Positions 1-64,000 of a DNA stretch of 64,000 nucleotides are shown here, one piece after another. The notes under the pieces are model-generated. The model worked only from the letters and a program-made list of their open reading frames with translations. It made no database searches and was not told the DNA's origin. Source of the stretch: Vermamoeba vermiformis (Eukaryota). The translations under genes were made by a program, and so were the position numbers. The stretch covers positions 124,001-188,000 of the forward strand of contig JBEWZL010000260.1 in NCBI GenBank assembly GCA_045837725.1, written 5' to 3'. Each line of letters starts with the position of its first letter. The first letter of the stretch is position 1.

Positions 1-1706
1 ATCATAGGGGCATAGGCGGCCCTAAGAACTCAATTAGAACTCTGTCATGTGTTCACTAACATAGCATCATCATCGAATGACACGTGTCAACAAAGGTATT
101 AGACCCCACTACAGCGGCCCAACAAAGCACCAGTGACACGTGTCAAAAATTCATGTCAGGCGCACGTACCAAGAGAAGAAATACAAGGCAACAATCTTGA
201 AGATCGGACGGTTCATGCTCTTGAAACCAATAATGATCTTCTTGAACACACCACCAATGCTTTGACGAGGAACTGTTACACGATAGATTAGACTAAATAG
301 CTAACCTCACGCTATAATAATTGCACGTACCGCCAGCAGGTCTTCTGTATTGTTTCTCGTTCGCTGAGAACATTGTTGGGATCAAACTGAAGATGACGAA
401 CTCGACACCCAAAACTTCATAACGCCATTAGTACGTCTCACTACTGATAGCTAGTTATACTTACTGAACAAGAAGAAGTACGGATCTTTCACGGTGATGA
501 ACAACGCACCAATAATATTGGCAATAATGTTGGCCAGACCTAAACGTTCGATTAAGGGCTAGTTCAAATAACACTACTAAATAGGGCCAAAATATCGATA
601 TCCAAGACGTACCCATGACAGTCGAGACCATGGCGTTACCGAGCTGCAACTTCTCTTCGGGCACAACGTCATTGACGAGCGTACGAGCAGGACCTTGCAT
701 CACGTTGACCATCAAGTTCATCAGAGCCAAGCCAAGCATCTGTCGTTGAATAATATGAGCTAACACGTAACTAAGATTGCTGCTATTCAATCAATAATTT
801 CGAAAATCAACCGCTTCAATTTCAAGAGCATTGCAATTTGGAGGTTGGATCCATTGCCGACCCCGCTATTTAATTGGTATGCAATTTTGATACGATCGTT
901 TGCGCGGTAGTAAGTAATAGCAATAAGGTCAAGCGAACTTACAGCAAGGAGGATGGCCCAAGTGTGATCGTGCGGATCTTCTCCGTTAACATTATCGCCC
1001 AAAATAGCGCCAAATTTGACGCACAGACCAATTAAAGCCATACCAACAGCTATTCAATAAGAAAGCACGATTAATATCGCTAAAATCAATATCATTGCGA
1101 ATTTTAATTACCGCAGAAGATTGTGCCGAACAAAATGAACGGGCGTCTGCGACCTAATCGACCAGTGTAGCTAAAAATAGAAAATCATATTAGCTCCATC
1201 GTAATAACGAAAATAGAAAGAGAAATCAAAACCAATTTTAAAAATAAAAACGGAATTTAATTCGAGTGTCTGAATGCATTCATAGCATAATAACAGTAAT
1301 CAAATGATTCCAAAATATTGGTATATTTTTATCAATAATTACTGTTTGTTAAACACGATCGAAAGAAGATCGGTGAATTTTACCTATCACTAATGACTCC
1401 TACAATTGGCTGAACGATAAAACCTGTACTTCTATAATTAGTGCACTTCTACTTTTCGACTTTCAGACGCCTCTACGAACCGCTGATAGGGCCAGCAGTT
1501 GCCATGACAATGTTCGTCGTGGATTTGGAGAGTTTCAATGTTTTTGTGAACAATGGACCGCCTAATGCGAATTGAATACTATCTAATACAAAAAGTCAGC
1601 AACAGAATATTACGGATCGCTCGATCGGGATCTTACAAACAAACTGCACTCCGGCAAGAGCGAAAGTGACGCAAAACAGCCACAGACTATACAAAAACCC
1701 GTTCAT
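1..1706 (-). CDS. MFS sucrose/H+ symporter-like (SUT/SLC45) transporter, multi-exon, 3' end runs off the window
   Basis: Spliced N-terminus MNGFLYSLWLFCVTFALAGVQFV..SIQFALGGPLF, then GRRRPFILFG and NVMQGPARTLVNDVVP, typical of SUT/SLC45. Confidence 0.85.
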
Positions 1707-2005
1707 TGTTCTTCTCTCGATTCTATTTCGCTAACTAATGAAATGTCTGCAGAAGAGAGATTGTGCCAGTTTTGGTGATATCGCCAAAGAAAAGGAGAGA
1801 CTTGGAAGGAAAACGCTCCTTTACGCGACCTAGTGTATCGATTCGCCAGCAGGACATTGTATAAACGCTATTTACAATTTATTCAAGTATTCTACATTTA
1901 AACGCTTGAAAAGCCGGGTAACGACTTAAAAATAACTTACTTAGTTCTTTTAGAACTACAAATAAATAAACTTCTTGTTTTTTGTTGTCACTATAGTATT
2001 ATTGA

Positions 2006-2864
2006 TCAAGCAAAAGCTGCTGATCGGGCATCGTTCGTGACTGTAATTGAACGCTTCTCGAATTCCTGCAGTTGCACAATGAAGCCTCTATTAGGACTGA
2101 TGATCGGCCGCTTGCTCTTCACTGAATCAAGCGCTTCTTGCATTGTCATATTATGCTTGTGCATAAGATAGGCGGTGACGATGGCCGGCGATCGAGAAAT
2201 TCCAGCAAGACTGTTACACGAGACACGTTAGCTCTGTACACAACGACTGTTCGTGCAATATCATGTATATATGGTATTCTAACAATGTTGAAGTTTAATG
2301 TCTGGGTCTGCTTACCAGTGGACGAGAACTCCACCAGATTGAATCCCTTGATCGATGAAGTCAAAACAATTCTTGAAGTACTTGGCGATATCTTCCTCGT
2401 GCCAATCGTCTATATCCACGATTTTATAGACAAATTCCTGCAAATTAACTAATTATTACTTTGCGTTACGATTGACCAGTCGGTTCGAGCAGCGCCTAAA
2501 AACGTAACTAAAATGCAGTAACGATTCTGCATGCCTCGCGATGTTATACTAACGAATTTTCAATATTTGAGTACGACAATTGCACGAGCGTTGCAAATCC
2601 ATGCAGCAATCTCTGATATGATTTTTTTTGATTTTTCGTTGAAACTTATTGGCGTTGCTTGGCAACGATTATATTGGCAAAAGGTCTTATATTGTAATAA
2701 TTGATGCTTACTGCTGGATATTCAGGCTCGATCTCGCCTGCAACGGTCAGGATGTGCGTCACGTTATGAGATGCAAGAAAATCTCGATTCCTTGAGGCAC
2801 TGTAGTTGCCCAAATAAAGTTTTGGGATGACCTCGCTAGGTACTGCAACAGCTTCGAATATCAT
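2006..2864 (-). CDS. Atypical dual-specificity protein phosphatase
   Basis: KLYLGNYSAS, VTHILTVA, spliced catalytic VLVHCLAGISRS, ISPNRGFIVQL. Confidence 0.9.
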
Positions 2865-4115
2865 TTTGTTTCGTTGTTTCTGGACGGTATTTACAAGGCT
2901 AGAAAAGAATGTCAGATTAGCTAAAATTTCAAAAAGGAATTTGATTATTGATACATAACAACTAATAATTTGCTACATAAAATAATGCACGATCATATAT
3001 CTCATGCTGAATGAATTTCAAGCTTGGTTGGAGTTCCGATGAGTTTCGGCAATTCCTCCTTTAACATTAATTTGGCTTATTGAGCGTAATTACACAATCT
3101 AAAATGAATTTTACTATTGTTTAACGTGAGGTTACCTATTTACAAAGTAAAGAAAGCGAATCTAGCTTGTCTTGAGTGAAAAATAGGTGCTACGCTGTTT
3201 CTCGAGCTGAAGCGAGAATATTTGCTTGCTGAAGGCAAAAGAATAATGGATAGTGACGAGCTGTGGTATGGTGTCTTCATAACAATAATTAAACTCGCAT
3301 AATCCTAACCAAATCTTATCTCCAAAAAACAAGATTACCTGATCTAAAAATAGGATGAATTTCATAAAGTTGATAAACCAGTACATGCGGCAAGGAATCT
3401 TGAATTCTCGATTTATGCAAAGGAATAGCTAGTGAAAAGCAGTGTGCCAACCTCCCCAAAGAAAATGTCGGATCAAGTCGCTTCACGAACAAACCCAAGA
3501 CGTTCTTTAAGCATTTCGTTCTGAACAAAGACTTTGAGACTACAAGCTGAATTATGCTACTATCAAGGTAGGCCTTGTTGAAAAGATACATTAAATAGTT
3601 CTGCAATCGTAAAGTACTTTCAGTCAAAAAAGGCGAGAGCTACGTGCTACAATGTGTCGCTTTGCAAACAAATGAATCGCCATGATATTCCAACTAAGTT
3701 AACTCAAAGTTGTCGCGATGAGAACCAGCGTTTGCGGGGATAGTTGACAGAAACTACGAAAGCTTTTTGCAACGGTCGTACGACGATTGATCACAACGAC
3801 AAATTTTAACGGCGCAATGCGTGAGGTATACACGGTGCCGTATTCCAAATAGAAATGAAAAGACTTTTATTAAAAAGTCAAAGAAAATTGGTTGAAAACT
3901 GAATTCGAACCCAAAAATGGAGTGTAATTTCAAAAAACGGCGACCACACCACAAAAGTAAAAAAGCGGTCAGTTCTCTTCAATGTAGAACTCGCGTAGAA
4001 CCTAAAACTCGTATTTCTAACGCGACGTCGGCTATTAATAAAAAAGCGTTTCTTTGCGATTATTTCAATCTAAACAAGGAGCAAGAGACAACAATTACCT
4101 GCCAAGGATAGGAAT

Positions 4116-4931
4116 ATGTCATCTGCTATGCAGCGCAATATGAATAGCACGCCTAGAACACTATGCTGCGTCGTTCCTCATCTATTCGTTGGGGATGTAA
4201 ACGACTCCAAGAACAAACAACTCCTGAAAGCAAACAGTATTAGTTATATATTACCTGTCGGCAACAGATTACCAAGATATTACCCTAATGTAAGCCTTAA
4301 TCTCTTGATATTTTGCTCTCTTTAACTAACGTCAATCTTTCGCCAGGATTTCCACTACTTTCCTTCTCAGATCGACGTACTAGACAGCACGTATGAGGAT
4401 CTTCTGACCTATTTTGACGAATGTAAGTTTCGTTTTACTATTTCAGCATCGTTCTTTAATGTTACCGGAATGTGTAACGAGGTCGATTTGATCAATAAGA
4501 AATTCGGTAGAAATTTCGCTTACCTGCTACGCACTGTTCAGTTCTAATCGTTCTTTGAATAGGCTATGAGTTCATCGATAATGCGAGGAATGCAGGTCAC
4601 AACGTTTTCGTGCATTGCGTAGGAGGATTTTCAAGATCAGTAACGATAACGATGGCGTAAGTTACAATTAATAAAAATCTACGCACGTGAGCGTATACTA
4701 ATGTCTCCTAATAACAGATACTTAATGAAGAAATACAATTTGAAAATGGAAACTGCTTTTGAACTCGTTAAAAGCAAGCGAGAATCAATATATCCAAACG
4801 AAGGTTTCTTGGACCAACTTAAAATATACGAACAATTACAATGCAAAGTCGATATGAAAAGTGATTTGTATAAAGGATTTAAGAACTACATTTCTGTAAA
4901 TAAGTCGGAACAAACGATAATATACTTGTAA
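4116..4931 (+). CDS. Atypical dual-specificity protein phosphatase
   Basis: HLFVGD, catalytic VFVHCVGGFSRS, AYLMKKY, IYPNEGFLDQL; 4 introns. Confidence 0.9.
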
Positions 4932-5168
4932 ATATAAACATAAACGAATAAAACATGTATATAGCTAACCCTAAACTGCGTATTACTTATCGAGGTTATT
5001 AATGTATATTATGTACTATTACGTACCTAGTTTAGTGGAAGATCCATTCGCGCATCGGTCCAAATAAGGAAATCGTACGGATGTGACGTGATGCGGAAGT
5101 AGCACTAATCAAAAGTTGTTTAATTGTCGAATGTACATTGAAGTGGATAGACTCGATCGATCTTCTCC

Positions 5169-7037
5169 TTATTGCATCGGACAGCCTCCGTCTTTGCCCG
5201 GCGCAGCGGCGTCACTTCCAAACAGCTTCGGGATCTCTCCTCCTTCTGTAAAGTCAAAATATTAAGCTCGATCTTCAACCCTTTATAGTTACGTTTATCG
5301 TACCTGGACTCATTTGTTGCATGAGCTCTTCGGGTGGCTGACCGCATTCTTGCATCTGACCAAAAATTTAGTTCGCAAATTCTTCCGCAAGGCCTGGCGC
5401 CATCAAAACACTTACAGCTTGCATCAGATTGACCACTTCGTCGAAGTAATTGGCATTGGTGTTGTACGAGTGCACAATCTTATTCACATACTCGTATTGT
5501 TGGACGTATCTCTGGTAATCTTCAGCGCTCAACTTGGATTTGTTGTCCGCGAGCCATTGAGGGTACTACCGAGCAAGCGATTAGTAAGGACTTTAAGAAT
5601 TAGCAAATAATCAATAATGCAATGACGATACATCGGCACCTCTTCCCGTGAACTTCGCATTCGAAACAACGGGGGTGCCGCCACAGAAAAAATTCGCGAG
5701 AGAAACGGATGAAAACAGGGCGTTTTTAACACACTGCAAACATCGTGATAGATCGTCATTAATCTCGTAGCATTGCTCTTTTTTTCCGATCATTTGAGCG
5801 GCACAGATATTTAAAGTCAAATTTAAACCCGTTTGAGTTTTCTACGAGATCCACTTGAACGCATGAACGACACGCGTCCGTTGGCACATAAATCCTTTCG
5901 TACGTGTGACACGATAATTAACATCAATTTGCGATGATTTGATTTACTAGCGTGTCCTGCAAACAATTAAATTTGCAATAGTTAAATTTTCGAACACGCG
6001 ACTAATGTCGTACGGATGCCACTAATTTTGAAGTATTTTTAAGGCTATATTACGCGTATTATACTTACTTTAGCTTGCATTTCTTTCATAGGCTCGTACA
6101 AAATGTCCTTGGAGATCAGCTGCTTCATTACATTCTCGACCATACCTAAGGAGCGTAACAATTTATCAGTACGTAAATTTCGTCTCACTCCGTAGTAAAT
6201 TTAACGTAATACTCTCGCGCCGATCGATTTGGAAATTAATTAATTTCTTTTTTTGTGTTTGTCGTCATACCAGTTAATTGGTCGTCATTTTCCATGCCCT
6301 TCAACAGATCTTCAAGCATTTGGTCTTGACCTTTTGGGTCCGCCGGCTGGCTTGCACTCTCCTACGATACGCGAATCAATATGCATTCAATGTTGAAAAA
6401 AATTGTCGTAAGTAGATTGGCCGATCCGAAAAGGTGCAATCTTTTTTGCTTGGGATTTAAATAATTACCTCCATTTTTTTAACGTTCTCAGTAAGCATTT
6501 TCAAAGTTTCTTGGAGCTTCTTCTGAATCTCTTCTTCCTCGGTTAATTTCGGATCGCCAGATGACGAAGCATTATTATTGTTATTATTTGAAGGGGTATT
6601 TGTCTGTGGAGTATTTGCACCCATTTTTTTATCTTCTTCTTGCATCTTTTTCGCCATTTCATCGAGAGCCTTCATGAAATCCGGACCTTGCAATTCCTCA
6701 AGGACTTTATTCATATCACGCTGAAATTCTTCTACTAATTTTTCTGTGTCTTCTAACGGTGCACCATATTCTTTATTGGCATCTCCGGGCTGATTTGAAT
6801 TTGTAGTATTATTATTTGAATTATTATTTACATTTGAATTGGATGTGGCTGTAGGAGTTTGTTGAGTAGTGCTTGCATTGGCATTATTAGCGCGTGGAGG
6901 AGGGAAATGAGATTTTTGGTCAATATCTTCAAAGTCATCCAGAGCACCTGATGCGATCAAAATAAATTAGCGATCGTGTCATTAAACTTAATAGTATCGT
7001 ACTTACTATCTAATAAATCATCTAAATTATCACCCAT
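5169..7037 (-). CDS. PEX19: Peroxisomal biogenesis factor 19
   Basis: MGDNLDDLLDS/ALDDFE N-terminus, MKQLISKDILYEPMKE, YPQWLADNKSKLSAEDYQRY, MQECGQPPEEL, C-terminal CaaX CPMQ*. Confidence 0.93.
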
Positions 7038-7221
7038 TATTAAACGAGTCTTATGCTGTTGGTTTTGAGTCGAAATGAAAAATAAATTGTCAACTCCGCC
7101 AAATTTCCTCAAGCAGCGCAAAACTCCAGGGGCTTTAAAGATATATAGCTGAACAAGTACAATTACGCCTATATTAGGTATCATATTTGCTTTAGAGTAT
7201 TTACATTTATGAGTATCAGTA

Positions 7222-8000
7222 TTATCGTACAAGAGTGCTTTGTATTTGGTCTTCTGCTATTTCTTTAAGCGCATCTCGGACTAAATGCAGTCGATTTTCT
7301 ATAGAGCATAATTAATATAAGAGATAAAATGCGATGAAATGCTCGTAGATAACGCACCAACAACTTTGATTTTCTGTTTTAACTGTTGCGCGAGTAAGTC
7401 GTTCTTTTGTTGCTCTTCATATAGCTTGTCATATTGTATCTGTTCAGTGTCTTCAATACCCGGCATAGACTCTACAATACAAGTGAGTTAGCACGAGTAA
7501 GATCTCAGATGCTTGCTGGATCTCATACCAATATATTGTTCTATTGCTTTACTTGTACTAACTATATTTGCTGCTAATTCTTTAAGTTGATCATCTGTTA
7601 GCTCGGGCGGTTTGATGTCTGAAGGGGAAGATCCAGGAGCGCCATCTCCTAAACCGTACGTCAAGTCAGATAAATTCGAAAAATGCGAAAATAAATGTCA
7701 TTCACCGGCTGCATATCAATTATGATATTGAAAGTAATTAATCAATTTTTCTCTTTGGCTAAAAAGACAAAATAGTTTTTGTCTTGCCTCTAGAGCACCA
7801 AGTGTCAAGTTAACGTTATTTCATATTGGTTACCATTACATTTATTTAATTTTATTCCTCCTACCTTTAGACTTCTTCTCAGGTTTGTTGATCAGTCCCA
7901 GGCTGGCTGCGGGCGCATCTCGCTGTATGGCACCAATACTCGTGTAAAATAATCTGCCCAAGTCATCTATACAAGATTGAAGTTCAGTCAGCCTGTCCAT
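7222..8000 (-). CDS. MED21: Mediator complex subunit 21 (Srb7)
   Basis: MDRLTELQSCIDDLGRLFYTSIGAIQRDAP, ELAANIVSTSKAIEQYIESMPG, coiled-coil end; 4 exons; absent from ORF track. Confidence 0.85.
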
Positions 8001-8706
8001 GTTGTTGTGATCGAGTCAGCAAATTGTTTGAAAGGAGAATCAATCCACAAACGGCCTGAAATCACCCCGCGGCAAGTCATCCAAAATTTCTGACTTTAAG
8101 CGACCTAAGGCCCAGACAAAGCCACAATCCACCTCAACAGTTTTCCTACAGGGCTTTTCTTTTGAGATCTGAAGTTAATCGAGTTTTGAAACTCCTGGAA
8201 TAAGCGTGATCGAGTTCCGCTTAAGGTTATAAACATTTGGGAGTTAAAATAAGGGTTGCAATCTCAAAACTGCGTTCTTCGACGGTGGAGTAATACACCT
8301 CCAAAATTGTTCCGCCTTTTTGTCGTGCTTCGAACCGGTTTCAATTTGCTTTCAAAAGGCAATATATAAAGCCACAATACAGCTTAAATAGTTTTTCGCT
8401 CGAAAGTAGCGAATTCAGCAACAAGACGCGTCGATCGTGATACTGCCAAAGTCAGAAACGACCGACCAGAGGTAAATTAATCATTTGTGTAATATATAGC
8501 ACGTTATTATAACTACAATACATAATTTATGGTTTGCTAATTTGGCTGAATTTTGTGTGCACAATAACAAAAGTTTTATTCCGTTTCAAATATTGATCTT
8601 GCTCACCATGGGTTTCTAGGAGGAAAATAGAACGTGAAGATAATATATCAACTCAACTATACACATATAAGAGGATTATTATATTTTTGGAACAGTTTCC
8701 TAAGAG

Positions 8707-12564
<3,858 letters not shown>

Positions 12565-12771
12565 GCGTGGAGTCCCATTTTCGGGACACCCGTGCTGGAT
12601 TCAGCCAAAACGACGTTTGTTTAATTTGTGAATTTTTTTGTACAATTACAACTCGCAAGCACGAGACTATAACCACAATATAATTGTTGTAGAATATAAA
12701 GGAACATTAATTGCACGCAAACGTGTTTTAAATCCAGGCTGAAGTCCCAGAAAACCAAAAAATTAATAGAA

Positions 12772-14526
12772 ATGGAAAAAAATTCAAAAGAAGATAAGAA
12801 AGACAAGAAAAAAGACAAAGCTGATAAGGTAATTATAACAGAAGCGTCGGATTAATTGGAATTTATTTGAAAATATTATTTTTACTTGAGCTAATTTCTT
12901 TGATATTACTAGACACTCGTGGTACACTCAGACGCACATATTCAAAAGGCCTTAGTCGACAAAATACCGTTCAAGTTGAGTCCGTCGATAAAATCAGTTC
13001 GATGGCCTGTTCTGTACGACCAGCATCCAAACCCAGCTTTGCTTTTTAAAGCCTTAAAAGACAATTCTACAGTCACATCACTATCATTGAATAGAAATCT
13101 AATGTCTTGGAACAAAGCAGCAATGGATGCGTTCGAAAAGAGTTTGATCGCCAATACAAGCATTCACACGCTTGAATTCAGTTATTTTTCATTCGATCAA
13201 ACAAATGCAAAGTTTGTTAGGACATTAGCGAATATATTAACAAGCAATCATCGGATCCAGCACATAAGATTTTACAGCATTGACGATAGAATGAATTATA
13301 ACGTATTTGACCCGTTCTGTCAAAATATTCATTTATTTGGCTTAAAATCACTCGAAATCAAAGATTTATGTCACATGCACGTCATTGCCTTGTGTGGATC
13401 CGTTGCAAAAAGTCCAACAATTACCTCGTTAGCAGTTGATTTCACGCACCAATCACCGCAAGTATTCAGTAGTATGGTCGATGCAATAATAGAGAACCCA
13501 AATATTACAGATCTGACAGTCGGCAGTTCACAAGGCGAGATCGCGGGAGATCGATGGATCAAATTCAAATCAGCCTTAGAACGAGATACTTTAAGGCGAT
13601 TAATAATCCAAAACTTGAATTTAAAGGACAATGCAGCAGTGCAAGAAAATTTTGATAACGTTATTTCCGTGCTTCAAAGATCCAAAAATCTCGAAGAATT
13701 TGGAATCGTTTTTGGCGGGAATATCAAATGGAAGTTTATGGGCGATATATTATCTAATAATAAGAACATTAAGAAGCTGGTATTAGATAATTCTTACTTC
13801 CTTCCAGAAGACTTTGCGGATCTAAAACTGGATCAAAACGATACTTTGACAGAACTTTCGTTTAATAATTGTTACCTAGCTGGCAATTATCTATCGGAAA
13901 TATTATGCCATAATACAACGATAAAGAAGCTGAAATTTGGAACACGACATTTAACGCAGAACGAGATCAGTGGATTATTACGAGCATTGAAAAAGAATTG
14001 GACATTAACGGATTTGCAAGTCTTAGCGGACTTTTCAGAGACACCACTTGCTGATTTATTTGCAGAAGTATTATCGGTTAATAGAGGCCTGAGAAAATTA
14101 ACTTTCCACATCCAAAACTGCGAGTACGAACACGCTTGCCGAGTCATAGACGCATTGAAAATTAATACGACATTAAGAGAACTAAACTTTAAAAAAGATG
14201 GACTGATGTATATCGGAAGTCAAAATAAGCCACCAGGAGCACCAACCTTTGATCTGTTGTTAGCGGATCTGCTTTACGTCAACGAAAGTCTTACGTACAT
14301 TCAAGGCTCAGAACCATTCCCAGAAATTGAAGCAGCATTAACGCGAAACAAAGAAAATCAACGGCAATTAATAACAAACGGAAAGTTGTTCGTCAAGATG
14401 TTGGCCATGAGGCCTCGGACTTACGGTGGAATTCTTCCGCCTGAAGTATGGTGCTCGATATTGCGTCACGTGACTCTCCCTGGTGTAGACTGGGATGCGG
14501 AACACTTTTACCGCCAGAACTTGTAA
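12772..14526 (+). CDS. RNI-like leucine-rich repeat protein with C-terminal F-box-like motif
   Basis: Repeated ALKxNxTL/IxxL units; short Lys-rich first exon; LPPEVWCSILRHV near the C-terminus. Confidence 0.75.
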
Positions 14527-14564
14527 CGTTGTAAGAAAAGTCGAATTCGATTTCTGTACTGCAA

Positions 14565-16023
14565 ATGTTCTCAAAAAAAGCGCCGGCGCTTTTCCTCAAA
14601 GTTGAAAAAAAAAGTTTTGTTATACCCTAATTACACAACCACCCCTGCAACACAAGAGCGCAAGGCTTACAGCTTACCAAAGTAATTGATCTGTATTACG
14701 GATCTACTCGTACTAATTCAATATTCTTTAGCCAACCCTATCGGCAACTCAAATCTCAAAGCGAATCGATACCCATGGCGCAAGTTTGGAAACAAATGGC
14801 TAAGGTTGCTTTTTGGAAAGAAGTAAAAGGTCAAACTGTTCTCGACACTAATGGTGAATCGTAAGTTGCAGATTTAGTGCTCGTATTTTCAATTCTAAAA
14901 TCGTAATTTACGTAGGATCGAAGAAATATTTGCCCGTAACAAAATAGTTCCAAATTTTATGGAATTTAACGATTTTTTTACTTGGGCGATTAAGGTACGT
15001 CTAAAACATATCATCTGCAAATCTAATTTATTTAAAGTCCGAAAAGGAAAGGAGACCTCATTTCAATCCCATACCCGGTGTCGAATTTTTGGACACGATC
15101 ACAGAGGTATGGCTAATCTAAATTTACGCCGTTCGTCTCTAACAATTTTAGAAACTTAACGCGGTAGATAAGACTTCTGCAAATATAAACCAGGCATACG
15201 ACAACGAACAAGCGATACAAGATAAAATAATCAACAAACAGCGTGAAGTCTTAGCTTCGGAGTTTTTGAAACTGGTAATCAGTTAATTTTATTTCAAGTG
15301 GATGAAATTACGATCTAATACTTCATAGGATGAACGCATAATTGAATATATGTTCCCAAGATTTGCAGCATTTAAGGTACAAGACATCTTCATGCAGCTG
15401 CAAGATAAAAAAAGAGAGAAATGGGGCGAGAGAACTTACGACAATACACTGTACTGGGGCAATATTTCAACGCTATTTTAAGGATGACTTCAATCATTTG
15501 GCGTATGTTTTACAACCTTGATCAATATTGTCTTCTCGTCTAACTATTTCTTATTAGCGATCAAAAAGTCAATAAGTACTTGCCATATTGTGTAAAGAGT
15601 GATATCAAACCTGATTTGATGCTGATTTCACGCGCAAAAGATGTTCCGTTCGTAATTTGCGAGTACAGTGAGAGCAACTCTGCAAGCAACTGCAAAGATT
15701 TGATTAAACTCGTCGAAACAATGCAAATGGTGCTAACAAAGCGTATCAAATCCTTTCATGAATGCTCAAAAGCCATCTATGGCATACTCTGTGGCGGTGA
15801 CAAGCTGACACTATTGTGCATGCAGTATAATTACGAAGGATATTATGACTGCTTCTTCATCGCTGCCAACAAAAGAGAATTACAAACACTTCAGTTAGAC
15901 TTTGAAAATTTTGCCACCATTCTTAAGATGAACATAATTCTGAAGCTTAACGGACTTAACCAGTTTCAATTTGCTCCAAAGCCATCCAAATTATCAGATT
16001 GCAAAGATGTTTTGCTAGCATAG
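14565..16023 (+). CDS. Multi-exon protein with C-terminal PD-(D/E)xK-like nuclease domain (Crinkler REase-like); start uncertain
   Basis: Spliced WGERTY..YWAIF, IKPDLMLI, PFVICEYSES, IYGILCGG; needs 1-bp corrections near 14575 and 15457 (first downstream in-frame ATG about 14776). Confidence 0.55.
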
Positions 16024-16074
16024 CACTGCCAGAACTTGTAATATCTTGCTGTTTAATGAACACATCCAGAAGTT

Positions 16075-18910
16075 TTAGTTTTTTTCAGTGTGTGTCTTCT
16101 TAGGCTTGGCAGGGTTGATGTCTTTCTTGGCTTTTCGTTTCTTTGAGCCTTTTGCAGCAATTGGTATTGGTTTGTTTTCATCTGCCAACATGTCTGAATT
16201 TGCATTTGTATCTGTGATTTTAGAGAGGTACGACAGGAGGAACAACATGCTCAACCAATTGCTACCATTGGACTCAACAAAGTTTTGCTGATCAGTGACA
16301 TCTTGCTTTGTGCTTTCTCAGTAAGGAGGATTTTGAGGGTTTAGGATCCACCAACACAAAAATGTGTCCTTGATCCAAGAGTGGTGTCATGTGCCTTACA
16401 TCCTCACATTTGGCTTGCACACTTTTACATTGAATCAACAAGAAACGAATGAAGTCTGACTCTTGCTGGTGAAGTGCTTGGATTGGTGCCTGTCACACAA
16501 TTAGTGTTGCTACATAAGCTCTGAAATTGACTGGGTACTTTACCTCATTTTTTTCAACCTTGTTTGCAAGCGTTTGAAGTTTGTTCAGATCATCATTTTC
16601 CAGCATCAAGACAGGCACCAAAACATCAGCAAAGTTTAAATTAGCTTTGTTAATGATGATGGCTTGGGACTCTTTGAGACTAGGAAGTAGGGCTGCAAAT
16701 GTTCTGCTTTCAGCTTGCTTTGATTTTGTGACTTTGTCAATTACTTCACTTATTTGGCATTTTGCTTTGAAAACTCCTGTTAATCGAACCTGAATGCTCA
16801 CATTAGTTTATGTGCCAATATATTCATCCACAACTTACATAATGATTGCTGTACTTCCAATCTGCAACTAAACTTTGCATCTTAACATAGGTGTACTGAT
16901 TTTTGGCCTGAAGCTGGTATCGTGCCCAGAGTGATGTTGCACAAGCTACTTCAAGCCTAGAACCCTCTGTGCTTGTTTCTGAGCCATCACCTCCAACAAT
17001 ATCTGCTAGGATTGGAGAATAGGAGTCAAACAACTCAGAGGGCTTGTCTCCCTTCCATAATTCTGCTGAGATGTTCTAGTCATTGTTAGCAATCTAGCAC
17101 ACTAAGTCTACTTAACTCACCATTATTTCAGAGCCATAAAAGTGAAATGGCAGTGTGTAGCTACGACTTGCACATTGACCTTTAACTGGACCAAACTGAA
17201 TAGGCAGAATAATTCCCTTGCCCTCTAGCTCAGCATAAGTTGTTGCGCCTCTAATTCAGATTATTAAAATTAGAAGCTGCTGTAATTGGAATGGTACCTG
17301 ACTATGCCATTTTGAGGGTTGGTTAGGCAGAGGCTTAACTCCAACAAGACTTGCTTATCAAATTGACCAGCCAATCCTCTTTGAATAAAATAACTGGTGG
17401 CATTTCTGGTGAAAGTGTCAAATAATTGCTTCTGTTCTGCTGTAGTTATTGTCTCCCTGGCCAAGATGCCTTCAAATGATTGCAGAGCATCATGTAGAAT
17501 TTGTACTGCACGTGGAATTCCAAGACATCTCCTCCATAGAATATCAACTAGTCTTGAACCAGCAGCTGAGACATTCTTGCAAACTTTTTGATAGTATTCT
17601 TCTGATGACAGTGGATTCAGTGGCAGAATGACATCAGTCAGTATTCTAGTTGGGTCTTGAAGTTTACTCAAATCAGCTCCATAAAGTCCAACCTTTGCAC
17701 CGTGAGAATGAAACCACTAAGATAAGCCAACTTACCATCAGTACATGCACCTTAAACACTTTAGATTCCTGTGCAAATTCGTAGAACTGAATTAGTACGT
17801 GATACGCAACTGCTTTTTGCAAAGCTTCCTGAGCAAGAATTCCCTGGTAAAAAATGTTTAGTTAATATACCGATAGGGCTTCATTCAGGCAAACTTACTT
17901 GTGCTTCATCGATGTTGACCAATATAAGTGTTCCTGGAAGAGGCTGGCCAATTGGTGTGTAACCCTCTTTTTCAACGAGATGGATAAACAGTCGCATTAG
18001 GGAGAAGAATACGGTGTACTTTGGCTGCTCTGCTGCTTTTAGAAGTCCTGCACTTTCAAGCCACGTCTTGTCTTCATTACATTCAACATTCCACACATTT
18101 GGTATCATCATTTCTTTGGAACCAACAGTCCGTCCGTGAAATCGTCTGCAAATATTCCGGCTGACGATTGATCGGCAAATTAGGTCCGTTGCTTTAGCGA
18201 CGTCTTCCGCACTGTTTGGATCGCGTAACTGAAAATCAAGCTTGAGACCAGAGATCGAGAGGACAACAGACTGCTGCAATGTTCGATGAAGATTGACCAA
18301 GAACCTGATTCGCTTCGTCCTCTCAGACCTGTCTTGAAGCGTCTCAGAACCGCTTTCTATCTCGTTAAGTATCGTCTTCAGCTCTTTGGTGTTCTCTAAA
18401 GGCAACGACTTGTTCTCGATAAAGGCTTGCAGGACCTCAGCGTTGTGAAAGACGCGGATCGCCCACTCCAACAACAGACGTGTCTTTCCGTAGCCAGGAG
18501 CAGTTGTCAGGACGGCTGCTTTTGGCTTGGTACTTCCGATACGCGTAAAATTTGCGAAGCAGTCGTTCAGCAGAGACAGCAGCGCGAGTTGACGATTAAA
18601 GAACGGTGGTTGAGCCAAATTTCTCCAGGGCACTGGATCGTCGACGCCACTGGGTAGCGGGAAGGTGAATCTCTCGTCCTCGGGATGGGGAACGAGGTAG
18701 TCTGCGTTATAAGCCAGCAGCTCGTTGCAATGATTTATCACTTTTTTGATCCCGCGAGTTGAAAGCTTTTGCAGCTGGGTATAAATTTTGAATATTACTC
18801 TCTTTTCCTCTTTTGTAAATAGTTAGTATTAACATTATTGCGCGTAAGTCTCGAAGCAAGACTGAATATAGAAACTCACCACCATCTTCTAAAGCTTCTT
18901 GCTTCTCCAT
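16075..18910 (-). CDS. P-loop NTPase fused to C-terminal PD-(D/E)xK nuclease (Crinkler/RHS-type)
   Basis: FFNR, Walker A APGYGKT, Walker B LVNIDEAQ, GIPRA motif, then FADV...LLIQCK, basic tail KKRKAKK; 3' end needs one indel near 16295. Confidence 0.7.
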
Positions 18911-19419
18911 TCGAGACTCTATAATCGAGGAAATATTATCAATTAATTATTCTTAGCAATTAAACGCCTGCAGAGTTTTGTCTGATTTTTTAAAGCAAAA
19001 TCGAATTTGGATTTGAGCCAAAACTCCGTCAAAGAGTAATCTAATCCTTCTTGGCACAGATAAACAATTATATTAAAATTTAAAAATCAGGAGAAGTAAA
19101 ATAAGGAGCAATTTTCCATTTAGTAACGCGCATCTAAAATCTCCTTCAGCGACACGAGTCTGCAGAACTTACATTATTGATTTAGTTACTTTGTTGTCGT
19201 TTAACATTGACATAATCAACATTGTGGACTACAACTGGTCAAAACCAAAAAGTCTGCCATTTGCAGCTGAACTGGTTATCTTGCTAGAATAATTTTACAG
19301 TATCGCGTAGCAGGAAGATAAATACGGTTTTATTATGTACATTCCGGTTACTAGCATTGGATTACTATATTACATATTTAACAGGTTTAGTGATTATGTT
19401 CGTATGGGTTGATAAGCTA

Positions 19420-22400
19420 TTAGACGTTGATATCAAACTCGGGCAGTTCCGGGATCCCGCTCGACGACTCATCACTTGAACTGAATGAAGGCCTACTATT
19501 ATCAAAATTGGCAAAGTTCTTGCTGATATCGTTTTCTCTTCGTTCGAAGCTCGAGTTAGCGACAGAGTCGTTCTTCTTGTAATTCTTTCGTTTCTTCTTA
19601 TACGCCCTCTCGCTGTCTTTAGATCTCGACTTCAAGCTCGGATCCGTTCGAGGCCTCTTACTCGGCACTTTCTCTTTATCTTTCGACTCTCGTTCAGAAA
19701 ACCTCTTCTTGTCTCTCTCTTTCGCGCCACTACTTCGCAAAGGCGCCGTTCGATCGCTCAAGGCCGGCTCATTGTTGTTATTGTTCGTGCTCTCAACGAT
19801 TACTGTCGCGGGCTTCGGGCTCGGCATGCGATTCTTCTCGCCTGATTTATTCCGTCCTTCTTTGTCTTCACTTTTTCGCGCTGACGGCATCAGGCTCTCT
19901 TTGTCGCGTGAACTAGGTTGACTGCCATTGCCATTTGTTCCGACTCGTTTCAACTCTGGCAACTCAATCTCGTTCTTGTCCACACCAGCGTTGTGATTGT
20001 TATTTTCATCGGTGTTCAGCGTGTTTGAACTTGACACGGGCAACAACAATCCTCCGTTAGCGTTCTTCAATTGATTCAGTTCTTTGGTCAGTTCGCTGTT
20101 TTGGCCCTTCAAGACTTCATTCTGCTTCGTCAATTCTTTCACGCGGCCCATCAACTTTTCAATCTCCGATTTGATGTTAATAAACTCGTCGTCCATCGAT
20201 GACACCGTAGAATTGTAGTAGCCGCTGCGACCAGCGGAATATTGTGAGTACATGCTCGAATCATTCGTGCCACGCGACATGGCATCGCCGGGTTGGTGAC
20301 CCTTCTCGCTATTAATCGGTGATAATTTTCCGCTGCCGAAGCCAGTTCTGACGTAATGAAATTTGTTCACGAACAGCGTTATCACCGTGATGAGATTGCC
20401 AATAATAATTCCGAATGCGTGAATGGCAAACATTGCATGGGGCTCAACCGCGTCTGAAAACTCCAACGCGACGACAGCTAAATTATAAGTATATATTAGT
20501 ACATAAACGCGGGTATATGTGTTAGATTTACTATTCGAAGAAATCAAACACAGATTTACTTTCACAAGAATCGACCCAAAAAAAATTTGTGTAATAAAAT
20601 CAGTTTTTGTGCATCAAAAAGTACTTCTTAATTTATCGAGTATTCAATACTACCACTATATTAAAGTATGCGTATAATATGACTTACCAACACCACAAAA
20701 GGCGATGCAATAGATGATGAAGGCCAATAACTTGGACTCGTTGTAGACCTTGTTCGGAATAACTCGGATGCGCACCGTCAAATAAATTCCAACGGCAACT
20801 ACGGCACCATTGTACACCACAGATATAATCACAAAGATGGTGCGCACATTCGATGTCGAGCATTCCATTTGCCACGTGGAAGGTTTGTACGGGTTCTCTG
20901 GCTCCAACATCGGGTCATTGCCGAGAGCTGCAATTACAACCGCGATGGCGATTTCAATGGCGACCAGCACAGCAGTAATAATCGTCAGTCTCGCGTCGGT
21001 GATGTTGTTAATAGTCAACGACTTGTTGTTGTAAAGCGACCAGATCCGCCACACTTTTGCGAACAACGAGCCAAATGTCATGATGAAACCGATGCCCAAG
21101 AGCAATGGATTTAACGTGCACGTGGCCACTGAGACATTGCTCGGCGAATCAACAAAGATACTGCTGTACGAGATCAATGTGCCCACGAGAATGTAGCACA
21201 AGAACAACGAGCTCGAGTGCGAGATGACTGGATTGCGACGATAGGCCAAGACACAAATCAGCAGTGCTACTGATAGTGCCATAGAGACTAAGCGAAAATA
21301 ATATTATTAGGATTGCTATTAATAGAATGACCGTTGAAGAATCAATACCGCATAGTATCATTTAAAATAAACGCAGTCTATTTAGATTTAATAGATTGGC
21401 CATTAAAGAATCAAAAATTAATACGTGATCGGTTACTATTTTTAGGGTTTTTATCGAGAAAATTTGTTCGATAAATTTCCTCAATGAAACGATTGCCAAA
21501 AATTGGTATTATTTAATCAAGCTCACAAGTCTAATATTGGTGTGGCCGATAAACGTAATCTATTAATATAAAGTTCATATATAAATAGCACTTACGAATT
21601 GTCACAGCAAAAACGCCCCAATCGACGGCAGTATATTGAGGATTGAAAAATCTCTCGTGCCACTGTAGATGATTAATGTTAATTATGATTACGATAAATA
21701 TGATATTATAGCGCCGTGTATATCAATAAATTTTATAATACGAATTAATAAGGCGTCATACCTGCGGAATCGGATAAATCATATCGACTTGTTGGATCCG
21801 ACTTGGTGCGAGAACCATAAGCGTATTATTCGATGAGCTATTCGTCAACACATCGCTGGCAGTGATTGTAGGTTGATATTGCAAAAATGGCACGGGTCTA
21901 AGCTGCGTGTGGTCAGATCCGAATTGGTACGGGCCTAGATGATAGATCTCGCATTAGTAATGCTCGAGATGAGTTATAAATATTATTAGTGTGCTTATAT
22001 AATAATAAAATGTCTTAAGTGTCGCTTCGGATATTGATTAACGGATAGCCGGAAAGCATCCGTCTCGGAGGTTGCGTTAATTAATGCCACATCCACACAT
22101 TTAATATAACATACGGAACATAAATCGCACCGAATATAAAAATAAACAATATTAATTAATTCAAGCACATAGCCGCCTCAATTTAAAGATTTACATTTCG
22201 AGAACTTCTAAAATTGGCAATTTGCGCATCTCGATAGTGAGGCGCTTAAAATTAATGCCAAGATAAGCGGCTACGCATTATGCGATGCACTCGGGTAATA
22301 TGAATAAAATAACGTATTTTCTGGCAAAGCAAGTAAAGATCTAATTTGTTGAACGTACCGAAAAAAGTTTCGACTTGATTACGGCCCAATGCTTGCGCTA

Positions 22401-23430
22401 CTTCATCATCCTGCAATGTACCAGCAGTCTCTATAGCAACTGTTAATAAGAGACCTGCAACAGTCGCGTAGGCGTTCGTTGGCACTGCTTCTTTAAGGAA
22501 CAGAGTTCTGTATCTGGATTTGAATCTCGAGTAACTTCCAAAGTAGACGTCTTTGTAGTCTATGCCAGGACCAGCTACATCATGACCAGCGAGGTAAGCC
22601 ACTAAATTGGGATCTGCATCCCCGTACAAGTTATCGCCGATGAGATCGACCACAACCGCACTCGGCAAATAGTCCAAATCTTTCATTACTTGCAACATGT
22701 ATCGTACGTTGGCCGAGAAAGTGCACATCATCAGCACATCCGCTTCGAGCTTCTTAACTTGCAGGATTGTGTCATACAAATTTTGCTTTTGTTCATCCGT
22801 TGGTTCCACGTCGGCAGCTGTTATTGATAATGTCTTGACTATGTCCAAGCTGTAGTCTGGCGCATTTTGAGCGACACCAGCGCAAATTGAGCTGTGCAAC
22901 ACTGAATCCTCGGTTACTAATGTGATCGTCTGCGCTCCTTTAAGTCTCAACGTCGGAAGGGACTGCAAAGCAAATCGCGATGCTGAAGGGTATACTGAGA
23001 ACGCCTTATTCGAGTCCTGAAAGAACGAATCCGCTGCCACTAAAATACCGATCAATAGCCGATTTGCTGCTTCAGTGACATTCCTTGCTTCTAATGCCAA
23101 CTCGGTGGTGACTGGGGCCAATAAATAATCCACAGATCTATCATTGACTAACTGTTCATAATTCAGACGCACTTGGTCAACATTTCCGAAATCCTCCAAA
23201 ATTTTTAATTGGAACTGAATGGTTGCATTATTTAGCTGTAATTTATATTCGTCGTTTGCCCATTGTTGCCATACTAATAATCCATTCATTGTATCTTGGC
23301 TGAACTGTTGTTTCATAGGCGAGGAGCTCTGAAAAGACAGACTGATCCCTACTGTTACATTCAGGATGGAGCTCCCAGCCGAAATATTTACAAATAAATA
23401 TAATATTAGTGTTACAAATAGCACGGGCAT
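19420..23430 (-). CDS. Family-3 (GABA-B/Grl-like) GPCR with N-terminal periplasmic-binding-protein domain
   Basis: Signal peptide, ANF/LIV-like ectodomain (YLLAPVTT, VETFFG), 7TM motifs PVISHSSSLF, GSLFAKVWRI, YNESKLL, coiled-coil and charged tail. Confidence 0.9.
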
Positions 23431-24002
23431 ATTACGGGCTATTCGCATGCTTCTTAAAAGTTCGTTATCGCTTCTCTAGTTGTTGCATGTTTGTTGTTTC
23501 TTGGGCGACTAAATTTACAAAATTGAAAAACCAACTTATGACGGCTGCTAAATATAGCGCGACCAAAAGAATACCTTATATACGTTGCACTATGCTTGTT
23601 TGGACCTAACCTAGGTCATTACGCTAACAAAAAATGTTGTGTGGGAATTTGATCTAAATTTAGCATTTTTTCTGGCGCCGGTGATTAACCGCCGATCCAA
23701 CGGACATTGCATTGAGGGCACTAACTGTTCACTGCAAGAATACAGCAGAATCATGGCATCGGAAGCCTCCTGAAAAGTCGAATAACGATTCACAAAAGAT
23801 ATTCTTAGCTTGCGCCCTTCGGATGCCTAATAGCACTGAAATTACACCTTAATGCTTATTTTATCGATTTTGACTGATCTAAAAGATTTGGTATGGCACG
23901 GAATCCCAAATTAGCCCTCTTCCGCGAGAAACAGATTTTTGAGGCAAGATCTCAGGCCTTTGTCTCATTTAATCGTGCAAGGCTACAACAAACGGATTAA
24001 TT

Positions 24003-24404
24003 ATGTCTTCTTTGATCACTCTTAACAGGGCCTGTGGCGCGTACGAGTTGGCATTCGCTGTATTTCACGCACAATTCCCTAAATTGCTCAGATGGAACGT
24101 ACAGCTACCGAGGCTTTCTACCGATAATGCAGGAGTAATGAAAATTCTCAATCTATGCCTTACCTTTAAATTTGCGTGGTCTACATACATGTTTTGGACT
24201 TGCGACGATGATCTAAACACGACCAAACTCGGAAAATCATTCAAGTTAGGTCAAACAATATTTTGGATCCTACGCTTTATCGAGCAATTTATCTACCTCA
24301 ATGTAGAGCATCCTGTCCACAGATTGCTTACGATTATTTTTGGATCTGGTGTGTTACTCCACGGCTACAACTTCTTGCAACACAAAGGCCGTGCAAATAA
24401 ATAG
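24003..24404 (+). CDS. Small intronless ~4-TM membrane protein, bacterial-like
   Basis: 133-aa ORF with four hydrophobic segments, AFAVFH..W and FWILRFIEQFIY motifs. Confidence 0.6.
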   Translation: MSSLITLNRACGAYELAFAVFHAQFPKLLRWNVQLPRLSTDNAGVMKILNLCLTFKFAWSTYMFWTCDDDLNTTKLGKSFKLGQTIFWILRFIEQFIYLNVEHPVHRLLTIIFGSGVLLHGYNFLQHKGRANK

Positions 24405-24651
24405 GCTAATTGCGCTTTGATTGTTATTGAATCAAAAATTGCTTCAATAATGAAATCTAACGGAATAAAAGTACATTTTTAGATTTTTGTGTTCCGTTAA
24501 GTAATGCGGCAAGACTTGCAAACTCTACCCATAGCTTTGCACTAGCAGCATAAAGACACTAGGTCTTATTATGAACATTAATCCAAAAAGTCCCGCTATT
24601 CTCCTCTAGCGAGTTGCAAAAATTTTACCTAATTTGATTTTGCGAGCAAGA

Positions 24652-26391
24652 ATGTCCAACAAGCAACACAAGCGTTCAAAAAATAAGCATAGGCATAGCA
24701 ATTACCGCGACGATCATAGAGATCGCAGAGATGGCTTTGACCGCGAAAGAGAGTATGAACACGAATCTATGAATGACGGATCTTACTCTCAAAGGCCGCA
24801 GCAATATGATCAAGGATATAATAATGGCAGAAAAGATTATCAGAGGTATAATAACGATCAGCGACAACCAGATCAGCAGTGGCAGCAGAATAAGCTTTCT
24901 CGATCGTTTTCGGGATCTAGAAGTGATAATAGAGGAGGAAACCCGAGACATTTAGTTTTTGCATGCAATATTGATCATTATTCAGCGTTAGTAAAGGCTA
25001 GCGCAACAAAGCCAACAGAGATCGCGTCATTTTCAATTACAGATGGCGTTCGAACAACACCTGGTAGCGTAGTAAGTTCATTTAAAATAATAACAAAATA
25101 TATAGTATTTTCTAAAATTATTTATCGATTATTTAACGAACGCTGAAAGATTTTATTTTTTGACAACGCGCTCGATCAACGAGCAGACTTGTTTTAATCC
25201 TGACTTATGTAGAAACAATATCATGCACCTACTCTACCCCTCGATCTTAATATTGGCTTTGAAACACGAACACTTAAGCAAGAGGCACATAGTAACATTG
25301 AACCAGTCATCGCAACTTTAAGTGACAATCAAATAGACGTACGAAATACTGTGGAATATTTACAATTATATTTATTAATGCAATTTTATTACTATAGCTT
25401 TCTGACGTCCACTTCATATCGTTCAGAAATAATTTCAACAAAATATTCGGCGCGCCTTACAGCAATAATCCGTGGGAAATTGATGTATATAGACAAAATA
25501 ACATTATTTATTTCGACGTTGTAAAATTAGAAGAGAGAAATAGCGCCTTTGGCGAAAAAGCTACTTATTGGGGGTACGATCTTACACTCATTTAAGCACT
25601 TAACCAACGTATTAATTATATTCAAAAGGTATAAATTCGAGGAATACTGCACGGCTGGAGTAGAAGAAAATGGGGCGTTTGATCCAAATAATCAATTCTG
25701 TAGACTTTTAAAGCTTCAAATTGACTCGCACACGTAAGTTCAATAACTCAAAATTAATTATCGCCAAATCTCTTATATTATTATAGAATTATTATTGGTG
25801 CTGAAATCGATTGCTACGAACTTGATGCTGAGCCAAAAGAAGGTGAAGACATTGAAATGAAAGAAAATGACGACACGGATGATGGATCCGTCAAGTATCA
25901 TTACGTAGAGCTAAAAACGGCGAAATCGCTCGATAATTTCCGAGAAGAAGGAAAATTCAGGAGGTAAATATTATTAAATAATGAAAGATTTGTATTAACT
26001 TGTCGTGTAAAGGTACAAAATGATGAACTTTTGGATCCAAAGTTTCTTGGGTGACGTGCCGGAGATCAAAGTGGGCTTTAGAGACGATAAAGGCATTGTG
26101 AATAAGATTGAAAGCTTTCAAACTTTAGAAGTGCCGAAGTACGCTGAACATTGGGTACGTGGCCGCAAGATCTAACATAATTTTTTTTCTTACACGCGCT
26201 AGTATCTAAGGCATATACACTATACTAATATTATATTATAGGACGCACAAAAGTGCATAAATTTTGCATCATCGCTGTTATCACTGTTGAAATTATCGAC
26301 GCAGAACAACAAACGGTACACGATGACCTTCAATCATCCCTTTACGCATGTTGAGCTGCATTTAAGTCAAAAAGAAGGCACATTCTTGTAA
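24652..26391 (+). CDS. DXO: RAI1/DXO (Dom3z) decapping exoribonuclease
   Basis: FISFRNNFNKI, YWGYKFEEYC, GAEIDC, YVELKT, FWIQSFLGDVPEIKVGFRDD. Confidence 0.92.
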
Positions 26392-26480
26392 ATAATAAAC
26401 ACATTAATAATAATTGTTCGGAAGCACGTGCTTAATCGATAAAATTAGCTCAGAATGGTTTTTTTATTTTGAGCAGCAAT

Positions 26481-28724
<2,244 letters not shown>

Positions 28725-29368
28725 CGAAGTTCCGGTGGATCTCACAAATCGCCGCTGTATTGACAGGCGCGCACTATTTTCCTATATTCTGTACATAGCC
28801 AATAAAAAATCAGTTGCAGGCTTTAATCCGAAATTATCCTCGTTCATGAAATTGTACGATCCGGACCGTTTTTCAGACTTGGTTCCCAACTCGATCCGCT
28901 TCTCCCAAATTAAAATATCGGGCAATTCTACAAAAAAGAATTTACGTCGCGCAACACTTACCTCGGGCAAGAGAATTAATTGAAAATTAATTACGTATTT
29001 CGGTTCTAAGGTTGGTGGATCTATAAAATCTCCGAGAATGCATCCGTAGTGGTGTCGGGCATCGTCCCGCTACATCTATGGCACGTGAAAGAAGCGTCTG
29101 CCGTAAAATTCGATCTTCCCGAACCCGAAAGATTACGCCGTTCCGAGTTTCATTAATTGTACACTTTTGGATTCTCCGACAAAATTTGGCCCAAAACGGA
29201 ACGACGGGCTTGATTGAAAACTTTCGGCGCGCTTTGTCGGGTTATTCAGAAATCAACTTTCAAGCGCGAACAACGCATCGGGAACTCACCTCCATGGAAA
29301 TAATTAACTCGATCTCAAACCTCGACTTCGTTCACCCGAAGAGTGACACTATTTATCAAGAAAGCCTT

Positions 29369-30725
29369 ATGGCACTTATTGTAGCTAAGAATGACCCTCC
29401 TGCTATGATGCTTGCTAAATTGGCTGCTACCTATGTAAGTCGGACTTCAATAGGACGCCGCCTAAGTTTCGGGTTTCATCTTCGGATCGCGTACTGATCT
29501 TCAAAATATTTTTTAGGCTTGCCTCAGCTTTACCTTCTATATGCTTATTTCAGTATTCGACTATGTTTATTTGTACCAACAACGTTGGGGAAAGCGCGAT
29601 CACAGCATCCCTCAAATCGACAAGCCCCTTAAAACTGGACAACTCTGGAAAGAAGTAAGTGCGCAAAATTCACAAACAATTATTACACGCGATATCAAAC
29701 CGCATATTTCCGTGGCTTAATCCCCGAACAGTCTTCTTACTCGCTCAATAACAGATCAAGTGGAACTTATTCAACTGCATTGGTTCTTCTTGCTTGGCTG
29801 CTCCTTGGATCTATGCTGGTCACTTCTCTAAGTACAGCAGGGTCTACCACCACGTTGAGGAGTACGGCTGGGCTTGGATTCCTGTTTCAGTCTTCCTTTT
29901 CGTCGCCATCAGCGAGTTCATGATTTACTGGGCTCACAGAATCTTGCACGAGGTTCCTATTCTCTACAAGTACATCCACAAGCCTCACCACGACTTTATT
30001 GCCGTCGATTCTTTCACTGGAGCTGCTTTCCATCCAAGTACGAAGATATTTTTGTGAACCGCTTTTCGGTTTTTTGCCCGTCCTGAAAATTATTTATTTA
30101 TTCTCCGCACGTTGCGGGTAGCTTTAAATTATGGTTAGTCAAAGCGGGTGATATTCACCCTCCTTTGGTTAACCGCAAGCTGCATAACGCATCCGGACAA
30201 ACTTTCTAAAAAAGGAACGGTCAAAAAATCTTTTTCTATTGATTACATTTATTTAATTTGTCGTTTATAAGTCGGAGCGAGTAATTATTGTTATCTTCAT
30301 TCAATCTCACTTCTTTCTCGAAAAGTCTTAGCAAGATCGAAGCTAACTTTGCTATTCTTTAGTCGACGCTTTTATCCAAGGCTTCCCTTACTTCGGCATG
30401 CCCTTCATCGTTCCTATGCACGAGAACTTTGTCTTGGCTGCCTTGCTCTTCGTTATGTGCTGGAGCGTCTCCATCCACGACCGCGTTACTTTTGCTAGGT
30501 AAGTTTTTTTGCCTTATTATTGCAATTTCAGCATTCGCTAATCTTAATAACTACAGATGGAAGTTCTTGAACGGTGCTGGTCACCACTGGATCCACCACA
30601 CTAAGTTCGTATTTAACTACGGACAAGTCTTGACTTTTATGGACAGACTCTTTGGAACTTACTACGATCCGTACGTTAACGTTGGCAAAGACGAGGTCCA
30701 AAAGCAAATGCAAGAACAATCATAA
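29369..30725 (+). CDS. Sterol desaturase / fatty-acid hydroxylase family (ERG3/SC5D-like); alternative start at 29294
   Basis: His boxes YWAHRILH, IHKPHH, HHWIHH; AFHPIDAF, NYGQ, DRLFGT. Confidence 0.88.
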
Positions 30726-31194
30726 GCGAAATATTGACAATATAAGAATATCAAACTGAAGGAACAAATATTTTGTTAATTTGGCCGTTTTTCCGATCAG
30801 ATCGGTTGGAAAGGCGTCAAATAATTTGTTTTCTTCAGGTAATATTTAATTTATTTATTATGCCCACCCTATGTACAAAGTCTAACATAAATCGAAAACT
30901 GTTAAAACCCAATTCTCCGCAGTTGGATGTGGGAACGATTATGAATCATGATACTAAGCGCGTTAATAATTATTAAAATACTAGTAGATGCTTATATTGC
31001 GGTGGATTGTCGGATTCTTGCCTCGCTTTACTAATAAGTACAAATCTGGCGAACACCGAAGATGGGTCTTAATTGATCTTACTCTAAACCCTAGTTATGC
31101 TTCATAAAACACTGATGAGTATTTGACCCAAGGCGGCGCCCTCCTTAGATCGAAGTAGCGCTTTTAATTATTTGTTATTTTCTTGGCTCCGACA

Positions 31195-32030
31195 ATGTCG
31201 AACAACAACTCAGATAGCGAAAGTGACCACTCGAACGCACAGATCAATAATATCGATGGATTTTCAGACAATGAAGCTGGATCTGACGCTGAAAATGAGA
31301 ACTTCGGTGAGCACGGTGACTTCTACATGCCATTGTCAGATCAGCCTGATAGATTGAGTGATAGCGAAGAAGAAGTCGATATATCGTCTCCAGGCGACGT
31401 AACGATCGAGCAATTCGAAGCAGATGTAAAGTTTGCAATTGAGACAACCAAGATTGAAGATGAGCTCAAAGAAATAAAGAAATTAAGCGCAGAAAAAAGA
31501 ACAGAAGAATTAAATAAGAAAGCTTTAGCTGATTTTGATAGAAGGTATAACGAAGAAGTAGAAAATTCAATTGCTGGAAATAATTTGCCTACAAAATTGC
31601 TAGATCCGTTGCCAAGAGGTAAGAAACGTGATAAAGTATTTTAATATATAGCCTACTATTTTTTCGCAATTAATTGTTAATTTTTAACAATTTTTCGAAA
31701 GTTGGTGCCAACCATCTGTCATGCCAGGCTGTACGGTGATTAACCTGAATATTTACAGATACCACGGAAGATATCAAAGAAGTTATGAATTCGATAAGAT
31801 TGTCTTATGTACCTGATTGGTAAGTCAAACTCTAGAACAGTCGAGCTTTACCTCGTCGCACCCTGTTAATGCTGAATGCCGTTAGGGCTAAGGAAGTTGT
31901 CGAAGACGAGTGGCTAGGTCCATTAATAGAGCAGATAATGAATATGAACGCTAAAGAAAACAAGTCTGACGACGACGAGGACTTCTTCAAAGATCAGGCG
32001 ACCAACACGAACAATGACAATAGCAAGTAG
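31195..32030 (+). CDS. Acidic protein with MEA1-like C-terminal motif
   Basis: D/E-rich N-terminus; spliced EDIKEVMNSIRLSYVPDWAKEVVEDEW. Confidence 0.55.
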
Positions 32031-32368
32031 TAGTTATAGATCAATCCACCAAGTCACAGATCTAGCTCAGTGGGCGAATTTAGCTTGGCTTCTATCAGCG
32101 GAGAAGCTTAGAACCAGCAGCTGCCTAGCAGGAAATGTCAGTTTGCAAACTTGCTTTTAATCGATTTATTTCGTGTGCAACACTCCGTGAACAATAAAAC
32201 AGTTCAATACACGCGGTACAAGCTCGTTAGAATCTGCTTTTTCTCGCGAGTAGGTTACCCTCGTGGATTTAGCTTGATTGTTCAAGCTGGCCTGTTTCAT
32301 GTTGGTGCTTCCACGAGCCATCGAGTATCATAGAAGACTATAGACTATCGTCATAATCGTTGGTTATA

Positions 32369-33649
32369 TCAGCCTTTGAACTCGTCCAATATCTTGAAGT
32401 GGATCTGAATCGTCTTCGGTTGTCCTTTGAAATATATTTTGATGTGTGACTTGACATCGTACATTTCCAGCAATGATTTGAATGAATTGAATTCTTCAGT
32501 TATCCACTTGCGTTTTTTGTCGTCCAATTGCCGTGGTGTTCCGTGCACATAGAATTCAGTCTTGTATTTGACTTGCAGATCCGACAACGATTGCACGACT
32601 TCACGTGAAGTGGGAAATCTATGCCCATCTAGCCAGTGAATGCTTTTGACACGTGACACAAAGTCCACGATGATATCTTTGTTTGGAACTAAAAAGTTCG
32701 TCGTGTTTGAACGCATGCGATAGATCCGCAGTGTCGGCTCATAGATCGGGTATCCTTCAATAACAGGCCTACCATTGACATTATCTTGCCAGTCTCGAAT
32801 CAATGGCGGCATTGGATCTGACGTCAGACTGCTGTACTCAGCGAGGAAATTGTTCAAAACCAGCACTCCTAAAGGAATCAAATATGAGCTTCACTGCAAG
32901 TGTATTATTATTATTACACGAGCTTAATTGGTATATCGGATAATTATTGAATTACCTTTACTAAATGCCAACAAATGGATCGGGATCTGCGTGTCATACT
33001 GGACACCACTTTCTAGCGATCAAGTTAACAACTGAGTCTATTAATCAAGCATCTTAGTAACGTACTTGTCTCCGACTCTTCAATCGCCTTTAATACAATG
33101 CTGCGCATGTGCACGATACATCGACCAGGGTTCAAAAAGTAGTCGTATTCAGCTGAAGATCCCAAGGTACGTTCTGGTCTACGCCAATAGGATAAATAGT
33201 TTAATATCATGACACGGATAGTTATTGAGTAGTACCTTATTAAATATACGTTTGACCTCGGGTAATGTTTCAGCAAGATTATTAACGTGTTTTCCAAACT
33301 GTACTCTTCGAACTCTTTGTCAGGCATATCGTCCGAAAAATTCTGGATATCACCCTATAAATTACAGTCAATAATCGAGTTAATGGACGGCAAGTCAGCA
33401 ACGTCGTAAAGAAGTAAGAAAAATTCTAATAATGCGAAATTAGATGCGGATTCAATCTGCGATTAAACTGGCAGAATCAAGATGGCAATTGAGCAATAAA
33501 TTATTGGTAATATTTACCGGAAAATAAACGACATGGCTCTCGCATTCTTTAACAGCCGAACATAGCACGTCGTTGATCCCTGTTGAGGGATTGGACGCCA
33601 AAATTCTGAACGGCCCGAGTCTATTTGAACTCTCTGATATGACTTCCAT
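32369..33649 (-). CDS. C2orf69/UPF0565 family alpha/beta-hydrolase-like protein
   Basis: VVYFPGDIQNF, SLEN, LLAFSKG, IHWLDGH, VHGTPRQLDD..RKWI..E, IHFKILDEF. Confidence 0.85.
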
Positions 33650-33778
33650 GTGGTGGTAACAGAATTACTGAAAATTAATGAAATAAATCGGATTAAAATT
33701 TCAATTTTTTTTTCACTCATTATTTTTCTTTTTACCGAACGAAGCACACAGCTCTCAGTGTTACTATCAAATACTACA

Positions 33779-35089
33779 ATGGGTTGCGACGGTGGCACTA
33801 TCCCTAAGAGACACGAGATCGTTCGATTGAAGAAGAAAGATCCAAAAGTCGACGAATCTGAGAAACAGAGATTGCGTTGGCAATACTGCGCTATTACTGA
33901 AGAACCTCTTAGAGAGCCTGTAGTATGCGACGAGCTAGGCAATTTATTTAATAAGGAAGCCGTGTTTCAGCGATTATTGGATAAATCAATGGAGGATTCG
34001 TTCTCTCACATCCGCCGAACAAAGGTAAATATTGAATTTTAAATAATTATTGGATAATTATGTCTTATTATTATACGAGCAAATTATTATTTGTGGTATG
34101 AACCACCGTTCAGATTTTATTTTTAATAGTTATTGAAGTAAGAATATTCTGATAAAAAGCAAAATGCTAATAGGCTGAATATTATGCGGAAATAATCATA
34201 TATCGCGCCATTATAATGAAATTATAATTTTTCTGACTAAAGTACGCGATCTGCCGCAGAGACAGTTTTGTCAAATCCGCATCTCGGTTGCTAATTACTC
34301 TCATTTCAGGACGTTATTACCTTGCAAGTCACTAAGAACCCTGACCACAAAGAAGCGACTGAAGGCTCTGACTTGGTCACTTTTCCTTTCATCTGCCCGA
34401 TCACCGGCTACGAAGCCAACGGTAAACACAAGTACGTCATCAATATATTATACAAACTCATATGTCCATCTATGATATTAATACAGCTCAGAGATGAGCC
34501 GTATCACAGTACAGATTGAATTTTGGTTTTTTTTTGGGAGGCGATCGTGATCTAATTCTTGCGTTTGCACAGATTTACCGCCATCCGTACCTGCGGTCAC
34601 GTGTTTGCCAGCAAGGCCCTGGTCGAAGTACCGACAAAGACGTGCCTCGTATGCGCTGTTCCTTTCACTCCTGAGGACTTGATCCCCTTGGTTTTGAGCT
34701 CTGAAGAGACCAATCAGAAACGCGCTGAATTGCTCGCTAAAAAGCCCGCCAAAGAGAAGAAAGGTTCGTTAGCATATTTAAGCTAGTGTAGTCTTGTTCT
34801 AATTGTTGGTTATAGAAAAGAAAGAGAAAAAAGAGAAGAAAGAAAAGAAGGCAAAGAGCGATAAAAAAGATGAAGGCGACAAAAAGACAGACGGCACCTC
34901 GCCTGAAAAAACAAAAAACGAAAATTCTCAGAATTAGAGAACAACAGCAATGGCAAGGTGCGCGAGGACATCAAGTTATCAAACGGAGCTCGTGAAGCGT
35001 TGTCGAAAATGGGCGATTATCACGACACTTACAGCAAGAGCAGCGATGTATATAAATCATTGTTTAAGAAGCAGAAGACTGAGAAGTAA
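33779..35089 (+). CDS. RTF2: Replication termination factor 2
   Basis: MGCDGGTIPKRHE, GNLFNKEAV, FICPITG, CGHVF, CLVC, VYKSLF; the last motif needs a 1-bp correction in the A-run near 34910. Confidence 0.92.
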
Positions 35090-35355
35090 CGCTGCTGGAT
35101 CCAGCACTTGACACGAGCACAACAAAACGTAAGTTTGTCACGTGTCAAGTCTCAGTCTGCACAGCAATGAAATGATTGTAGAATAATAATTATAAATATT
35201 ATGTTTATATTATACAACCTCACGCAGTTGTTTCACCTCAGGTCTCGTTGTTCGGGTTTGAAGAATTGACAGGAGGCTAAAAATAATCTTTGAAGAATAT
35301 GTTTTCAAAAGTCCTAAATTCAGTGCACAAGATCAAAGCACGAGCATTATTCATT

Positions 35356-37100
35356 ATGAATGCTTTTATATTATTGTTGACGTGCTTGTACATTAGCTTC
35401 GGAACGGCACGGGTTACAGTGTTATCGGGAGCTCTAAACGGGACTCAAATAACGAGCGCAGAGTTCTATAAGAAAGGTAAATATAAAGTACACGTGCTAT
35501 ATTTTAAAATAATTTATTGCGATGCAAATAATTGATCGGCAATTTATTCTTTTATTATTTTAGGCGATGATTTTACTTCCGTTTTTCAGCCAATCACTGC
35601 TGAGCTAGTTGATATAACATCAACCAATATCAACGGCAACATAGTTTATGTAGAAGACGTTCCAAAAAGTCAATTTTGGAGCAAAATCTTCGACTTAAAA
35701 TCGAGGGGAGTAGTTGGCGTCATTGTAGGAGCAACATATCGTAAGTTATATTATATAGACGATAATCATAATATTGCTCGTTGAAGTCCGTTTAAATCGA
35801 GCTCATTGACACGTGTAACAAAAGTCTTTTTCAGACCGCAATAACAATATGATTACTTAGCGGTTCCGGGCCAAGACTATTGCACGTGGACAGGCGAGGA
35901 CATGTCACAAATTAAATTTCCAATTGCAACCGTTCTGAACACGGACTTTGGAGAATTGCACCAGACTTTGCTGAACGGCGATCAGCCACTCATTGAGCTA
36001 ACTTCCGAGGGCAAGTATGTCATTTAAACTAATATATTGTTTATTAACAGTACATTTAGGTAATCCGTGGACTGACGTAATTCAATCGATTGCTACGTTG
36101 GTCGTGTTCCGAGTATTTTTGGGTGGATTTTCAGTCGCGAATGCAATTTATGGCTCGTACAAACTGGCGCTCTTTATAAAACACCAAGGCTCGGTATTCA
36201 ACATTCCACAAGTTTGTCTTGCCCTGGAGATTGTCGCTAACCTTTGTAAGTATATTAGACTGCAGTAAAAATGCTGAAACTGCCGGCAATTGCCGGTCAT
36301 TACTGCAAGTCTAAATATTGAATGAAACTACGATAAGTTGACTTCAATTCTAAGGGCGAGTAATGTATTTGGTTGTTGATCCGCTTGGTTGCAATTTTGT
36401 GTTCGGATCTGCCATCAACAGCTTTACGGACACTGTAAGCCTTCCTTATCAAATGGCAACATTTGCATTAGTGGCCTTTTATTGGTACGAGGCCAAATCG
36501 ATCATATAGTTAATGATTAACATTCGTTACTAAGGTTCGAGATTATAAATCAAGCGTCCATCAAAATTTATCCGTTCTTGCATCGATTGAAAATTCCATT
36601 CTTCGTAATCACTTTCACACTGATTGCGATGGACACAACAATTAGCTTGCTAGGATTTTTCTTAGAATTTGCCACTACGACACCGATGCTGGCCATCTAT
36701 CTCATTATTAATGTTGCGTTGTTGATATTCTACATCATTACGTTCGTTCGACTCAGAAGTCGAATGCAAAACTTTGGTCAAGCGAGAGTGCAAAAAACAC
36801 GCATAAAAACTCTAAGTACCGTACGTACTTTACGGTTCAAATTTGAACAATTGATAATTATGATTGTCTTAGGTGAATATGAAAATGATTCTTAATGCGG
36901 TCGCCCGATTTTTCTTCATTGTTGTTGCCATCGCCTATGCATTTCCTTCAGTGAATAGACATCCTGTGCCGTCCGTCATTGGTTGTGCGTTTCTATTTTT
37001 CGCTTCAACGGTGGACTCATTGATGCGCATTATTCTGTTTGATCCGCCTAGGAACAAGTATCGAACGTCGGACGAGGATCAGAAACTCGATGTAAACTAG
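35356..37100 (+). CDS. Signal peptide, small (PA-like) ectodomain and multi-pass (~7 TM) membrane protein
   Basis: MNAFILLLTCLYISFG, GVVGVIVG, GNPW, then successive hydrophobic helices (CLALEIVAN, VDPLG, FYWFE). Confidence 0.65.
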
Positions 37101-37352
37101 TTTGCTCAACTTAATAGTAAAATTGTGATGATACTTGCTGTAATGTTGTCACTTAAAGTCCAAACAAGGTGACTCAGGCAAAAAAGATCAGTGCATAAAT
37201 TCAATCGCCGAACTCAGTCGCAATACCTCTCACATGATGCCCAATTAATCTATTTTCACTAATAAGACGAGAATATTAGCACTAATCCCTTTGTTGGCCA
37301 CCAACACATAATTAATCAAAATTACGAAGTCAGATTCGTTGCGAGCTTCACT

Positions 37353-39070
37353 ATGGTACAATATCTTTAAAAAAAATCCAATTATTTATTTTGAATATTT
37401 AGGAGGCATTACCACGAGAAATAGTCGAGCTTATTGTGTCATCAATGGATGCGAAAACAAAAAAATATTTTCGGCAGACCTGCACCAGATTATTTGATAT
37501 TGTTGACCTTAGAAATTTTACGTTCTATTTCACGAGATCAGCAATGCTACCGGAGATCGTTCAGACATTATCACGATATTCCAAGCCGATCAGCCTCACT
37601 TTCACAAAGACCATCAATCTCAAACCTCAAGCTATTAATTACCTATCAACATTGACTAATATCACGAGCTTGGAGATCGCTGGAAGATACGACAAAGATG
37701 TTGAGAAGATGTCAAATCTGACCCAGCTGACGAATCTGCGCTTCTTGCAGTTTATGGAATACTTTCATTACGCAGCTATGTTGACGACACTAAAACAGCT
37801 AGATAGAGTAAATCTACGTCGCTTCTTATCGTTAGCTGAAACGAAAATGGTCTTGAAGGCAAACTCCAACTTGCGACATCTAGATCTGTGGACTCTTGAC
37901 AATTTCGAACACATTCAAAATATCGATCGTGTGACGCATATTTATATATCTAATTTCCGTGGCGATAATTACGAATCTATGAAAGCTCTAGAACAAGCTC
38001 GTCAGTTGCAACACTTGGATGTGTTCTCCAACCATCCCACTTATATGCCGCTTAGCGCGCTAACAGCACTCAAATCGCTCAAGTTAATAACTAAATCAAC
38101 TGAAGTAATCGAATCTGCTACTGGTTTGGCATGCTTGAATCTTGAACAGCTAACTATTGGCGGACAACTGGCAGCGGATGTGACCAAAACTTGGACAGCC
38201 TTGACAAGCTTAAAAGAATTAACACTACATCCTGAAGGCGAAAGTAATGAAGAATTATTACAGTTTCTAACAGCACTATCAAACCTATCATCCTTTGCAC
38301 TTAACAATGTTGACGAATTTTCGTCTTTCAATTGCTTGGACTTTTTGCCTGACACTTTGACATGTTTGGACATGGAAGTTACAGATGCTAGCAAGATCAA
38401 TAATATCGCTCGTTTGACGAGATTACAAATCTTAAGGATATTAGATTATCGGCCTGGTCCATGGGACTATTATTTTCTGACAGCATTGACACATCTGACT
38501 CAACTAACAATTGACTCAAATGAAGCACGTGACAGTTTGACATGCATCGGAGATTTAACGAGCTTGAAGAGTATCATAATATATTCGTATGACCAGGTGT
38601 TGAATTCTGGTTACTTCAATTTTTCAAAACTGGTCAATTTGGAAAAGTTGGATCTGCCTTCCGTTCTAATGACCGCTGATACTTTAACTACAGTATCATT
38701 GCTATCAAATCTGACGGATCTAGCAGCTGTTTACGACATTCATGATGTGCCTCGTGTTCTTGAAAAACTGCCATTGAAAAACTTAGAGTTGGTGCACGAA
38801 CAAAACGAAGAATTTTGGCAAAGTTTAGTTCAAATAACAACTCTCGAATCATTGAAGATACGTCATATCCATTCAGAAGACATAATATTGTCATTTTCGG
38901 GTCTTCAAAATTTGACACAACTTGAAGTCGTTACTAGTGCACCATTCAACTACACGTGTCTCATTCACCTCACGTCACTTCAATATCTCAAATTTCCTGC
39001 TCTTCGGGGTATTAGTAGTGAAGCCCTGATGGATCTAATGCCGTACTTGTATTACGCCAACTTGAATTGA
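37353..39070 (+). CDS. F-box/leucine-rich repeat protein
   Basis: ATG, intron, then EALPREIVELIVSSMD..FRQTCTRL (F-box) and many LTxLxxL repeats. Confidence 0.8.
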
Positions 39071-39092
39071 AAATCGTTGGCAAGCAATTCGT

Positions 39093-40855
39093 TTATAATA
39101 CAGTGGTAATAAATTGCATAATTTTAGCAAAGATTGAATCGGGCAGGACCCAAAAAACCGATGCGACAGCAGCACAATCCCAACCTGAAAAATTGATCGT
39201 TAGTCACGAATCTCAGTTATAAGGTATGGAATATGACGTACTAGTAGCTACTGTTAATGGCATAAATCGAGAGAATAAGACGTATTCAAGGTCGCGTGCA
39301 ATTACTGACGGATCGGCCAGCGTTTGAGCAGGTGGTTTGAACAAGATTTTCATTCGCTCTAGCTTCGGTTTATACTCCTCAAATACTAAATCGATGTTAT
39401 AAGTATCGAGTATGTAATTCTATCAACGAGTTATTACCTGGCAATTGTTTGCAATTCTTTTCGAGTTCATCAAAACCGATGATCGATTTGTCAAAAATGT
39501 CAGTTTTAAATCCTCCCTAAAACGTCAATAAGTATTAATTAATATCCTCGCCTCATTGTTCACTAGTGGCGACTTACCGCTTGAATCACATTGACTTTGA
39601 TGCCGTAAGGTTTCATCTCCAATCGCAATACATTTGCAACGGACTCAAGAGCCTTTGAAACTTGATTAATTTCGTGACGTTCGCGTAGATATATAGCCTG
39701 TGTATTCACTTACGCTCTTAGAGGCTGAGTAAATTGCGTTGAATGGTACAGCTGCGTACACAGCAAGCGTTGAGATAAACCTGAACAAACTCCAATTAGA
39801 AATAGAAAATCAATCGAACGTATCAAGATGTTCAGCTCGGTTAAATTTGGAACAAAATTAAGAGTCTTTTCGAATTCTGCGCGCTTACACAATACGAGGA
39901 GATCCGACTGGGGTGTATTGTTTCAATAGAGGCAAGAATGCGTTGGTGACAGCAATAGGACCCCATAGATTGGCTATTCATAGAGGAATGAGCAGCCGTT
40001 CGCGAATTACAAAGTTTTTGTATTGTACTTACTTCGCATGAGAAATTCGAACTGGCTCTCTTTGAGCAACTCTACAGGGGCAATAGATTGAATACCAGCA
40101 TTATTAACTACGGCATATAGCTGCCTTCGCCTATCTCTCAAAATATCTGATGCAGCGGTCACTGCTTGTTTGATGCTATCTGCGTTTGATACGTCTGAAA
40201 CTAGGTGTCAACAGCGGATCCAACGACCAACTTTTCGTGAATAGTTTACCTAGGATTATTGGCACAATATTCGGTGCTAGCTCAGGATAGTCTTCGTGCC
40301 ATTTTTCAGCATCAGATTGTTTCCTAACTGTCGCTAGGACAGTTACACCTAAGCGCGCTAATTGCACGGAGCACGCCCTGCCAATGCCCGTTGACGTGCC
40401 GGTAATTAACACAGCGGAGTTAGGCGGAGGTGGAAGCTGCAAGTATTTCCTCGACAAATATCTAAAATAGGCGTCATTAGGAAGGTAGATCTTAACTCCG
40501 TCCGGAGAATTATTATTGAAAAAAATTGGAACAATTTTAAAAAAGCAAAATTGGTCATATAGTAATTAATCATATTCTTTAGTGTATGTTAAAGCGAAAA
40601 TTAACGAATAAGAGTTTACGGATAATTTCTTTACTTGGATCCGATCGCTGCACCGATTGCAAGCAGGACAGCGGCGAGTAAATGCCACAAGAAACCTGAA
40701 AGATATATGAATAGTAAGAATGTGGCGTAAAAAACAACACTGGGCTTCCGCATTGTCGCCGATTGTGTTGTATCGCGCCAACAAGCGTGATTCTATTCAA
40801 AGTTTGGCGAACATGACAACTGAAGCTTTGAAACACTACTTGGTGGGCTTCGCAT
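39093..40855 (-). CDS. Membrane-anchored short-chain dehydrogenase/reductase (RDH/17b-HSD-like); start uncertain
   Basis: N-terminal TM, VLITGTSTGIG, VVNNAG, YSASK catalytic motif, LRLEMKPYGIKV. Confidence 0.88.
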
Positions 40856-41235
40856 ATTTGACGGTAATTGACAGCAGGTTTTTCGATATTGGCGCCGATA
40901 GTGTAGGCGAATCCGATTGAAATTATTTGAATAATAAACAGATTGTTGAATAAAAATATTAGAATAATTCATTACTAAAATTCGCAATTTATACTTAAGT
41001 GCTTCTGTACTGTTTGGCTTCACCCAAATTATGGATCTTTCTTCTGCGTGTCGCAACATTCGCAGCTTAAAGAGGCTCATTCTAAGAATGTCTTCAGCAC
41101 TTGCACGAGACTGGCATGAAGGTTGTATCTTAGTTGCAATTGAAAAAGGTAATCAAAAATTGTAGTGCGTAAAAGCGGAGAAAAATTAATTGAATTTAAT
41201 TTTCAGCAATTTGCTGAAATTGAGTAACGAGCACA

Positions 41236-44085
41236 ATGGTCCTCTGGGTCAAGTTTTGCTTCCTATTCATTATAGGAAGTGTTGTAGCGTACCGCTCGAT
41301 TAATTTAGAAAACCAGTTCTCAGCCCGTTCAGCACAGGTACAGGGTGAAGTTTGGTCGAATATAGAAGATATAGTCGTAGAAGCGAGAGTACATGACTTC
41401 GACGCTTCGCCATTAGGTATGAAGCCCAACTTCCGACCAAATCTGATCATAGCAGATCTAAATTCGTACTAATTATTTGCTTTATTGTAGAGTACAAAGA
41501 TATAATTAGTATATTTGGATTTACGTTGAGAACCTATGGAAATCAATTCCTTCTCCAAGACGATTGGGACATTATTCCTTCCGGATTAGGCACTGGAGTA
41601 TTTTTGGACGTTTCAAACCGCCCTAAAGATGTATTGATTCGCTTAGGAAGAACTGGTAATACGTTTTTTGGAGAGATATGGAATACTGAAACGGCAGGAG
41701 CCTACGCAACAAAAACTTTACCGGTTCAACTCGCGCGAACCAACTTCACCGGTGCAGGAGCTTACATTGGGTTCGTTAATATCTCTGTTAAAATCGCTTG
41801 GATACGAGTCTATGCTGCCAGCATAAGAGGAGGATCGCAACCGCCATCACCGCTCCGATCCGCTGGTTTGCTAGCCGGATGGGACTTCGAAGACAACATT
41901 CTCGACAGTAGCCCTCAACATATCGATTTCGATGCTACCGGCAATACACAAGTATACAGTGATACACCGAGCTACAATCCCTTGGCAAAAATCGTGCGTG
42001 AAGGCTGCACCCTACTGGGCTGAAGTTTCCGTGCGTGTCGGCTCCACCGTCAAATTGGACGGCAGTTTCAGCTATCCCTTAGGCAATGATAAGCCCTTAT
42101 CCTACTCGTGGTCACTGACTAAGGGACCCTCGACAGTAACATTCTCGTCCCAATCTGATGTCTTAACGACATTCGTTCCGACGGCATTCGGAACTTACAT
42201 CATCAAACTGACCGTAACTGAAACTGACACGAGTGCCAGCAGTTCTGTTGAATTGTCAATTGGAGCAGTTAAAACAGATGATCGTGGCGTTGTTATTCCC
42301 GAAGATCCTAAAACATCGTTGCTATTCGGCCCGTTGATTATCTGGGGCGAATCTCCTTGGCCTTGGCTTGACGAGCGCAATTATGCCACTGTCGAGCAGT
42401 TCTTGTGGCATCTCGAAAATAATCCAAACTTCAATGGCGAAGACTTTATGACTAGTTTGCCAGGAACTATTTCCGTTACCAAAGGCTCTAAAATCATCAC
42501 TGGTGTTGGAACTGATTTTCAAAACACTTTCTGCGGCGGATCCACTACTCCCGTACATTCGTGGATCATCGTTTGGTACAAGTACAACGGAATAGCTGGT
42601 AGACGTCGCCAGTATATTCAATCATGCGACAGTGCTACACAAATTACCCTGAGTGATGATTACGTGGCATCGGAGAGTCAGTCCGACACTCAGTATTCGT
42701 ACTGGTTGTGCGACGGTTGTTGGCTCGGCGGAAGCACTAACATTAACTACTACGACAATGTTATCACGTTATACAGCTTTTACTACCGCAGTGGACAAGA
42801 TAAGTACTTGCAAAAAGCCAGAGATTTGGCGTACAAATGGGCCAAATCACCTGTGATCGATGGTGGCAATCTGTGGGCTGCAGTAGGTGGCGAAGGGGTC
42901 AAAACATGCAACCCGAGAGTAGCGGCAATGTTAGGAGTGACTTGGAGTGCGTATGAACAAAACGACGAATTTTTATGGAGCACGGTGAAAACTTACAACT
43001 CTGCGTTTGGTAATTACTTCGTGCTCTTCGATCTCCGTGAAAATGCTTACGAATTGGGCTATCTTGCAATCTCTGCTTTGTTGTCTCCCGACCAAGATTA
43101 CGCCAGCGAGTGCCTTTCAAAAGTTAACGCGTCAATCTACAACCGCTGGTTGCCACCGCGAAATTCCGAAGGAGTGTGGGAACTCTTGACTTACGGGTAC
43201 TGCACGTGGAATGGTTACTCAGGCACTGTTTCTGTCACCAAAGGTTCGACACAAGTGATCGGAACAGGTACGACCTGGCAACAGTCTTGGACTACAGGAG
43301 CGATGATGTGGATCGCAGACGTTTCCTCCGCAATTGGCGATCCAGTGGCCTATCCAAGCCCTGTATACGTTTCTCCGACTGAAATTACCCTGTCAAGACC
43401 TTATGAAGGAGAAACGGCGAGTGGTCGCGGCTGGCAGCTCAACAATATTGTTGGCACAGCTGTTTTTCCTTATCAAATTGGGCTTGCGGGCCAAATGTTT
43501 TATTTGGCGTATGAAGCGACGCAAGATGAGGTAGTTCGCGACTTGGTGCTGACCAGCGCTGATTGGGTCGTTCAAAAAGGAATTCAACAATCTACCAGGG
43601 CTTTGTACTACGCCCGAGGAGGTCCTGGATGCGAGCCTATATCAGACTCCAACCCATTTTGTGCGTTTGGTAACGACACGTACTCGATCTGGGCCGCAAG
43701 ATTTTTGAACGGAGAAGTTTTTGGGTTATTTTCTCGCACTATGGTTTTAGAACCGAATAACGAAGCTGTTCGCCTTGCAGGAGATTTTCTTATGGCTGCT
43801 GCTCTTGGAAAGATGGGCGGTCCTGGCACCGATGATTTTTGGGCCGAAGAATTGACTGAGTTTACAACGACGAATTCGACGAAGTTCAAGAACGTAGGGT
43901 TTTTCTTTGGAACTGGATTCTCGCCGTCATGGCCTGCAGCCCGATTGGCCCCAGCTGGTCCGGTCCCAGCTATTGGCAACACTCCTGGCACTAACAAGAC
44001 ACCGTCCACGACTGTATCCGCAGGGGGTCGAAATCGAGCGCTATCTTTTGTGATGGTTGCTATCATAATGAACTTTATCTTGTAG
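41236..44085 (+). CDS. Large secreted, probably GPI-anchored protein with PKD-like domain, two beta-rich repeats and a helical domain
   Basis: Signal peptide, one intron, VKLDGSFSY..LSYSW..GTYIIKLTVT (PKD), P/T-rich stalk and hydrophobic C-terminus; +1 frameshift near 42005. Confidence 0.75.
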
Positions 44086-44178
44086 TGGTAGCATTACACT
44101 TCTCAATTCAAAAAAAAAAATTCCAGATTATAAGAAAGAAGGAAGAGCACAAATGCCGAACGAATTTTAAATAATAAA

Positions 44179-45255
44179 ATGGAATCGAAAAATACTGAAA
44201 ATACGTACACCGAGGACGGGCTGGAAATTGTAATACGACAGTTTAAAACTGAAGAAGACCTGCGACACTTGGTAAAAATATTTCCTAAAATTAAATAATT
44301 ATTAGAATAATATTTGGAGCTTATAACAATATACACTCGGCAATATTCGAATGTTCAAACTCAAATTTAATTTTTTTGCATTTTTTCTCTACTTCACGAA
44401 ATTTCACCAACAGTCTCTGTTAGCTGCCAATCGAGCAAGCATCGTTCAATGAGCCGTGGAAAGAACGATATTTCTATCGGATGGTGATGGGTCGCGATAA
44501 AGGAGCGTTAATGGCTCAAGTCAAGGTACATCTGACCAAAAAGCGTTATAACTTTATACTATTATTGTTAGGACGGAGACTACATTGGATTTTTGGTGTG
44601 GACGTTGCATGGTCCAAAAAAGAAAGTTGAAATCACAAATATCGCTGTCGTACCTGCTTTTCGACAAACGGTACCTCCTCACCATATTACCATTTATAGT
44701 AATCTCTTGTTGACTATAATCATACAGGGTGTTGGCAAGCTGCTCATAGAAACGTTCATGAACGGCGTTATTGCTGGAAAGTACTACGAGACTGCAAAGT
44801 TGAATGTTGGCACGAACAATGTGACGGCGAAAGCGTTGTACGAGAAATATGGCTTCGTAGTCAAGCACGAAGTACCGAACTTTTATAACTCCGATTCAGC
44901 CTATTGTATGAAATGCAAGTTCACAGCGTCTGTGCCGTACTCTCGCAAGCAGATCCCGGTTCAAATGCAAGAGCCACCGACGGCAACGGAAGAACTAAAA
45001 TCAAATAGCAATAGTACCGCAAAAGACAATAATAATCAAAATAATAATCAAAATAATAATCAAAATAATAATAATCGGTCTCGAAAGAATAGTAATAGTA
45101 ACAATAATAATGCTGGCTTGCCAGGCAATAAGAAAGCCAACGCAAATCGAAAGAATCAATCAAAATCAGAGCCTGCAATAGAGCAAACGACTCACTTAGT
45201 TAATATTGAGCCAATAGCATTTGTAATTAGCGCAAAGCCGAAAGAATACAATTAA
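44179..45255 (+). CDS. GNAT N-acetyltransferase (RimI/NAA-like) with Asn-rich tail
   Basis: EITNIAVVPAFRQT/GVGKLL, LNVGTNNVTAKALYEKYGF, NFYNSDSAYCM. Confidence 0.85.
45028..45075 (+). repeat. (AATAATAATCAA)n coding tandem repeat
   Basis: About four 12-bp units encoding NNNQ. Confidence 0.8.
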
Positions 45256-46868
45256 AAAAATTGTAAATAGATCAAAAGAATCTAAGAGATATTGAATACA
45301 ATTGCGTCGAACTGGTTGAATAACAAGCATTGAATTTATTAACAAGGCTAGAATATAGAACTTACACTGCCAACAGCAGCTCTTAGTTCCACATCTCGTG
45401 CAAGACCCATCCAAGAAGACTAAAAAAAGCAGCAGATATCTGAACCTAACATCTCGATCAAGCGACTATGTAAGTAATGCAAATAACTAGTTAAAGCCGC
45501 AACACCTACGCGATCTTTGGATCCGGATCCCACCACTACAGCGCTCTTGATCCACGAACGGAGTTGATTAGACAAGCCACACTATGTATTGAAGCATGGG
45601 CAGTGCCTTCCTCTATCGCGGTCGATCACACAGAGTGTTCAAAAATGGACTCGGTTGAAAATTTGGATCTGACAAATGACCTCTGAAGACGGTGCAGATT
45701 TGTGTCTCCGCGATCCGTTTCAATGAATTTCAGACTTTCAATTGACTGTGCAAGCGTACAGTACCGATCATTATCTCTATCAATATGACCATATACTTTC
45801 GTTGCGTAGTTTTTGGTTCGCAGGTTCGAAGTTGAGTTCAAACCAAACGACACGAGCAAAAAGCGTTTGTTACATGCCGCGCTCTCAAAATTAATTGTTC
45901 AACGCAACGGCACAACGCTAGTGCTTAATAACAGTGTCACACATTAAATGTGTCGAAAACGGCGCAGATTTGTGTCTCCGCTAGTCCGCTTCGAAAAAAT
46001 TAATTTCAATTGAATTTTTGGTACTGACTTTCTTTCGCTTTTTCGTTGGAAGCCAGAAATTATAAAAACAAAAGGTTAATAAACAGCCACGTAAGACGAT
46101 ACTTATTATTTTGAAATATTAGTCAATTTCGTTGCTTTGTTTTTTTATTTTACCATTATTTGTTTTGGAATTGAAATTAGAATCGGAATTAAAATCCATT
46201 TCAGAATCAAAATAGATTTTCAATAGAATAACAAAAAATAAATATATAATGATAGCACCTTATCTTGAGACAAACCGATCAAAGAGCACAATCGGTTCAG
46301 GTCATCAGATCCGCCTGGCCAAAAAGAAAGCTCGATCTGTTCAAAAAAGAAACAATTAAAATGTTGCCTACGATTATCATATTACTAATACAGATTTATT
46401 CTGCATTATTATTATCCGTTCAAATATTGACTGAATTTACCAGTAGTTTTCGAACACTTCGCCATCAAAGAGTGGCCAAAACCTGGTTAATAAGGAGCTG
46501 CCAAGTTAACTAGGCGCTATAATGATGCATCACCATAACGTGTTGTTATTCTGTCGTGCTTGGAGAATAAAAAAGCCAAAGTTGTCGCCGGATGTCGTCG
46601 CAAATTCCAAGTCAGATCGTCGTGTTGAAGGCACATGAGGCATCAAAAGACGTTCACACGAGGGACCTAAACCGCGCGTCACACTTCGTCGCTGCTTCGT
46701 CCAGTGCACACCAAGCGGGACAGCTAATCACTCTGCATAGCAAACTGATCGCATCCACGCAAAGTGACTCGATCTCGAGAGGTCCAAAGGCGTAGCAGAT
46801 TCATTTCCAAGAAACAAATCCTCGCAGGACACTAAGAAGAAAAGTCGAGCAACAGTTCTTATGGACTT

Positions 46869-48563
46869 TTAAGGACTAGCAGTCACGTGAGTGGACTCGG
46901 CGGTGGCGGCTGAAGTCGCGTGAGACAATTTGACACGTTTGGCAGCAGGTTGTTCGCTGCTTTCGGGATCGCTCATCTCGGCCAATCGTCGCTTCAATCT
47001 TCCATAAAGAGAAGGATGGTAAGATCTGCCGTGACCAGTTGAAGTTCCAGTTGCATACCTGACAGGTTCATTCGCGGCAAACCAACGAGTGATGGCAAAA
47101 CGTTTCAAGGGAGTCAAGGCAATGGCCGCGCTCTCTTCACTGATAAAGGTGGTGGTGGTGGTAACTGTAGCTACAATAGTGGGTGTTGAGTTCACTTCGG
47201 AGTTGTGCAAGTCGGTCTTGTAAAAGATCTCGGCAACCAAAGCTCGATCCAACTGCAAAAAGTCGTCGCGAGTGCAAACTTGGGCCAAGTTGTCTTGCAA
47301 ATACTTCTTGCAGCCTTGTTGCAGGCTCTTGGTACCTTCCATGCTCGAGACAGCGGACCACAACGAGCAAACATTGTCGGGGTTTACGAGGCATTGAAAC
47401 ATGTGATGTTCGACCATGGCCATGAGAGGAGACATGCAGAGCATTGAGGCAGCCTGTGAAGAACAAGTTCAACAATAAATTCTCGATAAGTGTGTCGCTC
47501 CGCGTGTTAACGACAGTGCGCAGTTATTATTTTTCGCTGCATCTGGAACAAAAAAATAAAATTGCTTTTAAAGAAAAAGCTATCGTTAATTGGTATAATA
47601 TACGTATAGTTAGTTATTATATAGTTTAAGGATATAAACAGAATTCTCTGAACGAAATTTAAAAAATTTCGCAACCGAAAGCATGCTGACCTGCCAAAGT
47701 TTCCAAGCGTCGTTGATAGCGACATGATCCTCGTCGTCATGCAAAGGCAAGTCGACAACGTCGCTGTAAATCCATCGCAGAATGCGCTCGAAGGTCTTCG
47801 GTTCGCAATCTGGAATGGGAATTCGCTGTTGTGATGTCTCGCGCATTCCGTTAAGGAACATGGACTGAAACCAGTGAGAACGAGCTGCAAGAATCGATTT
47901 GTTGGCATAAAAAGTTTTGTCTTGTACTTCCAAGGCAACGTCACTCAAAGCAGTGAATGTGTCGAAGGATTGGTTTTGATGGCAGAACAATCGAGCCAGA
48001 TCGTTGGAAAGGGAAGCAACAGGAGACACGGTTTGTTTTTCAAAGTTGGTGGCTTCTCTATTCTCGGTGTAAAGTTTGGGGTGACCCAAGACGTGCGGGA
48101 GATTGGCAATTATTTCCAGATTTGAAATGGCGAAGATACTAAACGAAACACACTATTAGCCATACATCGTATTATTGTGGATAAGTTACGATCAAAAATA
48201 ATTTGTGGTAAAATAATTTATGGAAGAGCTATTTTGAAAATAATAAGAATATTCTGAAACTAATCTGTTGCTTGTCAATACTTACACTCCTGCGGGCAAA
48301 TTATGGATGGTGAATTCGATGAGTTTAACTACAGCGTATTGCAAATTATTAATCATGTCGTAGAGCTTGGGGTGAAGGAGTGCGGGTTTTAAATGGATTC
48401 CATCAGAAATAACAATTCGGCATGGCTGAACTTTAGCTTTAACTTGAGATAACTTCTTTAATTGAACGATTTGGATAAGAGGCTTGACTTTTTGTTGGTT
48501 GGAGCCTTGCTGGCTTTGCTCCGAAGAAGCAATCCAACCGGAGGAGAGTTGTAAAGTGAACAT
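46869..48563 (-). CDS. RPA70 N-terminal OB-fold-like domain fused to BTB/POZ-BACK
   Basis: LSSGWI..PLIQI..RIVISDG..LEII..LGHP, then SDVALEV..FYANKSILAARSHWFQSMFLNGMRE..ILRWIYS and BACK-like NVCSLW; 3 exons in frame. Confidence 0.8.
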
Positions 48564-49192
48564 AGCTCGTGAATAAATATATTTACACTGTACAATAAGG
48601 CCCTATATTACTATAATACAGGGAAGGGCCAAATACGTTCGTGAGTTACGTTTGGTTGATTAAAACTGCGTAAAATTGCCTTTTTATTGTTCGCTTGGAC
48701 TTTTCCGTGATTGTTCTGGATTTCTTCCCGAACTTTTTTTTTGCCTAACATTTAATGCGGAAAACTGCGGGTGCCCGGATTTTTCTTACCCCCCGAAAAA
48801 GACAAGCAAGTGAATTGCGCGCCAGTAAAAGTATGAGAAAAAGTTTTCTAATCCTTTGGTAAACATGCCACGTAAAATGCGAGTTGTTGCGAGTTCAGCG
48901 AATCCGGCATTTGGAATTCAATCAGGCGTCAGCAACGAATAATGCTAAAAATCGGGAGTACATAACTACCATAGCCAATAAAGCATGTTTCAATTCAAAG
49001 CAGCTCGAAAACACGAGAGGATGAACCGAATTTTTGGCTCGATCGCGATCCGATCAATTCAATTATTGCACTTAGGGTTATTTTGAGGCCTACTTCGCCG
49101 CATAATGTATTTTGAATAATATTGGTTCGTTTATTCGAATAGCAGTAAGCTCGGAGTTTTTCTGCCCGATTTTTAGCATTTATTTTTTTGAG

Positions 49193-51772
49193 ATGGCGAC
49201 CACAACCACAGTAGATGCAACGGCGAGACAAGTCGAGAATTTGTTTCCTGAGGTGGAGGCAAAATATCTTCGCGACCTCATTAGCGGTCTTATCCAACAA
49301 GGTGTAAAGGACTTGATCGGCGTAGTTTGTGATCAGCTCTCAGACGATAATTATCCTCGAAAGAAACTTGAAAAAGATGACGAAGTGCATGTTGTAGGCG
49401 TGGGAAGGCACGTAGAGCGACAACTAGACGAAGACACGCTTGATCTCACCTCAAATAATGGTGTCAAAAAAGGTAATATTTTAAGAATTATAAAATAATT
49501 TAGTATTTTCTATTTATGCACGATGTAGCTAATTGATAGAAATTGAATAAAAATGGAATCAATTCTTCGAATATTTCAATTCGAAACGCAATACCATCTT
49601 TTCTCGTGCAATCTAATACCATAAATTAGTAGATTATTTTACATAAAGGATTAACAATAAATAAACTTCTAACGAATATTTAAAAATTATTGGATTTGCA
49701 GTTCAAAATTTAGTTCAATTTTCTCATCACCCTTTATAGCCCTAGTGAAAGTGAGCAAGCAAAGCATCATCAAAACCATCTCTGAAGCATTCCCCGATGC
49801 CGACGAAGATTACTTAAGCGAGTGCTTCGAGCGCGTAAAATCTTCTTCGGTCGATCCGGTTGAAGCAATCTCCAATATTCTATTGGACGGCAAATATCCC
49901 TAAGAAAAAGAAAGAAGCGAAGACTCCCGAAAAAGGCGCATTCATTGATATCGAGGCTGGCGATCTGGCTGAGACCGACGATGTCAATTATTTTGAGCTG
50001 AAAACTGAGCCCAATGACGAATACAAAATCCAATGGTACGTTCAAATTTTTTATTTGATACTTATTTGCCCATATATTGAGCTCGTATATAGCAAAGTAT
50101 TGTTGGAGAATGCGTTCCCGCTGCTAACGGTCAAACAAATCGAAAAGCCCTGGCAAGACAATCATTACCGTTACGCGCCAACATGGAAGTACTTGAAGTC
50201 TCAGCTCATTAAAGACGATACAGGGCAGATCACCTCACTGACCATGAAGTTGCTAAAGAAGCCACGCAAGTCAAAGTGGCAACCTGCGCTCGTGCCCGAG
50301 TTGCAGCGTGAAAAGGCGTTCGTTCAGCGCCAAGAGCGTAAGTAGTTCTTTGTGGCTATTATTCAAATCTAATGTCCCCGTAGATAAGGAAATGGAAGAA
50401 AAAGACCGAAAGTTAGCGGAAGAGTTGAATGAGCAAGAGTATGAAGAGACAGGCCAAGGAATTGAATGCGGGTGTTGCTGCTGCGAGTACCCGTTCGACG
50501 AAATGGTTCAATGCCTCGATGGACATTTGTTCTGCAAGAATTGTCTCAAGAAATACGTCGAGGAGAGCGTCTTTGGTCAAGGTCAAATTGACGTGCATTG
50601 CATGGACGGCAGCGGTTGTAAATCTACGTTCCCGATGAGCCAGTTGAAGCGAAGCTTGCCCGAGCAAATGTTAACTAAGATTATGAAAAGAGTGCAAGAG
50701 TTGGAGGTGATGAAGGTACGTTTGCGTATCCGTATGAGTGCAAGACTTGATCTAATGAGTAACTAGGCTGGTATTGAAAATCTCCATCAATGTCCGTTCT
50801 GTGACTACAAAGCGGAGATTGCAAACGAGGACGATAAAGTATTCAAATGCGCTGTAAGTTGATTGCACTCGCGCTTGTTAACCAGTGACTGGGTACTAAT
50901 TGCTTCAGAATCAGAGCTGTGAAAAAGAAAGTTGTAGATTATGTAAAGAAGAAAGTCACATTCCACTTCGATGCGAAGAAGTCGAAAAGAAGAATGAGAC
51001 TGACTTCAGAAAGACTGTCGAAGAGCGCATGTCCGAAGCGTTGATTCGATCTTGCCCAAAGTGCAAGCAGAAGTTCTACAAAACCGAAGGTTGCAATAAG
51101 ATGACGTGCCAGTGCGGTGCTTGTAAGTACTTATTTATTGGAGTCGTTCGTAATAATCTAACAATATCACTAGATGTGTGTTACGTGTGTCGAGAATTGA
51201 TTGGTCACAAAGTTGGCTACGAGCACTTCTGCAAGTGCAATAGAAATCCGATGCCGATGGGCAAGTGCCCTAAGTGCAACAAGTGCTTCTTGTTCTTAAA
51301 GGATACTGTGCAAGAAGATCAGAAGTTGGTCGAAGAAATGAAACGAAAAGTCGAAGAAGAATATAAAAAAGAGCATCCTGAGTTGGCTGAAAAAGAGGTA
51401 CGAGTCATTATATCATGCTCTATTTACATTGCGCGTACTCAATTTGCTTTTTCAGATTCAAATTGGCCCCAAGGAAGAGAAGAAGAAAGGAGGCAAAAAG
51501 GCGAAGAAAGACGCTTTCCCTGCCGTTCCAATGCCAGCTTTCAACTTTGCAGCAATCAACCCGTTTGCTGGAATGCAACCTAGTAAGTACAGATTGTTTG
51601 GACGTTCGTTCGAGTACCAGATCTGAATATTTTTTTAGTGGTGCATGTCCAACGCGTGCTAGGTCTAGCACCAGCTGTGAATAGAAGAAGACCATATCAA
51701 GCTGTTCAAGGCGAGCCGGGTGAAGAAGAGCAACAACACTTGCGACGGAGCAAGAGGAGGCGTGGTTATTAA
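49193..51772 (+). CDS. RBR E3 ubiquitin ligase, RNF216/TRIAD3-like, with N-terminal CUE-like repeats
   Basis: ECGCCC..CLDGHLFCKNC, CPFC, SCRLCKEESHIPLRC, CPKC..KTEGCNKMTCQCG; +1 frameshift at 49898-49900. Confidence 0.9.
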
Positions 51773-51926
51773 CGCGTTAATCGTGCTGCTCGCAATTGTC
51801 TTGGCCTTTGTAATAACAGTAAATTTTTACAGTTTATTATCGAAAACGTTACACGAGGCATATTGAAAATACAAAACAAGAGAGAGTGTCAAAATGGATT
51901 ATAATACAAGAGCAGATCGAGCTTGC

Positions 51927-52861
<935 letters not shown>

Positions 52862-53346
52862 CTCTTATCTTGTTTATGTTTACAGGCTTAGTTTGTTCAT
52901 TTGTACCAACTTCTTTTTTTGTACCGTTCTGTTTAGTCTTGAAAATAGAACTTCTCTGATTGGTCGAAAATTTAGACGAGCTCCTATTCGTGGATATTTT
53001 TACTTTCCACGTGCTTTGTAACGGTCGGCTAATTTGGACTTTTAATTGCAATGCATGTAGCCTTGGTACCTAACACCTATCAGCAAGCTATATATATTCT
53101 CTGGGTTAAGATTCGTATAGCAAGCAATGCACCTTACTTGCACCAGCTGCGGATGTAGATTGTTCGTTGCTGCATCCGCTGTAAGAATATTAGAGAATTA
53201 GCTAAAATTATTCGAGCATATGAAATTGAATAAACTTGGTCCTTGGCGAATGTTGAAAGGCTATGAAATGGATTCGCGGTGTACAATCCACAAATTTGAG
53301 ATATTTCGAAATTTTGTCTTTCAACTCAATTTCCTGTATTACCACA

Positions 53347-56300
53347 ATGGCTACAGGTACTGATCGGTTTGCCGATTATCCATTACATGCTGCCGCATTT
53401 CGCGGTGATATAGAGAGTATCAAAAAGCTAGTCGATGGCGGTTATGCTGTAGATACGCCAGATTCTGAAGAAACAACTGCTCTGTATTAGTAAGCACACG
53501 TGACATATTATGTATAATACCATGGTGGATTAATCATGCTTAATCTAGCGCTTCATTTACCGGTGAAAAGGAAGTAGTCGAGTATTTGCTGTTTAAAAAA
53601 GCAGATCCGAACAAGGCCAACAAATTTGGTGCTACCCCATTATCGGTAACTTTTTAAAATATTTTCTAGTCGTGCTATTCAATTACAAAAATAAAATATA
53701 AATAAATGTCAAAGGATGTCAAACGAGGCTGAAATTAGAAACGTTTGTTCGTGTTAGCTTACGTTCCTTTGTCCGATAGGTCGCTGCCGCACATGGTTTT
53801 GTGTCGGTGGTCAGCGCTTTATTGGATGCCAAGGCACAAGTGGATGCGCTCGATAATGAAGGAGCCAGCGCGGCTCATAAAGCAGCCTTCTACGGCAAGT
53901 CTAAGACCTTGTACTTGTTGTACACTCATAGTGCCAACGTCAAGGGTCGAGATCTCTATGGCACTACTCCCTTGCACAATGCCGCGTTTAGTGGCTCTTA
54001 CGAGTGCTGCTCGATCCTCATCCAAGGGTACGGTGCTTGGTTTATCGTGAGTCGATTATTAACTTGTATAATAGTGGCGCGTTGATCAACGTACGCGACT
54101 GCGAAGGCACTACTCCGTTCATGAAAGCTGGTAAGTCAGATTTTTCAGTCACTTTTCGTTCTAACCCTTAGTGTAGCATTCAATGGCCATTTGCCCATTG
54201 TCGCTCTCTTCAGCAGAAAGTAGGTGTAAGAGCATATATCGAACATGCACTAACGTTTCCACAGTGGTGCCAAGTTGAATATGCGCGACAGTTTCAACAA
54301 AGTGGCGGCCATTCACTTCGCCTCGTTCAAAGGTCACAACAGCATTGTTGACTTTTTGTTGAAGAAAGGTGCTCGTGCCACCATTGCAGACAAGCGAGGT
54401 ACTACTGCTCTTCACTATGCCGCCTACAGTGGTCACTTAGACGTTGTCAAAACGTTGCTCCAATACGGTGCGGATCCGTTGAGCCGGTAAGTTGCACGTG
54501 CCCTGTTCTTGCGTAGCTAATAGGAGCTCAGTGACACTGGTGGCCAATCATTGCCCGAGTTCGATGAGTCTGCGTACCACTCCAGCATTCACGTGTCAAA
54601 CGGCACTGATGCAGTGGGCTGGACACCAATCCACGGTGCTTGCTACAAAGGTCACCTTGAAGTCGTGCAACATTTGTTGTCTCTTCCTGGTATTGCAGTG
54701 GATCTCATTGGTCCTGCTAAGATCACTTTGCTCCATGCCGGTACGTTACACACGAAATATAATGAGATGTCAATAGCTAATTCCTGTTGTAGCCGCTGCT
54801 AACAGTTGCCTCAATGTTGTCAAATTTTTGGTCGAGAAAGGTGCCTCCGTCAATGCTTTGGATAACAGTACGTTTGAACTAGAAGTTATAGGAGTAATGC
54901 TAACATCGTGCAGATGGTGCTAGTGTCCTCCACAAGGCCGCTGCTTGCGGTGAGCGTGGCTTTGAAACTGCCCAGTTCTTGCTCGAGAAGGGCGCGGACC
55001 ACTCTGTCGTCGATCGTTTTGGCATCTCCCCGTTCCTCGTTGCTTGTTATTCTGGCTGCAGTTCTCTCGTGAAGCACTACTTGGACCAAGATTGGGTTAA
55101 AGTCGATGACGTCGATGCAACCAAGCAAACTGGCTTGCACATGGCTGCTCGTAACTCACACGAAGACGTCATCAATATTCTTTTGGAACACGAGGCGAAG
55201 AAGACTGTTACCGACAAAGAGGGCGCTACTCCTTTGCATCGTGCCGCTGCGGCTCATTCCGCTGGCGGTTTGAGAATCCTCTTGCAACAAGGTCTTGACA
55301 TTGAAGCACGTGACAATCTCGGTGAACAAGCCATTCACAAAGCTGCTGCCGCTGGTCAGATTGAGGCCGTCGACGAACTGTTGAAAGCTGGTGCTTCCAT
55401 CGCTGCAACGTAAGTCCCAAAACTATGCTCAAAGCACACGTGTACCTAACATTAGTACGTTGCAGCGACTCTCAAGGCTTCACTCCATTGCTCCACGCGT
55501 TTGCTCAAGGTCGTTTGGAATGCGCTAAACACTTGCTAGCCAAGGGCGCTGATCTGAATGCCAGGGACAAGGACGGCGCTACTACTCTTCACGTGGCTGC
55601 TCAAGGTGGTCACGTCGACTGCTTGCGCCACCTTGTTACGCTTGGTATTCCTATTGCTATCAAAGACACTAAGGGCTCAACGGGTAAGTGCATTTTGGTC
55701 TCAAAGTCTTTAGCCTTGAGCTGTGCTAATTGTTTACAGCTTTGCACATCGCTTCATTCAATGGCCACTCTCAAGCAGTCTCTTTGTTGTTACGCCGCAA
55801 CGCACCTGTTGATGCTCTTGACGAAGAAGGGTAAGTATTGAATATAAGGCGTTTGATAATATGATGCTAACTGGTTTTAGTTCAACTCCCTTGCACAAGG
55901 CTGCCTTTACTGGCCGAGAAATGGCCATGCGCTACTTGATCAAGAAGGGCGCTAAGGTCGATGCGAAGGACAACGAAGGCGCTACTCCATTGCACAAAGC
56001 TGCATTTAGTGGCGAAGTCAAGGCTGTCACTTTGGTATGTTCAGATCCACCTGCTCATTCGTGACTTGACCATTCACTAACACGCACTGCAGTTGATCAG
56101 CAAGGGCGCTACTGTCAATGAAAAGGACAAGCAGGGTTCTACTCCGTTGCACAATGCTGCTTTCAGAGGCAACGTTGACGTCGTCACGGCTCTTGTTGAG
56201 CGAAGTGCTGTCGTCGACACAGCTGATGTGAATGGCTTGCGGTACGTCTATTGCGTTCTTATGGTTTGGGCCTAACAATGCGAACTAGACCGATCCATCA

Positions 56301-59074
56301 CGCCGCTTCAAACGGTCATGCTCAAGTCATCGATATTCTTCTCAAGGCCAATCTTTCGGGCATTTTGTGCGTCGATAACAACGGCATTACTCCACTCATG
56401 AACGCTGCTTACAACGGTCACGTCGACTGCATCAAGTGCGTTACAAGACTTTATTTTTCGTGATGCACAACTAATTCGGAGTTTAGTTTGTTGATCAAGT
56501 CTGGCGCTAAGATCGAAATCGGAGATAACGACGGAACAACTTGCGTGCACTACGCGACCATTGGTGCCAAGTTTGGACCGACTCTCACGTGCTTGTTGGG
56601 TCACGGCGCTGATATAAACATCAAGAACAAAGCGGTACGTTCATTCGAACACGTGTCACTTGTCCTGTTCCGAGTCTAATGTAATGCTTACAGGGCCGTA
56701 CTCCTTTGCACTTTGCTGCGGGAGATGGTGGTCTCGGCGCTGTCAGCTTGTTGTTAGCGAACAAAGCTGATCCCAATGCCGCTGACTACTCCGGTACTAC
56801 TCCTCTTCACTTGGCCGTGCAACATCGTCGTAACGATGCCGTGCAAACTTTGCTGAAGAACGGTGCTAACATCAACATTAGAGACAACAACGTATGTATT
56901 ATAGTGATCAATGTAAAGGATAGTACCTAACGTTTGTTTTAGGGTCAAACTGCGATGCACATCGCTGCATCCGCACCGGATCTGTACACTATGCTCATGT
57001 TCTTGTTGTCTAAGGTACACATTAATACTATGCCACTACGTTCGTATCTAACAATATTACTAGGGTGCTGAATTGTATGTTGATGACAAAGAAGGTCGCA
57101 ATCCAATTCAGCTTGCTTTAACGCACAATGACACTCGTTTGAACCGCATGGCCGCTGACTTCGCAAGAGTAAGTTATATCAACTAGACAAATAGAGCCTG
57201 TTTATTAATCATTTGTCACAAAGGGTGTTCTTGAACGTGAAGAAACCACCAAGGAAAAAGTCGATCTTACCAAGCTGTTGTTGCCTAACAAGCTCAAGAA
57301 CCACCAGTCCTTGATGAACTTGTTAGAGGTAAGTAACATAAGACCGACATCTACTTTGCAGAATATAACTTGAAATCTTCATAGGTCTTGTACGATGAGA
57401 ACTGGACCGTTGTTGAAGCGATCATTGACACGACCCAACAAGCCGACATGGACAAAATGTCGACTGCGCTCGTCAATATCTTCCAGTTCTTTGACTTTGC
57501 CTTGCCGCTCATTAAGGTTGGCATCAAAGTCGAAGTCGAAAAGACAAGTACGTACTTGCTAACAAAGGCTAAATGTCACGTGCTAACATAATTTTTTTCA
57601 CAGCTGATCCGGGTACTTTGTTGCGTTCTAACACTATGACCTCGAAGATGATGACAGCTTATTCACGTCTCATTGCCAAGAAGTACTTGCAAGACGCTCT
57701 TCGTGACGGCATTGAAAAAGTTTGCAAGTTCAAGAAGGGTCTTGAGGTGCGTATTGTGACACTTGTTGGTGCCTCGCTTGCATAATCTCACGCGAGTTAT
57801 TTGTTAGGTTGATCCTCCAAAGATCCCCAAGGGCGGCAAGCTCGACGAGAACATTCAAAACTTGAAGCAGGCCGTGACCTACTTCTTGGACGCCGTTTAC
57901 AGCTCGCTCGATAAGATGCCCTGGTAAGCACTTTAAGAGATTACTTAATATAGTATCATAACTGACGAGGTTATCTTCTTGCAGGCAATGCCGTCAGATC
58001 TGCTACTACTTGAAGCAAATCGTTGCTGCCAAGTTCCCCGACAACAGCAGACCGATCGAGACAGCTATCGGAGGCTACTTGTTCTTGAGATTTTTCAACC
58101 CTGCCTTAGTCGTGCCTGACGGCATTGACATCAAAGTGGCTGGTGATTTGACCGCCGAGAACCGTCGTACATTGCTGCTGATCTCGAAAATCTTGCAGAA
58201 CTTGTCCAACGGTGTCGAGTTCCAGAAAGAAGAGTACATGAAGCCGTTCAATCCCTACGTCAAAGAGAAGTTCGATGCCATGAAGGAGTACTTCGATCAA
58301 GCTGCTGTAAGTACACGTTAAGTGATAGCTTTGCGGAAGTTTTAATTGACACGTGTCACCCTAGACCTTGCCACCTGATTTGAAGTTGCAAACTTCTGAG
58401 TACGCTGAAACTCCTGTCGAGAAGTTCTTGGAGGGCGTGCATACACTTGTGCACTTGTTGAACTCGTTCGATAAGAAGACCCTCAACGAGAAAGTTGCTG
58501 CCAAGCTTGAGGCCGACAACCCTCAACTGCTCGAGAAGTTGAAGTCTGCTTTGGCTGACATTGAAGATCATTTGGAAGAGCTTAAGTGTAAGTTACTCTC
58601 AACTTTTTTTTTGACACGTTGACACCCGACACTTTTGACACTTTAACCTCTTTCTCGTTAACAACCATACTTCGACTGATGTAATGGATCGTCTTATACC
58701 GAGACTAACGTGTTATATTTGCAGATAACGGCGAAGAAGACAACTTTGACAACGAGATTGCGCCCATCGAATCCAAGTTGGCACTCGCAGGAAATGACAA
58801 AAATGCGCCGAAAGTACGCAGCATCTCGCTTGGTCCTGAGGTCGGAGCTGGTCCGAGCAGCGAGGAGCCCGTTTCATTGCCGCCCCCACCTGCCAGTCCT
58901 AAAAAGGAAACCAAGGTGAAGGTCGAGATCAAAGGCAAAGAGGACAAGAAAGACAAGGTCAAGGAGGACAAGAAGCACAAAGAAGAGAAGCACAAGGACA
59001 AGGAAGAGAAGCATAAGGACAAGGAGGACAAGAAGGAGAAAGATAAGGAAGAGAAAAAAGACAAAAAAAAGTAA
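53347..59074 (+). CDS. Ankyrin-repeat RasGAP
   Basis: More than 20 TPLHxAA-type ankyrin repeats, then TLLRSNT (Arg finger), GGYLFLRFFNPALV, LISKILQNLSN, K/E/D-rich tail. Confidence 0.92.
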
Positions 59075-59142
59075 TCGTAACCGATCAGAAGTTACGCGAT
59101 CTAAACTTTTAAAAATCGGTTTATATGGTACATTATAATACA

Positions 59143-60415
59143 TTAAACAATAAAGTTAGGTTCAAAAATTGAACTGTTCAAGCGTAGCTTGTGCGCTACT
59201 GCATATTGAACACGAGAGTAATAGGGCTCCGGATTTGTAATGAACTCGTGTTCTAACGCCTCGCTAACCGTAATTCTTTTCCTGTAATCCAATTCAAGCA
59301 TTTTCTTCAATAAATCGCAAGTGCTAGGTAACAATCGATAACCGACATCTCTATCGAAGTTATTTAGCACTTGGTAGATATCGTCCAGTGTGCCATCTTT
59401 GAATGCATGTTTCTCGCCAAATATGACCTACATCTGATTAGCTCGCTTTAACTAAGTATATATAATACGTACAAATTCTAAGAAAACAACGCCAGCTGCA
59501 AAAATGTCGCATACGCGCGGATCAGGTGGAATATGTCCTCGGAGCTTCTCTGGAGCGAAGTACCGCAATGTGCCAGGTATACGCTCAATAGTCTTATTTT
59601 GGTATTCCGTAAAATCGAAGCAAGTCAAAGCGAAGTCTGTTAGGAAAACGTCCACGGTTTTGCATACAAACGGATCTGTGAACTGCCAAACTATATTCTG
59701 TGGCTTGATATCTCTATGAGCTATACCATTGTCGTGACACACTTTAATAGCCTAAAAATATTGTTGGGTTTAAGAAATTGAAACCGTTCGTGGATTTGCT
59801 TTACCTCCAATAATTGTTTCATGACTTGTTTCATAAAACCTCGTAATGTGTCACGGTTATAGCGCATATACATCGGTGTAATTATTATTCCTCCTTCGCC
59901 TATTGGAATTGCATCCACCATTTTGATAATCGAAGGACAATTCAGCGGATCCAACACTTCGTGACTTCTTTTCTCGGTTTCATATAATTGCTTGACGTCG
60001 TACTTTGCAAAATATTTTTCTCCTTTGTCATTTAGTAGGCCGAAAAAGTAAGGGTGCTCTTCGGCGACTTGGAAGACTTGATACTGCTTTAATTTGGAAA
60101 ACACTTCCGAGTCTTGGGGCACCTCTACAAAAAAACTAAAAAAAATGGTACTTTAGTATTGTGTATTTAATCGGAAATTAAAATTAAAATTAAACGCGGT
60201 TAAAAGAGAAAATGATACAATTTTTCTACGCGTTTGCAAATTTGTTTTAAGCTCAAAATAATCGCTCCTACTCACTACTGCTTCATATAGGTGTTTAAGG
60301 GCAAGGGATTTTCAATGTCAAACAACTCGCCGTACGAGTCTTCTTTGTCCCAGTCTGAAGAAGTACTTAGAGAGAGCTCCGAAGTTTCTTCTACTTCCTC
60401 AACATCATGCTCCAT
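59143..60415 (-). CDS. Small divergent Ser/Thr kinase, copy A
   Basis: Acidic exon 1, YFAK, HRDIKPQN, DFA, PGTLRYFAPEK, CDIFAAG, KRITVSEALEH; 4 exons. Confidence 0.85.
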
Positions 60416-60535
60416 TAAAATAATAGGATCGTTTGACTAATTCAAACAAGATTTAATTGTGTTGTTGCAATGCTTCTTTTGAATTGCAATGCAGTTTTTG
60501 TTACACAAAACTCATATGAGTTTTTCCTTAAAGTA

Positions 60536-60621
60536 CTAGTGTTCTAACGCCTCAGTAACAGTAATTCGTTTCGCGTAGTCCATTTCAAGCCTTTTATTCA
60601 ATAAGTCTCGCGTGTTAACAG
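60536..60621 (-). pseudogene. Relic 3' fragment of a third kinase copy
   Basis: Translates PVNTRDLLNKRLEMDYAKRITVTEALEH*, matching both flanking kinases. Confidence 0.7.
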
Positions 60622-60900
60622 GTCTGGATCGGAACAAGTACTCGACATCGCCAAGGAATCGGAAGATTCCATCCGCTGCGAAGATCGGTTGCAACATCGG
60701 TTCTTTGACTTACCCTTCCTCTTCGAGAGCATCAACAGTTGTGTTGTGGAGTCTCTTTGTTTAACAAACCCTGCAATTTTGTCTGTTTTTAGCAGGTTGA
60801 GTTCCTTGAAAAAAAGTGGCCAAAAAAGTTCCTATTATTTCAGACGAGCATTATTGGACTATGCAAAACGGAATAACCACCACAACGAATACTAACGATT

Positions 60901-62234
60901 ATGGAAAACAATATTGAGGACGTAGACCTTGTTTCGGACTCCCTAAGCACAGAAGAGGATTTTATGTCGGATTCGTCTTCGGATGCATACCAAGACGAGT
61001 ACGGCGAGTTATTTATATTAGACAATCCAATTCCTCTCAGCGAATACTTGAAGGATTGGTGAGTATTCAATATGGAATTTTTATTTAAAATTTTTTGTTT
61101 GAATTTATTGAAAATACATTAATTAAAGGGTAACCTATTTATATTCTGAACGCCCAAAACACCACAATAAATATACTACTTCCAAAATTAATTAATTTGG
61201 GCTGAAAAATTGATTTATTAGGGTTTCTTTGGAAGTACCACAAGATCCGCAAGTTATTTCGAAACTGGACCAGTATGTGGTTACCCACGCTTGCGATGGA
61301 CTTTTTCAACTATTCGGCGTACGGAACAGAGACGGAGATCGATATTTTGCCAAATATGACGTCCAAGAATTGTACGAGACCGAAAAACGAAGTCACGAAG
61401 TGTTGGATCCGCTGAATTGTCCTTCGATTATCAAAATGGTCGACGCAATTCCAATAGGCGAAGGAGGAATCATAATGGTACCTATGTATAATCGGTATTC
61501 TAACGATCCACTAAGCCGGCATATACAGCTGGTCATGAAAAAGTTGTTGGAGGTAAATCCACCGAGATCCGCGTTTTATTTCAAAATGCCTGACGACATT
61601 GATAGGCGATTAAATTATGTCATGATAATGGCATTGCGCACAGAGATATTAAGCCTCAGAATATTGTTTGGAGGTTCGCAGATCCGGGCCGCTGCAAAAT
61701 TCTCGAGATCTTCCTTACAGATTTTGGACTAGCTTGCTTCGACTTCGAAGAATACGAAAATATGACTATAGAGACTATACCAGGCACATTGCGGTATTAT
61801 TCGCCAGAAAAACTAATGGGCCTCATTCCACCTGATCCGCGCGTCTGCGACATTTTTGCAGCTGGCGTTGTATTCTTAGAACTGGTGCGTCATTGTTGTC
61901 GTGCTAAAACGCTTATTAACCAAATTAGGCAATGCAAACAACAAAACCGGCATTTAAATATGGCACGTTGGCTGAAATTTTCAACGTCACGTTCAACTTT
62001 GAAGAAGTCGTAGGACATCTGTTGCTGCCTCACACAGCCGATTTATTGAAAAAAATGCTCGACATTGATTACTCGCAAAGAATAACAGTCAATGAAGCAT
62101 TAGAACATCAATTTTTCCGCGAAAAGTACGCAACTCGCATGCAATACGCAGTAGCGCACAAAATTGTCGGGAAAGCTGGCGGCTTTCTTTACAAACCTGA
62201 ATTCCTTACTCAATATAAACTAAATATTAACTAA
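60901..62234 (+). CDS. Small divergent Ser/Thr kinase, copy B
   Basis: Same 4-exon layout; HRDIKPQN, DFG, PGTLRYYSPEK, QRITVNEALEH. Confidence 0.85.
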
Positions 62235-62310
62235 ATGGCATGGAGTACTTAAAGAAAATAACGAATGATTTTAATTACAAACAAAGCGTACAAGCAAGTA
62301 GCGAAAATAC

Positions 62311-63917
62311 TCATTGGTTCGTAGCCAGTTTGGCCAACCACTTATTAGTCTTTTTCATATTTTGTTTGACCTTGAGTAAGGCCCGGAAATAATGCGCGAC
62401 ATCTTCTTCAGATTCGATCGTCTTGTTAAAGTATTCTTCTGTATAGCACAATGAACTTTCTGTTTCATGTGCTGTTACAGCGAAAACCTTCTTTTGCGCA
62501 GCAGACTCGGCTACACCATTGGCCCAATACTTCTTGTGAATGTTCTCCGTGGGATGTTTTATAACAACTCGGCTGACCCCATTCAAGCAGTAGAATTTGC
62601 ATTCTTTATACGCGATCTCGACGTCGATATAGTTCTTTACTTTTACCTCTCCCTTGTTATTTTTGTAAGGGTATGCAAAGGCCTTGGCCTCGTGTACCAG
62701 GCCGAGCTCATTGTTTTTCCAGAACTCTCCAGCAGGAATACCTCCTGGCTGAGCGTTATACTATGCAGCGGTTAAAAGGATTGAACAAGGGATTCGAGGC
62801 AATACGTTAACTGGAAGCCCAATAGAGCCTGTATCGAAACTTGATAGCGCGAAAGTTGGAAGTCCGGCAAAAGCCTGCTGGTTAGAGCTCCTGAAATGGT
62901 TGTCAGGATCATTATTGAAGCGTTCATAAGCTTACAAGAATTCCCATTCGGGCTCAAAGAACACGAGGCTATTCACTTCATTATAAATCTCCTCCCAATC
63001 GGCTTCTTTGTGGAATATCTTGTTGTTTGGATTTTTCGCATTGAGTGCTTCCATCAATTCTTCGTACACCTGAATATCTGAGTTAAGTCGCAATTTTCAT
63101 CTACACTGCATACCTTCGGCACGGCTTGTTTTAGTTCATCTGTAAGTTCTGGAAGGTGCTCAATGCTGACAACGTTCGGAGTAATTATAGCATTAACTAA
63201 CGCTTCAGCTTCAGGGCTTGATTTATCGGCTGTTATAATCGTTAGAAACGTTAATATCGCCGGTAAGAACAGTAACTTACGCAACTTGGGCCCAGTCTTC
63301 TTCGAACCTCTTTTTTTGACAGGAGCGCTAACTGCCACTCTCGGCAGTTCGCCCGCCACTGGTTTATGCTGAAATTGCGGAGTGCTCTTTACTTCCGTTT
63401 CGGTTCTCATTTTCTTTGGTCCTCCTTTCGCCATTGTGTCGCCACTTCTCTTTTTTAAAAGCGTCGAATGTATAGATAGATTCATTAGCATGGTATCGTA
63501 GTTTATGTATTCCATCGTTATATTCAGCCGTGTATCAAATCCGTTAGGGTCGTCTAGCAGATCTAAACGGCCAAAGTTCCACGCGTTCCGGATTCGGGCG
63601 GTAATGTCCATTAAAACCTGTTTGTCGGCCTTGAGAGCGCTGCTCCATGCAGGCACGATGCTTTTTAATATTGCCAAATACTCGTCAGCGGATTTGGCGT
63701 TGAGATCTTCGTAAAGTTTAACGAAGTTAATCTGCGAATCTTCAAGTTAAAACCGGTCGCATAAATTTAAACGATTATTAGCAGCTTGCAATAATTAATA
63801 ATACATTAACTTCGTACAACGAAATTAATTTCACTCTTAATAAACAATGCATGCTAGATTTGACGCTACATATTTTGCTGGTCGAGGAGAACTTACCGGT
63901 TTTCTGGTCTCAGCCAT
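62311..63917 (-). CDS. Multi-exon hypothetical protein with possible Uma2-like nuclease domain
   Basis: Spliced MAETRKP/INFVKLYEDL.., basic linker, last exon LVHEAK...KECKFYCLNGVSRVVIKHP. Confidence 0.55.
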
Positions 63918-64000
63918 TTATTAATTGGAATTGTGCTTTTTGTTGCAATAAAAAGCAGAAAATAAGAGATTGAAGCGGAACCAAAATTCATATTTGCACC

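What the first reader, a model, noticed from the sequence alone, without database searches (positions are those of the whole stretch)
14565..18910. Tail-to-tail pair of Crinkler/RHS-like nuclease genes: solo REase and NTPase-REase
Seen: the minus-strand gene has Walker A APGYGKT, Walker B LVNIDEAQ, GIPRA and a C-terminal AD...LLIQCK with an NLS-like tail. The plus-strand gene has KPD...ICEYS. Their stops (16023 and 16075) are about 50 bp apart, and both genes have introns. Known: NTPase + PD-(D/E)xK nuclease architectures define eukaryotic Crinkler-RHS conflict effectors and parallel prokaryotic STAND-nuclease anti-phage proteins. Inference: an inserted two-gene conflict/defence or selfish module, flanked by an LRR protein that could act as a sensor.
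Basis: partly seen in the sequence, partly recalled or inferred. Interest (0 to 1): 0.8.

Follow-up and report, generated by a model that had tools for sequence, protein, structure and literature searches.

The report
Intron-bearing NTPase–nuclease gene beside orphan gene
Two neighbouring genes of a microbial eukaryote are real, and one encodes a rare ATP-switch protein fused to a probable DNA-cutting domain, but nothing shows that they work as a pair, were inserted, or are true Crinkler effectors.

Summary
The minus-strand gene (16075-18910) has 9 exons and encodes 792 aa. The plus-strand gene (14775-16023) has 6 exons. Their stops lie 51 nt apart, and every quoted motif is present.

The minus gene belongs to a rare family found only as unnamed fragments that end in read-through at a shared intron site: 23 hits among 1.84 billion representatives, with no Pfam or PDB match. 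Walker A, Walker B and a G-x-P-R-A motif are conserved and occur in STAND-like order. Distant relatives carry E…FADV…QxK at classical restriction-endonuclease spacing. In the window's own protein E and D are kept. It is undecided whether 'IQCK' is the true third motif or a coincidence on the next strand. The fold could not be tested, because spliced proteins cannot be handed to the folding tool.

The plus gene has no detectable homologue. Its only nuclease support is a language-model lead (PDDEXK_12, 0.77), and its lysine is missing. The window has a frame break there that a public DNA run does not share.

Several findings argue against a recent insert: conserved intron positions, host-like composition, no flanking repeats, and mostly synonymous variants. 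There is no evidence for pairing or for an LRR sensor. The architecture resembles Crinkler/RHS NTPase-HTH-REase modules, but membership is unproven.

The parts
16075..18910 (-). NTPase-nuclease-like gene, 792 aa. Exons: 18910-18880, 18809-17899, 17843-17736, 17692-17298, 17250-17121, 17075-16839, 16789-16544, 16489-16400, 16305-16075. Introns of 70, 55, 43, 47, 45, 49, 54 and 94 nt, all GT-AG.
   Evidence: The model was built. Introns 2 and 3 are supported by gap-free alignment to homologue P0001. The start of exon 7 (V.L.GV) is shared with L001 and L005. A 13-nt length difference in DNA run X1 falls inside intron 8. An alternative acceptor at 16288 cannot be excluded.
18589..18609 (-). PPFFNRQ motif about 30 aa upstream of the P-loop
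   Evidence: F and R are invariant in 23 of 23 sequences. Coordinates.
18481..18501 (-). Walker A, APGYGKT(R)
   Evidence: G-x-GK-x-R is invariant. Coordinates.
17899..17922 (-). Walker B, LVNIDEAQ, ending exactly at a phase-0 intron
   Evidence: The same junction (DE-x-Q/S followed by a GTN codon) occurs in 9 of 9 database fragments that reach it and in 3 of 4 metagenome loci.
17504..17524 (-). G-x-P motif, LGIPRAV, in the helical part after the NTPase core
   Evidence: Identical in P0001. It reads GQPRAI in L001 and GNPRAV in L005.
16917..16961 (-). Helix with the conserved Glu (…LEVACATSLWARY), candidate first nuclease motif
   Evidence: Aligned with AFE..A..LYAR of L001 and L005.
16610..16636 (-). 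NFADVLVPV, candidate catalytic Asp strand
   Evidence: F-A-D-V…P is invariant in the window, L001 and L005.
16559..16582 (-). KLQTLANK, the spot collinear with QxK of the relatives under the exon-for-exon alignment. It reads Q-T-L and has no Lys.
16424..16444 (-). It is either the true QxK after a 30-aa insert or a coincidence on the next strand.
16096..16143 (-). Basic tail KKRKAKK…PAKPKK, which looks like a nuclear localisation signal
   Evidence: Read from the sequence. Its function is inferred.
14775..16023 (+). Orphan gene, about 330 aa. Exons: 14775-14860, 14916-14994, 15038-15106, 15152-15274, 15329-15502 (frame break in the window between about 15405 and 15460), 15558-16023.
   Evidence: DNA run X1 has a one-base length difference at 15457 and keeps the frame. 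Its other one-base difference, at 15123, lies in intron 3.
15604..15675 (+). IKPDLMLIS … FVICEYSES, a PD…E-x-S motif pair with no Lys at the canonical place
   Evidence: Atlas lead to PDDEXK_12 at 0.77.
16024..16074 (.). 51-nt spacer between the two stop codons
12913..14526 (+). Neighbouring leucine-rich-repeat protein (large last exon). It is context only.
   Evidence: PDB sequence matches to LRRC34, DRC5 and tropomodulin-type LRRs, E 8e-6 to 0.08. An AGC-kinase-like gene lies upstream.
14510..14526 (+). First copy of a 17-nt direct repeat. The second copy is at 16025-16041, 2 nt after the plus-gene stop.
   Evidence: Not significant on its own: 13 of 40 shuffles give such a repeat somewhere.

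Best explanation
The minus-strand gene encodes a resident, long-established eukaryotic protein. It is a STAND/AAA+-like P-loop NTPase with a short helical N-terminus and a G-x-P helical part. This is fused to a C-terminal PD-(D/E)xK-type (E…D…QxK) nuclease-like domain and ends in a basic, nuclear-localisation-like tail. The most likely mode of action is an intracellular, nuclear, nucleotide-switched DNA nuclease, or DNA binder if the site has decayed, of the genome-conflict or surveillance kind. NTP binding and hydrolysis in the N-terminal module would license or assemble the C-terminal domain on DNA.

The plus-strand gene is a separate, lineage-restricted gene whose last exon may be a divergent PD-(D/E)xK domain. 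Its tail-to-tail position is most simply ordinary gene packing in a compact genome.

Shown: the gene models, the motifs, their conservation, the rarity of the family, and the conserved intron sites. Inferred: the fold, nuclease activity, nuclear location and biological role.
For: Gene models. The P0001 alignment is gap-free across introns 2 and 3.

Run X1 shows 4 length differences inside the two genes:
- Three fall in predicted introns: 15123, and 16317 and 16331 together.
- The one exonic difference (15457) removes the frame break.

Listed coding variants in X1 (10 further variants were not shown by the tool):
- Plus gene: 6 synonymous and 3 conservative.
- Minus gene: 2 synonymous and 0 non-synonymous.

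Family: 23 hits at E<=1e-3 among 1,835,955,588 representatives, all 123-535 aa. Of the 20 looked up, 19 are unnamed and one is named 'hypothetical protein'.

NTPase motifs, read here as STAND-like by recall of Leipe et al. 2004:
- Invariant F..R…G.GK.R..EW.
- Motif order FxNR-helix, Walker A, hhhhDE, hhhh-G-T/L strand, h.hP.L..EY, G-x-P-R-A, seen in the window, P0001, L001 and L005.
- Weak generic P-loop Pfam hits only: ResIII in 4 of 23 members, AAA_25 in 2, AAA_19 in 2, and AAA_16, AAA_22 and nSTAND_NTPase5 in 1 each.

Nuclease domain:
- L001 and L005 carry AFE helix, …NSEFADV(I/L)LP, then 12-14 aa, then G(I/F)Q(A/C)K, a helix and a hydrophobic strand.
- Structure-side Atlas rows for the L001 fragment include RE_HpaII, PDDEXK_7 and HpaI/SwaI-like. 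All are under the tool's bar and rest on a model of pLDDT 0.43.
- There is also a feature lead at 0.79 to a cluster in which 11% of members carry RHSP.

Resident status:
- The intron after Walker B is shared by 9 of 9 fragments and 3 of 4 loci.
- GC3 is 0.417 for the minus gene and 0.387-0.439 for the plus gene, against 0.388-0.540 in six neighbouring reading frames.
- No terminal repeats flank the locus.
- There are no relatives in viral contigs or prokaryote genomes.
Against: - The fold is untested. The nuclease domain is split over four exons in different frames, so no tool-acceptable sequence covers it.
- No Pfam, PADLOC or PDB match reaches significance.
- In the window's own protein, the position collinear with QxK reads Q-T-L under the alignment favoured by exon structure, so the enzyme may be inactive.
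- Gln instead of Glu/Asp in the third motif is atypical.
- Expression is unknown.
Confidence: 0.5

Rival explanations
1. The window's copy has lost nuclease chemistry. It is an NTPase with a decayed restriction-endonuclease-like domain that now serves only as a DNA-binding or scaffolding module, or it is on the way to becoming a pseudogene.
For: - The exon-for-exon alignment puts Q-T-L, with no Lys and a helix-like sequence, where relatives have hhhGxQxK.
- D-to-intron distances are 28, 26 and 25 aa, and the next exons are 30, 40 and 32 aa, all phase 0.
- The window protein also has a 14-aa insert earlier in the exon.
- L006 shows a family member that appears to end before any nuclease part.
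Against: - FLLIQCK matches the relatives' IGIQAK and VGFQCK strand closely, and it follows a segment that could be a helical insert.
- E and D are kept.
- Both listed coding variants in the gene are synonymous.
- The reading frame is open over 792 codons.
Confidence: 0.2
2. The two genes form a functional conflict module. The NTPase-nuclease acts as toxin or effector, and the small PD-(D/E)xK-like protein acts as partner, regulator or immunity factor, possibly with overlapping convergent transcripts.
For: - The stops are 51 nt apart.
- Both proteins carry nuclease-type motifs.
- Both are rare or orphan.
- A 17-nt repeat brackets the plus gene.
Against: - The genome is compact. For example, the LRR stop and the plus-gene ATG are 249 nt apart, so close spacing is ordinary here.
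- tblastn with the plus-gene model found 0 matches in 6 of 6 relatives' loci. Only 2 independent lineages have 355-900 nt of 3' flank, and both are distant, so this is weak evidence.
- There is no sequence similarity between the two nuclease-like parts.
- The repeat is not significant (13 of 40 shuffles).
Confidence: 0.12
3. It is a bona fide Crinkler/RHS-type secreted or translocated effector used against another organism.
For: - The order NTPase - HTH-like part - REase-like part equals the commonest Crinkler C-terminal layout (PMC5289972, section 11).
- Alternative alpha-helical headers exist in that class (same source), and the first 45 aa are predicted helical in P0001 (low confidence).
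- There is an Atlas lead at 0.79 to a cluster with 11% RHSP.
Against: - No Crinkler- or RHSP-named Pfam hit.
- No LxLFLAK- or HVLVxxP-type motif is visible in the N-terminus. These motif names are taken and from the HVLVEPP passage.
- The N-terminus is hydrophilic, with no signal-like stretch.
- There is a single copy in 64 kb.
Confidence: 0.06
4. One or both genes are cargo of a mobile element, such as a transposon-derived NTPase plus nuclease, that inserted between the LRR gene and the bZIP-like gene.
For: - NTPase + REase pairs are linked to prokaryotic transposons (PMC5289972).
- A 17-nt direct repeat lies at the LRR stop and just past the plus-gene stop.
- A truncated relative, P0005, with an identical 159-aa product occurs on 5 contigs of one JGI assembly.
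Against: - Eight and five spliceosomal introns, with positions conserved in distant relatives.
- No terminal inverted or long direct repeats.
- Host-like composition.
- No second copy in the window.
- No transposase, integrase or reverse transcriptase nearby.
- No empty-site joint in run X1 (table 5).
Confidence: 0.07

Closest known systems
Crinkler/RHS-type (CR) effector C-termini with NTPase + HTH + REase (Zhang et al. 2016, seen only through the review PMC5289972, section 11, and passages of PMC6131194)
   Same: The domain order is the same: P-loop NTPase, helical or HTH-like part, then a restriction-endonuclease-type domain. Both are eukaryotic, both point to nuclear or DNA targeting, and both are reported in free-living eukaryotes.
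   Different: No ubiquitin-like header with LxLFLAK/HVLVxxP, and no signal-like N-terminus. No detectable sequence match to Crinkler or RHSP Pfam models. Single copy in the window. Many conserved introns. Membership in the published CR-NTPase or CR-REase families could not be tested, because neither the paper nor its alignments are held.
STAND NTPases: NB-ARC, NACHT and AAA_16-type, including prokaryotic Avs/AVAST STAND-nuclease defence proteins (recalled, not from a call)
   Same: The motif order is shared: helix with conserved Arg before the P-loop, Walker A, hhhhDE, a strand ending in polar residues, L.PL..E, and G-x-P. An NTPase is coupled to a nuclease effector.
   Different: No repeat-type sensor domain (TPR, LRR or WD40). 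The nuclease is C-terminal, not N-terminal. About 190 aa lie between Walker A and Walker B. Profile matches are only at noise level: nSTAND_NTPase5 at E 0.1 and NLRP14 at E about 1.
Tn7 TnsA-type endonuclease with TnsC-type ATPase (recalled: TnsA uses E, D and Q-x-K)
   Same: An E…D…Q-x-K triad with Gln in place of the usual acidic residue, associated with an ASCE ATPase.
   Different: Here both are in one polypeptide. No transposase partner or element ends are present, and there is no sequence match to any PDB chain.
Pfam PDDEXK_12 (PF20516) and unnamed Mucoromycota clusters (for the plus-strand gene)
   Same: These are the nearest language-model neighbours. Three unnamed eukaryotic clusters score 0.91-0.93 and share 185-190 of 256 features. 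The nearest named cluster is PDDEXK_12 at 0.77. The tool states that 9 of the ten best named hits share a family or clan.
   Different: No HMMER-level match. The motif reads PD…E-x-S, without the lysine. The single-sequence fold failed at pLDDT 36.3.

Membership tests
Crinkler/RHS (CR) proteins | N-terminal header domain (ubiquitin-like fold with LxLFLAK, ending in HVLVxxP, or another recognised header) | tested here: not met
   No such motifs are in the 792-aa model. No Crinkler-named Pfam family appears at E up to 1 for exon 2 or for 22 homologues. A short helical N-terminus of unknown kind remains, so an unrecognised header is not excluded.
Crinkler/RHS (CR) proteins | C-terminal module in the order NTPase - HTH - REase | tested here: inconclusive
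   The order of motifs fits. The folds of the HTH and REase parts are not shown.
Crinkler/RHS (CR) proteins | Profile-level membership in a published CR-NTPase or CR-REase family, or in Pfam RHSP | not testable with these tools
   Zhang et al. 2016 is not held, and supplements are closed. hmmscan gave no RHSP hit. The only signal is an Atlas lead at 0.79 to a cluster with 11% RHSP.
Crinkler/RHS (CR) proteins | Multi-copy, diversifying gene family within a genome | tested here: inconclusive
   There is one copy in the 64-kb window, and no whole genome is held. The truncated relative P0005 lies on 5 contigs of one assembly.
P-loop NTPase, STAND/AAA+-like | Walker A GxxGKT and Walker B hhhhDE | tested here: met
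   Both are present. GK.R is invariant in 23 of 23 sequences. DE is present in all 10 sequences that reach it.
P-loop NTPase, STAND/AAA+-like | G-x-P motif in the helical domain after the core, then a winged helix | tested here: inconclusive
   G(I/Q/N)PRA(V/I) is conserved in 4 of 4 sequences that cover it. No profile or structural match confirms the class.
PD-(D/E)xK (restriction endonuclease-like) superfamily, minus gene | Catalytic motifs E / D / (D,E,Q)xK on the helix, second strand and third strand | tested here: inconclusive
   The relatives L001 and L005 have all three at classical spacing. The window keeps E and D, and its third motif is ambiguous, Q-T-L or IQCK.
PD-(D/E)xK (restriction endonuclease-like) superfamily, minus gene | Alpha-beta-beta-beta-alpha-beta core fold | not testable with these tools
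   The domain spans exons 6-9 in different frames.
PD-(D/E)xK superfamily, plus gene | PD…(D/E)xK motifs and fold | tested here: inconclusive
   PD and E are present, but the lysine is replaced by Ser. The Atlas lead to PDDEXK_12 scores 0.77. AlphaFold2 gave pLDDT 36.3. There is no Pfam or PDB match.
Two-gene conflict or defence module | Conserved co-occurrence of the two families | tested here: inconclusive
   No plus-like sequence was found in any of the 6 relatives' loci. These represent 2 independent lineages with 355-900 nt of 3' flank, and both are distant.

The most novel reading that the evidence does not exclude
The minus gene founds a header-less, nucleus-directed branch of eukaryotic STAND-like NTPase-nuclease proteins. 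It would act as a cell-autonomous sensor-effector against invading DNA, a eukaryotic counterpart of bacterial STAND-nuclease defence. The adjacent orphan PD-(D/E)xK-like gene would be its dedicated partner or antidote, having arrived by an old insertion marked by the 17-nt repeat.
Probability: 0.1. Interest if true: 0.75.

Novelty: new member of a known kind. Interest (0 to 1): 0.38.

Why it matters
NTPase-coupled restriction-endonuclease domains recur in conflict systems such as Crinkler/RHS effectors, transposon proteins and bacterial STAND defence. This family adds a rare version that no Pfam model covers. It has a conserved exon structure, an apparent nuclear signal and no secretion header, which points to an intracellular role in a free-living-looking microbial eukaryote. 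If nuclease activity and NTP control were shown, it would give a small, tractable model for how such switches work inside eukaryotic nuclei. As it stands, it is an annotation-level advance. The pairing, the insertion and the LRR-sensor ideas that made the finding look exciting have no support.

Tried and rejected
- **RNA evidence.** No RNA holder was listed for the stretch. Three RNA runs with the same species label gave 0, 4 and 7 reads. All lay at 19328-19390, at 95-99% identity, and ran on into unlike sequence. There were none on either gene or on the LRR neighbour. This is no test of expression or splicing.
- **Whole genome.** None is held, so copy number and synteny are untested.
- **Homologue searches for the plus gene.** None in the 'longer' or 'near' length classes, in viral contigs or in prokaryote genomes.
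- **NTPase relatives elsewhere.** None in viral contigs or prokaryote genomes.
- **Pfam, PADLOC and PDB.** These gave only sub-threshold generic P-loop hits or nothing.
- **AlphaFold2 of the plus-gene last exon.** pLDDT was 36.3, so the model is unusable and was not searched.
- **AlphaFold2 of P0001.** It was run with a 23-row alignment. The N-terminal 330 aa are moderate and the rest poor. Foldseek PDB gave nothing at E<=0.001. VIA wide gave only helical matches to the low-confidence half. The NTPase class is therefore unresolved by structure.
- **MAFFT alignments.** Alignments that added exon fragments or locus ORFs misplaced them, and were dropped (A2, A3, A5).
- **A 40-nt intron (15377-15416) to bridge the plus-gene frame change.** Considered and set aside. 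It lacks the CTAA-type branch motif of the other 13 introns, and run X1 gives a simpler answer.
- **Short repeats around the locus.** They are not significant by shuffling: direct repeat 13 of 40, inverted repeat 3 of 40.
- **Earlier findings of this scan.** Nothing by place, sequence or words.
- **Literature.** Zhang et al. 2016 is not held. A search for PDDEXK_12 / PF20516 found 0 papers.
- **Searching relatives' records with RHSP.** The records are not held.
- **Complex prediction.** Not used, because only exon fragments could be sent and the report does not claim binding.

Full report
**What is there**

The window is eukaryotic. GC is about 0.40, and genes are densely packed with short GT-AG introns.

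On the minus strand, a nine-exon model runs from ATG 18910 to TAA 16077-16075 and gives 792 aa.
- APGYGKT at 18481-18501.
- LVNIDEAQ at 17899-17922.
- LGIPRAV at 17504-17524.
- NFADVLVPV at 16610-16636.
- FLLIQCK at 16424-16444.
- A basic tail, KKRKAKK…PAKPKK, at 16096-16143.

On the plus strand, a six-exon gene runs from ATG 14775 to TAG 16021-16023. It carries IKPDLMLIS at 15604-15630 and FVICEYSES at 15649-15675. The stop codons are 51 nt apart.

There are three corrections:
- The plus gene more likely starts at 14775 than at 14565.
- The window sequence changes frame inside plus-gene exon 5.
- The 'AD…LLIQCK' pairing is questionable, as discussed below.

**Support for the gene models**

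Homologue P0001 aligns without gaps across the junctions of introns 2 and 3. Exon 7 starts with V.L.GV, as do the matching reading frames of two distant relatives.

Contigs of DNA run X1, laid on the locus, differ from the window in length at four places inside the two genes:
- 15123 falls in plus-gene intron 3.
- 16317 and 16331 together (13 nt) fall in minus-gene intron 8.
- 15457 is exonic and is exactly where the plus-gene frame breaks. With it the exon stays open.

The break is therefore an assembly error or a strain difference, not a feature of the gene.

The coding variants listed for X1 are mostly silent (ten further variants were not shown by the tool). The plus gene has 6 synonymous and 3 conservative changes. 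The minus gene has 2 synonymous and none non-synonymous. Both genes therefore look constrained. Expression itself could not be tested, because the three RNA runs put no reads on either gene or on the LRR neighbour.

**How rare the family is**

An exhaustive phmmer search with exon 2 (303 aa) against 1.84 billion representatives found 23 proteins at E<=1e-3.
- All are 123-535 aa.
- Of the 20 looked up, none has an informative name.
- All nine that reach Walker B continue with a GTN codon, and eight of them stop within 30 residues. They are exon-sized reading frames of unannotated eukaryotic contigs with an intron at the same phase-0 site as in the window.

Six metagenome loci hold more distant members. 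L002 and L003 are 96.5% identical to L001. Three of four lineages show the same junction. There are no relatives in viral contigs or in prokaryote genomes, and no second copy in the window. P0005 is a truncated derivative that diverges right after the P-loop. It lies on five contigs of one JGI assembly.

**The NTPase**

F and R of the FxNR motif and G.GK.R..EW are invariant in 23 of 23 sequences. The order of motifs is:
1. A helix with the conserved Arg.
2. Walker A.
3. About 190 aa, largely helical.
4. hhhhDE.
5. A hydrophobic strand ending in G-T/L.
6. h.hP.L..EY.
7. G-x-P-R-A.

This order is seen in the window, P0001, L001 and L005. By my recollection of the STAND and ORC/AAA_16-type literature, this is the STAND-like pattern. 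No profile confirms it.
- Pfam gives only sub-threshold generic P-loop hits: ResIII in 4 of 23 members, and AAA_25, AAA_19, AAA_16, AAA_22 and nSTAND_NTPase5 in 1-2 each.
- PADLOC gives only weak helicase hits in single members.
- The best PDB profile hit is NLRP14 at E about 1.
- The AlphaFold2 model of P0001 (pLDDT 68.1, poor after residue 330) found no meaningful structural neighbour.

**The nuclease-like domain**

The strongest evidence comes from the distant relatives. L001 and L005 read as follows when spliced:
- A helix, G.AFE..(V/I)A..LYAR.
- Then V.L.GV.
- Then …(V/I)D(I/V)GNSEFADV(I/L)LP.
- Then 12-14 residues.
- Then G(I/F)Q(A/C)K.
- Then a helix and a hydrophobic strand.

This is the E / D / (D,E,Q)xK arrangement of restriction-endonuclease-like enzymes at classical spacing. 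As I recall, Gln in the third motif also occurs in Tn7 TnsA. Atlas neighbours of the L001 fragment include RE_HpaII, PDDEXK_7 and HpaI/SwaI-like rows, and a cluster with 11% RHSP at 0.79. All are below the tool's bar and are leads only.

The window protein keeps the Glu helix (16917-16961) and FADV. For the third motif two alignments compete.

*Exon-for-exon alignment.* This is MAFFT's choice.
- The distance from D to the intron is 28, 26 and 25 aa.
- The next exon is 30, 40 and 32 aa, with all phases 0.
- Under this alignment Q-T-L (16559-16582) lies at the QxK spot, and IQCK falls on the following strand.

Sequence scores cannot decide between them. I put roughly 55:45 in favour of the exon-for-exon alignment. 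Whether this particular copy is catalytically intact is therefore open.

The domain is spread over four exons in different frames, and spliced sequences are not accepted by the folding tool.

**The plus-strand gene**

Its last exon (154 aa) has no homologue in the word-indexed searches, no Pfam or PDB match, and a failed single-sequence fold (pLDDT 36.3).

The protein Atlas recognises it as family-like:
- Recognition is 3342.
- The three nearest clusters score 0.91-0.93 and share 185-190 of 256 features.
- All 30 nearest clusters lack a common Pfam family. The three listed ones are eukaryotic, commonest phylum Mucoromycota.
- The nearest named cluster is PDDEXK_12 at 0.77. The tool states that 9 of the 10 best named hits share a family or clan.

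The motif reads PD…E-x-S, so the canonical lysine is missing. A PD-(D/E)xK fold is plausible but unproven.

**Module, insertion and sensor**

Nothing supports these parts of the interpretation.
- Intron positions are conserved across members only 25-50% identical, which marks an old resident family.
- GC3 of both genes (0.387-0.439) lies within the range of six neighbouring reading frames (0.388-0.540).
- No terminal repeats flank the locus.
- Neighbours on both sides are ordinary genes: AGC-kinase-like, an LRR protein of the LRRC34/DRC5/tropomodulin kind, a bZIP-like protein, and a class-C-type receptor with a periplasmic-binding domain.
- tblastn with the plus-gene model found nothing in any of the six relatives' loci. 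Only two independent and distant lineages have a 3' flank, so this is weak evidence.
- The two nuclease-like parts are not similar to each other.

One oddity remains. A 17-nt repeat (16 of 17) covers the last codons and stop of the LRR gene, and recurs 2 nt after the plus-gene stop. The exact 14-mer occurs nowhere else in 64 kb. However, 13 of 40 shuffles produce a repeat of that quality somewhere in the region. I record it as a possible footprint of an old insertion of the plus gene, not as evidence.

**Comparison with what is known**

The layout matches the 'NTPase + HTH + REase' C-termini that make up over a quarter of Crinkler/RHS proteins, including proteins from free-living eukaryotes (review PMC5289972, section 11 read in full; passages of PMC6131194). 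The primary paper, Zhang et al. 2016, and its family alignments are not held, and supplements are closed. Membership in a published CR-NTPase or CR-REase family is therefore untested and remains possible.

The defining header domain was not found. I therefore file the minus gene as working like a CR-type or STAND-type NTPase-nuclease, not as a shown Crinkler. It is best called a new, rare member of a known architectural kind.

**Verdict**

Both genes are real, and the minus gene is moderately interesting. The pairing, insertion and LRR-sensor claims are unsupported. The key fold test is still outstanding.

Noticed in passing
window 14510-14526 and 16025-16041: A 17-nt direct repeat (16 of 17 identical) sits at the very end of the LRR gene's coding sequence and again 2 nt after the plus-gene stop, 1515 nt apart. 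The exact 14-mer is found only at these two places in the window. It may be the footprint of an old insertion or duplication, but 13 of 40 shuffles of the 11-kb region give some repeat of this quality.
   Followed up: partly
window 14057-14075 and 15167-15185: A 19-nt inverted repeat (95% complementary) links the LRR gene and exon 4 of the plus gene. Only 3 of 40 shuffles give such a pair. Its meaning is unknown.
   Followed up: partly
protein P0005 (no locus available): This 159-aa JGI 'hypothetical protein' is 77% identical to the window protein up to the P-loop, then unrelated, and it has lost the invariant Arg of FxNR. The identical product lies on 5 contigs of one assembly (longest 437,757 nt). 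It is a truncated multi-copy derivative in a related genome.
   Followed up: partly
window 12600-19400 (DNA run X1): Many variants sit at about half depth. This suggests two haplotypes or strains roughly 1-2% apart across the LRR gene and the plus gene. No empty-site or rearranged joint was seen.
   Followed up: partly
window 17899-18809 versus 16075-17843: The large intron-free exon 2 of the minus gene has GC 0.474. The seven small downstream exons have GC 0.406 and the introns 0.372.
   Followed up: no
window 14430-14480: The LRR protein ends with an 'LPPEVWCSILRHV' stretch that looks like an F-box-type motif at the C-terminus. This is my recollection of the motif, and no Pfam hit supports it.
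   Followed up: no
L006 728-1900: This family member seems to stop after the NTPase core and is followed by a BTB/Kelch-type gene on the other strand. It may be an NTPase-only paralogue or a truncated copy.
   Followed up: no
window 19328-19390: The only RNA reads that landed on the stretch (4 and 7 reads, at 95-99% identity) cover this short piece and run on into unlike sequence on both sides. It is probably a repeat or a conserved element shared with another locus or strain.
   Followed up: no
window 20656-23475, 37403-39070, 41875-44085, 50257-51583: Other genes in the window are a class-C-type receptor with a periplasmic-binding domain, an F-box/LRR protein, a PKD-domain protein and an IBR/RING-type protein. 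Several proteins have Asn/Gln-rich runs.
   Followed up: partly

Follow-up and report, generated by a model that had tools for sequence, protein, structure and literature searches.

What could remove CpG dinucleotides from part of a single gene in otherwise CpG-rich DNA? This question arises from a tract in the 64-kb stretch of DNA analysed here (the window), in which the initial annotation had counted by hand about 9 CG dinucleotides at 16021–17700 against roughly 60 expected. We counted exactly 9 there, and the expectation from base composition was 67.6 (CpG observed/expected (o/e) 0.13). The longer interval 15955–17700 also contained 9 CG against 69.7 expected (o/e 0.13), and the whole window contained 3,110 against 2,663 expected (o/e 1.17). 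If CG occurred in this interval as often as in the window overall, 83 would be expected, and the Poisson probability of finding nine or fewer is 4 × 10^−25. Sliding-window analysis found that this depletion is unique to the tract: the lowest CpG o/e among 1,137 other windows of 1,746 bp (step 50, outside 15000–18700) was 0.86, and no other 500-bp window had a value below 0.67. Six of the window's seven longest runs without a CG follow one another within the tract. The depletion is therefore confined to one patch of an otherwise undepleted window, as had been proposed.

A two-rate change-point fit within 14000–19500 placed the maximum-likelihood limits of the depleted tract at 15863–17774 (unstranded; core 15955–17700), with 11 CG per 393 C inside and 165 per 717 outside. 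The tract is about 1.9 kb long. Its right edge is sharp (about 100–200 bp) and falls at intron 3/exon 3 of an eight-exon gene on the minus strand (gene A), and its left edge is softer (15750–15950). Gene A belongs to no named family and has a Walker-A/B-like half and a half that is possibly nuclease-like. In the gene model, exons 1 and 2 (17899–18910, minus strand; 18910–18880 and 18809–17899), which encode a Walker-A-like GYGKT and a Walker-B-like LVNIDE motif, are CpG-normal; the CG-richness claimed for this 5′ part was evident at 18100–18750, which has 47 CG (o/e 1.18). Exon 3 (17736–17843, minus strand) is the last CpG-normal exon, with CG at 17780, 17798 and 17805. A predicted 43-nt GT..AG intron (intron 3; 17693–17735, minus strand) then marks the right edge of the tract, and exons 4–8 with introns 4–7 (16292–17692, minus strand; exons 17692–17298, 17250–17121, 17075–16839, 16789–16544 and 16489–16292, from the gene model and the alignment to its homologue P0028) are depleted. 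Exons 6–8 are the part that is possibly restriction-endonuclease-like. A conserved C-terminal tail (16075–16290, minus strand), which matches residues 879–918 of P0028, lies out of frame in the allele that the window represents: with a 13-nt indel at 16317–16331 (unstranded), which is present in the window and absent from a contig of sequencing run X1, the frame stops at 16292, and without these 13 nt it continues to about 16075. The last exon of a convergent gene, gene B (15544–16023, plus strand), has its stop codon about 50 bp from the stop of this tail. The tract thus covers gene A exons 4–8, the introns between them, the 3′ end of gene A and the final ~160 bp of gene B.

The CpGs that are missing from the tract are accounted for by TpG and CpA. 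The abundance of TG and CA noted initially was confirmed, with 166 TG against 114 expected and 143 CA against 95 (o/e 1.46 and 1.50, compared with 1.06 for each window-wide). Relative to the window's rate, the CpG deficit of about 74 is matched by a TpG plus CpA excess of about 87, and the control dinucleotide GpC is unchanged (o/e 1.32 in the tract and 1.25 window-wide). About nine-tenths of the CG dinucleotides have turned into TG or CA, and all eight NCG and CGN trinucleotides are reduced to 0–0.17 of their frequency in the window. Introns, the inter-gene spacer and silent codon positions are affected alike. No CG occurs in the 195 nt of the four introns that lie in the tract, compared with four in the 125 nt of the two introns at the 5′ end, the intergenic spacer at 16024–16074 contains none, and 16075–16291 contains 2 against 8.4 expected. 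At CpG-prone silent sites, exons 1–3 have C|G and T|G in a ratio of 30:28 and NCG and NCA in a ratio of 14:25; in exons 4–8, these ratios are 1:52 and 1:46.

Such extreme depletion at silent coding sites could also arise if CpG were selected against in RNA or DNA, for example by a CpG-reading nuclease or sensor (gene A may itself encode a nuclease-like domain, which lends this idea weak support), or from a methylation-independent bias in local repair or mutation. We consider this very unlikely, because introns and spacer are equally depleted, the tract extends into gene B, the depletion ends in the middle of the mRNA and the loss is balanced specifically by TpG and CpA. Of the initial proposal of 5mC methylation followed by deamination, the mutational part holds, in that the changes carry the signature of 5mC deamination; the methylation itself is a reading of this signature. 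That the tract is a long-standing 5mCpG island, decayed by deamination under purifying selection, is the explanation that we favour, with a probability of roughly 55%. From the sequence pattern, we infer that 5mC caused the decay, in an old island whose limits follow the transcript.

According to this reading, a sharply bounded CpG-methylated island would have been inherited over a long period through the germ line or a clonal lineage. It would span the 3′ two-thirds of gene A, from intron 3 to just past the 3′ end and into the last exon of gene B, with the promoter-proximal ~1.2 kb of gene A remaining unmethylated. As 5mC deaminated spontaneously to T, nearly every selectively free CpG would have become TpG or CpA, and purifying selection on the protein would have retained some CpGs whose loss changes an arginine. 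The CpGs that survive are consistent with this last step. Of the seven exonic CpGs remaining in exons 4–8, five are at positions 1–2 of Arg CGN codons, one is an NCG and one a C|G, compared with 13, 14 and 30, respectively, in exons 1–3 (Fisher P = 0.016, a test that rests on the seven sites in exons 4–8). No stop codon was created in the 401 codons of the tract, and the 5′ half uses CGA five times in 350 codons. Identity to distant homologues is as good for the part encoded by the tract as it is for another family member. Selection acted while the CpGs decayed, sparing Arg CGN codons and keeping the frame open over eight exons.

These observations also bear on whether the decay could have been enzymatic. 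A RIP-like process, in which a once-duplicated segment (~15.86–17.77 kb) was recognized in a sexual cycle and mutated at CpG over one or several cycles, its partner copy later being lost or diverging, would explain the near-completeness of the decay and the sharp limits, which cut through gene A and take in part of the unrelated gene B as a segmental duplicate might. CpG-biased, RIP-like mutation that reaches genes is described for Basidiomycota in an excerpt of PMC4014442. However, the sparing of Arg CGN relative to silent CpGs and the lack of stops are not expected from a single unselected burst, and TpA is not in excess (o/e 0.59 in the tract and 0.78 in the window), which argues against canonical CpA-type RIP. 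We also found no second copy of the tract within the 64-kb window and no terminal or inverted repeats bounding it, only short two-copy matches. In run X1, contig depth was flat across the tract and its flanks, although this is a weak measure, and no contig fitted two places. We therefore regard a RIP-like origin as unlikely. Searches for structured RNAs returned no Rfam match in 14500–19500 at E ≤ 0.1, none in the whole window at the gathering score, and no tRNA.

The initial annotation had offered a chimeric origin of the 3′ part as an alternative, and this was not supported. Gene A is one unit across the tract edge. Reading frame and intron signals carry on across it, with GT..AG introns on both sides (43–54 bp in the tract and 55–70 bp outside), and the 1,026-residue homologue P0028 aligned to all gene A exons. 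A spliced contig from run X5 joins exon 3 to exon 4 across the boundary, skipping 17691–17733 (CT..AC, cut +2), that is, spliced at intron 3; if X5 is RNA, gene A appears to be transcribed and spliced. Given a full-length homologue and a read spliced across the tract edge, neither a chimeric nor a foreign origin is supported. Base composition away from CpG is also similar in the two halves: GC at codon positions 1 and 2 is 0.45 in the 5′ half and 0.44 in the 3′ half, and GC3 at sites that cannot form CpG is 129/253 (0.51) and 137/301 (0.455), respectively.

A further form of exchange, in which the 3′ part was replaced by gene conversion from a CpG-poor paralogue, or by introgression from, or allelic recombination with, a lineage carrying a methylated version of the gene, would account for a right edge that coincides with an intron/exon junction. 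Also in its favour, run X1 contains two haplotypes with patches about 10% apart and P0005 is a truncated relative that is 78% identical to the 5′ part of gene A. Nevertheless, the tract continues into the spacer and gene B, which lies outside the family and has no homologue beside the family copies fetched, and non-CpG silent composition does not distinguish the two halves. Relatives come in the same order for exon 2 (P0002, 52%; P0004, 43%) and for exon 4 (P0038, from the same contig, 42%; P0028, 36%). Among the 40 variants listed, none of the 10 in the tract core touches a CpG, so that the second haplotype adds no CpG to the tract at these positions; in the right flank (18080–18267), 8 of 19 do. 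A donor would itself still need methylation-driven decay. We view replacement by recombination as improbable, to about the same degree as a RIP-like origin.

The sharpness of the edge, taken alone, might suggest that the assembly is chimeric, that it contains a contaminant or that modified CpGs were systematically miscalled. Within the tract, independent short-read contigs of run X1 differ from the window at 0–2 positions per 229–393 nt, so the tract is not an error of this one assembly. In addition, run X6, a water metagenome, contains a 90–95% identical relative that covers both sides of the tract edge. Together with the X5 contig that bridges the edge, the continuity of frame and intron signals and the sparing of Arg codons, these data largely refute an artefact, which we consider extremely unlikely. 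The X6 relative differs from the window at 16/191 and 24/354 positions in the tract and at 17/279, 10/206 and 11/225 in the flank. The extra tract divergence expected had CpGs remained in this relative is not apparent; together with the lack of CpG among the variants of the tract core, this suggests that the depletion is old.

We also considered whether the whole gene family is a methylation target, and rejected this. Six distant family copies (L001, L003, L004, L006, L007 and L009) had only mildly low CpG o/e (0.67–0.88), and their transitions at CpG sites were 1.0–1.8 times those at other C/G sites, indicating that the family is not generally marked. Bearing on the foreign or repeated element that the initial annotation suggested, the family, which is unnamed, is multi-copy in another organism. 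Homologues of exons 1 and 2 numbered 23, and G110, G112, K113, T114, D305 and E306 were invariant in nine sequences. A word-indexed protein search with exon 4 ('near') found 2 related proteins among 17 candidates, and one with exon 2 ('longer') found none among 3,672. A metagenome scan with exon 4 gave no relative among 146 pattern matches; a second scan, for which an alignment (A1) was used, detected 11 loci, of which 10 were 30–36% identical and one was a short match at 53%. Two scans of viral contigs yielded 23 and 58 pattern matches and a prokaryotic search 50, none of them a relative.

What the two genes encode was less clear than the label 'nuclease pair' in the initial annotation implied, and we could not establish that label. 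For gene A, exon 6 matched the Pfam family EC042_2821 at E = 0.038, which does not reach the curated cut-off; gene B was linked to a PDDEXK_12 cluster only at a score of 0.77, through ESM look-alikes alone. The 5′ half of gene A gave sub-threshold Pfam matches to AAA_25 (E = 0.007) and nSTAND_NTPase5 (E = 0.1). A structural model of exon 2 (pLDDT 77) had its best VIA-align score against BrxC (Z = 5.1), with further rows for RdrA, Apaf-1, CED-4 and Cdc6/Orc1, all below the trust level of the tool, and no Foldseek match at E ≤ 0.001. P0028 and P0029 matched no Pfam family, a PDB sequence search with P0028 returned only chance-level rows, and the model of P0029 alone (pLDDT 42.5) was too poor for structure search. 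None of seven pieces was matched by PADLOC. The idea that genes A and B form a gene pair was dropped, as family copies occur without a gene B homologue alongside.

CpG decay of this kind is known from DNA that is methylated in the germ line. An excerpt of PMC13297926 describes low CpG o/e in the methylated genes and transposons of mosaic methylomes, and the tract resembles these in combining a CpG deficit with a reciprocal TpG and CpA excess, in marked sequence only, with the 5′ end spared. Its depletion (o/e 0.13) is deeper than the approximately five-fold human value quoted in the same excerpt. Unlike mosaic methylomes, however, the window holds a single patch in 64 kb (o/e 1.17) that takes in part of one gene, and what we describe is a footprint in sequence. 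Exons 1–3 are CpG-normal and exons 4–8 depleted, a footprint of the gene-body type, but this is not ordinary gene-body methylation because, of about two dozen genes in the window, only one has the pattern; CpG is not depleted in the window's kinase, ALG6/8, GPCR and ankyrin genes. Excerpts of PMC12344493 and PMC11244446 describe sparsely methylated protists (Amoebidium, Acanthamoeba, Cyanophora and Naegleria) with repressive 5mC islands on genes that are young, resemble transposons or derive from viruses. In common with the tract, these are sharp regions that mark lineage-specific genes in genomes without transcription-linked gene-body methylation. As portrayed in those excerpts, though, they are mostly silent, intron-poor and viral, whereas gene A is intron-rich, apparently spliced and under selection, with no viral relative in the two scans. 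Its apparent transcription and splicing, if X5 is RNA, do not fit simple silencing methylation. An Amoebidium-like methylome, suggested by a 90% EukProt match, was discarded: Amoebidium methylates the CGC/GCG context widely, as excerpted from PMC11244446, and outside the tract the window shows no depletion of CGC/GCG.

Fungal systems offer further points of comparison. Rhizoctonia solani AG8 (Basidiomycota) shows CpG-biased RIP-like hypermutation, with CpG to TpG changes in protein-coding genes; in the excerpt of PMC4014442 this extends across the genome in a gradient with distance from repeats, whereas the tract is a bounded patch with no nearby repeat and with Arg codons spared. In Cryptococcus, maintenance-only CpG methylation by DNMT5 has persisted for millions of years (PMC13297926, in excerpt), which offers a possible route for the very long-term inheritance of a CpG-methylated patch with sharp limits, although the Cryptococcus patches described there are centromeric or transposon-rich, unlike the tract. 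At Neurospora disiRNA loci, methylation is induced by convergent transcription in gene-rich, non-repeat DNA (PMC3764098, in excerpt). Genes A and B are likewise convergent and, with stop codons about 50 bp apart, their transcripts must overlap; the proven overlap here is tens of bases, however, and not 1.9 kb. Neurospora methylation is not known to be restricted to CpG. Double-stranded RNA from the overlap of the convergent transcripts is a candidate trigger for marking the island, as is recognition of a repeat-like gene family.

A more ambitious version of the favoured methylation reading, which we put forward tentatively and think rather doubtful, is that an expressed, selectively maintained, single-copy gene may carry a stable, sharp 5mCpG island on its 3′ two-thirds only, in the otherwise undepleted genome of a eukaryote resembling early-diverging fungi. 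This would be transcript-delimited methylation of the gene-body type in a lineage thought to lack it, possibly nucleated by convergent overlap and possibly kept for about the time of species-level divergence. Should the tract prove to be methylated at present, it would offer a clean natural example of an epigenetic mark, very local and very old, within a functioning gene; one could then set its limits against transcript ends, antisense RNA and chromatin marks, and it would show how far methylation-driven mutation reshapes codon usage while selection holds the protein. If it is not methylated, it would point to a CpG mutator triggered by repeats, in a group with no demonstrated example. Local CpG o/e combined with TpG/CpA and Arg-codon checks provides a cheap, sequence-only marker for other islands in the genome. 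As a separate observation on gene content, the look-alike clusters of two gene families in the window were commonest in Mucoromycota.

The CpG deficit in the tract is a real feature of this DNA. Between 16021 and 17700, where the initial annotation had estimated about 9 CG dinucleotides against roughly 60 expected, the exact count is 9 against 67.6 expected from base composition, and in the core of the tract (15955–17700) it is 9 against 69.7, an observed-to-expected ratio (o/e) of 0.13. The surroundings also proved CG-rich as described, both in the 5′ part of gene A, an eight-exon gene on the minus strand (18100–18750; 47 CG, o/e 1.18), and in the whole 64-kb window (3110 CG against 2663 expected, o/e 1.17), and TG and CA are indeed abundant in the tract (o/e 1.46 and 1.50, versus 1.06 and 1.06 in the window). 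GC, which serves as the control, has an o/e of 1.32 in the tract versus 1.25 in the window. All eight CpG-containing trinucleotides occur in the tract at 0–0.17 of their window frequency, and of the seven longest stretches of the window without a CG, six sit end to end inside it. At the window's own CpG rate the tract should hold 83 CG (Poisson P(≤9) = 4 × 10^−25), and sliding-window analysis placed its ratio outside the range of 1137 other 1746-bp windows, none of which fell below 0.86. Relative to the window's CpG rate, the tract lacks about 74 CpGs, which a TG plus CA surplus of about 87 balances. A two-rate change-point fit over 14000–19500 set the limits at 15863–17774; CG counts are 11 per 393 C within these limits and 165 per 717 beyond them. 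The right boundary is abrupt, the left one gradual over about 200 bp. Mild dips at 7501–8250, 38001–38500 (within an LRR gene) and 54251–54750 (within an ankyrin-repeat region) are far weaker than the tract (o/e 0.67–0.82 in 500-bp windows).

Comparison with contigs from three independent sequencing runs (X1, X5 and X6) largely excluded an artefact. Contigs from X1, a DNA run, covered all 30 bins of 14800–19300 at similar depth and differed from the tract at 0–2 positions per 229–393 nt, which rules out a single-assembly error as the source of the depletion. A contig from X5, a run presumed to be RNA, lacks 17691–17733, exactly intron 3, so the last CpG-normal exon is spliced directly to the first depleted one within a single molecule. 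X6, a water metagenome, holds a 90–95% relative spanning the tract and its flanks. We also observed a second X1 haplotype, at about half depth, at 15757–15828, 17282–17333 and 18080–18267, with 6–11 differences per 50–80 bp; its alternative letters at 18145–18267 are common to the X6 relative. These patches resemble strongly diverged alleles or the presence of two strains.

The gene A model (minus strand) comprises CpG-normal exons 1–3 (18910–18880, 18809–17899 and 17843–17736) and CpG-depleted exons 4–8 (17692–17298, 17250–17121, 17075–16839, 16789–16544 and 16489–16292). Its introns are 43–70 nt long with GT..AG ends, are of the same kind inside and outside the tract, and are depleted between exons 4 and 8. 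Past a short spacer, the tract reaches about 160 bp into the last exon of gene B (15544–16023, plus strand), which is convergent with gene A. About 50 bp separate the stop of gene B at 16023 from that of the conserved tail of gene A at about 16075; the two transcripts must therefore overlap, with the 3′ UTR of each in the other's last exon. Thirteen nucleotides at 16317–16331 are present in the window and absent from the X1 contig. With them, the gene A frame ends after 65 codons of exon 8; in their absence it continues for 133 codons, into the family-conserved tail (residues 879–918 of the full-length homologue P0028). The window allele may be truncated, or this may be an assembly indel.

Gene A is a single gene. 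Its exon 2 has 23 relatives (HMMER, 1.84 billion representatives), and P0028 (1026 aa), which belongs to the cluster of one of them and reads like a spliced transcript, aligns over exon 2, exon 4, exons 5–6, exons 7–8 and the tail. As the layout is also common to five metagenome loci, both halves belong together in the family. The two halves have GC contents of 0.45 and 0.44 at codon positions 1 and 2, and GC3 at sites unable to form CpG is 129/253 in exons 1–3 versus 137/301 in exons 4–8. The overall GC3 drop from 0.49 to 0.35 falls mostly at CpG-prone silent sites: C–G and T–G pairs across codon boundaries stand at 30:28 in exons 1–3 versus 1:52 in exons 4–8, and NCG and NCA codons at 14:25 versus 1:46. 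The reach of P0028 over both halves, the similar non-CpG GC3 and the shared intron type argue against a chimeric origin of the 3′ part, which the initial annotation had offered as one source of the tract. A CpG-poor donor copy, whether through conversion or introgression, is likewise a disfavoured source of the tract, because non-CpG composition is similar in both halves, relatives rank in the same order for both and the tract includes DNA outside the gene A family.

The pattern is one of gradual CpG loss in a gene under purifying selection, not of one unselective burst. Five of the seven CpGs surviving in exons 4–8 form the first two letters of arginine CGN codons, one lies in NCG and one at a codon boundary, compared with 13, 14 and 30 in exons 1–3 (Fisher P = 0.016). 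Arginine makes up 4.5% of residues in the tract-coded part versus 5.7% in the 5′ half, and CGN accounts for 5 of 18 versus 13 of 20 arginine codons. CGA deaminates to TGA; no stop has arisen in the 401 tract-coded codons, and the 5′ half uses CGA 5 times in its 350 codons. The tract-coded part is as close to distant family members as P0028 is to the same loci (against metagenome locus L004, for example, gene A has identities of 41%, 42% and 26%, and P0028 of 39%, 46% and 23%). Noncoding DNA is depleted as strongly as coding DNA, with no CG in the four tract introns (195 nt) or the spacer (16024–16074) and 2 against 8.4 expected in 16075–16291. Selection against CpG in RNA fails as an explanation, because introns and spacer are included.

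The tract is best read as a putative long-lived CpG methylation island decayed by 5mC deamination. Methylation would have covered the 3′ two-thirds of the gene A transcription unit and spared the promoter-proximal 1.2 kb, and deamination would gradually have erased the island's CpGs. Within the window the pattern is limited to a single gene and is therefore not gene-body methylation of the animal or plant type. A CpG-biased, RIP-like process acting on a since-lost duplicate of the tract would account for boundaries that fall inside a gene and take in a neighbouring one, and PMC4014442 gives a precedent in Rhizoctonia, but we consider it unlikely: no duplicate was seen in the window or the X1 contigs, TpA is not raised in the tract and arginine codons are spared. 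No paralogue of gene A and no second copy of the tract lies elsewhere in the window, and the tract borders carry no terminal or inverted repeats. As for the methylation island, it is textbook knowledge that methylated DNA loses CpGs locally (PMC13297926), and repressive 5mC islands with sharp borders are a recent finding on lineage-specific genes of sparsely methylated protists (PMC11244446 and PMC12344493). In contrast to these systems, the tract covers only part of an intron-rich gene that is apparently expressed and selectively maintained, in an otherwise undepleted window. Fungi have largely lost gene-body methylation, according to PMC13297926; a methylated patch here would depart from that trend, should the organism prove to be an early-diverging fungus.

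One candidate for targeting is the overlap of the convergent gene A and gene B transcripts, by analogy with Neurospora, where convergent transcription induces methylation (PMC3764098). Another candidate is recognition of the gene A family as repeat-like. In one metagenome, family loci L001, L002 and L004–L007 share 90–94% identity across about 3.2 kb (L004 and L005, 99.9%), and L003 and L009 are 83–86% identical copies; the flanking sequences are unrelated. The repeated unit approximates the gene itself and behaves like a dispersed repeat; no transposase was seen inside it, and L006 carries a retrotransposon integrase remnant at 5090–5761 (rve E = 2 × 10^−14, Integrase_H2C2), about 2 kb downstream of the family copy. 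CpG o/e in the family copies is only mildly reduced, at 0.67–0.88 (flanks 1.0–1.47 in four loci and 0.53 in the fifth, L007), and their CpG sites undergo transitions only 1.0–1.8 times as often as the remaining C/G sites. Marking is thus not a property of the family as a whole.

If the 3′ half once resembled the 5′ half, about 4–6% of silent CpGs would be left, or roughly three CpG transitions per site. Among the 40 variants listed (178 others exist), those touching CpG in either allele number 0 of 10 in the tract core and 8 of 19 in the right flank (18080–18267). The X6 relative differs from the window at 16/191 and 24/354 positions in the tract and at 17/279, 10/206 and 11/225 in the right flank, without the extra tract divergence of about 4% expected had it kept its CpGs. 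Both observations weakly suggest that the depletion is older than the haplotype and X6 splits.

Gene A is without a named family. Its Pfam matches to P-loop families are below threshold (AAA_25, E = 0.007), and P0028 matched no Pfam family. GxGKT and D-E are invariant in nine sequences. A structure model of exon 2 (pLDDT 77) had no Foldseek match and only weak VIA-align rows, with BrxC (Z 5.1) followed by RdrA, Apaf-1, CED-4 and Cdc6/Orc1. The restriction-endonuclease-like Pfam match is sub-threshold (E = 0.038) and gene B does not accompany gene A as a conserved partner, leaving unproven the nuclease pair to which the tract had been assigned. Relatives of gene A have a SAM-like exon upstream, but none turned up in the window. 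For both genes the atlas look-alikes fall in hypothetical-protein clusters, most commonly from Mucoromycota, which is at most a hint at the type of organism. One homologue, P0005 (159 aa), is 78% identical to gene A residues 28–115 and diverges just past the GYGKT motif, with differences that include R to W; a close paralogue that has been truncated or frameshifted may be the source.

Genes with short introns are densely packed in the window, which is eukaryotic DNA and contains no tRNA and no Rfam match. Its genes include a bZIP protein, a PKD protein, an AGC kinase, ALG6/8, BTB-BACK and ankyrin proteins, and a class C GPCR (20656–23448, minus strand) with 7tm_3 and periplasmic-binding-protein-like domains. 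The ligand-binding exon of this GPCR is 90% identical to a transcript-derived EukProt protein, suggesting a close relative known from a transcriptome only.
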